Positions 1-64,000 of a DNA stretch of 64,000 bases are shown piece by piece. Below the pieces are notes generated by a model that made no database searches, was not told the DNA's origin, and saw only the letters and a list, made by a program, of their open reading frames with translations. The DNA is from Mobula birostris. Lineage: Eukaryota. The position numbers and the translations under genes were made by a program. Numbering within the stretch: the stretch's first letter is position 1; each line of letters begins with the position of its first letter. Where the stretch lies: the NCBI RefSeq assembly GCF_030028105.1, contig NC_092372.1, positions 151,968,058 through 152,032,057 of the forward strand, given 5' to 3'.

Positions 1-110
1 TTTAAATTTTATTTTTTTTCTCTTCTCGATTATGTATTGCATTGAACTGCTGCTGCTAAGTTAGCAAATTTCACGTCACATACTGGTGATAATAAACCTG
101 ATTCTGATTC
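1..110 (+). mobile_element. 3' end of L2/Rex-type LINE
   Basis: AATAAA followed by a (GATTCT)n-like tail. The same terminus occurs inverted at about 51765-51860. Confidence 0.55.
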
Positions 111-111
111 C

Positions 112-372
112 TCACAGACTAAAGGCTGTAAATGCAGCTAAAGGTGCAGCTACTAAATACTGATTTGAATGGGGTGGATACTTATGCAATCAATTATTTT
201 GTGTTTTATACTTATAATTAATTTAGATCACCTTGTGGGGATCTGTTTTCACTTTGAAATGAAAGAGCCTTTTCTGTTGATCAGTGTCAAAAGCCAAATA
301 AACCCACTGTAATTCAATGTTGTAAAATGAAAACTTCCAAGAGGGGTGAATTCTTTATTGATAGGTGCTGTA
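112..372 (+). mobile_element. Tc1/mariner 3' fragment (transposase C-terminus plus right inverted repeat)
   Basis: Reads RLKAVNAAKGAATKY*, a typical Tc1 C-terminus, followed by IR/DR-type sequence ending ...GTGCTGTA. Confidence 0.6.
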
Positions 373-1046
373 TGTATACCTTTATTGGGAATGATGAATC
401 CCTTTGAATAATTTAACTAAATTCAAATGAATTCTCTTCGTATCCTTCTCAATTTTTTTTTGTTTCCTTTCATCACTGTGCTATTCACTTCAATTTTCTT
501 CCATCCTGCCTCAGAATAATTGCTACAGGGATCCCTTGTTTGTAACTTTGCCTTCTCCAGTACTCTCTACACACTAGCCAACATTCTGCTGCCATATCCT
601 AAGGCAAGCCCTGTCACACACTTTACCTGGATGATTGTGGAAAATGGCTGTGTCTGGTGCTTCGCAGTTAAACCTTATCCTCGTGTTTAAATCCTTCCTT
701 GCTTTTTCCCCTCCATATCAAAAATAATTTATTTTGAGCCCTATAATTACACTACCTAAGTTCTTATTTTGCCGATCTCTAAGGTATCCCTCATTTCACT
801 CAAATATTGGTGCTTCTTCTCAGCTGTTTCTGTAAGCTTGAAGATTGGATGGCTTGCAACCAAAAAATTAGATAATAATAGTCATATTGCCAACTGCACA
901 CATTTTCCAGCATTGCAAACTGGACTGTGTGCAAGACTGGAAATAGCTGACTTCCACTGAAAAACTCTGATAAAGAATAACTTCCATAAAATATACATTT
1001 TAATAGTAGTGCAAAACCAACAACGTCTTCAAAATACATGAAGAAT

Positions 1047-2321
1047 GTAGCTATCTCAGTTTTACATCTATTACAATGACTATCAACATTAGAAAAGATT
1101 TTAGAAAGTCTCTCCTTCATCAAATGATAACGATATACAATTTTAAATTGAATCAATGAATGGCTAGCACAAATTGAAGAAGAGTTAACCAACCTCAAAA
1201 TCCGCATCCAATCCTCCATCATAAAAGTCAAATTAAGTTCCTTTTCCCAATCCTGGTTAATCTTAGATAAAGGACGCTTATCCCATTGTAATAATAAATT
1301 ATAAATTCTTCCAATAGAACCCTTAATCAAAGGATTCATACTCATAATAGAATCTAACAGGTCCACCTCCAATATGTAAGGAAAATTACTTAAATATTTT
1401 TGTAAAAAATGTCTAACTTGAAGGTATTGCAGAAAGTGTGAGTATGAAGGAGAATATTTATCAATTAATTGTTCAAAAGACATCAATCTATCTTCTTTAA
1501 ATAAATCCAAAAAAGAATTAACACCTTTATTTTTCCAAAGCAAAAAAATTGGATCACTCAAAGAAGGCTTAAAAAAGTAATTTCGATAAATTAAACTACA
1601 AAGTTTAAATTTTTTAAGGTGAAAAAAATTGTGGAACTGGAGCCAAATATGTAAAGAAAATATGACACATATGTTTTGGTCTTGTTCTATATTGGAACAG
1701 TTCTGGAAGTCGTTTTTTTCAACAATTTCTAAAGCACTTAAAATTGATCTACAACCTAATAAATTAACTGTGCTTTTTGGAATAATTCCTCAAAATAGTC
1801 ATGGTATTTCTGTGTCCGACCAACATGTTATTGCATTTGTTACATCGATAGCTAGGAAGGCCATTTTGTTGAGGTGGTAGGATATATCAGCTCCCACTTT
1901 GTCACAATGGTTCTCTCAAGTGATGCTATGTCTTAGTTTGGAGAAAATTAGAAGTCAAACCTTTGAACCTTTATTTGATTTTGAGAAAAGATGGGGCTCA
2001 TTTGCTTGTTATTATCATTTGAGCTAATTGATATAATTTTTCCACTTATCTAATTGTAAATTTTTTAGTATATTTTCCTTTCTTGCTGGCAGTTTGATGT
2101 TTATTTTTAGAAGCTTTTTGTATTACGCATGACTCCGGGGTTGTACACCTAGTGGGTTCTTTGTTTTTCTCACTTTTCTGCTTAGTAGGTTTTTTTGGTT
2201 ATCACAAAATTTTTTTTCAATCTTTAAGATAATGTCTTTTTTGAGACATTGTAAGTGTTGAAACTTCAATGTACTCATGTTATTTTTTTCTGTATAACAA
2301 TAAAAAGATTTGAAAAGAAAG
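1047..2321. mobile_element. 5'-truncated, 5'-inverted (twin-primed) L1-clade LINE
   Basis: Perfect 16-bp TSD AAAATACATGAAGAAT at 1031-1046 and 2322-2337. The minus-strand ORF2 piece ends ...HCNRCKTEIAT and continues on the plus strand as THMFWSC. AATAAA at 2299 and an A-rich tail. Confidence 0.9.
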
Positions 2322-2689
2322 AAAATACATGAAGAATTAATGTTTTGTGTTCCATCTCAGAAAGGTCCAAATAACAGCAAATCATTGTTTAATATTGCAA
2401 TCTTGAATTCATAGCACTACGCAGTTAACTCCAATAAACTTCTGTTTGATGAACACAAAGCTTAGCCCAGTGATGTGAAAAGGAAGTGAATCTAGAAAGT
2501 GCTTAACATTGCACTGGTTTTACCAAAGTTATAGTCATAAAGAAATACAGCACAGAAACAGGCTCTTGGGCCCATTGATTTCATTCCGAGCATCAAGCTC
2601 CCACTCTAATCACACTTTACTGTTTCTCATTCCCATCAGTGCGCCCCACCCACCTACATACAATGGCCAATTAATCTACCAACTACAAA

Positions 2690-2845
2690 CTTAGGATGTG
2701 TGAGAATTTTGGAGCATTAAGAAAAAAATACAATCACAGGGATAGATACAAACTCCACAAACACAGTAGCAGAGGTTAGGATTGAACCTGGGTCTCTTGC
2801 CCTGTGTGATAGTGGCTCTACTAGTTGCTCCATTGTGCCACACAG
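2690..2845 (-). mobile_element. tRNA-derived SINE, degenerate
   Basis: B-box-like GGTTCAATCC on the minus strand with a typical fish/shark SINE body. Confidence 0.45.
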
Positions 2846-3689
2846 TACTAACAAATTAGACCTAAGTTCCTACTGAAATTCATCAATGTAAATTTGAATC
2901 CATAATGACTTTTTAATTAATGCAATCAAGAAGGGCCATCTTAATCATTATGTGCCATGTCATATCATGAGGGGGATCATGTTTTCCATGTATGACCATA
3001 AATGTTTTGGCAAAATTTTTCCACAGAAGTGGTCTGCTATCGCCTTCTTCTGGGTAGCATCTTTACAAGACAGGTGACCCTAGCTATTATCAATAGTCTT
3101 TGGAGATTGTCTGCCTGGCATCTCTGGTTGCATAACCAGGACTTGTGATATGCACCAGTTGTTCATGCGACCATCCACCACCTGCTCCCATGGCTTCACG
3201 TGACCCTGATCAGGGGGCTAAGCAGGTGCTACATATTGTCCCAGAGTGATGTGCTAGCAGAAGGAAGGAGCTCCCAAGATGTATCTCCAACCCACCACCC
3301 TGCAATCAGAAAGGGTGTTGCTTACAAATTCATTAGTGACTGGGCATGCCAGAGTAGGATATTCTGTAATGCCATGCAAAAGGGTGATGTGACAGGAAAA
3401 ATCTGACTGGATCTGAATGTTCTTGGGCTTCCTTCAGTTAAGTACTAATGGTTGCTAATTATATCCATTGATTCAAATTATCTCATTTGATCAGTTTACA
3501 AACTAGTTTAAACACAGTCCTAAGAGCTCAAGAATTTAGACGCAACCTAGAGCAAATTTGGAAGTAGTTACTGGTTTGTTGAAGGGATATTTGAAACTAT
3601 GTGCTTATGAAATCTCTTGTGTTGGTGGCTTAGAATGCTGCAGGCTTTTTCATTTAATAAGATGAGAAAATCTGCAAATGTCCGTACAT

Positions 3690-3915
3690 GACTTCTTTGT
3701 CCATTCGTTCCTTCCCACTGACCTCCCTCCTGGCAAGAAGGACAAGTGCTACACCTGCCCCTACACCACCTCCCTCACTACCATTCAGGGCCCCAAATAG
3801 TCCCTCCAGATGAGGCGACACTTCACCTGTGAGTTGATTGGGGTCATTTACTGTGTCTGGTGGTCTTGGTGTGGCCCTCTGTATATCGGTGAGACCGAGA
3901 TAGATCGGGAGATCA
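3690..3915 (+). mobile_element. Penelope-like element fragment (GIY-YIG endonuclease region)
   Basis: Degenerate CYTCPYTTSLTTIQGP...HFTC...GVIYC...LYIGET, matching the other copies in the window. Confidence 0.75.
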
Positions 3916-4239
3916 GTGAAATCGGGACATGCCTGTCCGAGCATGCAAAGTCAGCTTCTGCGAACTGAGTGGATGAGACCTATAGTGAGACCCAACTGCC
4001 AGGATGGCGATACTGCAATGCTGAGAGAGCGCAGGGTATGACAGGGGACAGAATTGGGTCCATCCACTGCAGCCAAGGAAGATCCCGGTTGTGACGCTTG
4101 GTCGTACCACTGGGTCTGGACTTCTGAAGTCGAGAGAGTGGAACTTTCCCAGTGCAACAGGTTTTCTACTTTAAAAACGCTCCTGCACAGATTTATTGTC
4201 ATTTTCAGACACTATAGACAAGACCATAAGAGATATTGT

Positions 4240-4900
4240 TGAGACCACACTGGAGTACCATAACAGTGTTTGTCTCAGTATTTTAAGGAAAGGTGTTAAT
4301 GCATTGGAAATAGTTCAGAGAAGGTTTATTAGATCATGATCTAGAATGGGTGGGTTATAGGGAAAGGTTAACCAGGCTATCGGCTGCGGTTTAAAAGAAT
4401 GAGAGGGGAGCTGATTGAAGCATGATCCTAAAGTATGGATAGGGTATTTCCTCCTCTGGGAAAGTCTAGAATCAGGAGTTACCTTTTAAAAATAAACAAT
4501 CTCTTAATACTTAGGAATTTTTTGGTTCAGAGGATTACGACCCTTTGAAACTCTGTGCCTCAAGATTGTAGTGGAAGCAAAGTCTTTACACATTTTAAGG
4601 CAGATGTTGATAGGCTCTTGGTGGAAGATCACTGGGTGTAGATTGAAATGTGGAAATAGACAATAGGTGCAGGAGTAGGCTATTCAGCCCTTCGAGCCAG
4701 CACCGCCATTCACTGTGATCATGGCTGATCATCCACAATCAGTACTCTTTTCCTGCCTTCTCCCCATATCCCTTCACTCCGCTATCATTAAGAGCTCTAT
4801 CTAACTCTTTCTTGAAAGCATCCAGAAAATTGGCCTCCACTGCCTTCTGAGGCAGAGCATTCCCCAGATCCACAACTCTCTGGGTGAAAAAGTTTCACCC
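4240..4900. mobile_element. CR1 LINE 3' fragments (plus-strand about 4240-4650, minus-strand tail about 4655-4900)
   Basis: Decayed RT C-terminal sequence. The minus-strand tail resembles the CR1 tail at about 33290-33387. Confidence 0.6.
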
Positions 4901-5805
4901 CGAGGTAAATGAGGTAACAATTAGATCACTATGGTCTGGTTAAATGTGAGTGGCCTCCTCCTAATTTGTAAGCATTTAATAGCTTGTAAACTGTAAAGGA
5001 GCCAAGCCTCAATCTAACTGGTTGGCTTTGATTAGATACTGGCAGTAGCTACCAAGTGACAATGTGTGCAGAGGCCCTACCGATCCTTGGTGCTGCCAAG
5101 GATGAACATGAACGTGTTGTTCAATTCGGTTGGGTCACCTGTTCCTTGTAGAAATATTTCTTCCCATAACCACCTTCAACCACAATTTAATCAGATAGTA
5201 ATCTGCACAGAATGTCCTCGCAGACCCCCGGGAATAGGAGACAGGTGATCATGGGGACGGTTCCCAAGCAGAGTGCCTCATCGCCAGTATTTTCAGATGA
5301 ACACCAAGAATGCTGGCTTGGCCGATGGTCTCTTCGTGCGCGCTCAGAATGTCAATCCCACTGCAATCTCTCTGCGAGATGGCTGCCCTGTGGACGAGAC
5401 TCTCGACCACCTTCTGGACAATACATCCGCTCCATAAGTCTGGAAAGGGCTCCAGTGTTTTTTTTTTATGGCGGCTTGTTGGCAGCAGCTGTGAAATCTT
5501 CAAGTGCTGCATCATTACTATATTATCATCTACTTTTCCCGACTATCCTTTCTGCAGTAAAGTATGGGAACCCTGATCATTTTTCAGTACAGGTATCAGC
5601 TTTCTTAAGAGTAGGCAGGCCTGAATTGAGGAATTTCTTGTCCATAATGAGTTCTGCAGTTGCCTGATTGCCCCCTCTCCAGCGTAGAGGGCCATTCGCT
5701 CTTTTCGGTTCTATACAGAACAACTAGTACCACAGTTACAAAATGTTTACCTAGTCCCTTTAATCATTACAGGAACGGGAGCTCTCACACTTAGTGTTTC
5801 TTAGT

Positions 5806-6892
5806 TAAATCATAAAGAACGTAGTTTCCCTTCTTCCGCTATTAATGTTGCCCTCACCTGCATCCACTCCATTTCCCGAACATCCGCGCTCACCCCATCC
5901 TCCCACCGCCTGAACAGTGATAGAGTTCCTCTTGTCCTTACCTACCACCCAAAGAACCTCTGCATCTAACACATCATCCTCCACAACTTTCACCACCTCC
6001 AAAGCGAACCTACTACTAAACATATCTATACCTTACCCCACCCGCCATCCGCAGGGATCGTTCCCTCTGCCTTGTCCATTCGTCCCTCCCCACTAATCTC
6101 CCTCCCACCTATCCCTGCAAGCGGCCAAAGTGCTACACCTGTCCATTCACCTCCTCCCTCACCTCCATTCAGGGCCACAAACAGTCCATCCAGGTGAGGC
6201 AACACTTCACCTGCGAATCTTTCTGGGGTCGCGTATTGTGTCCGGTGCTCCTGATGCGGCCGCCTTCACATTGGTGAGACCCGTTAAAAATTGAGCGACC
6301 GCTTCGTCGAGCACTTTCGCATCATCCGTCAAAAGCGGGACTTCCCGGTGGTCGAACAATTTAATTCGGATTCCCATTCTCCCTCCGACCAGTCGGTCCA
6401 TGGCCTCCTCTTGTGCCACCATGAGGCCACCACCGAGCAACACCTTTTATTGCGTCTGGGTAGCTTCCAACCTGATGGCATGTATATCGACTTCTCCTTC
6501 TGGTAAAGAAAACCTCCCCATCCTCTCTTCTTCCATTTCCCACTCTGGCCTTTTACTATATTATCATCTACTTTTACCTTTTCGCACCCGCCTATCATCT
6601 CCCTCTGGGCCCGTCCTCCTTCCCTTTCTGCTAGGGTCCACTCGCTCTCCTTCCTTCCTTTCCAGCCCTCAGTCTTTCCCACCCCCCTGGCTTCACCTAT
6701 CACCTTCCAGCTTGCCTCCTTCCCCTCCCTCCCCTTTTTATTATGGCGTCTTCCCCCTGCCTTTCCAGTCCCGAAGGGGGGTCTCGCCCGAAATGTCGAC
6801 TGTTTATTCCATTTCCATAGATGCTGCCTGCCTTGCTGAGTTCCTCCAGCATTTCGTGTGTGTGTTGCTTTGGATTTCCAGCATCTGCAGAC
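5806..6892 (+). mobile_element. Penelope-like retroelement 3' part (GIY-YIG plus pyrimidine-rich tail, degenerate hammerhead at 6766-6802)
   Basis: DRFVEHFR...VEQFNSDSHS...EQHLLLRLGSFQPDGMYIDFS motifs and the shared terminus ...TTTCCAGCATCTGCAGA. Confidence 0.85.
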
Positions 6893-6894
6893 AG

Positions 6895-7385
6895 TTACCG
6901 CGTTTCCTTCGGTGCAGCCCCCACCTGCACAGCCGAACGGCCCTGCCAAGGATCAAAGGCTGCTGAGTATTTGACAGAGTGGGACCGGGGTCGCGACCGG
7001 GGCGTTGGACCCGCGCCAGCTCAGCGTCGAGCCAGCATTTAACTTTGGTCTGCTGGAGGCCGATACAATACTACTCCACCCGATGTTCAACCCAACCCAC
7101 CTGTCACGTTTCACTTTGACATCGCCCCTGTAGTGACGACCTGCCTTCTTTCACAGAAGGGCAATGGCAGTTGCAGCCGAACCCAACCGATATTTGGGCG
7201 CAGTTCGATCTCCTACACCACACCTACAGCATAACGGTTTTGCAGCAGCGCGAACACTGTACACACGGGGCGGGAAATATCGGCGTCGTCTCCAAGCGCC
7301 CTTGCCATGAAGGAAATACCGCAGTTTGTCACGGCCACGGAATCTGTGGAAACTCCCCGTCTTTGCGCGTTTGAACATGGGGCAT
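6895..7385. promoter_or_regulatory. CpG-rich segment, candidate promoter/first exon of a minus-strand transcript
   Basis: High CpG density, E2F-type GGCGGGAAA at 7269-7277, and minus-strand donor-like sites (CAG|GTGGGT near 7100, GCG|GTAACT near 6898). Confidence 0.4.
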
Positions 7386-7427
7386 TGAAATGAGCTGAGC
7401 TGATTAGGCTGAATAAAGGGTACCAGG

Positions 7428-7536
7428 CACAAACAAGAGAAAATCTGCAGATGCTGGCAGTCCAAGCAACATTCACAAAATGCTAGAGGAGCTCAGCAGG
7501 CCTGGCCAGCTGAGTGCCTCCAGCATTTTGTGTGCT
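7428..7536. mobile_element. Mini Penelope-terminus element with internal inversion
   Basis: Inverted Penelope terminus followed by a direct copy of part of it. Flanked by an imperfect 16-bp direct repeat (AAAGGGTACCAGGCAC / AAAGTGTACTAGTCAC). Confidence 0.6.
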
Positions 7537-8559
7537 TTAAAAGTGTACTAGTCACTATTTTTATTGTGGGGAGGTTTCTGCTCTCTCCCTGTTAACAATA
7601 ACCACGGGGTTTATAAAGTAATAAACTATAATTTTTATAAAGTAATTTATAAACATAGTCAGTGCACGAACAACATGGTTACATGCGCCATATAACCAGA
7701 TATAAAATCATGCTTCACATTGGGACATAGGGATTTGGAATAGCTGCAACATGCTATTTAGAACCGGAGGTAGCAGGGAGGGAGAGGTGGGCACAGTTGT
7801 TTCTGGAGTGCGAAAGTACGGGCAAGAACACGAAGATCTGGAGAAGGAAAACAAAAATTCAGGCGCAAGCGTTTAGCAGCAGGGTTTCAATGTGATCGAG
7901 GGAATACGGATCTTTGATGAATTCCTGGATGGGTTCTCCTCCCTACTTTTCTATGGCTAAACAAAGAGACAAAGAGGTATCAAGCCAAACTGAATGTTTT
8001 GTTTTAAGTTTTCAGGGTTTTTTTGTTTTCAATGGCTAACCAAAGCAGTATCAAACCAAACTGAATGTTTTGTTTTAAGGTAAACGAAGTGAAGAAAATG
8101 TTAAGCTTAACTTCCACTCCTGACACTTTTCATTCGATGTTGGTATTACAGTCCAGATATTGCGCGTTCATTCCAATATATGCATACCATTAAATTGTAT
8201 GGGGACAAGTTTAAGTAAATATAGAAATTTAACGTATGAATTAGATTTAAAAAAATAAGAACTGCATATACTGGAAACAGTCAACCGGTCTGGCAGTATC
8301 TATGGAAAAAGAAACGGAGTCGAAGACCCTTCATCAGAACTCTTCAGTAACTGGAAATCCAAAAGCTGCAGATATTGAAAGACTGAAATAATATAAAAAG
8401 CCAGTAACTCAGGTCATAGATACCATGTGACTTTCTGGGTGTTTCTAAGTGTTTCAGCATCTGCCATTGTTTTAATGTTTATAATTGCGTTTGCTTTTGT
8501 AATTTTAATATTTTTTGCCAGTCGCTACCGGTCAGAGAAAACTCTGAGCAGCTGCTTCC

Positions 8560-8870
8560 TCGTTTGTGAGAAAAGGGAAGGCCTTCTGCATTCGCCAGGT
8601 AGGGTCACGCAACACAACCCTCTCCATCCCTCCAGTTGTAAACTCCCACCCGCCTCTACATGCCCATCACAGATCCGTCAGTTTTGCCCCGCACAAAGAT
8701 GGTGTCCGCTGCGGGGGTTCTTTCACGTCCGCGCGGGCGATCGTTTCCGCTGCGAAGCGGAAATTGTACTCGGATGCGCGCGGAGTTGCAATGGCTGGCG
8801 ATGTGGTGGGGCTCACACTCATACACGGTAATGGGAGTGTCTGCTGTCTGCAGTAGATGGCGGGAGTGGT
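8560..8870 (+). promoter_or_regulatory. BAG1 CpG-island promoter / 5' UTR
   Basis: CpG-dense region around the ATG at 8791, with an ETS-like GCGGAAAT at 8757 and a YY1-like AGATGGCGG at 8855. Confidence 0.7.
8791..8827 (+). CDS. BAG1: BAG family molecular chaperone regulator 1, coding exon 1 (MAGDVVGLTLIHG)
   Basis: Strong Kozak context GCAATGG and donor G|GTAATG. Phase 1 matches exon 2. Full join 8791-8827,10120-10248,11850-11932,16095-16208,21525-21632,24204-24266,26912-26986 = 609 nt, 202 aa. Confidence 0.85.
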
Positions 8871-9129
8871 GACCTTCAGAGAGAAGAGTAACTACCGGGC
8901 CCGGGCAGCTCTTCTGCAGCATGATCGCAGAATCTGTCCTCTCCAGCTGTTAGCACAAGGAGCAGGGCGGCATGAATCTTTCCCCGTCGCTGGCTGCACG
9001 TTGGGTCCGGCCTCATCCACTGCCACCTAAATTGTTAATGTACAAACCAATCTGCATTTGAAGAAATTTTTGGTGGTGGGGTGGTGTGAACAGTCGTCAT
9101 AAAAAGAGAGGGGGAAATAAACAGTAAAT

Positions 9130-9990
9130 TTAAACATCCCTAAATGTGGTAAACTAAATCGGCAGATTTGCTGATGACACTAAGATTCGGGGCATAGTGG
9201 CTGGTGAGGAAGCCTGTCAAAGACTGCATTGTGATCTGGACCAGCTGGGCAAGTGGCCTAACAAATGGCAGGTGATATTCAATGCAGACAAGTGTGAGGT
9301 GTTGCACTTGAGGACAAACCAGGGTAGGACTTGCACAGTTAAATGTTAGGGCACTGAGGGGTGTGGTAAATCTTGAGTACATAATTTCTTGAAAGTAGCA
9401 CCATTAGGTCATACAGAGCTTTTGGCACATTGACCTTCATAAATCAGAGTATTGAGTACAGGAGTCAGAATGTTATGTTGAAGTTATATAAGATGTTGGT
9501 GAGGCCAAATATGGAGTATTGTGTGCAGTTCTAGTCACCTACCTGCAAGAAAGATATCAATAAGATTGAAAGAGTAGAGCGACCATTTACATGGATGTTG
9601 CCAACACTTGAGGGCTTGAGTTACAGGGAAAGGTTGAATAGATTGGGGCTTTAATATCTGGAGTGTAGGAGAGTGAGAGGAGATCAGATATAAAATTGAG
9701 GGGTATAGGTAGGGTAAATGCAAGCAGGCTTTTTCCACTGATGGGTGAGACTAGAACTAGAGGTCATAGGTAAAGGGCGAAATATTTAAGGGAAATATGA
9801 GGGGGGACTTCATTCAAAAGGCGTTGAGAGCATGGAAGGAGCTGCCAGTGGAAGTGGTGGATGCAGGTTCACTTGTAATATTTTAGAGAAGTTGGGTTAG
9901 TACGTGGATGGGAAGGGTTTAGAGGGCTATGAACCAGGTGCTGGTGGATGGGCTGAAGGGCCTGTGCCTGTGCTGCCCTGCTCTGTAACT
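9130..9990 (+). mobile_element. CR1 LINE 3' fragment
   Basis: RFADDTK, FNADKCEVLH and EYCVQF motifs, with the CR1 tail GGGCTGAAGGGCCTG... Confidence 0.85.
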
Positions 9991-10119
9991 AAACGTTTAT
10001 TGTTTTGCAGTGTATGGCAATAATGGCACTGCAGTATACTTTTCAAAAGCTTTGTTATATAATGTATTAAAATACAGTGCAAAGATGTCTGCTGACCTGG
10101 ATGTATATTTCATTATTAG

Positions 10120-10248
10120 GTACTTCGAAACACAAGATCGAGATTTCAGCAGAACGGGAAGGTTGTGAGCCAACACTACAGGACATGGCAGCAGTGATTG
10201 CGCAAGTTACTGGGGTACCCCAGCAATTACAGAAACTAATTTTTAAAG
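10120..10248 (+). CDS. BAG1: BAG1 exon 2 (ubiquitin-like domain)
   Basis: TSKHKIEISAEREGCEPTLQDMAAVIAQVTGVPQQLQKLIFKG, AG/GT boundaries, 129 nt. Confidence 0.95.
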
Positions 10249-11849
10249 GTTTGCTGCTAGAATGCACTGTGTTTAGGATAACTTGCATTAATCCTTGGTG
10301 ATTGTAGCGAGATCTGTGTTCCTGAAATTGGACTCATCTGTGAATTAGTGATAAGGATATTTAGACAATTATTATTGGTTTTTGATGCAGAAAACCTGTT
10401 ACCTGGGAGGCCATTCGGCAAATATTGCTGTTAATTAAAAAAAAGGATTCACCAGTCCACAACTTTTATGTGTGTTGTTCCAATTGAATGCAGCTTTTAC
10501 TAATAGGCTGATTTTATTTTACTCTTGCAAATTCAGTGTTTTGGATTGGAGCTGTCTTGATGTAACTTTAGCAGTGAACTATCTCAATGGGGAAAATTGC
10601 CTGTGACGGTGTTTAGTTATGCTCAGACAGTTTGTAAATGTGGTCAAAGAGAAGAGTTGCATTCACATCTCTGACTTGTATGCAAAAATGTGCAAACTTA
10701 CCTTTTTGCATTATGTAATTGTTATAAAATATAACACAGTTTAAGGTTTTTATTGGTTATACTTCAACCCTCTCGATTGCATGATCAATTCAAAAGATTA
10801 TATATTGTTATTTGAGTTGTGTCCTGTTGTGACCTAAGCAAGATCACTGAACCTGTCGTCTTATGTTGTGTTGCACAAAAGAATGCAGGTTGCTTTAATG
10901 GACAGTTTTCTCTTGCACAGAGGCAATGTTAATCCCCAGATTACATGTCTGCGTGTAACAGCGGTGTTGCTGCAGGTAGTGCAACTGTCTCACAGCTCCA
11001 GTAACCAAAGTTCAGTTATGATCTCCAGTCCTATGTATTCTTGTGATTGTGTGGCTTTCCCTCTTATTCCAAAGATGTGCTGGTTGTTAGCGAAATTGCT
11101 ACTGTAAATTACACCTAGTTAATTGGTGAGAGAATATGTTCCAGGCAAATAAGTGTGGGATGGGATTGATCTGAGAGATGATCACTGGTGATTGGTTTAC
11201 TATCTGAAAGTAACAGCTGTTCAGCTCCATTCCACAGATGATGTTGCCTCTTCTGTTTTAATTATATTTTTAAAATGTTCTTTTAAAATCCATCTCCAAA
11301 AGTTTCACCTGAACCTGAGATGTCATGTTGCACAATGTCTCTCCTCCCACCATTGTAATAGAGAAGTAAAGAATTCCATTTTTCCCCTCTGTCCCTGTAG
11401 GCTTCTTTAGACCAACAAATTACTTTGGTATCCCTAAGTAAAATAGTGGAGATGCTGGAAATATGAAATAAAACCTGAAAATGATAATAGTTGGTTAGCA
11501 AGGCAGAATTGATAGAGAACAATCTTAGATCTCAGATCAGTGACTTTTCATAACCTGAAAGGTTAACCCTATTTCTCCCTCCATAGATATTGCATGATCT
11601 GTTACGTATTCCCAACAGTTTCTGTTATTTCAAATCCCTAGGCTGTACTTGGTGATATCATCCAATCCTTGTTATACTATTCCTTTCGTAATTCAAAGGC
11701 ACATGCTGAATGTTAGTCCAGTTTTTTAACAGTGTGCCAAAATATTGGGAATGCATGCAGTATTTGACGTAAATGATCAATAATATTTCCAAAAATATGC
11801 AAGTGGAATTAACAACATTTTAATATTTCCTATTTTCTTTGTCATGTAG

Positions 11850-11932
11850 GTAAATCTCTGAAAGATATGGAACAACCATTGTCAGTTCTTGGTGTTAAAA
11901 ATGGCTGTAAAATAATGATGATTGGTAAAAAG
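11850..11932 (+). CDS. BAG1: BAG1 exon 3
   Basis: [31 protein letters not shown] boundaries, 83 nt. Confidence 0.95.
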
Positions 11933-12548
11933 GTACAAACTTATCATTCTATGCTTCGAATAATTTTCTAGACAAATGTTGTAGAACATGTGTGAGATTT
12001 TTCCTGAGCATTGTTAAACAATTTATATGTTACAATTTATAATTATTTTCCTCTTTGTTTCTTCCTTCACTTATTTTTATCTGGGATAGCTCTACGCTTT
12101 TGCCAGGTCTGAGGCTCTATCTTCATAAAAAGTACACAAGTATAGTCTGGGGTGACGTGGCCTTTGTTGTTTTCCCATTTCCTTTGGTGAAATCGTGCAT
12201 GACTGAAATATCTACCTCAATCTATGTATGTACTGGGGGAAGAGTTCTGTTACGAAGTAATGTACAGTTCAATCAACATATCTCTGTTACACACAGACAC
12301 TGCAAAAGCTTCTTACGGATTAAAACTTGTGCTCTTATCAGGCATTTCGTCCAGTGTGAGAAACAATATTGCTACTCCCTCTGGTGAAAGAAAAAGAAAA
12401 CAATATTTTAAATAGTAACCTAGGAAACATTAGTGTATGTGGTTTCTGCCGTGAAAACAGAAACCACATACACTAATATACAACTGTAAAGAAGACAAAT
12501 ACCATGTTGTCTTTTATTGCAAATGTTTTTATTGAGTGGCAGTGTAGG

Positions 12549-13720
12549 CAGTGCTGGATTTAGTGGGGCCAAGGCCCCTGCCGACATCATAAAATGCTGC
12601 TGTACCAAGCAAAAAAAGGCAAGAACAAGAGCAAAGGTCGTACTGGTCTAAATATCAAAACTGTGGACCGAGACATTTGTTTAGTACAACACGTAGGCTA
12701 TAAACTTACAGGCCTTAAGAGAGAGGACCGAAAGTAATGCAGATTCTTAGTTTGAAGGACAGCATCTAAAGCACTCAAAAATTGACCTAGGCTTAGATCT
12801 CTGACAGAACTTGATCGTTCATGAGCTCAATAAACTCCTCACATGTTTTAGGTGAAAGATATGAAGGGGTGCCTGATCCTGCATTTCCAAATTTCTGTAT
12901 GTGCACCTTCAAAAATGGGTCAAACTCACTTATTACCTCTAGAATGCCCACGTAGTTGCCGTTATCAGGCCTGCCAAATATGTCACTGGACTGACAGTTA
13001 CCATCACTGAAGGTGCGGCATGCAAAACAAAACACACAGCCAGTGGAAGGGGAATAGAAGAGCCATTGCCTTGATATTGTACTCACCATTTACAAGCTTC
13101 CATTTGAAGTGAAATTTGGAGGAAAAAATGTCTCTGCTGTGTATATACTCGTTCTGAAGCTTTGATAACCACATCCTTATTCTGACAGGACTCCGACCGT
13201 TTCTTAACCCAGTACGCTCGGACTGAATCAGCTAACGTTTCCTTTCCCCAGCGAGCAGGATCAGTGCTGTAAGGATCCTCAGTAACGTTAACATTAATGG
13301 CGGCCCGACTTGGTTGTTCAGAGGGCTCTGTAGTCGGGAATCCCAAAGTCATGCTCTCTGCCTCTTCAACGTTAGCTGCTGACTGTGGCAAGGACGGTGG
13401 TCCTGTGCTAACGTTGATGCTAGTGCTAGCTGTTCAAGTCTCCATTTGTCCACCGGTCTCAAACTGTGACAAGAGCGATGGTACTGCTGCATCATCGAGA
13501 GCAAGTTTTAAAAATTCTGTCAATTTCAATGTCTTTCTTAAGGCTTCTTTCTCACGGTCCTCTTTCTCTTGTTTCTTTTTTCTTTTCTGTGCTTTACTCG
13601 TATTTTTTTTTTGTCCATGATGATAGCTACTTGTACTTTTGTTCATCTTTTGGCATTCATACCTCAGGGTCAGAATGTTATTATCACTGCCTCAAATTTG
13701 TAGGGAACTTACAGTAAGGA
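12549..13720 (-). mobile_element. hAT transposon remnant (TTF-type zinc finger / ZMYM1-like transposase pieces)
   Basis: WLFYSPSTGCVFCFAC and DNGNYVGILEVISEFDPFL...YLSPKTCEEFIELM motifs. Frameshifted and internally deleted. Confidence 0.75.
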
Positions 13721-13721
13721 C

Positions 13722-15428
13722 AAAATTGGTCCTCAGGAGATCAGACTGGTAATCTATGCGTGGAGCCAAAAGAGAAGGATTTTTTTGTATCTGCATTTAC
13801 TCAGGAGTGGGACCCAGAGTCTATAGAAGTGGGGCAAAGCAGCAGCGAGGTCATGGACCCTATGCGGATTACAAAGGGCAAGATGTTTGCTGTCTTGAGG
13901 TGAATTAGGTTGGACAAATCCCCTTGAATCCTGTGGGAGGCAAGTGCAGAAATTGCAGGGGCCGTAGCAAAGATTTAACTCATCCTTAGTGACAGATGTA
14001 CTGGAAGATAGCTGATGTTCTGTTTTTTAAGAAAGACTCTAAAAGTAAACCAGGAAATTATAGGTATAGGCCGGTGAGCCTGATAATCAGTATTAGAAAA
14101 ATTATTGGAAGGTATTCTAAGGGACCAGATATATTAGTATTTGGATAGATAGGGACTGATTAGGGATAGTCGGCATGGCTTTGTGCATGGTAGGTATGTC
14201 TAACCAATCTTAGAGTTTTTCGAGGAAGTTGCTAGGAAACTTGATGAAGGCAAGGCAATGGATGTTGTCTACATGGACTTCAGCAAGGCACTTGACAAGC
14301 TCCCACTTGGGAGAGTGCTCAAGAAGGTTCAGTGGCTTGGCATTCCAGATGAGGTAGTAAATTGGATTAGACATTGGCTTTGCAGGAAAAGCTAGAGAGT
14401 GGTAGTAGATGGCTGCTCTTTGACTGGTGGCCCGCAGGGATCATTACTGGGTCTATTGTTTGTCATCTATATCAATGATCTGGATGATAATGTGGTTAAC
14501 TGGACCATCAGATTTGCAGATGACTTCAGGATTGGGGGTGTAGTAGACAGCAAGGAAGACAGTCAAAGCTTGCAGTGGGATCTGGACCAGATGGAAAAAT
14601 GGGCTGAAAAATTGCAGATGGAATTTAATGCAGAGAGGTGTGAGGTGTTGCTCTCTGGGAGGACCAACCAGCCGGTGTAGGTCTTACACAGTGAACGGTA
14701 GAGCACCGAGGAGTTGATAGAACAAAGGGATCTGGGTACACAGATCCTTAATTCATTGAAAGCGCTGTCACAGGTAGATAGGGTCGAAAAGAAAGCTTTT
14801 GGCATATTGGCCTTCATCAATCAAAGTATTGAGTATAGGTGTTGGGATGTTATATTGACATTGTATAAGGTATTGGTGTGCCTTAATTTGGAGTATTGTG
14901 TACAGTTTTGGTCATCTACCTTCAGGAAAGATGTAAACAAGGTTGAAAGAGTATAGAGAATACTTACAACGATGTTGCTGGGACTCGAACCTGTGCTATA
15001 AGGAAAGATTGAATAGGTTAGAACTCTATTGCCTCGAATATAGAATATTGAGGGGAGATTGGATAGAAGTATACAAAATTGTGAGGAGCATAGATAGGGT
15101 AAATGCAAGCAGGCTTTTTCCACTATGTTTGGATGAGACTACAACTAGAGGCCATGGGTTAAGGGTGAAAGGTGAAATGTTTAAGGCAAACATGAGTGGA
15201 AACTTCTTCACTCAGAGGGTGGTGAGAGTGTGAGCTGGCAGCACAAGTGCTAGATTTGATTTTGATTTCATATTTAAGAGAAGTTTGGATAGGTACAGTG
15301 ATGTGAGGGGTATAGAGGGCTGTGGGCTGGGTGTAGTGAATGGAACTCGGCAATTTAAATGGCTTGGCACGAACTATATGAGCCGATGGGCCTATTTTTG
15401 TGCTGTAGTTTTCTATGACTATGACTTC
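13722..15428 (+). mobile_element. CR1 LINE, decayed RT and 3' end
   Basis: PQGSLLG, YINDLD and FADD motifs, with a (CTATGA)n tail. Confidence 0.9.
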
Positions 15429-16094
15429 CATGAACGTTCGGAGGTGCTGAAGTTGGTAGTCTTTTGTTTTTTTTCTTGCTATTAGATTCTATTGATGAAC
15501 TTCTTGTGGAATGTGGTCTTAAAATCAAAGAATAAGGTGTTCCCTTCTTATTTCAATGAAAAGCAAAAATTTGGAAGAATGTTATTTTTCTAGTAACAGT
15601 TTTGAATGACAAAATCATAGTGCTTGACTGCAGGATACATAGCTAGGCTGAGAAGGATTTTATAAAATTGATTTCATTCAGCTTGTTTGTGAGAACTGTC
15701 TCTTGCAATGATTGCATTTTCTGGACCATTATTTTGTCTGGTACATCATGAGAATATTAGAGGAAAATTATCCAATGAAACAATACACAAACAAACAATA
15801 CACTAGGACCTAATGTATGTTCTACTAGTTTACAGGAATAGTAAATAATTTAATTTAGAAAAGCAGGGAAATTTGGGCAATATTCTGCCATTATCAAAGA
15901 CAAATGCATTGGTTAACTTCATCAGTGTTTGTGGGAATTTATTACATGAAAAGTGTGATTGCCTAATCTGTTAAGTGAAAGTGAAATAGTAATTCATTTC
16001 TTAAAAAAATAAAGTACCAAAGTTCTTTGAATAGAATGCTAAATCCTTAATAAATCGATCTATCTTGGCTTGGTTGTTTTCTCTGAATTCACAG

Positions 16095-16208
16095 AACAGT
16101 CCTGAAGAGGAAGCTGAATTAAAGAAGTTAAAGGATTTGGAAAAATCCACAGAACAATTATCCCATAAACTTGAAGAAATTAGCACTGAGCTGACAGGCA
16201 TTCAAAAT
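16095..16208 (+). CDS. BAG1: BAG1 exon 4
   Basis: [47 protein letters not shown] boundaries, 114 nt. Confidence 0.95.
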
Positions 16209-16564
16209 GTGAGAATATTTTCTGCTTCCAAACACTTTCCTCCTTTTGCTATCTGAAATGAAAATAATGAAGCTGTTGCTTTGGGTTTATTTGTGCTAAC
16301 CTGTCAATAATTGTTTCTGTTTTTACCTCACTGGCAGTGATAGGAGGTACATGGTTAAAGCTTTCACTTCTTTTGAGAGCAGATTAATATAATAACCTGT
16401 ATTTCAAGTTCAAGTTTAATTGTCATTCAACCGTACACGTATATACAGCTAAACAAAACAGTTCCCTGGGATCAGGGTGCAAAACACAATAATTTCAGTA
16501 GAAACTCTACATTTGGGTAGACAACTATAAGCTTTGTCAAAGACCTTAGTTTGACCATTGTCAG

Positions 16565-17400
16565 TGTCAGATCACTGTCATTGGCCAAATCAAAGGTGGT
16601 AATGAATCAGCACATTGGAAGGAGATTGAAAATTTGGCTGAGTGGTGCCAGAACAACAACCTCTCACTCAATGTCAGCAAGACCAAGGAGCTGATTGTTG
16701 ACTTCAGAAGGAGAAAACTGCTGGTACTTGAGCCAATCCTCATTGGGCTTCGGAGCTGGAGAGGGTCAGAAACTTTAAATTCCTGCGTGCTATCATTTCA
16801 GAAGATCTGTCCTGGGTCCAACATGCAAGTGCCATTGTGAAGAAAGCATGTCACCCAAAACTTTGACAAATTTCTGTAAGTGTTTGGTGATATTGACAAG
16901 TTGTATCATGGCCTGGTATGGAAACAACAATGCCCTTGAACGGAAGAGCCTACAAAAAGTAGTGGATATGGTCTGGTCCCATCATTGAGCACATCTACAC
17001 AGAGCAATGTCACAGGAAAGCAGCATCCACCATCAAGGAGCCCCCACTATCCAAGCCACACTCCTCCTTTCTGCTGCCATCAGGAAGAGGGCACAGAAGC
17101 CTCAGGACCCACACCACTAAGTTCAGGAATTGTTATTACCCCTCAACCATCAGGCTTTTGAACTAGAGGGGATAACTTCACTCACCTCATCACTGAACTT
17201 TTCTCACAACCTATGGACTCACTTTCATGTTCTCAATATTTTGTTGGTTGGTTTGTTTATTTATGTATGTATGTATTTGCAGTGTGTTGTCTTTTGTACA
17301 TTGGTTGGGAGTGGTCTTTCATTGATTCTATTGTGTTTCTTGTATTTACCATGAATGCCCTCAAGAAAATGAATCTCACAGTTGTATATGGCTACATATA
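16565..17400 (+). mobile_element. L2/Rex-type LINE 3' fragment
   Basis: [22 protein letters not shown] motif. The tail resumes after the Tc1 insertion (about 18432-18452). Confidence 0.75.
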
Positions 17401-18432
17401 AATTTGCAAGAAAACGTTTGTGAACCCTTTGAAATTATCTGGTTTTCTCCATTAATCACTCATAAAATGTGGTGTGATCTTTGTCTAAGTCATAATAATA
17501 GACAAACACGATCTGCCTAAACTAATAACACACAACCAATTGTACTTTTCATGTCTTTATTGACCACATTTTTTAATCATTCACAGTCCAAGCTGGAAAA
17601 CATATGTGAACCCTTTAGTAACTGGTAGAACCTCTTTTAGCAGCAATAACCTCCACCAAATGTTTCCTGTAGCTGCTGATCAGACTCACACAATGGTGAG
17701 GAGGAATCTTAGACCATTCCCCCATATAAAACTGTTTCAGTTCATCAATATTTCTGGGATACCTTGAATGAACAGCCCTCTTCAGGTCATGCCACAGCAT
17801 CTCAATTATGTTGAGGTCTGGACTGACTTGGCCATTCCAAAACACAATTTTTCTTCTTTTTAAACCATCGATTGATTTACTGTTGTATTTCTGATCATTG
17901 TCTTGTTGCAATTTCTATTAAGCTTCAGGTAAAGGGCCGCTACCCTGATGTTCTCAGTAAAATGTCTTGATAGAGTTTTGAATTCATTGTTCCCTCAATA
18001 AATGCAAGCTGTCCTGGCCCTGAGGCAGAAAAGCAGCCCCAAACCATGATGTTCCTTCCACCATGCTTCACAGTTGGGAAGTGGTTTTGGTGTTGGTGTG
18101 CAGTGCTCTTTTTTACTCCAAACATAGCGATGTGCATTTCTGCCAAAAAGTTCAACTTTTGTTTCATCTGTCCACAGAACATTGTCCCAGAAGCATTGTG
18201 GAACATTCAGGTGGCATTACCCCAGAGGTTCACATACTTTTTTGAACCTAGACTGTGATTGTTGAAATCTCGTATTCAGTATTGACGAGAAGAATTGCAA
18301 TTGTTTATTATTAGTTTAGGAAGATTGTGTTTGTCTATTATTGTGACTTAGATGAAGATCAGTGCACATTTTATGAGTAATTAATGCAGAAAACCAGGAA
18401 GTTGCAAAGGGTTCACAAACTTTTTCTTGCTA
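17401..18432 (-). mobile_element. Tc1 transposon, internally deleted
   Basis: Long terminal inverted repeats and transposase motifs KHGGRNIMVWG, QQDND and SPDLNIIE. Same family as 28417-30050. Confidence 0.9.
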
Positions 18433-18958
18433 ATAAATCTACTTTGAACTTTAAGAATATCTTAAAGTAGAAAAGAGAGTTTGAAAAGCAAAGAGATTTA
18501 GGGAGTAAGTTCCAGATCCCAAAGTTTTAACATCAAAAGTGGCAAGGTTTGGGTATGCTCTTGAGATCAGAAGTATAAGGTATCATGGAGACCTGTTGGA
18601 AATTACAAAACTGGTGTCTGAGGTGCAAAACCATGGATGGATTTGAAAATGCCTGTCCTGCTTACTTAGGAAGTTCCAGATAATCCCATGGTAAAGGGAT
18701 GTTGAATGAGGGAGATTGGTCAGGACAAATAGGCAGATTTTGGTTAAAAAAAAAATTAAGGGGAAAGTTATGAATTCCAGCAGTGGTAGGTTTTTCGGCA
18801 GAATTATGGTAATATCTGGTCTGTAGCTCATCTTCAAGATTCAAGATTGTTTAGTCATTTCCAGTACACAAGTGTAAAGGAGAATGAAATAATTGTTACA
18901 TCATATCTGATGCAGCACCAGAAAAGCACTATAAAAACACAATAATAAAAGCACAGTA

Positions 18959-19558
18959 CAGGTATGTGTCGCTTAACGTCCACGATACGTTCTGTGAAAT
19001 CGGACGTTATGTGATTTGGACATTGTGTGAACACCATATTATATACTTAGCAAACCTATATGGAGTACTGTAGTGTACCTGTATTGACTAAATCCACGTC
19101 ATTAGCAATTTCTCCACATCCAGTGTAGGTCCCTCTCACATTTTCGTGAGCCTTGGAGTTTTCAGTGAAGCCGATCCTTACAGCTTTGAGAATTTTTTTC
19201 TTTGTTTTTCAGGATCGTTGTGATTGTTGAGTGTGACATGCCTAAATCCTGAGCAATAGCATTCACTAGTTTTCCACCTTCGTATTGTCTAATAACCAAC
19301 TGTTTCAATTCCAAATCAATATTTTTCCTTTGCCTCCTGCTGCTGCTCCTACTTGGAGTGGTTTTGCTGCATTTGGAAGCCGTGATGCACTTTATGGTTA
19401 TATTTTCGAAAGAAAATTTAACAGAGAGATAACGCTACTACACTCAAGAGTTGCGCGATACACGTGATTGGTTACGTCCACTATGTCCCGTTCTCCGGGA
19501 CTACGGACGTATATGTGATCGGACGTTGTCCGAGTGGACGTTAAGTGGCGCACACCTC
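18959..19558. mobile_element. Non-autonomous Tc1/pogo (Tigger-like) MITE
   Basis: Imperfect TIRs CAGGTATGTGTCGCTTAACGTCCAC / GTGGACGTTAAGTGGCGCACACCT, flanked by TA. Confidence 0.75.
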
Positions 19559-20299
19559 TATATATGAAAGTATATAGCTTATACACATTGATTGTATGTC
19601 TATAAAGTGGTGCTAGGCACAGGAGTGTCAGTATGCAAGGTGACCCTGACACAAAATGATAAAGTAGTGGTGATGGGAAGGATTAGTGGGTGAAGGTGTT
19701 GATGAGCATTACTGCTTAGGAAAAGTAACTTTTTGAGTCTGGTGGTCCTGGGGTAGATGCTGCATAGCCTCCTTACTGATGGGAGTCGGACATCTTGTGG
19801 TCTGATGTAATATTAAAAATGCAAAACAAATCTGTTTGGTCTGGAGTTATGAGTCAGAAGGATAGCAGGTCGCCAAGGAACAAAGTTTACTACAAGGACT
19901 GATGATTTTGGCTTTGGTTTTTTCAATTTATATTTAGAAGAAAATTCAACTCATCAGTGCTATTTGTTGGATTAGCCTTGGCAATCTGAAGACAATGTAG
20001 AGGCAATTGAGGTGTAGGTGATGTTAATAGTGAGGTAGAACTGGCTATCACCAATGCAGATGAAGAAACTTGAATTATGGATGCTATTGCCTGAGTTGTT
20101 ATGTGGATGAGAAATAGATGGTCAAGTATATATCAAATGGACACGAGATTAACAGCATTGGCATAGGACGAGCAGCCATTGTTGGTGACACATCAATGAG
20201 CTAGTTTTATTTGTTGTGATAGTGGTTGGAGAAGACAGTGGAGATGGATTTAATGATGATGGACAGCCAAGCACATATGTCATTAATGGTGAAAGTCAG

Positions 20300-21150
20300 A
20301 CTTGGTATCTTCAATATAAGGGTCCTCTGTATACAGCCCTGTAGTAGAGCTTAATGGTGAGAGCTAGGGGACTGTTGGCCACTTCCCATATCTTGGGATG
20401 CACATCTCATTGAAGGCAGGCTTCAGTGATGAAATGCACCATTGTCTTTGATGTATCATTACAGCCTCTGATACACTCTGGAAAAAGATGTTTGAAGTTC
20501 GAGGCTTCAGTTTGGCTACAAAACATAGATTACTGGGCGGCAATATTCCTTGCCCTCATGTATGCTTCTGGAATATGACCAGGTGGCTCCTCAGGTCACT
20601 GGAAATATTATTACCAACATTGTCTCTGCAAAATCCGCCAAATTTACTGACAAGATAGGGGAAATACCATTAGCATCCTCCCTCAGGCCAGCATCCCAAC
20701 CCTGAAAAACAGATTTCTCTGTCTCCCAGTTCTGACAAGTGGTCATCAACAAAAATAAATAAATAAATAAATCCCAGAAGCAACAGATGCTGGAAATCTG
20801 AAATAGAAACAGAAAATGCTGGAAGTGTCCAGCAGATCAGGCACCATCTATGGAAAAAGAATCAAGAGTTAGTGTTTCCGGCAGTTTTGGGTTTTATTTC
20901 AGATTTCCAGCAACTATGCTTCTGGATTTTTTTCTTTTTTGTTCTTTACATGCTTGCCATCCTAATTCTTGAACTCTATTTTATGTCATGGGAAGAAAAG
21001 ATTCAAGGAATAAGTTCAAAGCCTCCATGAAAAAAATGTAACAACCTGCTTATCCTTGAGAGTTCTTGACCTATGATCCCTGAAAGAGGATAGTGAGAAA
21101 GAGGAAGGTGTTGATAACATTGAAGCAATGCATTGGGAGTATAAAGAAGT
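20300..21150 (+). mobile_element. Old RTE-clade LINE fragment, interrupted by a palindromic mini-element (about 20770-20930)
   Basis: Decayed FPYLG..HIS..DE.HH.L RT C-terminal signature. Confidence 0.5.
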
Positions 21151-21524
21151 TCTGCATAAACCACAAGCAGTGTCCAATCTCAGAGTACTTACCTGCCTTC
21201 TCTCATCAGGTATTCTCTGCCTCAGCTGTAGAAGAATCTTAAGGTTCTCACATTAATTTTTCAGTTACCTCAGGATTTGTCAGAATTAAATTCCATTTGC
21301 CAGTGTTCTGCCTGACTTTCCAACCGATCTGTATCCTGCCTTGAGTAACTTCTGTTTCACACAATGACATGGTATGCTCGTGTCCAATGTCATTCCTTTA
21401 ACCTAAAGAGCATGCAGTTTTGGAAATTTACTTAAAGAATATTTTGGTTTAGCTTGTTATATTGGATATATGAAGGTGCTGTTGGAAAGAATTTTGAGTT
21501 GATAACTTTTTTCTCATCACCCAG

Positions 21525-21632
21525 GGGTTCTTAGCCCATGATCTCCGATCTTCTGCATTAAGCAAGTTAGAGAAGAAAGCGAAAAGCATATCTGAACAGT
21601 ATATGAAGTTTCTTGAACAGATTGATGCAATG
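21525..21632 (+). CDS. BAG1: BAG1 exon 5 (BAG domain)
   Basis: GFLAHDLRSSALSKLEKKAKSISEQYMKFLEQIDAM, CAG/GTGGGT boundaries, 108 nt. Confidence 0.95.
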
Positions 21633-22469
21633 GTGGGTAAGAGAATAGGTACAGTGCTTATTAATGATTAATACATCAATTGCTTTGCGGGTAAATGTTT
21701 ATTTAAAAGAATGCTTCTCAGTAGTTTCAGTTCAATGTTTTCGATCAAAGCATTAATTTTAAACTCATCAGGCACTTTTTTGAAATCTTTTCAAAATGGA
21801 TGGGAATTACTTTTGAGATATTTGTGTGTTGATAATTCATTTCAGTGTAAAAATAATTTTGGGTGTGTTGGCAATACATTTTAAGACGTGATGAAATATG
21901 CTGAATTTTAGATAAGCCAAGTAACGTTTGAACTGTTAGTGCTACAATTAACTGTTCATGAATGTAATTTTCTGGAATTTATAATCCTACTTTCTAATGT
22001 TAAAATGCCTTTTCCACAAGGAAGTAAATAATTATAGGTACTATTATTGTTAAATGTCCAGTTAAGTATAATTTCTCCTTGTTTAAAGTATTAGTTACCT
22101 TATATCTCATCAAATTTTATTTTATTGTAGATAGTTTAACTTGGGAAATACAACCACCCTCTATTTACTTGAGTCACGCCATATGAAAATCATAGTTATC
22201 TGACACAAAGATTGTTTGGATTTGTGGAGGAGGAGTAAATTGTCCACATTTACAGAAACATACAAAGTGTGTGGTTGAGACAGGTGGCTGGGAACTATCA
22301 GATATAGTGTGGCTAAATAGGAATATGTCAGGTATGGATTCACAAAGGGCAAATCAAATTACTTTCTGAAGGTGAGAAATAAGGTGCAGTATGGATGATA
22401 TCCATGTATACAAATTGGACCCATGTAGGGATTAAGTATTAAAGTGTTATGTTTGCAACCAGCATTCTC

Positions 22470-22770
22470 GAGGCCTATGCTGATGATCCAGAGATGTGTT
22501 CAAATCTCATCATGGCAGCTGAAGAGTTTACATTAATTTAATTAATACATGTTGAATAAAATGCTAGTATCAGTGTGAAACTACTGGATTGTTCTTTAAA
22601 AATCCACCTGGTTCACTGATGGCCTGTGTGTAACTCCAGACCCACAGTACTGTGGTTGACTCAACTGACCTACCAAACCATAGAGTTGTATCAAACTGCT
22701 GCAAGCAAGCAAGAAGGGGGCTCCCCACCACCAGCTCAGGGGAAAAACCAGATGGGCAAAAAATGCTGGT
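22470..22770 (+). mobile_element. Ancient shark/ray-type SINE
   Basis: B-box-like GTTCAAATC and a core resembling common chondrichthyan SINEs (recognised by eye). Confidence 0.45.
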
Positions 22771-23329
22771 CTTCCCTTTTAAGAAAAAGCTGAAGTAATG
22801 TTGGCATCCATCTCAAGTGCTGGAGTTCAAAAATGAGGAGGTAATATTTTAGTTGTACAAAACTTTGATCAGAACTCATCAAGCAATATGGAGGAAAAGC
22901 AGGTAAATGGAGTTGAGGCACTATTCATCTGTGATCCGGTAGAGTGGTGGGCCAGGTTGGGAAATTGAGGGACTGCCCTATCTATGATTTGCCTCCATTG
23001 CAACTTTGTGTGTGATACTCAATTCCATTTATCAATAATTTATATATGTTGGGCATAATTTTCCAGAGAACTTGTCTACTAGTGTTTTTACTTTTTTCTG
23101 TAACTATATCGTATACTTTTAAATATGACTTTTCTTTTAAAGAAAAAGTCTTCCTAGTAATACTTGACATCTAACAAATTGATTGCAGTGAATGATGGTT
23201 CAGTTGATTGACGCAGAAATACATAATGTAACATTATATTCTTAGCCCTAAATGTTTTACCTATCGTAGATATTGAATTGATACCATATATTTAATGCTT
23301 GATGGTTAAACATGAGGTGTAAAAATTCA

Positions 23330-24080
23330 TCAAAAATGATCTGATGGGTAATTGGTGCTGTTTTGGATCGCAAGGAAGTTTACCTAAGACAAGGTACAGA
23401 TTGGTTGGAGAGTAGGGTGGAACCTTAGCAGATGTAATTTAATTATGACAAGTCCAGGGTGATGGATTTTGGGAAGTCAACTAGTAAACGGTAGAGCACA
23501 AAGGAATATTGAACAGAGAGACATTGGGGTTCAAGTCAATAGTTCCCTGAAAGTAGCAACATTGATTGATAGGGTAGTGAAGGCAGTATATGGCATGTTT
23601 GCTTTCATACGTTAGGGCATAGAATATAAGAGCTGGGATGTTATGTTGCAACTTTATAAGAGTTAGGCATATTGTGTGCTGTTCTCGTTGCCACACTAAA
23701 GGAAGTACGTGACTGTGCCAAAGAGAGAGTACTCACCAGGCAGCTGCCTGGATTGGAGGACTATTATATGGAGAAATTTGATAAGCTGGGCTTGTTTTCC
23801 CCAGACGAAAGGAGTCTGAGGGTTGTACTGATGGAAGTTTATAGGATTTTGACAGCCGTCAGTATTAGAGGGGATTTGGGGGATGTTTTTTTTAAAAACA
23901 CAATGTGTTATTGATATGAAATGTGCCAAACAAGAATGTGGTGGAATCAGATGCGTATACAGCATTTAAGTAGACACTTATATAGTCAAGATACAGGATA
24001 TGGCCCTAATGTGGGATAATGAGATTAGGGGAGGACATTGTGGGCAGAAGGGCTTTTTTTCTGTTCTGTGCAACTCTGAA
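23330..24080 (+). mobile_element. CR1 LINE 3' fragment
   Basis: Decayed RT C-terminus and CR1 tail TTGTGGGCAGAAGGGC. Confidence 0.75.
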
Positions 24081-24203
24081 TCAATTAACAATGAACACAT
24101 TGAGAAAAGGATATATTTTTGAAGCATAGTATTAATTTTAAACAGGAATAACATTCATGTCCTTTGTGCTGTTAATTCTTTACAAACAATATTTTATTTT
24201 CAG

Positions 24204-24266
24204 AGTTTGCCTGACGACTTTACTGACTGTAGACACAGAAGAAAAGGTATAGTAAAGAATATACAG
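24204..24266 (+). CDS. BAG1: BAG1 exon 6
   Basis: SLPDDFTDCRHRRKGIVKNIQ, CAG/GTGAGA boundaries, 63 nt. Confidence 0.95.
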
Positions 24267-24348
24267 GTGAGATTTTCTTTTTGTATGCTGTGGTTTTCTT
24301 TCTCTGATAACAAGTGCTGATTCCTAGACTGTGACACACTTTGTTCAG

Positions 24349-25408
24349 AATGAAGGAGATATCCTCCTTTTTCAAAGAAAGGGGCTTCCCTTCCTCCACC
24401 ACCAACGCTGCCCTCAACCGCATATCTTCCATTCATGCACGTCTGCTCTTACCCCATCATCCCGCCACCATACCAGGGATAGGGTTCCTCTTGTCCTCAC
24501 CTACCACCTCACTAGCCTCCGCGTCCAGCACATAATTCTTCGAAACTTCCGCCACCTCCAATGGGATCCCATCACGAAGCACACCCTTCCCTCCCCCCTA
24601 CTTTCTGCAGGGATCACTTCCTACGCAACTGCCTTGTCCATTCGTCTCTCCCCACTGATCTCCAACCTGGCAGTTATCCTTGCAAGTGGAACAAGTGCTA
24701 CACCTGCCCCTAAGCCTCCTCCCTCACTACCATTCAGGACCCTAAACAGTCCTTCCAGGTGAGGCGACATGTCACTTGCAAGTCTGTTGGGGTATATACT
24801 GTGTTCGGTGCTCCCAGTTTGGCCTCCTGTATATCAATGAGACCCAACGTAGATTGGGAGACCACTTCGCTGAGCATCTACGCTATGCTGGCAGAACACC
24901 CAGTGGCCACCCATTTCAATTTCACTTCCCATTCCTGTTCTGATATGTCCATCCTTGGCCTCCGCCATTGTTGTGATGAGGCCACACTTCAGTTGGAGGA
25001 ACAACACTTTACATTCTGTATGGGTAGCCTCCAACCTAATGGCATGAACATCGATTTCTCAGACTTCTGGTAATGCCCCCCCCCACCATCACCATTGCCC
25101 ATCCCCTTTTTCCCCCTCTCACCTTATCTCCTTTCCCGCCCATTGCCTCCCTCTGGTGCTCCTCCCCTCTTCTTTCTTCCATGGCTTTCTGTCTCTTTCA
25201 CCAATCAACTTCCAGGCTCTTTACTTCATCCCTTCTTCTCCAGGTTTCACGTATCACCTTGTGTTTCTCTCTCCCCCACCCCCACCTGTTAAATCTACTC
25301 CTCAGCGTTTTTTCTCCAGTCCTGCCGAAGGGTCTCAGCTTGAAACGTCAACTGTATTAGGTGCTGCCTGGCCTGCTGAGTTCCTCCAGCATTTTGTGTG
25401 TGTTGCTC
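24349..25408 (+). mobile_element. Penelope-like retroelement 3' part
   Basis: SSFFKERGFP, PLVLTYH and EEQHFTFCMGSLQPNGMNIDFS motifs. Degenerate hammerhead at 25317-25354. Confidence 0.85.
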
Positions 25409-26911
25409 AGAAAAAATGCTAGTTGGAATTCACAATAGCATCTGCAACTGAGAGGTTTGTACGTACAGGAAATGGCCATTGGAATATTTTCAAAATCCAC
25501 AATATTCAAATTTATATATTTACTGTTATGTGGGCAGTGTACGTTGCTGGCAAGACTAGCATTAGTTCCAAATTGTCCTTGAGAAGTCACTTTGCAGTCC
25601 TTCTGGTGACAGTGGCATGGGATGGAATTCCATGAACCAAACCCAATAATGAAGGAATGCAATATTTTTGCAAGTTGAAATTGCATGTGGTTTAGAGGAG
25701 AACCAGTTGTGTATGGTGTTCTCATGTGCCTGTTGTCTGTGGCACTTCGGCTGTTGGAATTTGTGTCAAAAATTTAAAGTAGAAGGAAAAACTATTGGTT
25801 TGGATTTCTTGGCTTGGTGGGGGGCAGGGAAGATCAAAGAAATGAACTTAAAAATGATACGAGAGTGAAGGAAATTAGAAGATGTTTGGAATATTTAATT
25901 GAAAGAACAGAAAGAGGAGACTGTTTTTAAACATAAATTTAGGATTAATTCTGTAAGTTTAGAAAAATGTGATAACAGAATCCTTGGAATATGGAAAAGA
26001 TATGATATGAAATTTCCTGATTGGGTGAATTAAGTCAAAATAGGTTTCTTGTTTGTAATTATCTTTTCTGCAAATCCAGATACATCCTACATATTTTAAG
26101 TGCCATGATGTCTGGTTTGTAAGCTAATTTTCATCTCCAGATACAAATAACAAAATCTCTGTGGCCATAATCACTATAATTTGAAGTGTCTTGTGTTTAA
26201 GCACATTGTAAAATTTTGATGTTTCTTGTAGTAAATATTAATTTGCACTTTAGTTATAACTCAAATAATCAAGAGATCTTACATGTCAACTGTGAGATGG
26301 AAGATGAGGAAGTTTTGCAATTTTACCATCTATCATCATCCATGTATCTGGATACTTCAAATTTGCTGCACTTACCACACTGACACCTAGTAGGTTTATT
26401 ATTTGATATGACTCAGAGTAACCTGTTTCCCAATTCATAACACAAGATCTCTGCATTAGAATATATTCAGTGGGTAAGTACAGGACACCAGAGGAAATAA
26501 GTACTCCCCTGAATTCACCTACTTCTCAAGCTCAAGTTACATATTCCCACTACTTCTGTACTCATCCCAAACAGCAAAACTTATATAGCAAGGCGTTGTT
26601 ATTGGCTTAAGAGGAACAGAAAAAAAAGTGTTGTTATTAAATCTGCCATGCATTGCCTAGAAATGGTAGGGGGAGTTCTGGCAACAGAATGGCATTGAAA
26701 TTTATGGACTAGTGCATTTGTTGACTAATTAGGAATATAATTGAACTGGTATTCCTAGCATGTTATAAGTCAGTAATACTAAATTTATTTGACCTCTTGA
26801 AAATTTTGTTCCCTGGCTACCAATAATATATTTTGTGTTAATCTTAAAAAAATAGTGAATAAAGATATCTCAATGATTTTTTTTGATGTATGACTTTTTT
26901 TTTGGCAACAG

Positions 26912-26986
26912 ACTCACTTGGCTCGTTGTGACATCATTGAAACACACATTGCACAGGAACTAGAGAAACTTCAATCAAAGGGTTAA
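26912..26986 (+). CDS. BAG1: BAG1 exon 7 (terminal; stop supplied by an inserted CR1 tail)
   Basis: THLARCDIIETHIAQELEKLQSKG*, with acceptor TTTTTTTTTGGCAACAG. Confidence 0.9.
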   Translation, partial: THLARCDIIETHIAQELEKLQSKG

Positions 26987-27050
26987 AGGGTCAGCACAAC
27001 TTTGTGGGCAGAAGGGCCTGCACTGTGCTGCACTCTAATATAGTCTTAAA
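26981..27050 (+). mobile_element. About 70-bp CR1 3' tail inserted in the BAG1 last coding exon
   Basis: TTGTGGGCAGAAGGGC (27002-27017) is identical to the CR1 tail at 24038-24053. It is followed by orphaned codons AAC TTT GCC CTT GCT AAC TGA (27054-27074). Confidence 0.8.
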
Positions 27051-27169
27051 AAAAACTTTGCCCTTGCTAACTGACTGTATAAAAATAACATAATAGAACA
27101 AACCAATCCACAAAACATAAATTATTACTTACATTATTTTGTATATAAATTAAGAGTAGAACACTTTGC

Positions 27170-27452
27170 AATAAAATGCAATCAGCCACTTTCATGGAGA
27201 ATTATGTGTCTATTGTAATTTTGACTTCATTGTGACTCCAGAAAGTTATCTGTTTTCCTGGGTTTAAAATTGCTTAGTGTGTTATGAATAATAAATACCT
27301 GAACTTATGACCAAAGTACATGTATAATATTGTTTTTATTTTAGTAGTGCTTGCATGTAGCTACTCAAAATACAATTTGCGTTCAATAAAACACTTCGCT
27401 CTATTCATTTATTATGTACTTCAATTATAAAAAGGAATTGTAAATCAATAAA
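27170..27452. terminator. Cluster of polyadenylation signals for convergent BAG1 and FASTKD3
   Basis: Plus-strand AATAAA at 27170, 27290, 27385 and 27447. Minus-strand AATAAA at 27335-27340 and 27408-27413. Confidence 0.55.
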
Positions 27453-27608
27453 TATGTCTAGAATTGTTTTCAAAGGATTGGTGCTAAGTACGAGTGCTCA
27501 TTCATCCTATAAACTTGTACACAGATTTTTTAGGATGAATATAAAGATGGTAAAATCTATTGCCATTTGGGTTTTTGATGTGGTGATCGGCTTTTCATTT
27601 TCTTTTCT

Positions 27609-27707
27609 TCACCAAGCAAGTCTGTAGCTGTGTGGAAACATCTTCTTGTGAAGATATCCAACCATCTCCTCTTGGGTCTGCAGCTGGTCAAATTCATAGA
27701 ATGGAAT
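27609..27707 (-). CDS. FASTKD3: FASTKD3 last coding exon (end of RAP domain)
   Basis: IPFYEFDQLQTQEEMVGYLHKKMFPHSYRLAW*, TAG acceptor, 99 nt. Confidence 0.92.
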   Translation of the reverse strand: MPFYEFDQLQTQEEMVGYLHKKMFPHSYRLAW

Positions 27708-27796
27708 CTAGATCAAACAAATTAAAACTTTTGCCATTATACTTAAAGGGCATAGCTTTAGAAGTTTAAGATGAGGTATCTAACCAGCGTGCATAC

Positions 27797-27911
27797 CTGA
27801 ACAACATCATAGCCTAGTAGCTGCAGCTGCCTCTGTTTAATAGCTTCTTTTCCAAGGAGATTTTGACTATTTATGGTGAATCTTTTTTGGTCATCAATGC
27901 ACAGTGCTATT
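27797..27911 (-). CDS. FASTKD3: FASTKD3 coding exon 5 (RAP domain)
   Basis: RIALCIDDQKRFTINSQNLLGKEAIKQRQLQLLGYDVVQ, AG/GT boundaries, 115 nt. Confidence 0.95.
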
Positions 27912-28416
27912 CTGAAAAAGAACCAGTATCCATATTGATTGTTTCAACAACAACATTTGTGATTGCTTTACTTCAAAACTAGCCATTGATGTTGTTCAAA
28001 TGAAACCAAGATTTCCACAGTACCACAACTGTCTGAGTTAGAGTTACTGCAAAATAGGATGACAAGACTGGAGTCAGGGCTGAGACACATGGAAGCGAGT
28101 ATAGAGCTGGGTCATAACCTGTTTCATTTATTAAATTTAACAGTTCAATATCTACATCTGCTAGAGGATAGTGCCTTCATGTCCTCAATTGATTTAGGAA
28201 TAAATTATATGTTGATGGCAAATCTTGCAAATTTTATGTTCTTAATTAATAAACTGCAATATGTGTAATTTTATATCTAAAAGTAATCAGTATTTTAGAA
28301 AAATACTGAAAATATGCAAAATACTTAAATATAACTACTGATCCCAATTTAACAATTTCAAGTAACCTACCTTTTCTGTTTGTCAGAACACAACAGTTCT
28401 GCTACAAGACCATGTA

Positions 28417-30050
28417 CATTTGCAAGAAAAAAAGTTTGTGAACAGTTTGCAATTACCTGGTTTTCTGCATTAATTACTCAAAATGTGGTCTGATTTGTAT
28501 CTAAATCACGATAATAGACAAACACAATCTGCCTAAACTAATAACACAAACAACTGTACTTTTCATGTCTTTATTGAACAAATTGTTTAATCATTCAGTG
28601 CAGGTTGGAAAAAGTATGTGAACCGTTGTATTTAATTACTGGTAGAACCTCTTTTAGCAGCAGTAACCTACACAAAACACATCCTGTAGCTGCTGATCAG
28701 ACTTGCACAACAGCGAGGAGGAATTTTAGATCATTCGTCCTTACAGAACTGTTTCAGTTCATCAATATTTCTGGGATACCTTGCATGAACAGCTCTCTTC
28801 AGGACATGCCACAGCATCTCAATTGGGTTAAGGGCGGACTCTGACTTGGACATTCTGGAACACAGATATTCTTCTTTTCAAACCATTCTGTTGCTGATTT
28901 ACTCTTGTCTTTTGGATCATTGTCTTATTGCATAACCAACTTCTATTAAATTTCAGGTGATGGATCATTACCCTGACATTCTCCTGTAAAATGTCTCAAT
29001 AGAAATTTGAATTCATTGTTCCCTCAGTGATTGCAAGCTGTCCAGGCCCTGAGGCAGCAAAGCAGCACCAAACCATGATGCTCCTTCCACCATGCTTCAC
29101 AGTTGGGATGAAGTTTTGGTGTTGGTCTAGGCCTGAGTTGACGTAGTAGTAGTTTGGTGTTGGTCTGCAGAGCCCTTTTTCCTGCAAATATAACGCTGTG
29201 CATTTCTGCCAAAAAGTTCAACTTTTGTCTCATCTGTCCACAGAACAATGTTCCAGAAGTGTTGTGGAACATTCAGGTGGTCTTCTGTAAACTTGAGACA
29301 TGCAGCAATGTCTTTTTTTTGAGAGCAGTGGTTTCCTCTGTGGAGTTCTTCAATGAACATCATGCTTGTTCGTTTTTTTTCCAAGAGTGGACACAGGAAC
29401 AGATTTCAGCAAATTCTAGAGATTCCTGTACATCGTTTGCAGTTACCCTTGTGTTTTTTTCACCTCCTTCAGCATTGCACTTTGTCCTCTTGATGTGATC
29501 TTTGCAAGAAGCCCACTCCGAGGGAGAGGAACAACAGTCCTGAATTTCCTCCATTTGTAGACAGTTTCTCTTACTGTGGACTGATGAACACTCAGGTCTT
29601 TAAAAATGCTTCTGCAGCCTTTTCCAGCTTAATGCATCTCTACAATTCTTCAAATGTCCTCTGAAAGTTGTTTTGATCAAGGCATGTTGCGCATAAACAG
29701 ATCTTTCTTGAGAAGAGCAGGCTCTGTCAGTAACCTGACTTTGTGTGTCCTTTTTGTAGGGCAGGGGACATCTGTAATCCACGCCTCCAATCTCATCAAC
29801 TGGAACATCTGACTCCAAATAGCTTTTGTAGAACCCAGAGGTTCATGTACTTTTTTGAACCTAGACTGATTGTTTAAATGGTGTACTCAGTATTGACAAG
29901 ACAAAGTACAATTGTTTGTAAGTTATTTGTTTAGGCAGATGGTGTTTGTGTATTATTGTGACTTAGATGAAAATCAGACCCCATTTTATGAGTAATTAAT
30001 GCAGAAAACCAGGTAACTGCAAAAGGTTCAGAGACTTCTTCCTGCAAATG
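28417..30050 (-). mobile_element. Near full-length Tc1 (IR/DR-type) transposon, transposase disrupted
   Basis: TA-flanked, long TIRs (CATTTGCAAGAA... / ...TTCCTGCAAATG), and WTDETKVELFG and KHGGRSIMVW motifs with frameshifts. Confidence 0.92.
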
Positions 30051-30939
30051 TACCTCTAAGGATAACTCTCCACAGACACTACCTGATCTGTTGAATATTT
30101 TCAGCATTTTCTTTCTGATTTCCAATCATATATTTTTCTAACTGCTGACCATGTCGCCAAGACAACCTTGGTCTGCACTCTATTCCAGATATTCCCTCTC
30201 TACAACTCAAATACACTTGAATTTGAACTTTTTCAGCTCAAATGAAGGATTACTGAACTGAAACAAACGATTTATAAATATTAAAGTTAAGGAAAAAGAG
30301 TGGATCATTAATTGCCTCAATGTACTTAGAATATAGCTGACCTTAAAGACATTGAATACAGTAGAACTCTAATAACGTAGCATCTGACTGTTTGTAAATC
30401 TGGATGATTTTGAATCTTGTGCACACTAAGCCAGAGGGGAGTGTTGCATGTAGCCAAAGCTACTGCTGGGATCCAAAGGGTTTGTGTATTTGCTGCTCAA
30501 ACTCAAAGTTTGACTGAAAAACTGACAGTCTTACTCTGTGACATATGAAAGTGAAGAAGTGTCTTGTACATAAATTGCAGTAGTATTCAAAAACCCGTAA
30601 GATTTAGTAATCTGGTATCAAAGTCCTCAGGGTAACAGATTATCAGAATTTAACAGTAGGCAAACATCACACTTTCACTAGTGGTTGTTAATGATTCTCA
30701 CGATCTTTCAGAAATCTCAACTAATGCCATCTAGTGCCATAACTTGGTTTTACACTGAACGATTCAGGTTACAGTATTTACATTCTGATCATTCAAGTGG
30801 CATTTTAAACCTAACTTTCTGTTTGTACTGTATTCACTATGATTTGATAGAGCTCATTAAAGATGTACAGAAAAACCCAATGTAATTTTGGGCTATAAAT
30901 TGCTGTAATAGATTTGCTCTTACGCATTTGTCAATGATC

Positions 30940-31019
30940 CAGGGGCTCCCAACCTGGGGTCGACAGACCCCTTGCTTCACAGTATTGATCCATGGCACAA
31001 TAAAGGTTGGGAACCCCTA
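30940..31019. mobile_element. Small hAT-type MITE
   Basis: TIRs CAGGGGCTCCCAACCT / AGGTTGGGAACCCCT. Confidence 0.65.
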
Positions 31020-31359
31020 CTTTATTTCTAGGGTAGAAACAAAACAAGTGAATTTCCACTTTTCGGGAAGCAGATAACAGAAAAGAACTGCTGTTGGATT
31101 GTGGTTAACGCGGAAAGGCAGTATGATAGAAATGAAGGTTGCTCAGGCAATAATGCTTTTAGTGCAGTTACTTTTTATGGAGAAGTAACTGTTAGCTTAG
31201 TGATTATAAAAGTGATCCAAAGTCATGTAAACAATTAGAAACATTGCCTTGGAAAGCTGGTGAAAACCAATCTATAATATGCTTTCAAGTTAAAATTAAT
31301 AAGCTACAACAGTACTGATAACAGAAATCCTTCTTTTGAACTCTGGCATAATGTTACAA

Positions 31360-33387
31360 AATTAGGGATAGTATCAATTCCAAAGAAGAAGCATACAAAT
31401 TAGCCAGAGAAAGTGGCTCACCTGAGGACCGGGAGAAATTCAGAGTTCAGCAGAGGAGGACAAAGGGCTTAATTAGGAAGGGGAAAAAAGATTATGAGAG
31501 AAAACTGGCAGGGAACATAAAAACTGACTGTAAAAGCTTTTATAGATATGTAAAAAGGAAAAGACTGGTAAAGACAAATGGAGGTCCCCTACAGACAGAA
31601 ACAGGTGAATTGATTATGGGGAGCAAGGACATGGCAGACCAATTGAATAATTACTTTGGTTCTGTCTTCACTAAGGAGGACATAAATAATCTTCCAGAAA
31701 TAGTAGGGGACAGAGGGTCCAGTGAGATGGAGGAACTGAGCGAAATACATGTTAGTAGGGAAGTGGTGTTAGGTGAATTGAAGGGATTGAAGGCAGATAA
31801 ATCCCCAGGGCCAGATGGTCTGCATCCCAGAGTGCTTAAGGAAGTAGCCCAAGAAATAGTGGATGCATTAGTGATAATTTTTCAAAACTCGTTAGATTCT
31901 GGACTAGTTCCTGAGGATTGGAGGGTGGCTAATGTAACCCCACTTTTTAAAAAAAGGAGGGAGAGAGAAACCGGGGAATTATAGACCGGTTAGCCTAATG
32001 TCGGTGGTGGGGAAACTGCTGGAGTCAGTTATCAAAGATGTGATAACAGCACATTTGGAAAGCGGTGAAATCATCGGACAAAGTCAGCATGGATTTGTGA
32101 AAGGAAAATCATGTCTGACGAATCTCATAGAATTTTTTGAGGATGTAACTAGTAGAGTGGATAGGGGAGAACCAGTGGATGTGGTATATTTGGATTTTCA
32201 AAAGGCTTTTGACAAGGTCCCACACAGGAGATTAGTGTGCAAACTTAAAGCACATGGTATTGGGGGTAAGGTGTTGATGTGGATGGAGAATTGGTTAGCA
32301 GACAGGAAGCAAAGAGTGGGAATAAACGGGACCTTTTCAGAATGGCAGGCGGTGACTAGTGGGGTACCGCAAGGCTCAGTGCTGGGACCCCAGTTGTTTA
32401 CAATATATATTAATGACTTGGATGAGGGAATTAAATGCAGCATCTCCAAGTTTGCGGATGACACGAAGCTGGGCGGCAGTGTTAGCTGTGAGGAGGATGC
32501 TAAGAGGATGCAGAGTGACTTGGATAGGTTGGGTGAGTGGGCAAATTCATGGCAGATGCAATTTAATGTGGATAAATGTGAAGTTATCCACTTTGGTGGC
32601 AAAAATAGGAAAACAGATTATTATCTGAATGGTGGCCGATTAGGAAAAGGGGAGGTGCAACGAGACCTGGGTGTCATTATACACCAGTCATTGAAAGTGG
32701 GCATGCAGGTACAGCAGGCGGTGAAAAAGGCGAATGGTATGCTGGCATTTATAGCGAGAGGATTCGAGTACAGGAGCAGGGAGGTACTACTGCAGTTGTA
32801 CAAGGCCTTGGAGAGACCACACCTGGAGTATTGTGTGCAGTTTTGGTCCCCTAATCTGAGGAAAGACATCCTTGCCATAGAGGGAGTACAAAGAAGGTTC
32901 ACCAGATTGATTCCTGGGATGGCAGGACTTTCATATGAAGAAAGACTGGATGAACTGGGCTTGTACTCGTTGGAATTTAGAAGATTGAGGGGGGATCTGA
33001 TTGAAACGTATAAAATCCTAAAGGGATTGGACAGGCTAGATGCAGGAAGATTGTTCCCGATGTTGGGGAAGTCCAGAACAAGGGGTCACAGTTTGAGGAT
33101 AAAGGGGAAGCCTTTTAGGACCGAGATTAGGAAAAACTTCTTCACACAGAGAGTGGTGAATCTGTGGAATTCTCTGCCACAGGAAACAGTTGAGGCCAGT
33201 TCATTGGCTATATTTAAGAGGGAGTTAGATATGGCCCTTGTGGCTACGGGGATCAGGGGCTATGGAGGGAAGGCTGGGGCGGGGTTCTGAGTTGGATGAT
33301 CAGCCATGATCATAATAAATGGCGATGCAGGCTCGAAGGGCCGAATGGCCTGCTCCTGCACCTATTTTCTATGTTTCTATGTTTCTA
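31360..33387 (+). mobile_element. Young 5'-truncated CR1 LINE, RT domain nearly intact
   Basis: 430-aa ORF (QHGF, YLDFQKAFDKV, GVPQGSVLGP, FADD) plus an upstream ORF joined by one frameshift. (TTTCTATG)n tail. Confidence 0.95.
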
Positions 33388-34079
33388 AAACCAATGTAAT
33401 CCAAAATCCTACAGACCAGCAAAATTAGACCTTTGCCTACCGAAAAACCTGGATATCCAGTGTATATAAACATATGATATGAATATTTTAGTGACTACTA
33501 TAGGAATGCAAGAGCTACTCAGTTGCACTTTAACATAAAGGGATAGAATTTCCTTGATTATGGAACTCAGCTGAAGCTGAGAAATCCAAGAGAATGTATA
33601 GTGACATTATAATGTGTCTACCAGTGTCCCACAATGCCCACGTTGAAGAATGTCCATTAAAATTTGAGGTTTATGTCAATTCCAGGTTGTCATTAACACA
33701 GCATGCATTTTAGTCATGGAAACCCAAACTAGTCACTAAACTTAAAAGACTACTGTATAGGAGAGTAAAAGCTACATGGGTTCGCACCTCTCCTGTCTGT
33801 ATTAACTGTGGAATGCAAGAGTTGCTCCTTGTATGCAGAAAATAAAATACAAGATAAAGTACATGACCAAAGATTAAGTTAAAGGATTTGATTTATAGCA
33901 GTACAATTTACACCCCCTCAACTGGAATAAATTTATAACAAGTCCTTGTATCGCAGTTTTCTGCCATCTGCACTGTTTTTAATGCCACCTCTTTTACTAT
34001 GCTGCATTCTGATGTCAAAATATTAAAAAAATTCTGACGGCTAATAGCTTCCTAAATTCAAACAAATTAAGATTCTCAC

Positions 34080-34149
34080 CTCCTAAAAACCTCATCATGC
34101 CAGGAGGCAGGAAGCACATATCCTTCCTCATCCAGTTTAATCTCAGCAT
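34080..34149 (-). CDS. FASTKD3: FASTKD3 coding exon 4
   Basis: DAEIKLDEEGYVLPASWHDEVFRR, AG/GTGAGA boundaries, 70 nt. Confidence 0.95.
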
Positions 34150-34379
34150 CTTAAAAAAAACAATTGATCAGATTTATTTGAAAACAGTAAAACCACATTC
34201 AAACTTAGCTGCTATGTGGATAGTTGGTCAAAACCCAATTCAAGATAATAATGCAGTACAACTGGGCTGCATGTGGACAGAACAGCTGTAGAACAGAGGT
34301 TAAACACTTTCCAAAGCAAGGTAAAGATGGGGGAAAGAGTAATAATTGCTTCTGCAAAACTTATTTCTAAATGGAGTGA

Positions 34380-37300
34380 CCGGAACAGCATGCGAAATTA
34401 ATGAAAAGTTTTAAATAGCTGCAATTTGACTTCCTTAACTTTAGTACTCAAAATGAAGGCAAGCATTCTATTCTTCACCTGTATGGCCATTTTCAGTGAA
34501 CTATGGAATTTGACCATAAGGTTCTTTGTACTTCAATGCTATTAAGGGATTTAGCGTTAACTGTATACTTCCTCCTTTCATTTGACCTCCCAAAGCGCAA
34601 CACCTCACACTCGTCTCAATTAAACTCCATCTGCCACTTCTCTATCCATAGCTGTAACTGATCTATATCATACTGTATTCTTTGATAGTCCTTTATATTG
34701 TTCACAACTCCACCGATCTTGGTGTCATCCGAAAATCTGCTTATCAACTTCGTCAGCATAGTTTCCTATAGTTCCACCCATGGTGTCATCAATGGTTTCC
34801 TTGCCTGACAAATCTGTTGGAATTCTTTGAACAGAAAGGATAGACAAAGATAGTCTATGAATGTTGTTTATTTGGATTTTCAGATGGCCTTTCACAAGAT
34901 GTAACACAAGTACACTTAAGAAATAAATCAGGAGGGTTAAAACAGGGCACGAGGTTGCTCTAGCAGACAAAGTGAAGGAAAACCCTTAGGGCTTCTACAG
35001 ATATGCCAAGAGTAAATGGATTGTAAGGAGAAAAATTGGTCCTCTGGAAGATCAGAATGGTAACCTATGCAGGGAGCCAAAATAGATGGGGTAGATCTTA
35101 AATGGATTTTTGGCACTTGGGAGATAGACAGAGTTTATAGAAGTGAGGCAAAGCAGTAGCAAGGTTATGGACCATATACAGATTACAGAGAAGGAGGTGT
35201 TTGCTATCTCAAGCCAAATTAGGGTGGACAAATCCCCAAGGCCAGACAAGGTGTTCCCTTGGACCCTGTGGGAGGCGTGCAGAAATTGCAGGGGCCCTAG
35301 CAGAGATATTTAAATCATCCTTAGCAACAGGTATTCTAGTACGTGTATAGACAGGGATTGATTAGGGATAGTCAGCATGACTTTGTGTGTCGTAGGTTGT
35401 GTCTAAACAACCTTACAAAGTTTTTTGAGGAAATTACCAGGAAAGTTGATGAAGGCATGGCAGTGGATGTTGGTCAAGAAGGTTCAGTTGCTTGGCATTC
35501 AAGATGAGGTAGTTAATTGGATTATATATTGGCTTTGCGGAAGAAGCCAGAGAAAGGTAGTAGATGATTGCCTCTCCGACTGGAGGCCTGTGGCGAGTGG
35601 AGTACTGCGAGGAATAGTGCTGTGTCCGTTGTTTGTCACCTGTATCAATGATATTGATATTAATGTTGTTAACTGGATCAGCAAATTTGCAGATGATACC
35701 AAGTAGTGGACAGTAAAGAAGACCATCAAAGCTTTCTGTGGGATCTGGACCAGCTGGAAAAATGGGCTGAAAAATGGTAGATGGAAATTAATGCAGAAAG
35801 GTGTGAGGCATTGCACTTTGGGAGAACCAACCAGCCAGCATAGGTCTCACAGTGAGTGGTCGGGCACTGAGGAGTGCAGTAGATCAAAGTAATCTGGGAT
35901 TACAGGTCAATAATTCATTGAAAGTGGTGTCACAGGTAGATAGAACCATAGAACACTACAGCACAGAAAACAGGCCATTCGGCCCTTCTAGTCTGTGTCG
36001 AAACATTATTCCGCTAGTCCCATTGACCTGCATCCAGTCCATAACCCTCCAGACCTCTCCCATCCTTGTATCTATCCAATTTATTCTTAAAATTTAAGAG
36101 TGAGCCTGCATTTACCACGTCAGATGGCAGCTTGTTCCACACTCCCACCAGTCTCTGGGTGAAGAAGTTCCTCCAATGTTCCCCCTAAACCTTTCCCCTT
36201 TCACCCTAAAGCCAGGTCCTCTCATATTTATCTCTCCTAATCTAAGTGGAAAGAGCCTATTCACATTTACTCTGTCTATACCCCTCATAATTTTGTATAT
36301 ATCCCCTCATTCTTCTACGCTCCAAGGAATAAAGTCCTAACCTGTTCAATCTTTCCCTATAACTCAACTCCTGAAGACCTGGCAACATCCTAGTAAATCT
36401 TCTCTGCACTCTTTCAATCTCACTGATATCCCTCCTATGGTTAGGTGACCAGAACTGTACACAATACTCCATATTTGGCCTCACCAATGTCTTATACAAC
36501 CTCCCTATAACATCCCAACTCCTATACTCAAAACTTTGATTTATGAATGCCAGGATACCAAAAGCCTTCTTTACAACCCTGTCTACCTGTGACACCACTT
36601 TCAGGCAATTATGTATCTGAACGCCCAGAATTCTTTGTCCTCCGCACTCCTCAGTGCCCTACCATTTACTGAGTATGTCCTGTCTTGATTTGTCCTTCCA
36701 AAATGCAGCACCTCACACTTGTCTGCATTAAATTCCATCTGCCATTTTCTGGCCCATTTTTCCAGTTGGTCCAGATCCCTCTGCAAGCATTGAAAGCCTT
36801 ACTCGCTGTCCACAACACCTCCAATCTTAGTGTCATCAGCAAACTTGCTGATCCAATTTACCACATTATTATCTAGATCATTGATATAGACAACAAACAA
36901 CAATGGTCCCAGCACAGATCCTTGAGGCACACCACTCGTCACAAGCCTCCAGTCTGATAAGCAATCATCCACTACCACTCTCTATCTTCTCCCACACAGC
37001 CAATTTCGAATCCAGTTTACAACCTCTCGATGGGTACCTAGTGTCTGAACCTTCTGAACTAACCTCCCATGTGGGACCTTGTCAAAGGCCTTACTAAAGT
37101 CCATGTAAAGGCAGTTTTGGCATATTAGTCTTCATAGATCAAAGTATTCAATACAGGAGTTGGGATGTTATGTTGAAGTTGTATAAGACTTTGGTGAGGC
37201 CCACTTTGGATTATTTTGAGCAACACACATAAAAGTTGCTGGTGAACGCAGCAGGCCAGGCAGCATCTCCAGGAAAAGGTACAGTCGACGTTTCGGGCCG

Positions 37301-40300
37301 AGACCCTTGGTCAGGAAATTCCAGCATCTGCAGATTTCCTCGTGTTTGTGTTGGAGTATTTTGTGCAGTTCTGGTCACGTACTGACAGAAGAGATAAAAA
37401 TAAGACTGAAAGAGTACAGAGAAAATTTATGGATATTGGTGGGACTGCAAAACCCAAGTTATAAGGAAAAATTGAATAGGTTAGAACTTTACTCCCTAGA
37501 ATGTAGAAGATTGAGGGGAAATTTGATAGAGGTGTACAAAATTATGAGGGGTATAGATAAGATAAATGCAAGCAGGCTTTTTCCAGGTGAGACTACAACT
37601 AGAAGTCACGCATTAAGGATGAAAGGTGAAATGTTTAAGGGGAACACGAGGGTAAACTTCTGCATTCAGAGGTTGGAGAGAGTGTGGAATAAGCTGCCAG
37701 GGCAAGTGATAGATGTGATATTCATTTCAATGTTTAAGAGAAGTTTGGATGGATACATTGATGGGAGGAGTACGGAGGGCCACGGTCCAGTTGCAGGTCA
37801 ATGGGGCTGGATAGTTTAAAAGGGTTGGCATGGACTAGATGGGTTGAAGGGCCTGTTTCTGTGCTGTAGATTTCTACGACTATGAGACTACTAAACAAAA
37901 GAGGAGCCCGTGGTATTGCAGGAAAGATATTCATATGGACAGAAGATTGACTAGTAGGAGCAAAGAGTGACGTATAAAGTGAGCCTTCTTTGGTTGCCTG
38001 CTGATGATGGATGACTGGTATTCCCCGGGAGTAAGTATTGGGTCTGCTAATTTTCACGTCACATGTTAGTGATCTGGATGATGAAATTATGGCTTTGTGG
38101 CCAAGTTTCTGGATGATATGAGGGTAGGGTTGAGGAAGAAGGGGGTCTGCAGAAGGACTTAGAGAAGGAGAATGGGCAAAGAAGTGGCAGATAGAAAATA
38201 TTGCAGGGAAGTTACTGGTCATGCACTTTGATAGAATAACAACACAGACTACCTTTTAAATGGGAAGAGAATTATGAAATCAGAGGTGCAAAGGGACTTG
38301 AGGGTATTACTGCAGGATTCCCTAAAAGTTAACTGGTAGATTGAGTTAGTAGTAAGGTAGACAAATGCAATGCAGCAACCATTTCCAGAGGTCTAGAATG
38401 TAACAAGAAGAACATAATCTTCTGAGGATATAAAAGGTACTGGGCAGACCACATTTGGAGTATTGGGAACAGTTATAGGCCTCATTGTCTAAAGAAAGAT
38501 GTGCTGGTGTTGGAAAGAATCCAGTGGAGGTTTATGAGAATGGTCCTGGGGATGAAAGGATTACTGTATGAGGAAAATTTGATGGCGATGGGCCCGTATT
38601 TGCTGGAGTTTAGAAGGATGACGGAGTACCTCATTGAAGCCTACTGAATACTGAAAGACCTGGTGGAGTATTCGTGGACAGGATATTTCCAGTAGTGGGA
38701 AAGTCTAGGACCAGAGAGCACAGTCTCGGGATAAAAACATGGCCCTACAGAACATAAGGAGGAGTTTCTTTAGTCAGAGGATGGTGAATCTGTGAGGGCT
38801 ATGGAGGCCAAGTCATTGGGATATTTAAAGCGGTTAATAGGTAAGGCTGTCAGAAGTCGTGGGAGGAGGCAGGAGAATGGGATTAAAAAGGAATAATAAT
38901 CAATCATAATTGAATGGCAGAGCAGATTTGATGGATTGAATGGACTAATTCTGCTCCCAAGTCTTATGGTTTTATTTAATTCATCCAAATCATTGATATC
39001 TATCATAAGTAACAGAGGTCCCAACACTGATCTTCATGGAACACCACAGGTCATGGACCTCCAGCCAGAATAACAGCCTACCACCCCTGCTCTATCTTAC
39101 AAATCCATAGTTCCAAATCCTAACTTGCAATTTACTCTGGATCCCATGCATCATCTTTATCTTCTGAATCAACCTAGCATGAGGGATCCTACCATATGCC
39201 TTACTAAAGTCCATCAAGATAATGCCGACTGTCTTATCCTCAAGCTCCTTTACCACTTCAGCAAACTCAAATCAAGTCTGCCCTGCACAAAGCCGAACAC
39301 TGTCCCTATAAAGCCATGCTTTTCCAAATATGCATAAATCTTATCTCTCAGTATTATCTCCAATAGCTTCTCTACGTTAATGAGACTTCATGTCCTCATT
39401 TTATTCTTGAATAAAGTCTCAATATTTGCTACTCTCCATTATTTCACAATCTTGCCTGTTATTTGTGAGAATACAAATACCTTTGTCAAAGCCCCAGCAA
39501 TCTCCTCACTTTATCTTTTCAATATTCTAGTATATGTGCCATCAGGCTAAGGGAATTTATCCATCTTGAAGATTTTCATAAGACGCATTACCTACTCTAT
39601 CTCAGAACAACCCAACAGATTATCATGCTCCATCTGCTGTCACTATCCTCCAAATCCTTCTTCTTGGTAAATACTGATGCAAAGTACTCATTTAATAACA
39701 GAACATGCTGATCCTGAACTCGGATCCCTTCTCTTTAACCAATTTCCACACGTCAGACATAGACTTGTCCAACAGGAGCAGCTCCCAATCAACACCCCTT
39801 AGCTCTTGTCATAACTTACTCTCCCCCAATTTAGTACTTTCCTGCAAGATCCCATTTTATCCTTATTCATAACCATTTTAAAACATCATGTGTGTGGTCA
39901 GTATTCTCAAAATGTTCACCCACTTTTCAGATCTGTCACTTGACTTTGCTCATTTTCCAAAACTAGCACCACAGGTTCTCTCCTCTAGTTGTACTCTCCA
40001 CCTGCTCTTTCAACAACTCTTCTTATATGCACTGATGAAGTCCTGCCCCATCTCTATGCCTCTTGTATTAAGTAAGTTCCAATTGGGTGGTTAAAGCTCC
40101 CTCCTCCCCCCCCCCCGCCCCCCCCATGACAACCTTGCTGTTTCTGCACCTTTCCATAATTTGCCTAGATATCTGTTTCTTCACCTGTCAATGGTTACTG
40201 TGGGGTCTATAGTATAATCCCATCTGTGTAATTGTATTTTTAAAAAAAATTAGAACACCATCTAAATTGCCTCTGTGAATGAGCCCTCCTGTAAAGTACT

Positions 40301-40450
40301 GTTGTGATATTCTCATTTATTAGTAGCGCAGTCCCTCTATCTCTTTTAACATCCACTCTATCAGATATAAAGCAATGAAAACAAGGAACGTTGAGCTGCG
40401 AATCCTGTCTCTCTAGAAACTACGTTTCTGTAATGACAACAACATCATAA
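34380..40450. mobile_element. Cluster of nested CR1 LINE fragments in both orientations
   Basis: A plus-strand CR1 (about 34920-37890) is interrupted by a minus-strand CR1 (35943-37106) and a mini-Penelope (37219-37350). Further CR1 at 37890-38970 (+), 34380-34730 (-) and 38990-40440 (-). Confidence 0.85.
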
Positions 40451-40686
40451 TTCTATGTACTGATCCAGACTCCACATTCACCCTTTTTGTACTTGTTCAT
40501 AACAAATATTCAACATTTAAAAAAAAATCTGATACACCATTTAGACTTAAATGAAAAGCAACTTTCCCCAAATTTGTACCGGGATATATGTTACATGTTC
40601 TGGAGGCACTGAAGCAAAATCCTACAGATCCCATGCTTTTTAGCGTGCATATAATTTCCAAAAGATTTGACATATACTTGCAGTAC

Positions 40687-40861
40687 CTAATATATAGCCG
40701 TAGGGTGTCAGCACCCGAGAGGCAAAGTAATTCCTCGCTCCTAGAAGATCTGTCAGAGCATTCTTAACTTTGCCATAGAGAGATTCATCTACTAAGCTTT
40801 CAAGTGAACGTCCTGGTGTGAAAAATGATTTTACCCGATACTTGGGAGGAAGACTGGGACC
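40687..40861 (-). CDS. FASTKD3: FASTKD3 coding exon 3
   Basis: GPSLPPKYRVKSFFTPGRSLESLVDESLYGKVKNALTDLLGARNYFASRVLTPYGYIL, AG/GT boundaries, 175 nt. Confidence 0.95.
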
Positions 40862-41594
40862 CTGTTGAGAAACAGCAATAGTTTATTTGTATATCCAAAG
40901 TGCCATTACACAACTGTTAGGTTATTGCAATAAAGAACAATCCCATTGCCACAAGCTAAAAACTTTTAGACCACAATTTTATCAGTATATATAATTAGTT
41001 CTTATAAGATTTGTACTAACAGCACATAATGTTATAAAATGGTACACTGTGAAAACCCCAAAATGTTACAGAATATATACGTCCATTAAAAACTACCGCT
41101 CTGTAAGTGCTTTGGGCAGCATTCATCGATCTTTGTGTTGCAGCACAAGGGAAAGAGCAAAAACTGTTGAATTTTAAGCTGAGATTTTTAGCTTCTATGC
41201 TAGCTACCAAAGATTTTCCATTCCTCATTTTCACCATCCCTTCTGATCCGTAATGAACACTCATGAATTCTGACACTGATATGACTTTGAACTCTTCTTC
41301 CTCTGCACCTATTTCTTGGTCCAGCAGATTCAGATCTACTTTTCCAACCTCTTCCAGTACATGTTTGACTGCATTCATGTTGCTGCATGAACTCATGCAG
41401 AACTTCTCACTTCTGTTGTTTCTACCTTGTTCTTACCTACACATGGTCCCTCTTGGACTCTTCCCTCTCTTGATTCTTGCATATCTCAGGTGATAAGCTA
41501 GCCCACAAATTATGCTTTCTTTACCCTACCACCCAGAGTATTAACTTTACATGTATAAGAAAAATAACAGATATTTAACGAAAACGTTAGATAC

Positions 41595-41680
41595 CTCATA
41601 CATTCGGCACTCTAGTTTCATCGTCATGAACAGCTGGGTTAGCTGGGCAAGAACAAACTTGTCTAGTCCATTTCCTTGGG
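41595..41680 (-). CDS. FASTKD3: FASTKD3 coding exon 2
   Basis: AQGNGLDKFVLAQLTQLFMTMKLECRMYE, AG/GT boundaries, 86 nt. Confidence 0.95.
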
Positions 41681-41906
41681 CTTTAGTGAAAATAGAAAGC
41701 AGTAAAATTAAAATTATCAAGCCAAATGAAAAATATCATTAATAACAGTACTGTTTTTATAAAGTCAAACTGTCCTAAAATCAAATGTCAATGGCCAGCA
41801 AAGAGAAGTTCACCAGGATGTTGTTTGGATTGTTGAGTACCAGCTAGAAGGAGGGGTTTTCTAATAAAAGTTCAAAGTAAATTTTATTATCAAAGTACTT
41901 ATATAC

Positions 41907-43103
41907 CAGCGGTCCCCACTCACCGGGCCGCAAAGCATGCGCTACCGGGCCGTGAGGAAACGATATGATTTGGCGATATGAGTCAGCTGCACCCTTCCTC
42001 ATTCCCTTTCACGCACTGTTGAGCTTGAACGCACGCGAGGTCATTATCCGCACATCATCCATTTCAGCGCAGGAAGGAGATCAACTCCTCGAGCTGGCGA
42101 ATGACGGCGGGATGAAAAGTATGTTTGACATAACATCTCTGCCGGCATTCCGGATCAAAGTCAAGGCTGAATATCCTGAGATAGCCATGAAAGCACTGAA
42201 AACGTTGTTTCCAACATATTTCTGCGAAGCGGAGTTTTCTGCAATGAATGCAACGAAAACTAAATTGCGGAATAGACTGGACATAAGGGACCCCCTTCGA
42301 GTATCGCTGTCTCCCATCACCCCTCGATAGGACTGTCCTGTTGCAGGGAAACAAGCCCAGGTATCCCACTGATTCAGCGATATTGGTGTGTTGCAATGAT
42401 TTTATATGTTCATACGGGGAAAATATGCGCTGTGTGTTTAATATCCAAACGTTACTTAAAATGTTATGATGCTATTGATGTACTTATATAACCATATAAC
42501 AATTACAGCACGGAAACAGGCCACCTCTGCCCTTCTAGTCCGTGCCGAATGCTACTCTCACCTAGTCCCACCGACCTGCACTCAGCCCATAACCCTCCAT
42601 TCCTTTCCTGTCCATGTACCTATCTAATTTTTCTTTAAATGATAATATCGAACCTGTTTCTGCCACTTTTACTGGAAGTTCGTTCAACACTTACTTCAAG
42701 CTCCCCTGTCCTCACTTGATAATTGACTTGTCACTGTATTCATGCGAGGAAAATATGCTCTGTGTGTTTCATATTAAATTCGTTAGATAAACCCTTTTAG
42801 AAACGAAACAGAGTGTATTAGCCACTTATCACCGCTATTCCGGTCATGATTAACACCCCTCTCCCCCCGAACAGAATTGCCAAAATCGATTTGTGGGGGG
42901 GGGGGGGGGGGAATCGGCAGGCGCACGCATGTGCACTGGTGCCCGTGCAAGGCTTCATGGTCATTGTAGTCTTTCTCGGGGTAAACACAACATATTTGAC
43001 TGCTACGTTGGCAATCCTCCTCCCCGCCCCCCGGTCGGCTGGTCCACAAGAATATTGTCAATATTAAACCGGTCCGCAGTGCCAACAAGGTTGGGGACCC
43101 CTG
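41907..43103 (+). mobile_element. Composite non-autonomous hAT (Charlie/Buster-type) element
   Basis: TIRs CAGCGGTCCCCA / TGGGGACCCCTG and an 8-bp TSD TTATATAC/GTATATAC. Transposase C-terminal piece EYPEIAMKALK..FPTYFCEAEFSAM..TKTKLRNRLD. Confidence 0.85.
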
Positions 43104-45120
43104 GTATATACCACCCCGAGATTCATTTTCCTGTGGGCATCCTCAGCAAACCTATAGAACAGTAACTATAAGAGGATCAATGAAAGATCAACCAGAGTGC
43201 AAAAGACAACAAGCTGTGCAAATACTAATATCAATAAATAGTAATAAAAAATGAGAACATGAGACAGTGCATAAAGAGTCCTTAAGGTGAGGTCATTGGT
43301 TGTAGGAACATTTCCACGACGGGGCAAGTGAGTGTAGGTGACAGTGGCTGAGACAGCAAAAGTTTGAAGGATCTACAAGGCAACTTTTTTTAAAAATCAG
43401 AGTGGTAAGTGCCTGGAACACACTGCCAGGAGAGATGCTGGAAGCAGATACAACAGCAACATTTAAAAGGTATTTAGCCAGGCTCACGAACATGCAGGGG
43501 ATGGGGGATCTCCTGAATCAATAGTAGGTAGATGGGATTATATTAAACTTGCATCATTGTCAGCACAAGGACAGGCCCTTCTGCCCACGATGCTTGTGCT
43601 AACAATGGCCTGTTCTTGTGCTGTACTCTTCTATGTTCAAGTTGTTAGCTGGAGAGGGTGAAGAAAATTTGAAGTTTCCTGCCTCCTTCCTACAGGTGAG
43701 TTTGTGGCCTTACTCATAACAGATCGTTTATCCACTTCTTCGTCCATCAACCCTCCCTACCCTCGAGGCAACTTGAAACTAGTTAGTTTTCCCTCTCTTC
43801 CCATTCTTATTAAAGGTATTGGATCTTCCTTCCCTGGGTGTTTCCTGTATTTTGTGTTCTTATTCATGGAAATAAAAAAAAGTTAAACTAGGAGTATCTG
43901 CGCAGGAAGATGACTCTCAGGGTTGTATTTGGTACTTTAACAAACAAGTTTACTTTGAACTTTGGAAAGGTGGGATTTATGTCTGGTGCCAGTGGAAGTG
44001 GCTGAGGTAAATGAGGAATTTGCATTTGTGTTTACCAAGGAAAAGGATGTTGACAGAGATCAGTGAGAGGCATGTTGATATTCAGAAGGAGGAGGTGTTG
44101 AAACACTTGAATAACATTACTTTGATATCAGTTTCCTAAATTTTGGACATACTTCCTCTTTTTCTTTTTCACTAAGCTTACAAAATCTCTTGTCATCCAA
44201 GGTCACAAATCTTACCATCCTGATCTTTCATCTTCAGAGGATGATGCTGCTCATGGATTTTAACCAGCTGTGGGTTTACTCAATAACTAGTGTTCCAAAT
44301 CTACTCTCTTTAGTTCCTGATGAATACTGTTGTAATTAGCCCTCCTGAAGTTTAGCATCTCTTCCCCCTTCCCTCCACCACCCTCTCCCCCTCCCGTCAA
44401 GTCTTATTCATATCCGTAACCATCTTAAATCATATTATCACTACTCCCAAAATGATTTTCCACTGAAACTTCAAACATCTATTCAGGCTCATTTCTCAAT
44501 ACAAGGTCTAATATATTCACTCATTTTCTAGCCCCATATCCTCCCAGTACCTTCCCCTCTCCTCAACCACCTTCCACAAAAGCACTACTATCTGCTGGAA
44601 TATTGTTTCAAGTCTGTCTCTTGCTGAAATGTCCAGCAATTAAATACATTCCTAAAGAACAAAGCAAAGTTGCATTATACCAAAACAAATTTTTCAATTT
44701 TTCCAGTTTACCACAATTTTCAGAATTACTCTCCCTTCCAAATTAAGTAGCACATGCATTTTAGTAATATGACTTTGTCATAGCAAGATCACTCAATCCT
44801 TTGGGTAGGGTAGGGAGAGTGGAATCAATAGCAGGAGAAACCCAAGTCATAAAATCCACTAGATTGCAGAAAAAATCCACACCAAGTACTTTTTCAATGG
44901 TAGTAGTAACCGCAAAGTACAACTGTGCATCTTAATCAGGATTGGGACAAACTTACAAGCCTTCCAAAAAATCTCCAATAATTTAATGATCAAAATGTTA
45001 CTTTACATTTATAATCTGAAATAGTTCATATTCCACAGAGGCATAAATTAATAAAAGAGCACTTCGAACCAGAAAGGTAAGCAAGATTGGAGAAGTTTGT
45101 AACTACACAAATAGACTCAC

Positions 45121-46564
45121 CTTCTAGCAGCTGCAGAAAGTAGGGACTAAAAACCTTGGATACAAAGTTCACAGGAAATCGTCCTACTAGTATACAGGAA
45201 TGAAGCAGATCCAGCAGAGTACGAGGCTGAAATTGGGAAAACCGGTCCCTTAATAGGCTTTCAATCTTTCGAAACAACTGACCTGCATTTGGAGGCAAAT
45301 AATTTAACCGGCCAAATGGTACTATTTGTAAGGCAATTTCTTTGGTTGTAAAGTTGTCTGAATTGTAAACAAAACTCTCAGCAACTGCATCAAATATGGG
45401 TGGTGAAAGGATGCGTAGCTGGTTGCAATATTGCATTACTTTACTGATTGCTTCAGGCTGCATGACAAAGGCTTTTTTGGGGATATTGCGTTCCAGGGCA
45501 TCAATAAAAAAACGGTCACTGAGTCCAAAGCACATTAGAGCGTTCAGTACTGGTACGAGCTCCTGGTCTGAGAAATGAGGAACGTGTCGCACTGAATGCT
45601 TACAGAGACTAATTACCAAAGGAATTGCCTGGGTTTGCTTGAGAACAACCATTGCATTGAGTATGTCACTTTTGGCTTTATGACTCAGCCTTGAAGCTAA
45701 ATGAAGTAAACAGGAATTCATTTTGTTTAGCAGCTCTTGGTAATTTCCTCCTTCTCCCACACCAGCCGCCAGCAGGTTATAAACCATTATGAATTCTTCA
45801 GGTGTCCAGATATCCATTTTCACTCCTTGAATTTGCTCCATTATTTGCTTAAGTATTTCAGATCTCGGGCCCTCCAATTCCAGAAAGGCCTTGCCCAGCA
45901 AACACAAGTCCTTAATGAGCATCTGACCTTTGTCAAGCCTCTCCCGGCTTTCAGACAACAATCTCATCATGAGGGTGCTCTGTGGGTCCACGTACAATTG
46001 GACACAAGCACACAGTGCAGTAGCCAGTGCTCGAATGCTCAGCCTCTCTGACTCTTGGTCGAACTGGAAGCACAATGCCTTGACTGTTTCATTCTCCAGC
46101 AGTACTGCAGGGTTTCTCAGCCCACTGTCATCTTTTTCAACCTGTGATATTCTAAGCAAGGCTGAAGCAGCCATTTTGTCTGTAATGCACTTCGATGATT
46201 TCAGCAGTTTAAAAATCTGTTTGGCAGTTTTACTATCGTTCAATGTTTTTAAAAACTCCTCTTCGAAAGAGGACTGCTCCTGTTCGCTGCTCATTTCAAT
46301 GCTGCCCCCTGCATCTCCATGGAGACACACTGTCCCTGGAGTGGAACCAGGCTGATCTCTGACTGCACTGTGGTATCCTTTATGAGGGATACATTGATGG
46401 TATATCTTCAGATATCCTTTTGATAAAATCTGGCCATATTGTGGATACAAAACTTTGTTGAAGTTTTTGCAAGGGTAAAATTTCCATTTCACAATTTGTA
46501 AGATGTTGCAAGTATGAAATTTAGATGAAACGTAATTAAAGAGTCTTAATAAATCCAACGCCAT
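45121..46564 (-). CDS. FASTKD3: FAST kinase domain-containing protein 3, mitochondrial; large first coding exon
   Basis: ATG 30 nt into the exon (acceptor TTTTTTACAG at 46594) and donor AG|GTGAGT at 45120. Helical-repeat/FAST region (PFGRLNYLPP, FPVNFVSKVFSPYFLQ). Join of 6 exons = 1989 nt, 662 aa. Confidence 0.95.
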
Positions 46565-46844
46565 AGCAACTTGAGGAATTTTATTTCAGTGTCCTGTAAA
46601 AAAGAAGGGGAAAATGTGATTTAGGAAGAGCCTAAGGTTTTTACTCACTTGTACTGCAGTAATAATTTTCAGCTATTTTTAAGAAAATCAAAAACATGAG
46701 TACAAAAAGCACCTTCTAAATATTCCATACAATTTGTTCAATGATTCTAATTAAATAATTTTCCACAGAACCTTTATCACCAAAAATTACAATGCTAGTT
46801 GTACAATTGATGTTGATGAATACAGAATGAATAAGCTGGCCAGC

Positions 46845-47410
46845 TACTGCTTATACACAACAATGTGCTAGAGGAACTCAGCAGATCAAGCATCTGTGGG
46901 AAGAAAGAAATTGTTAATGTTTTGGGTTGAAATTCTACATCAGGAGTGAGAGTGAAGAGACAAGATGGCCAGCAGAGAGAGGGGAAGAAAAGATTCTGAG
47001 GTGATTGGGGGACTGAGGAGGGGTATAAGACGATGGGCAGGTTGTGCCAGGTAGGGGAGGTGAGTGGGGTGGAGATGGAAATCTGCGACAGGTGAATGAT
47101 AGATGGATGCAGACAGATAGAGGAAAAAAATACATGGAGCAAGGTGAGGGGAGGTTTTAATAGAACTGAGTGTGACTTCATGCTGGTGTTTGGAGCGTGA
47201 CACCATTCCCTCCCTTGCAGCTTGGTGCCACATTTAGTGTCAAGTTTCTACAAGTTTCATTCATGGCATTGATTTCACCAGTCTTCAGTGGCAAAAGAAA
47301 TATCCCCAAAAATCCAAAAGCTTCAGATGCTGAAAATCTGTAATAAAAATCAGAGAATACTAGAAACACTCAGCAGGTGTGGAAAGAGAAACATAGTTAA
47401 CATTTCAGGG
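46845..47410 (-). mobile_element. Old Penelope-tail fragments
   Basis: GAGGAACTCAGCAGATCAAGCATCT-type termini and a purine-rich tail. Confidence 0.5.
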
Positions 47411-47645
47411 GGAAAAACAACCACACCTTCTCTAGTCTTTCCACATAACTATAATCCTGGCACTATTCTGCACATTAAAAGGCCTTATCATTCTTTCTGT
47501 GATCTGGTACTGAAAACTGAACACAACATTCCAGTCAGCATCTAATTCCATCAGTTTTCAATCAGAGTACAGTAAGAGTAGTACCTTTATTTAAAAGAAG
47601 GCAGCATGGATAAACGAGGTAATTAAGAGTGGTATGGAAATCAAT

Positions 47646-47713
47646 GGGAATAAGTTCTAAGGGACGGGAATAAGTTCTAAGGGACGGGAATAAGTTCTAA
47701 GGGACAGGAATAA
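47646..47713. repeat. 20-bp tandem repeat, about 3.4 copies
   Basis: GGGAATAAGTTCTAAGGGAC repeated within a decayed CR1. Confidence 0.9.
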
Positions 47714-49034
47714 TCTGTATTTGGAAAGATAGGGTTTAATCAAGAACAGTATAATTTTGTTCAGGGCAAATCCTATCTGAACTTTTCAAAGAGATGGTGA
47801 TGGATGCTGACATGAGTATTAGTTGATGTAATTGACTTAGACTTCATTAAAAACTTAGACTTCATTTTTGACAAAGTCATCTATGGGACATCGATCCCAT
47901 GCGAAAGAGCCAAAGAGATCCAGGGCAATTTGGCAAATTAGATCCAAAGTTATCTTAGTAAATGACAGAGTACAATGGTCAATAGTTACATTTGCAATTG
48001 GAAGTCTGTAATCAGCGGTGTACCAAAAGGATCAGAGTTGGGATCTTTTTTTGATATATACATTAATGAACTCCATACCACTGTCAGAAGTATAGAACAA
48101 AGGACCCTACGGAGAATCCTGGCAATTCTGGACAATGTTTCTTACCCTCTGCATGCCACCTTGGCTGAACAGAGGGTATCTTTAGCAATAGACTAAGACA
48201 ACTCTGCTGCTCCAAAGAGTGCTATACAAGGTCATTCTTACCCTCAGCCATTAGGCTCTATAACGAGTCAACCTATAACAGGGGAAGTGATGACCCCTCC
48301 TGTTAGACTGTTTGAGGTAATTTTTTTTTATTCTTTCTTCCTTCTCTTCTAATATTTGTGTATCTGTGCACTTGTAATGCTATGACACTGTAATTTCCTT
48401 TGGGATCAATAAAGTATCTATTTCTTTAGTGCATGGATGACACGAAAATTGGTGGTTCTGTTGATAATCAGCTTCAGATTAATACTGATGAGTTGGTAAG
48501 ACAGACTGAGCAATAATGGATGGAATTCAATCTTGAAAAATGTTACACATTTTGGGAAGGCTATCAGGGCTAGTATGGTTGGTTGGTGATGATTGGTAGG
48601 TCCGTATGAAATACTGAGGAAACAAAAGTGCTGGAATACATGCCCAACAATCCTTGATTAAGAAATCATATAGGACACTTATCTTCAAGAGAACTGGAAG
48701 GTTTATGTACAGACTTATTAACCATTAGCTAGGCCACAGCTGGAGCACTATGTGCAGTTTGGGTCACCAAACTACAGGAGGGTATGAGTACTGGGTTAGC
48801 TTTTCTTGGAGCAGAGAAGGCTGACAAAGGAAATGACAGAAGTATACAAAATTATGAGAAGCACAGATTGGGTGGGCAGTATGCATCTTACCCCTCCTCG
48901 GGAGATGTGTGTGAGATGAGAGAGCATATTATTAAGCTGAGGAATGTGGTTTAGAGAGGAAGCGATCAGGCTGGTTGTGACTGGAATAAGCTGCCCAAGG
49001 GTTGATGGAGGTGGAGACCCCCACCAAACCCTTA

Positions 49035-49521
49035 AGGCTGATTTATACTTGCGTGTCAAATGAACGCCATAACCTACGCAAGTGGCCCACGCGCGTTGTG
49101 AGCATTTATACTTGTGCGTTGGTGTGTCTGCGTCATTCTGCAATTTGGGCACGTCACGCATGCGCACACACCTGCCCAGGCAAGGTTTCATGGTCATGGT
49201 AGTCTTTCTCGGGGTAAACAAATTTAAAGTGATCGTCTTTTTTCGTAAAAGCGAAATGTGTCCTCCATAATTTCGGAGGTCTGTAAAGCTTTATGGAAAG
49301 CATTGCAACCAGAGTTCCTTCCCTGCCCCTCAGTCGCCCAATGGGAAGCTACTGCAGCGTAGGAGGAAATGCGATGCTACCAAGTGGACCAAACACAGTT
49401 GTTGCAGTCTGTGTTGCTGTGACACGTAGTTACATTTTGGGAGAGGTACATGTCAGGCTACGGCGTAGGGATCCGCGTAGGGTTCGCAGCGACGCCGTAA
49501 CGCAGAAGTATAAATCAGCCT
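49035..49521. mobile_element. PIF/Harbinger-type MITE
   Basis: Perfect TIR AGGCTGATTTATACTT / AAGTATAAATCAGCCT and a 3-bp TTA TSD. Confidence 0.85.
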
Positions 49522-50967
49522 TTAGGCTGAAGGGGCTGTTTCTGTGCTGCGCGATTTCATGTTAACATTGATTCTCTCTCCCCACAGAATGTTTCCAGTA
49601 CCATGTGCCAATAAAAAAAGGCCCAAGAGGTTTGCAGACCCGTTGTCTTGTCCTTCCTGGACTGACCCAACCTTCCCTGGCATCCCTGCCTAGAGTCTGC
49701 CCCTCCGCCATCCAGCCCTGCCCTGCTTTGCAAACAGCCAGTTTGTCATTGGTCCAGATATAGGATTTTCCCGCACCCGCCCCCCCACCCCGAGATGTTC
49801 CTCAACCTAGTGAGTTTGTTTTTGCCAGTAATTTCCAGATTTATGCTGGAAAATTTGCTTTAGTTTAGACTTGCTTTGGCTCAGTTAAGACAATCTGCCT
49901 GGGCTGAGACTCGAACCCACGACCTTCAGATGGTGAGCCCACACACCACACTACATTGGCTCAGTAACTCTCTGAATTTCAGTGGAGGGACACCACCAAT
50001 GGAGAAAGCCAAGTTTCAAGTAATTTACATTTTTGAAAACAGTTTACTTCAATATTAATTAAGTATTTAATTTAATTGACTTCTCTAGTCATCAAATACA
50101 TTTTAGACTAAGATTATTTTTAGGACACAAATGAATTGAGGGCTGTTGTGGACTGGACTGGACTGGACAAATGATTATCAGCTATGATTATACTAAATCA
50201 TACAACAATTTCAATTATCTTATGTTCCAATGATTTATGTTTTCATACAAGTAATGTACATCTGGATGAATTACAGAAAATCTGTTAAGAGTCACAGAAC
50301 TCTCTCCCAATACCTGTGGTTATAAGAAAAGGAAATAAAAAGCACACCATTTCTACAAGGTCAAAATAATATCTCCCACAGTTAGCGATAAAACAGGGTC
50401 ATGGTTCACACAAATTTCAAGAAAAGGGAGGAGTGCTTTAAAAATTCCTATCTGGAGTTTCCACTTTTCTGGTTTGATATGATAAGGAAAACCAAATCGC
50501 ATATTCACATCTGTTAATAACACACGTAGCTGAAAACAAGTATTTTAAAAGTACATAAACATGACCAAACTGCAGTGAATGTTTACTGTACATAATTTTA
50601 ATCACTTTATAGTAAGAGTGCAACATATTAAAAATCAATAGCTGTTGAAAATGGAGCAATTCTTTGTATTTTGTGATTCATCATCTACTGTGCTTATTGA
50701 GATAGAATGTTGCATGTATCCGAATTGCCAAGTTCCTGTACACCCAAATCAGTGTTTATTCATTTGTGCTTTAATTTAAAATTATTCACGTAAGACATTA
50801 ATGAAGACATGAAAAATCTGATTCTAGATATAACAAATCAAGTAATTACAGGAAATAGGCGTAGAACCCTAGAATTGTCTGGAAGAAGTCCATCAGCTAA
50901 ACCATCTCTCTGCAACAGCAGTCAGCTCCACTCCATCCAGACGAAACTGAGAAATTAAACAGAATAG

Positions 50968-51501
50968 GGGTGGGGGATGGGAAGGAGGACGAGCTGGCAG
51001 GTGATGGGTGAAACCAGGTGAGCGGGAGGTTGAGAGGGTGGGGGATGGGAAGGACGAGCTGGCAGGTGATAGGTGAAACCAGGTGAGCGGGAGGTTGAGA
51101 GGGTGGGGGATGGGAAGGACGAGCTGGCAGGTGATAGGTGAAACCAGGTGAGCGGGAGGTTGAGAGGGTGGGGGATGGGAAGGACGAGCTGGCAGGTGAT
51201 AGGTGAAACCAGGTGAGCGGGAGGTTGAGAGGGTGGGGGATGGGAAGGACGAGCTGGCAGGTGATAGGTGAAACCAGGTGAGCGGGAGGTTGAGAGGGTG
51301 GGGGATGGGAAGGAGGACGAGCTGGCAGGTGATGGGTGAAACCAGGTGAGCGGGAGGTTGAGAGGGTGGGGGATGGGAAGGACGAGCTGGCAGGTGATAG
51401 GTGAAACCAGGTGAGCAGGAGGTTGAGAGGGTGGGGGATGGGAAGGACGAGCTGGCAGGTGATAGGTGAAACCAGGTGAGCGGGAGGTTGAGAGGGTGGG
51501 G
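50968..51501. repeat. 65-bp G-rich minisatellite, about 8 copies
   Basis: Unit GGGTGGGGGATGGGAAGGACGAGCTGGCAGGTGATAGGTGAAACCAGGTGAGCGGGAGGTTGAGA. Confidence 0.95.
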
Positions 51502-51529
51502 ACAGGTGAAGTAAGAAGCTGGGAAGCTT

Positions 51530-54500
51530 CTTTATCCTTCCTATAGTAAACAGAGCAGAACTGAACACAATACAGTATTCCAAGAGTGGTCTAACCAGGG
51601 TTTTATAGAGTTCTTACATTACTTTGTGGCTTTTGAACTCAATTCCCAGACTAATGAAGGCCAACACATCACACACCTTCTTTACTACCCTATTAATTTG
51701 AGGAGCAACTTTGAGGAATCTATGGATGTGGGCCCCAAATTCCCTTTGTTCCTCCACATTAAGAATCAGAATGAATCAGAATCAAGTTTATTATCACCGG
51801 CATGTGTCATGAAATTTGAAATCTGTTAACTTAGCAGCAGCAGTTCAAAGCAATACATGATAATACTGAAAGAAAGAAATAAATCGATTACAGTAACTAT
51901 ATACACACACACACTCTAAGTAGTTAGATTAAAAAATAGTGCAAAAGAGAAATATATATTAAAAAAAGTGAGGTAGTGTTCATGGGTTCAATGTCCATTG
52001 ATGTCCATTTAGGAATCAGAAGAAAGAGGGGAAGAAGCTGTTCCTGATTCGCTAAGTGTGTACCTCCTTCCCGAGTGTAACAGTTTGAAAAGGGCACGCC
52101 CTGGGTGATGGGGGCCCTTAATAATGGATACAGTACCGCCTTTCTCAGGCACCGCTCCCCAAAGACGCCTTGCATACTATGGAGGCTAGTACCCAAGATG
52201 GAGCTGACTAACTTTACAACTTTCTGCAGCTTCTTTCGAACCAGTGCAGTAGCCTCCCCCATACCATACATTTTTGCAGCCTGTCAGAATGCTCTCCATG
52301 GTACATATACATAAGTTTTCAAGAGATTTAGTTGACAAACCAAATCTCTTCAAACTCCTAATGAATTATAGCTGCTGTCTTGCCTTCTTTATAGCTGCAT
52401 CAATATGTTGGGACCAGGTTAGATCCTCAGAGATCTTAACATTCAGGAATTTGAAGTTGCTCACTCTCTCCACATCTGATCCCTCTATGAGGATTGGTTT
52501 GTGTTCCCTAACCCTACCCTTCCTGAAATCCACAATTTATCTTTTATCTTACTGACGTTGAGTGACAGGTTATTGCTGTGACACCACTCCACTAGCTGTT
52601 ATATCCCTTGCCCTCTCAACTCCATCTGAGATTCTACCAACAATGGTTGTATCATCAGCAAATCTATAGATGGCATTTGAGCTATGCTTTGCCACACAGT
52701 CATGGGTATAGAGCAAGTAGAGCAGTGGGCTAAGCACACACCCCTGATGTGTGCCAGTTTTGATTATCAGCGAAGAGGAGATATTATTGTCAATCTGCAC
52801 AGATTGTGGACTTTCAGTTATGAAATCAAGGATCCAATTGCAGAGGGAGGTATAGAGACCCATGTTCTGTAGCTTATTGATCAGGACTATGGAAATGATG
52901 GTGTTAAACGCTGAGCTATAGTCAATGAACAGCATTCTGACAGGTGTTTGTATTGTTCAGGAGAGCCATTGAGATTGTGTCCGCCGTGGACCTATTGTGG
53001 CAATAAGCAAACTTCAGTGAGTCCAGGCACTTCCTGAGGCAAAAGTTGATTCTAGCCACGATCAACCTCTTGAAGCATTTCATCACAGTAGATGTGAGTG
53101 CTACTGGATGATAGTCATTAAGACAGCTCGCACTACTCTCCTTAGGCACTGGTATAATTGTTGCCTTTTTTGAAGCAGATGGGAACTTCCACCTGTAGCA
53201 GTGAGAGGTTGAAAGTGTCCTTGAATACTCCAGCCAGTTGGTTGGCACAAGTTTTCAGAGCCTTACCAGGTTCTCCATCGGGGCCTGATGCCTTGCGAGG
53301 GTTCATCCTCCTGAAAGGCAGCCTGACATTGTTCTTGGAGACAGAGATCACAGGGTCACTGGGTAGTTATATTCTCCCTTTCAAACTGGGCATAGAAGGT
53401 GCTGAGATCATCTGGTAGTGAAGCATCGCTGCCATTCATGCTATTGGGTTTTGCTTTGTAGGAAGTAACATCCTGCAAACCCTGTCAGAGTTGACATGCA
53501 TCTGATGCCACCTCCAACTTCGCTCAGAATTGTTTCTTCGCTTTTGAAATTGCCCTCCACAAGTCATACCTGCTTTTCGTGTACAGCTCTGGGTCACCAG
53601 AATGCCACAGATCTATCCCTCAGCAGACGATGAGCTTCCTGATTCAACCATGGCTTTTTGTTTGTGAATATATAGCAAGTTTTCGTAGGCACACACTCAT
53701 CCACACAGGTTTTAATGAAGTCAGTAACAACTGCAGCATACTCTTCCAGGTTCGAAGATGAATCCCCAAATACAGGGATCTTGCCATTAACCCGGTATTT
53801 TGCCTTCAAATTCGACCTTCCAAAGTGGATCACTTCACACTTTTCTGGATTGAACTCAATCTGCCAATTCTCAGCCCAACTCTGCATCTTTTCAATGCCC
53901 TGTTGTAACCCATGACAACTTTCTATACCATCCACAACTCCACCAACCTCAGTGTCATCTGCAAACTTACTAACCCACCCTTCCACTTCCTCATCCAAGT
54001 TACAAAGAAAATCACAAAGAGCAGGGGTCTCAGAACAGATCCCTGCAGATCATCACAGGCAGAAGATGTCCATCTACTACCACCCTCACTGCCTTCTATG
54101 GGCAAGCTACTTCTGAATCCATAGAGCCAAATTTCCCTGTATTCTATGTCTCCAGTCTTTCTGAATGAGCCTGCCATGGGGAACCTTATTAAGCACCTTA
54201 GTAAAATTCAGATTCACCACATCCACTACTTTACCTTCAACAAGGCACTTTGTCACATCCTCAAAGAATTCAGTCATGCTCGTGAGGCATGACCCGACCC
54301 TCATAAAGCCATGCTGACTGTTCCTAATCAGACTATAATTCTCCAAATGCTCATAAATCCTGTCTTTAAGAACCATTTTTTGAAGTAAAGCTCACTGGTC
54401 TATAATACCCAGGGTTACACCTACACCCTTTCTTAATCAAAGGAATAATACCTGACACTCTCCAATCATCTGACACTACTCCTGTGGCCAGTGAGGATGC

Positions 54501-55260
54501 AATGATCATCGCCAAGGTGGAGGAATCTCTTTCCTCACTTCCCTTGTAACCTGGGGTATATCCCGTCCAGCTCTGGAGACTTATTTATCCTAATGTTTTT
54601 TAAAAGTTCCTGCAATTCCTCTTTTTTAAAGTCAAGTTTATCAGCCTTTTTTACGCTGTCCTCGCAAACATCAAGGTCCCTCTCACTGGTTAATACAAAG
54701 TAAAGTATTCACTAAGGACCTCCCCTACCTCCTCCAACTCCAGGCACGTCTCCTCTTCTATCCTGATCAGTCCTATCCTCACTCTAGTCCTCTTTCTGTT
54801 CTTCACATGTGCAGAGAATGCCTGAAGGTCTCCTTCATCCTACTCACCGAGGCCTTTTTATGCCTCCTTCTGGCTCTCTTAGGTCCATTCTTAAGCTTCT
54901 TCCGGGTTACCTTGTAACTTTCTGGAGCCCTGTCTGATCCCTGCTTCCTAAATCTTAAGCAAGCTTCTTTCTTCCTTGACTAGATGTTCCACATCTCTTG
55001 TCAACCATGGTTCCTTCCCCCTACCACCCTTTCCCTGTCTCAATGGGACAAACCTACCCAGAACCTCATGCAATCGGTGCAACTGCTCCCCAAGCAGACG
55101 TCACATTTTCATTGTGCATTTCCCCAAGTCTCTCTGTTCCCAATTTGTTTCTAAATTCCTGCCTAATACATAGTAGAATTCCCCTCCCTCAGTTATATAC
55201 TTTCCCATACTGTCTGCTCCGAACACCTTCCAAGGTCAAGGTAAAAGTCACAGTCTGAAC
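51530..55260 (-). mobile_element. CR1 LINE (-) with a nested L2/Rex-type LINE (-, about 51765-53765)
   Basis: CR1 motifs QHGF and FADDT. Nested motifs [22 protein letters not shown] and FADDTTIVG, plus a (GATTCT)n tail. Confidence 0.85.
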
Positions 55261-55599
55261 AGAACACAATATGGCCATCTAATCTCTCGTCATGTGACAG
55301 CTGTCATATACTCACTCACCAATGTTTAGCTTGAGCAACGATCTCACTGAAACATGCAAAATTCTTTAAAAATTGACTTGAATGATACAGAATTAATGTT
55401 ATCCCTGGCAGCGGTGGGCAGAACCAATAGTAGTTTATTCAGGACAGTAAGAAAGAAAAACTTCACCCAGAGGGTCATAAATCTACGGATTGTTTTTAGA
55501 AGGCAGCACCGGTGAAAGGACTATGAAGACGTGGATGGCAGAGATGAAGGACCGAAGTCAGGACTGCTTCAAGTCGGTGGAGAGGACAACTTTTTTTTA

Positions 55600-55825
55600 A
55601 TAGTTAGAGAAACAGCACAGTAACCAGTCCTTTTGTCCCAATGAGCCCCTGCCACCCGATTACACCCACGTGACCAATTAACCTACTGACCCGTACCTCT
55701 CTGGAATGTGGGAGGAAACAGAGCACCCGGAGGAAACCCACACAGTCATGGGGAGAACGGTTTGACTGAGCGCAGTCGTTGGCGCTGCAACAAAATTATG
55801 CAAATCACTACGCCACCAAGTCACC
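55600..55825 (-). mobile_element. SINE with CR1-related tail
   Basis: V-SINE-like core GTGGGTTTCCTCCGGGTGCTC on the minus strand. Confidence 0.55.
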
Positions 55826-55839
55826 CGCGTGTCCCGATT

Positions 55840-58090
55840 GTCAGTGGAACTAGATGAATATGCCACAGCCATTGCAGACTTCAGAAGTACATGCACTGGG
55901 TGAGTGTGTATCCACAAAAAACACTGTGCGTCTTCCCTGGATGCTCTTCATTGACCACAGCTCAGCGTTCAACACCATCATCCCCACAAAACTAATTACA
56001 AGGCTCTCTTCTGTGCAACTGGATCCTCAATTTCCTCACCCAGTTATTATGGAGTGACGACAACATCTCCTCCACACCCACCATCAGCACCAGTGCCCCA
56101 CAGGACTGTGTCTTAGCCCCCTGCTTTATTCACTTTATATAGAGGATTTGGTGGCTAGGCTCAGCTCCCAAGCTCTACCTATGTTTGCTGATGGCACCTC
56201 TGTTGCCGGCCAAATCAAAGGTGGTCATGAATTGGCGTATGGGAGGGAGATTTAAAACCTGTTTGAGAGGTGCTACACAACAACCTATCGCTCAATGTCA
56301 GCAAAACCAAAGAGCTGATTATCGACTACAGGAAGAAGAAGCTGGTGGGGTTTATGAGCCAGACCTCATTATGGGAACAGAGTGAGAAGGGTAAGAAGCC
56401 TTAAATTTCTTGGCTTTAACATATCAAAGGATTGGTCCTGGGACCAGCACGTAAATGTCATCACAAAGAAGGTATGACAGTGCCTCTACTTTCTTAGAAT
56501 TTTGCGTAGATTTAGCACATCACCAAAAACTTTGGACAAACTTTTATAGATGCAAAGTGGTTGTGGAAAGATCAAAGCCCAGAAACAGAAAAGGCTACAG
56601 AAGTTGGTGGAACGGCCCAGTTCCTCACAGGCTGAGCCCTCTCCACTAGCGAATACACTTATGTGGAGTGCTGTTATAAGAAAGCGGCATCCGTCTTCAA
56701 AGCACCCCACCATCCAGTCCATGTCCTCTTCTCACTACCACCACTGAGCAGAAGATACAGAAGCTTTAGGTCCCACACCACCAGCTTCAGGAACAGTGAT
56801 TACCCTACCGCCATCAGGCTCCTGAACTGCTGTGGATAACCTCGATCACCACCACTCTGAACTGATTCAATATCCACATGAATCACTGTCAAGGGCTCTT
56901 TACAACTCATGTTCTCAGCGTTATTTTTATTCGCACAGTTTGTCCTCTGTTGTACATAGGCTGTTTGTCAGCCTTTGTTTATGTATAGTCTTTTTGTGAA
57001 TTTTCATTTTACTTTATTTGGAGATACAACATGGAAGGATCATTGAGGACCCAAGTCACCCCAACCACAAACTGTTCCAGCTGCCACCACTCGGGAAACG
57101 GTACCGCAGCATAAAAGCCAGGACCAACAGGCTCCGGGACAGCTTCTTCCACCAGGCCATCAAACTGATTAACTCATGCTGATACAACTGTATATTGACT
57201 GTCCTATTGTACATACTATTTATTATAGATTACTATAAATTGCACATTTAGACAGAGACGTAATGTAAAGATTTTTACTCCTTGTGTACATGAAGGATGT
57301 AAGTAATAAAGTCAATTCAAGGGGCCCTTCTGGCCCCTCAAGTTAATTGCTAAGCTACCCGGGTGTCTCTCATGTATTTCTCTTTGTGTTGTAGATGCCC
57401 GCAAACAAGTGAACCTCAAGATAGTATTGCAATTTCAGATTAAACTGAAATCACAGATGGACACTCAAGCAGCGGTAGCAGGGTTTGAACAATATAACTT
57501 CCTGCAAGGCAGGATTGGTTGGCACAACAGGCAATAACCATTACTTGTAAATGAGCTCAATGCCTTTTTGTGCATTCTTTGACAGGGAGAACCATGAGAC
57601 ACCCACATCTCCAGATGATGTCAGTCTCTGGGGACCTTCAACAGCGTGGATCCATGAAAGGCATCTGGTCCAGATGGCTTACTAAGCTGAGAACTAAAGA
57701 TATATGCGTACTGACTGGCTGGAGTATTTATGGACATATTAAACCCCTTGCTCTGCAGCTGGAGGGTCCCACCTGCTTCAGAAATGATTCTATTCTACTG
57801 GTGCCCAGGAAGAGCGCAGTGACTTGCCTCACTGACTACTGCCTGGTAGTAGTTACACCAACCGTAATGAGGAGCTTTGAGAGGTTGGTAAAGACACGAG
57901 TCAACTTCTACCACGGGGATGACCTGAATCCACTCCAATTTGCCTAACACCACAGCAGGCTAGCAGCAGGTGCGGGTTCCTTTCTGGCTCTTCACTCTGC
58001 TCAGAACCATCTGGACAGCAACAATTCATAAATCAGGCTGCTGTTCCTCAACTGCAGCACATCTGTACACACGACTGCATGGCTAAGGTC
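55840..58090 (+). mobile_element. Decayed L2/Rex-type LINE fragments, several nested
   Basis: [23 protein letters not shown] and LNPLQFA motifs. Confidence 0.7.
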
Positions 58091-58244
58091 ATCTCTGTGC
58101 GACAGCAGAACACACATCATAGTACAATAGTCTCTGTTTTATTATTTTGTACATTATTATTGCACAGTATTGTACATTATTGCACATCGGTAAATTACTG
58201 TTGTGTATATTATTATTCACAATATTATATATTGTGTATATTAT

Positions 58245-59545
58245 TGTGGTCAGCCCGTGTAGCAGTTGATGAGGCAGAGTCTGGATTGAAGCACAAGGAG
58301 ATGGTTGGGGCTATCCAGCTAGGCTGCCAGGGACTTGGATGGACAACCCACATCTTCTACAGGTAAGGAGCGCCGTGACGTTGTAACACAAGAGGTACGA
58401 GAGGTAGAAGAGCAGAAGAGGTTAGCTAAAACAGCTGGCCTGGCCAAACAAGGGGCTTGGACCCGATGGGAAAGTGTTGAATGACGACATCTATCTTGGA
58501 ATGTTCTGTGGCAGATGGAACCGCTCTGCATTTCTTTTCTATGCAGAGCAGCGTACGATCTGCTCCCAACACTTGCCAACCTCAGCACCTGGTATGAAGA
58601 TAAGACAGACAGGTGTGCTGCTTGTGGTGACAAGGGAACACTTCAACATATTTTGAGTGCATGCAGAGTCAATCTTTCCAGCGGCATGTACACTTGGAGA
58701 CATAACAATGTTCTCAAAGTTGTAACAGAAGCGGTTGAGCAGAGAGTACTGCAGCACAACTTATCTCATGCCCCATGCTGCACAGAACATCGCATATCAT
58801 TTGTGAAAGAAGGCTCCAAGTCAAGGTTGTACAGCGCAGGCTCACGATCAAGCATACTTTCTTCAGCCAATGACTGGTGTGTCGAGGCCAACCTGGATGG
58901 GAAAGGCAGTTTCCCGGAGCAAATAGTTTCACCACATTGCGTCCAGATATAATTGTATGGTCTGACATCAGTAGAGAAGTGGTTATTGGTGAACTCACAG
59001 TCCCCTGGGAAGACAACATCGATGAAGCCCATGAGCGCAAGTTAACCAAGTATGCAGAATTAAGATCAGAGTGCAGAGACAGAGGGCGGAAGGTCTCATG
59101 CTATCGACTCGAAGTAGGCTGCTGTGGGTTTATTGCGTTCACTCTCCAGAAGTGGCTGCGTGACCTTGGCTTCACTAGAAGAGAGATCAAGTCAACCAGC
59201 AGGGCTGTAGCTGAGGCAGCAGAGAAAGGATCAGCATGGGTGTGGACCAAGTACGTCCAGAGGGGCAGATAGTCAGACAGTGTATACATATCTTGCAAAC
59301 CCTTCAGTAGTTGCATAGACACCTGAAGAGCAGACTATCTGTTGGATGGAAGTGACCAACAACTCTGATAGAGGCAGATGCCAAGTTTTTAAGCTCACCA
59401 GTGGGAGGTGGTGCTTTAGCACTGCTGGCCCACCACCTCGAGGGAGTCTTGATCATAAGCGGGCCGAAACTCCTGAAGACAGGTGGCAGATCAACTGATG
59501 ATCCCACTGGTGATAGCACAGGACAGTTAACATCTTAGTCCAAGT
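58245..59545 (+). mobile_element. 5'-truncated R2-group non-LTR retrotransposon (HERO/NeSL-like) with restriction-like endonuclease
   Basis: CCHC knuckle CAAC...HILSAC, YTWRHNNVL, and PD-(D/E)xK nuclease RPDII...ELTVPWE...K..KY...LEVG. Stop at 59270-59272, followed by a structured 3' UTR. Confidence 0.85.
59395..59513 (+). ncRNA. Structured RNA element: kink-turn plus pseudoknotted hammerhead-like core
   Basis: Pairings visible by eye: 59395-59406/59502-59513 (12 bp), 59433-59438/59481-59486, 59442-59447/59469-59474 and 59449-59454/59489-59494. Motifs GUC, GAAA and CUGAUGA. Confidence 0.55.
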
Positions 59546-59876
59546 GTATTTTTTAACTCTATTCTGTGATTTATTAGTTAATATTATTATAATATTTATT
59601 ACTATTGCCAAGTGTGTTTTTAAATGTTGCTGCTGGAAGAAATAATTTCCCACTCTGGATCAATAAAGTAATTATTATTAAGTACAGCTTTGAGTTCAGC
59701 AGTAGCTTTATTGTTGTTGGACAAATCACAGGTGGAGACGAGTCAGTGGGATAGGACACCTGGCAACAACAACCTCTAGTTCAATGTCAGCAAAACTAAA
59801 GAGCTTGCTTGAAGCAACACACATCAAAGTTGCTGGTGAACGCAGCAGGCCAGGCAGCATCTGTAGGAAGAGGTGC

Positions 59877-59912
59877 AGTCGACATTTCAGGCCGAGACCC
59901 TTCGTCAGGACT
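59877..59912 (-). ncRNA. Minimal type I hammerhead ribozyme motif (Penelope tail)
   Basis: AGUC CUGACGA AGG-gucucgg-CCU GAAA UGUC GACU on the minus strand. Confidence 0.7.
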
Positions 59913-60780
59913 AACTGAAGGAAGAGTGAGTAAGGGATTTGAAAGTTGGAGGGGGAGGGGGAGATCCAAAATGATAGGAGAAGACAGGAGGGGGAGGGAT
60001 GGAGCCAAGAGCTGGACGGGTGATTGGCAAAAGGGGATACGAGAGGATCATGGGACAGGAGGTCCGGGAAGAAAGACAAGGGGTGGGGGGGACCCAGAGT
60101 CTGCGTTGGGTCTCGCCAATATATAAAAGGCCACATCGGGAGCACCGGACGCAGTATATCACCCCAGTCGACTCACAGGTGAAGTGTTGCCTCATACTGC
60201 GTCCGGTGCTCCCGATGTGGCCTTTTATATATTGGCGAGACCCAACGCAGACTGGGAGACCGTTTTGCTGAACATCTACGCTCTGTCCGCCAGAGAAAGC
60301 AGGATCTTCCAGTGGCCACACATTTTAATTCCACATCCCATTCCCATTCTGACATGTCTATCCACGGCCTCCTCTACTGTAAAGATGAAGCCACACTCAG
60401 GTTGGAGGAACAACACTTTATATTCCGTCTGGGTAGCCTCCAACCTGATGGCATGAACATCGACTTCTCTAACTTCCGCTAGGCCCCACCTCCCCCTCGT
60501 ACCCCATCTGTTACTTATTTTTATGCACACATTCTTTCTCTCACTCTCCTTTTTCTCCCTCTGTCCCTCTGAATATACCTCTTGCCCATCCTCTGGGTCT
60601 CCCCCCCCCCCCCCCGTCTTTCTTCCCGGACCTCCTGTCCCATGATCCTCTCGTATCCCCTTTTGCCAATCACCTGTCCAGCTCTTGGCTCCATCCCTCC
60701 CCCTCCTGTCTTCTCCTATCATTTTGGATCTCCCCCTCCCCCTCCAACTTTCAAATCCCTTACTCACTCTTCCTTCAGTT

Positions 60781-60816
60781 AGTCCTGACGAAGGGTCTCG
60801 GCCTGAAACGTAGACT
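60781..60816 (+). ncRNA. Minimal type I hammerhead ribozyme motif (Penelope tail)
   Basis: AGUC CUGACGA AGG-gucucgg-CCU GAAA CGUA GACU, with a GUA cleavage triplet. Confidence 0.75.
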
Positions 60817-61019
60817 GCACCTCTTCCTACAGAAGCTGCCTGGCCTGCTGCGTTCACCAGCAAATTTGATGTGTGTTGCTTGAATTTCCAGCATCTGCAG
60901 AATTCCTGTTGTTTGAGCTTGCTTGAAGAAATCTTTGCCCAATTACCATCAACATATAACCAGAAGATCCAATACACGGCACCATTGTTGTACAGTACTA
61001 AGATAAGGCATTCTGCCTG

Positions 61020-61350
61020 TCAGGCTGCCCATCTAAAGTTACTCACCGGAGAAGAATGGCACTTGTAAGAGAAGTTACTGTGATGCTAACAGTCACTCTG
61101 AGTGAGCTACAGAAGTTAGCTCAGAACTGGAGATGAAGTTCCAGGCTCCACAATCTCTAAGGCTGCACAAAACGGGGATCTAGGGAAGAGTGGTGAGAAG
61201 GCTTGGCTAAAAAGTAAATCATATCCTTGTCTGTGAAGACTTTGCAAAGCCTCACTTACAAGTTGCTGGAAATATTTGGAAAAGGTCTTGTGGTTGGATG
61301 ACACTAAAGTAAAGCTTTATGGCCTTAAAACTAAGCAGTGCGAGTGGGGT
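61020..61350 (+). mobile_element. Decayed Tc1 transposase fragment
   Basis: VTLSELQK and W.KVLWLDDTKVKLYG-like motifs. Confidence 0.55.
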
Positions 61351-61719
61351 AAATTTAACTTGTTTAATCTATTTTAACTACTGAACTGACTCCCTTCAAT
61401 CCAATGCAGGACCCTGTTTGATATTATCTGAGTTTGTGAATCCAACTTACTGATGTCAACTTGAAACCCAAAAGTGGTTCCTGTGTACCTCTGATGAACT
61501 GCAACTGTTTCAGTCCCCACAGAGGCTGAGTGCTACCCGAACTTCCCACATATCCCAACATCTGTGATATTTTATTTACTTTTGTACCTACACGCAACCC
61601 TCTCTTTTTAAGCATGCGGAAACATCTTTATTCTGCCAGTCACATGTTAGAAATGATGTTAAACAGTAAAATTATACCTGTATTTATAATGCACCTTTTG
61701 TACAGATCATGTAAACAGG

Positions 61720-62300
61720 AACAACGTCCCGCCAATCCGGCAAGTAGATAAACCTCCAGCTGCTAACGTAATCGGGAAACGTTTTGTCCTATTCTGTTTT
61801 CCAGGTATCATCTGACATAGCTTCATGAAAAAAAAACTTTGTAGCCAGGTTTGAGATAGCAGCCCCTGCTTGGTCTGCGATAGCCCCGGGATTTACGTCA
61901 TTCCTCCTACCGGGAACTCACGCGCGCATGACGCATCAACGCCCAGCCTTCATTCATTAGCTGACTATTTTTTGCCTTCGAGCCAGGATTGGCTAGTTGT
62001 GCTGCCTGAGTGGGCGGGGCGTTGGGCACTTCCGCCGCGTGCGGATGTTGGGACCGAGTGGAACCTTTAAAGTATCCAGCGGGAGTAGCCTTGGGTTTAG
62101 GCTGCTTGTCCACCGGCTGCTGGTAAACTGGAACCGCGTTCTCCGCTGCCCTGCCTCTCAGCCCAGGAGATTTTATGATCATTTACCATTTCCCACTCTA
62201 AGAGGTGTTCTTACTGCGGCTCTCACAAAAAGGACTTTGGTTACTATCAGTCCGCCAACGTAAGTAGCATTCCGTGTTTTTTGCCTTTCACTGAGTATTG
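61720..62300. promoter_or_regulatory. CpG-island bidirectional promoter (FASTKD3 on -, probably MTRR non-coding exon 1 on +)
   Basis: CCAAT at 61732 and ATTGG at 61988, TTACGTCA at 61893, GCGCATGACGCA at 61924, GC-box at 62012, ETS CACTTCCG at 62027. Plus-strand donor GTAAGT at 62260; candidate minus-strand donor CAG|GTATAA at 61677. MTRR is inferred only from the human head-to-head arrangement. Confidence 0.7.
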
Positions 62301-62901
62301 TGGTTTACGTTACGCTAAATCTTTGGAATAATCGGTGATACGCCAGGATTTACTTGCAATAAGTAACTTACTCTTTTAAACCTGATACACCATCCCTTGA
62401 TATTTGATTCATATTGCACTTATATATCACTCAGCCAATCTAACACAGTGTTCTGCACTGCCTAAATTGTTAAAGAATGTTAAATAAGCGGACCATGTAA
62501 GAGGGACGTGGAAGATATATAATATGCATATAGTACAAAGTTGTAGTTCAGGTGTATAAGTGTCCATATGTTGGTACTAGTGAATCAATAGGTAGACGCT
62601 CCTTAACCAGTGTTAGGTGTAATTGGTGACATTGCCGGCTGTATTACTACAGTCAACAAACATGCCCGATGCTTACAGAAGATTTGCATAATTATCCACA
62701 AATTAATTGACAAACTGCAGTGTCGTCAGCTCATCACTACGAATGATTTGTGCATTAGAATCAGGATTATCGTTGAAATCTGAAGTGAAGTTTGTCTTGT
62801 GGCAACAGTATAACGCAAGAAATAAATGATGCATAGAGCAATAGATAGGTTGTATTTCCCAAGTGACTTTTCAGAAATCTAATGGCAGATGGGGAAGAAG
62901 C

Positions 62902-63742
62902 TATCCCTGTAAGCGGAACAAGTGCTACACATGCCCTTACACTTCCTCCCTTACCACCATTCAGGGCCCCAAACAGTCCTTCCAGGTGAGGCTACACTTC
63001 ACCTATGAGTCGGCTGGGGTGATATACTGCGTCCCGTGCTCCCGATGTGGCCTTCTATATATTGGCGAGACCTGATGCAGACTGGGAGACTGCTTTGCTG
63101 AACACCTACGCTTTGTCTACCAGAGAAAGCAGGATCTTCCAGTGGCCATGCATTTTAATTCCACATCCCATTCCCATTCTGACATGTCATCCACAGCATC
63201 CTCTATTGTAAAGATGAAGCCACACTCAGGTTGGAGGAACAACATCTTATATGCCGTCTGGGTAGCCTCCAACCTGATGGCATGAACATCAACTTCTCTA
63301 ACTTCCGCTAATGCCCCACCTCCCCCTCGTACCCCATCTGTTATTTATTTTTATACACACATTCTTTCTCTCTCTCTCCTTTTTCTCCCTCTGTCCCTCT
63401 GACTATACCCCTTGGCCATCCTCTGGGTTCCCCCCCACTTGTCTTTCTTCCCGGACCTCCTGTCCCATGATCCTCTCGTATCCCCTTTGCCAATCACCTG
63501 TCCAGCTCTTGGCTCTATCCCTCCCCCTCCTGTCTTCTCCTATCATTTTGGATCTCCCCCTCCCCCTCCCACTTTCAAATCTCTTACTAACTCTTCCTTC
63601 AGTTAGTCCTGACGAAGGGTCTCGGCCTGAAACGTCGACTGTACCTCTTCCTAGAGATGCTGCCTGGCCTGCTGCGTTCACCAGCAACTTTGATATGTGT
63701 TGCTTGAATTTCCAGCATCTGCAGAATTCCTGTTGTTTGCGT
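62902..63742 (+). mobile_element. Penelope-like retroelement 3' part (same young subfamily as 59812-60914)
   Basis: CYTCPYTSSLTTIQGPKQSFQVR...VIYC..CSRCGLLYIGET, and a tail nearly identical to 60480-60914. Confidence 0.92.
63605..63640 (+). ncRNA. Minimal type I hammerhead ribozyme motif (best copy)
   Basis: Stem I AGUC/GACU, CUGACGA at 63609-63615, stem II AGG/CCU, GAAA at 63629-63632, palindromic ACGU stem III, GUC cleavage site at 63636. Confidence 0.8.
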
Positions 63743-64000
63743 TTTTAAAATGTTAAGTGTGTGTCTTCAGTCCTTTGTACTACAGTACTTTCTTGATGGT
63801 AGCAATGAGAAAAGGGCATGCCCTAGATTGTGAGGGCCCTTCCTTGGGCACTGTCTTTTGAAGGTGTCCTCAGTGGTGGGGAGGGTTGTGGCCACAATGA
63901 AGTTGGCTGAGTCTACAACCATCTGTGGCTCTTCCCATCCTGTGCATTGAAGTCTCCACACCAGGCAGGGATGCAACCTGTCAGGATGCTCTCCAAGGTA

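What the first reader, a model, noticed from the sequence alone, without database searches (positions are those of the whole stretch)
26972..27074. Retrotransposon tail inserted into the BAG1 coding sequence, displacing the ancestral C-terminus
Seen: the exon reads ...ELEKLQSK-G-TAA. About 70 bp matching the CR1 3' tail follows (16-nt exact match to 24038-24053), then an A-run and intact codons N-F-A-L-A-N-TGA (27054-27074). Known: human BAG1 ends ...ERLQSTNFALAE. Inference: a CR1 insertion supplied a new stop, replaced six conserved residues with one Gly, and left the old C-terminus as 3' UTR. The fossil codons are still intact, so the event may be recent or polymorphic. It is a natural test of whether the tail after the BAG domain is needed, and a good phylogenetic marker.
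Basis: partly seen in the sequence, partly recalled or inferred. Interest (0 to 1): 0.7.

Follow-up and report, generated by a model that had tools for sequence, protein, structure and literature searches.

The report
Old retrotransposon clipped stingray BAG1 tail
A 67-base scrap of a jumping gene sits in the last exon of the chaperone-helper gene BAG1 and supplies an early stop that removes a six-residue tail kept by almost all other jawed vertebrates; it is shared across manta rays and likely stingrays, so it is likely tens of millions of years old and probably tolerated rather than a new function.

Summary
The 3'-terminal ~67 nt of an abundant CR1-type LINE (26981-~27047) lies in the last exon of the single-copy BAG1 gene. 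It supplies GGT-TAA, so the protein ends ...LQSKG (202 aa). The old codons N-F-A-L-A-N-stop remain out of frame in the 3' UTR. Sawfish ends ...SKNFALAD; skates, electric ray, sharks and chimaera keep a six-residue tail, as do 139 of 156 vertebrate records with the usual last exon. Two Mobula and two dasyatid proteins end SKG, and contigs of five organisms up to ~6% apart in the UTR carry the insert. In the two most distant, the fossil codons decay at the UTR rate. The event therefore predates the devil ray/stingray split, probably Late Cretaceous. Most likely it was tolerated: the stop is in the last exon, and the lost residues lie beyond the part of helix 3 present in solved Hsc70-BAG1 complexes. 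A gained Lys-Gly C-degron is possible but weak, since the upstream Arg is missing. It is a clean order-level phylogenetic marker and a natural tail-less BAG1, but a known kind of event.

The parts
8791..8827 (+). BAG1 coding exon 1 (from ATG)
   Evidence: the spliced frame equals a named RefSeq BAG1 at all 202 residues
10120..10248 (+). BAG1 exon 2 (ubiquitin-like domain)
11850..11932 (+). BAG1 exon 3
16095..16208 (+). BAG1 exon 4 (BAG helix 1)
21525..21632 (+). BAG1 exon 5 (BAG helix 2)
24204..24266 (+). BAG1 exon 6
   Evidence: its 3' end is the loose end of spliced contigs at 26908
26912..26986 (+). BAG1 last exon, coding part, ending ...LQSKG-stop
   Evidence: single copy in the genome
26981..27047 (+). 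Inserted 3' end of a CR1-type LINE, sense orientation, extremely 5'-truncated (3' border uncertain by a few bases)
26981..26986 (+). Element-derived Gly codon and new TAA stop
   Evidence: 19 of 29 genomic copies carry TAA at this place
26987..27036 (+). Predicted 3' hairpin of the element, now in the 3' UTR
   Evidence: -24.9 kcal/mol, z -2.9; a hairpin of similar position in most of 29 copies; 26 nt of it deleted in organism D
27034..27047 (+). Degenerate 7-nt microsatellite end of the element
   Evidence: copies end in such repeats; organisms D and E keep letters closer to them at 27037, 27038 and 27043
27048..27055 (+). A8 run: likely host A-run or short target-site duplication plus slippage, not poly(A)
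   Evidence: 3 nt shorter in organism E; exact duplication not resolved
27054..27074 (+). Fossil ancestral codons N-F-A-L-A-N-stop, now untranslated
   Evidence: sawfish ends NFALAD; mutated in organisms D and E
24035..24053 (+).

Best explanation
A 67-nt 3' scrap of a CR1-type retrotransposon sits right after the Lys codon of ...LQSK in the only BAG1 gene and supplies Gly plus a stop; it likely inserted once in the ancestor of devil rays and stingrays and was likely fixed because losing the six-residue tail costs little. Shown here: the insert, its family, the new stop, spliced contigs running through it, its sharing across five organisms, the tail in outgroup proteins, and decay of the old codons. 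Inferred: target-primed reverse transcription that aborted after about 67 nt; no nonsense-mediated decay because the stop is in the last exon; intact Hsp70 nucleotide-exchange and proteasome-docking activity because only the protruding end of helix 3 is lost; fixation by drift or weak selection.
For: Family: of the 11 copies whose upstream DNA was translated, most run into LINE ORF2 remains, and one carries RVT_1 at E 1e-12. A hairpin plus microsatellite end is the 3' structure described for CR1 (PMC8665684, passages). Polarity: of 37 cartilaginous-fish records, 6 (4 myliobatiform species) end SKG, 30 keep a six-residue tail and 1 is a different splice form. Sawfish has the same NF as the fossil. 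Age: contigs bridge the insert in organisms A-E; differences are 0 of 793, 8 of 793 and 8 of 515 letters for A, B and C, and 6.3% and 4.9% in the UTR for D and E. The fossil has 1 substitution in 21 nt in both D and E against 1.3 and 1.0 expected at the UTR rate; E also has a 4-nt deletion at the old stop. The first 60 coding nt of the exon show 0 listed changes in D and E against 3.8 and 2.9 expected. Tolerance: Hsc70-bound BAG1 chains 1hx1_B and 5aqf_B align only up to residue 196 of 207, with ordered residues ending at model 192-196. The tail is a low-confidence extension of helix 3 (pLDDT about 61) and the SKG form folds with the same elements. Proteasome binding goes through the UBL domain (PMC12922752, passages). 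No second BAG1 copy compensates.
Against: The tail is strongly conserved elsewhere: 139 of 156 records with the usual last exon have exactly six residues, with N in 138 and L at position 4 in 133. That argues for some function and against pure neutrality. No functional or population data were available. For the two dasyatids and for all outgroups only proteins were seen, so the shared insert and the empty site are inferred there. In organism E, 4 of 20 differences were not listed and may fall in the Gly-stop codons. The target-site duplication could not be resolved. A 67-nt tail cannot exclude a SINE source sharing the LINE tail.
Confidence: 0.75

Rival explanations
1. The insertion created a Lys-Gly C-terminal degron: the new end would be bound by the CRL2-KLHDC3 ligase, shortening BAG1's half-life in these rays, and was kept for that regulation.
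For: KLHDC3 mainly targets -RG and -KG ends (PMC7458402, passages; PMC11568203, passages). [quoted passage not shown] All 6 SKG records keep Lys-Gly.
Against: The KLHDC3 degron needs an upstream Arg and structural accessibility, and all three natural cytosolic R__KG-ending proteins tested were not targeted (PMC8013793). The ray end has no Arg in its last 19 residues and is predicted helical up to residue 200 of 202. Keeping one Gly codon at 5-6% divergence is expected by chance.
Confidence: 0.1
2. The ancestral NLALAD/E tail binds an unknown partner or caps helix 3, and these rays carry a mildly harmful or compensated loss that was fixed in a small population.
For: Length and sequence are conserved from chimaera to mammals. 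The apparent frog exception is one isoform model whose sister model and congener keep the tail. Other exceptions lose only one or two residues.
Against: No role for the last six residues was found in the passages read (the deletion tested there is 47 residues). The allele has persisted in at least two families. The final residue varies among E, D and K.
Confidence: 0.13
3. One reading: a recent or still polymorphic insertion in one species, or an assembly artefact.
For: The fossil codons are almost intact in this genome, and the best copies are 96% alike over 50 nt. Contigs drop rare variants, so polymorphism was not measured directly.
Against: Present in five organisms and six independent-run spliced or transcript-like contigs plus one DNA run; the SKG end occurs in four named species of two families. 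P(at most one change in 21 nt) is 0.83-0.90 at 2.5-3.5% per lineage.
Confidence: 0.01
4. The ancestral tail is still made at low level, by stop readthrough or by splicing out the insert.
For: The fossil codons persist in this genome.
Against: The insert is 73 nt up to the fossil (1 mod 3), so readthrough gives an unrelated 18-residue extension. No joint skipping the insert was seen in 7 runs (contigs only). The one AG near its end is absent in organisms B-E (27043), and the fossil is mutated in D and E.
Confidence: 0.01

Closest known systems
CR1-clade non-LTR retrotransposons, including the shark and ray HER1 LINE / HE1 SINE pair (listed in PMC3747384, table passage)
   Same: 3' hairpin plus microsatellite end, no poly(A), heavy 5' truncation, very high copy number; longer copies carry a reverse transcriptase ORF.
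   Different: Only about 67 nt remain; the microsatellite is a 7-mer, not the avian 8-mer; no comparison with HER1/HE1 sequences was possible.
Transposon-derived stop codons and C-termini in last exons (general class, recalled knowledge)
   Same: An element fragment becomes the end of a coding sequence and the rest joins the 3' UTR.
   Different: This is a direct insertion into the coding exon, not exonisation by splicing; it adds one residue, and the displaced codons remain readable as a dated fossil.
Vertebrate BAG1 (UBL + BAG domain co-chaperone; PDB 1hx1, 5aqf, 1i6z, 9heu)
   Same: Pfam ubiquitin and BAG domains, seven exons, 93% identical to sawfish BAG1, same predicted fold.
   Different: Lacks the six-residue NLALAD/E tail and ends in Lys-Gly.
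Retroposon presence/absence markers in phylogenetics (recalled knowledge)
   Same: One shared insertion at one site marking a clade.
   Different: Can be scored from protein or transcript data alone (SKG versus SKN...).

Membership tests
BAG1 orthologue | UBL domain followed by a single BAG domain, closest to named BAG1 proteins | tested here: met
   the spliced frame equals P0057 at 202 of 202 residues
BAG1 orthologue | Single locus, no paralogue or retrocopy keeping the old tail | tested here: met
   all 6 matches (30 candidates scored) lie at this locus; DNA on each side of the insert is unique
CR1-clade LINE | 3' end joined to a reverse transcriptase ORF in longer copies | tested here: met
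   (RVT_1 in L009)
CR1-clade LINE | 3' hairpin followed by a microsatellite instead of poly(A) | tested here: met
   definition from PMC8665684 passages
CR1-clade LINE | Reverse transcriptase groups with CR1 rather than L2 or Rex1 in a tree or repeat library | not testable with these tools
   no repeat library held; the ORF2 C-terminal motif seen is recognised as CR1-like from recall only
CR1-clade LINE | Target-site duplication at the insertion | tested here: inconclusive
   A-runs on both sides fit a 3-bp duplication, but the right-hand run varies and no empty-site DNA was available
HE1-type SINE sharing the LINE tail | tRNA-derived 5' head | tested here: inconclusive
   the insert is too short to include a head; the translated copies mostly lead into ORF2
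KLHDC3 C-degron | C-terminal Arg/Lys/Gln-Gly | tested here: met
   ends Lys-Gly; consensus
KLHDC3 C-degron | Upstream Arg a few residues before the Gly | tested here: not met
   the nearest Arg is 20 residues from the end; requirement from PMC8013793
KLHDC3 C-degron | Unstructured, accessible terminus and KLHDC3-dependent turnover | not testable with these tools
   the model is helical to residue 200 of 202; turnover needs an experiment

The most novel reading that the evidence does not exclude
A retrotransposon scrap rewired BAG1 turnover in a whole order of rays: it removed a C-terminal motif conserved across jawed vertebrates and put in its place a Lys-Gly end read by a C-degron ligase, so the ray protein both reveals the tail's unknown function and shows a transposon creating a degron.
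Probability: 0.1. Interest if true: 0.7.

Novelty: new member of a known kind. Interest (0 to 1): 0.35.

Why it matters
It is a clean, dated case of a transposon inserting into the coding sequence of a conserved single-copy chaperone gene and becoming fixed. It shows that a tail kept in about nine of ten vertebrate BAG1 records can be lost for tens of millions of years. It gives a marker for the stingray/devil ray clade that can be read from proteins alone. It also points to a small open question, what the last six residues of BAG1 do, and supplies a natural variant to test. No report of it was found: none of the 25 papers listed (of 496 holding at least two of five terms) contains BAG1, and a manta genome preprint has no mention (its supplements could not be seen).

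Tried and rejected
Recent or polymorphic insertion: rejected. A-run as poly(A) tail: rejected, since copies end in a microsatellite. Readthrough or splicing restoring the old tail: wrong frame and no joints. Selected RNA hairpin in the UTR: 26 nt of it are deleted in organism D. BAG1 mRNA mobilised through the acquired CR1 hairpin: no retrocopy among 30 candidates scored. Independent tail loss in the frog Pelobates: one isoform model only. No listed run is on record as RNA; RNA status rests on the exon 6-7 junction seen in contigs of 4 runs (X1, X3, X9, X17), while for X19 and X20 the loose end was not displayed. No outgroup DNA with the empty site was found: both low-share runs turned out to carry the insert. 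Of 24 listed runs 7 different ones were laid. Paper searches for a role of the last residues gave nothing specific (listings; passages). A dated Dasyatidae-Mobulidae split was not found as a number. Earlier findings of this scan: none returned. No complex prediction was run, as no suitable partner chain was held.

Full report
Setting. The window is G000:C4:151968058-152032057 of a 4.0-Gb genome. Seven BAG1 coding exons were mapped at 8791-8827, 10120-10248, 11850-11932, 16095-16208, 21525-21632, 24204-24266 and 26912-26986, all with GT-AG borders. The spliced frame is 202 aa. It is identical to P0057, named Mobula birostris BAG1; it differs at 1 residue from Mobula hypostoma and at 11 from each of Hemitrygon akajei and Hypanus sabinus. 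Pfam finds ubiquitin and BAG domains. A skate BAG1 query gave 6 matches in the genome, all at this locus, from 30 candidates scored, and DNA on either side of the insert is unique.

Observation. The last exon reads ...ELEKLQSKG-TAA (26984-26986), and N-F-A-L-A-N-TGA follows at 27054-27074 in another frame. The gap is 73 nt, and such a codon run has a chance of about 6e-8 per position. The 16-mer at 24038-24053 recurs exactly at 27002. Human BAG1 ends ERLQSTNFALAE.

The insert. A genome search with 26981-27050 found 1554 candidates and scored 40; 30 loci were fetched, 29 of them non-self. Likeness begins at 26981 and does not extend into host DNA to the left. The copies share 22 to 1500 nt upstream with one another, the pattern of variable 5' truncation. 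Upstream DNA was translated for 11 of the 29; most hold LINE ORF2 remains, and L009 has RVT_1 at E about 1e-12. The insert folds into a hairpin (26987-27036, -24.9 kcal/mol, z -2.9), and the copies end in a 7-nt microsatellite. Hairpin plus microsatellite is the 3' structure described for CR1 (PMC8665684, passages). A LINE/SINE pair sharing a tail, HER1/HE1, is listed for sharks and rays (PMC3747384, table passage), and L2/CR1/Rex is the main LINE group in batoids (bioRxiv 10.64898/2026.10.27.761883, passage). The CR1 label rests on these features and on recall of the ORF2 motif; no tree was built. The stop came with the element: 19 of 29 copies have TAA at this place. The A8 run is therefore not poly(A); it fits the host's Lys/Asn A-run with a short duplication and slippage, which cannot be settled without empty-site DNA.

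Polarity. Of 37 cartilaginous-fish records held, 6 end SKG, all from the four myliobatiform species. Thirty keep a six-residue tail (sawfish NFALAD, skates NLALAD, electric ray NLVFTD, sharks, chimaera; one is an unnamed record clustering with skates), and one is another splice form. One member of a 16-member cluster was not listed. The sawfish shares the NF of the fossil, which differs only in the last codon, Asn for Asp. Among all 180 proteins held at that point, 156 have the usual last exon; 139 of these have exactly six residues after the SK-type anchor, 6 are the SKG rays, and 11 have 2-7 residues. Twenty-four records with other or partial ends were left out. Only the best 120 of 275 hits were listed.

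Age. Seven runs were laid, all as contigs. Single contigs bridge the insert in organism A (X1, X3: no differences), B (X9: 8 of 793 letters), C (X17: 8 of 515), D (X19: 22 letters and 38 gap letters) and E (X20: 20 and 11). In X1, X3, X9 and X17 the loose end at 26908 is the end of exon 6, so these are spliced. In a DNA run of B, two contigs span the left and right junctions. D and E differ from the window by 6.3% and 4.9% in the UTR. Each has one substitution in the 21-nt fossil (1.3 and 1.0 expected), E has a 4-nt deletion at the old stop and a shorter A-run, and D has lost 26 nt of the hairpin. The first 60 coding nt show no listed change (3.8 and 2.9 expected). The fossil is thus neutral DNA in a slowly evolving lineage. 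One of D's 22 and 4 of E's 20 differences were not displayed, so E's Gly-stop codons are unverified. With dasyatids and mobulids both ending SKG, the event likely predates their split. A time-calibrated tree puts the common ancestor of living pelagic stingrays, the group that includes devil rays, in the Late Cretaceous, with Dasyatidae branching earlier (PMC7614867, passages). 'Recent or polymorphic' is therefore rejected; contigs cannot show rare alleles, but polymorphism across two families is implausible.

How it works. Inferred: the element's reverse transcriptase primed at a nick just after the Lys codon and aborted after about 67 nt. The stop lies in the last exon, so the mRNA should escape nonsense-mediated decay (established knowledge), and spliced contigs exist. 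Human BAG1 chains solved with Hsc70 align only to residue 196 of the 207-aa skate protein, with ordered residues ending at model 192-196, so the tail is not needed for that complex. AlphaFold places residues 201-207 as a low-confidence extension of helix 3 (pLDDT about 61), and the SKG form has the same elements with mean pLDDT 90. Proteasome binding uses the UBL domain (PMC12922752, passages). The classic deletion that kills Hsp70 binding removes 47 residues (PMC2672009, passages). Tolerated truncation is the best reading (0.75); the insertion history itself I put near 0.95.

What argues against it. The tail's conservation from chimaera to mammals (N in 138 and L at position 4 in 133 of 139) suggests a function that nobody in the passages read has named. 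The new Lys-Gly end matches the two-residue KLHDC3 consensus, but it lacks the upstream Arg, is predicted helical almost to the end, and natural R__KG proteins were not degraded in a test (PMC8013793, passages). I give the degron 0.10 and a costly or compensated loss 0.13.

Verdict. A real, apparently unreported instance of a known kind: a transposon-derived stop codon fixed in a clade. All papers were seen as search listings or passages only; no supplements were read. Interest 0.35.

Noticed in passing
window 40643-46585, minus strand: A FAST kinase-domain gene lies downstream of BAG1, tail to tail: a 519-codon open stretch with FAST_1 (E 1e-22) and a further exon with FAST_2.
   Followed up: partly
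window 8660-8872, plus strand: Three upstream ATGs (8660, 8699, 8774) share one frame, out of frame with the BAG1 ATG at 8791, and their ORF overlaps it; possibly a translational brake. The N-terminal extension of the sawfish model resembles this region in a frame other than BAG1's.
   Followed up: partly
P0099, P0184 (Varanus, Elgaria); P0119, P0121, P0127, P0129, P0132 (Nothobranchius): Smaller independent trims of the BAG1 tail: two lizards end SKNMSE/SKNMAE (two residues shorter) and killifish lack the final acidic residue.
   Followed up: partly
window 50968-51501: Tandem array of 8.1 copies of a 65-nt unit, 97% matches.
   Followed up: no
window 59809-60884 and 62904-63744: A 283-nt inverted repeat at 97% and a perfect 60-nt inverted repeat (60098-60253) inside duplicated repeat fragments; looks like a recent local duplication with inversion.
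   Followed up: no
window 58485-58949, plus strand: Fragment with a weak zf-RVT match (E 2e-4, below the curated cutoff), probably another non-LTR element.
   Followed up: no
window 803-1789, minus strand: A 329-codon open frame with no Pfam match; looks like a LINE ORF2 C-terminal part by eye.
   Followed up: no
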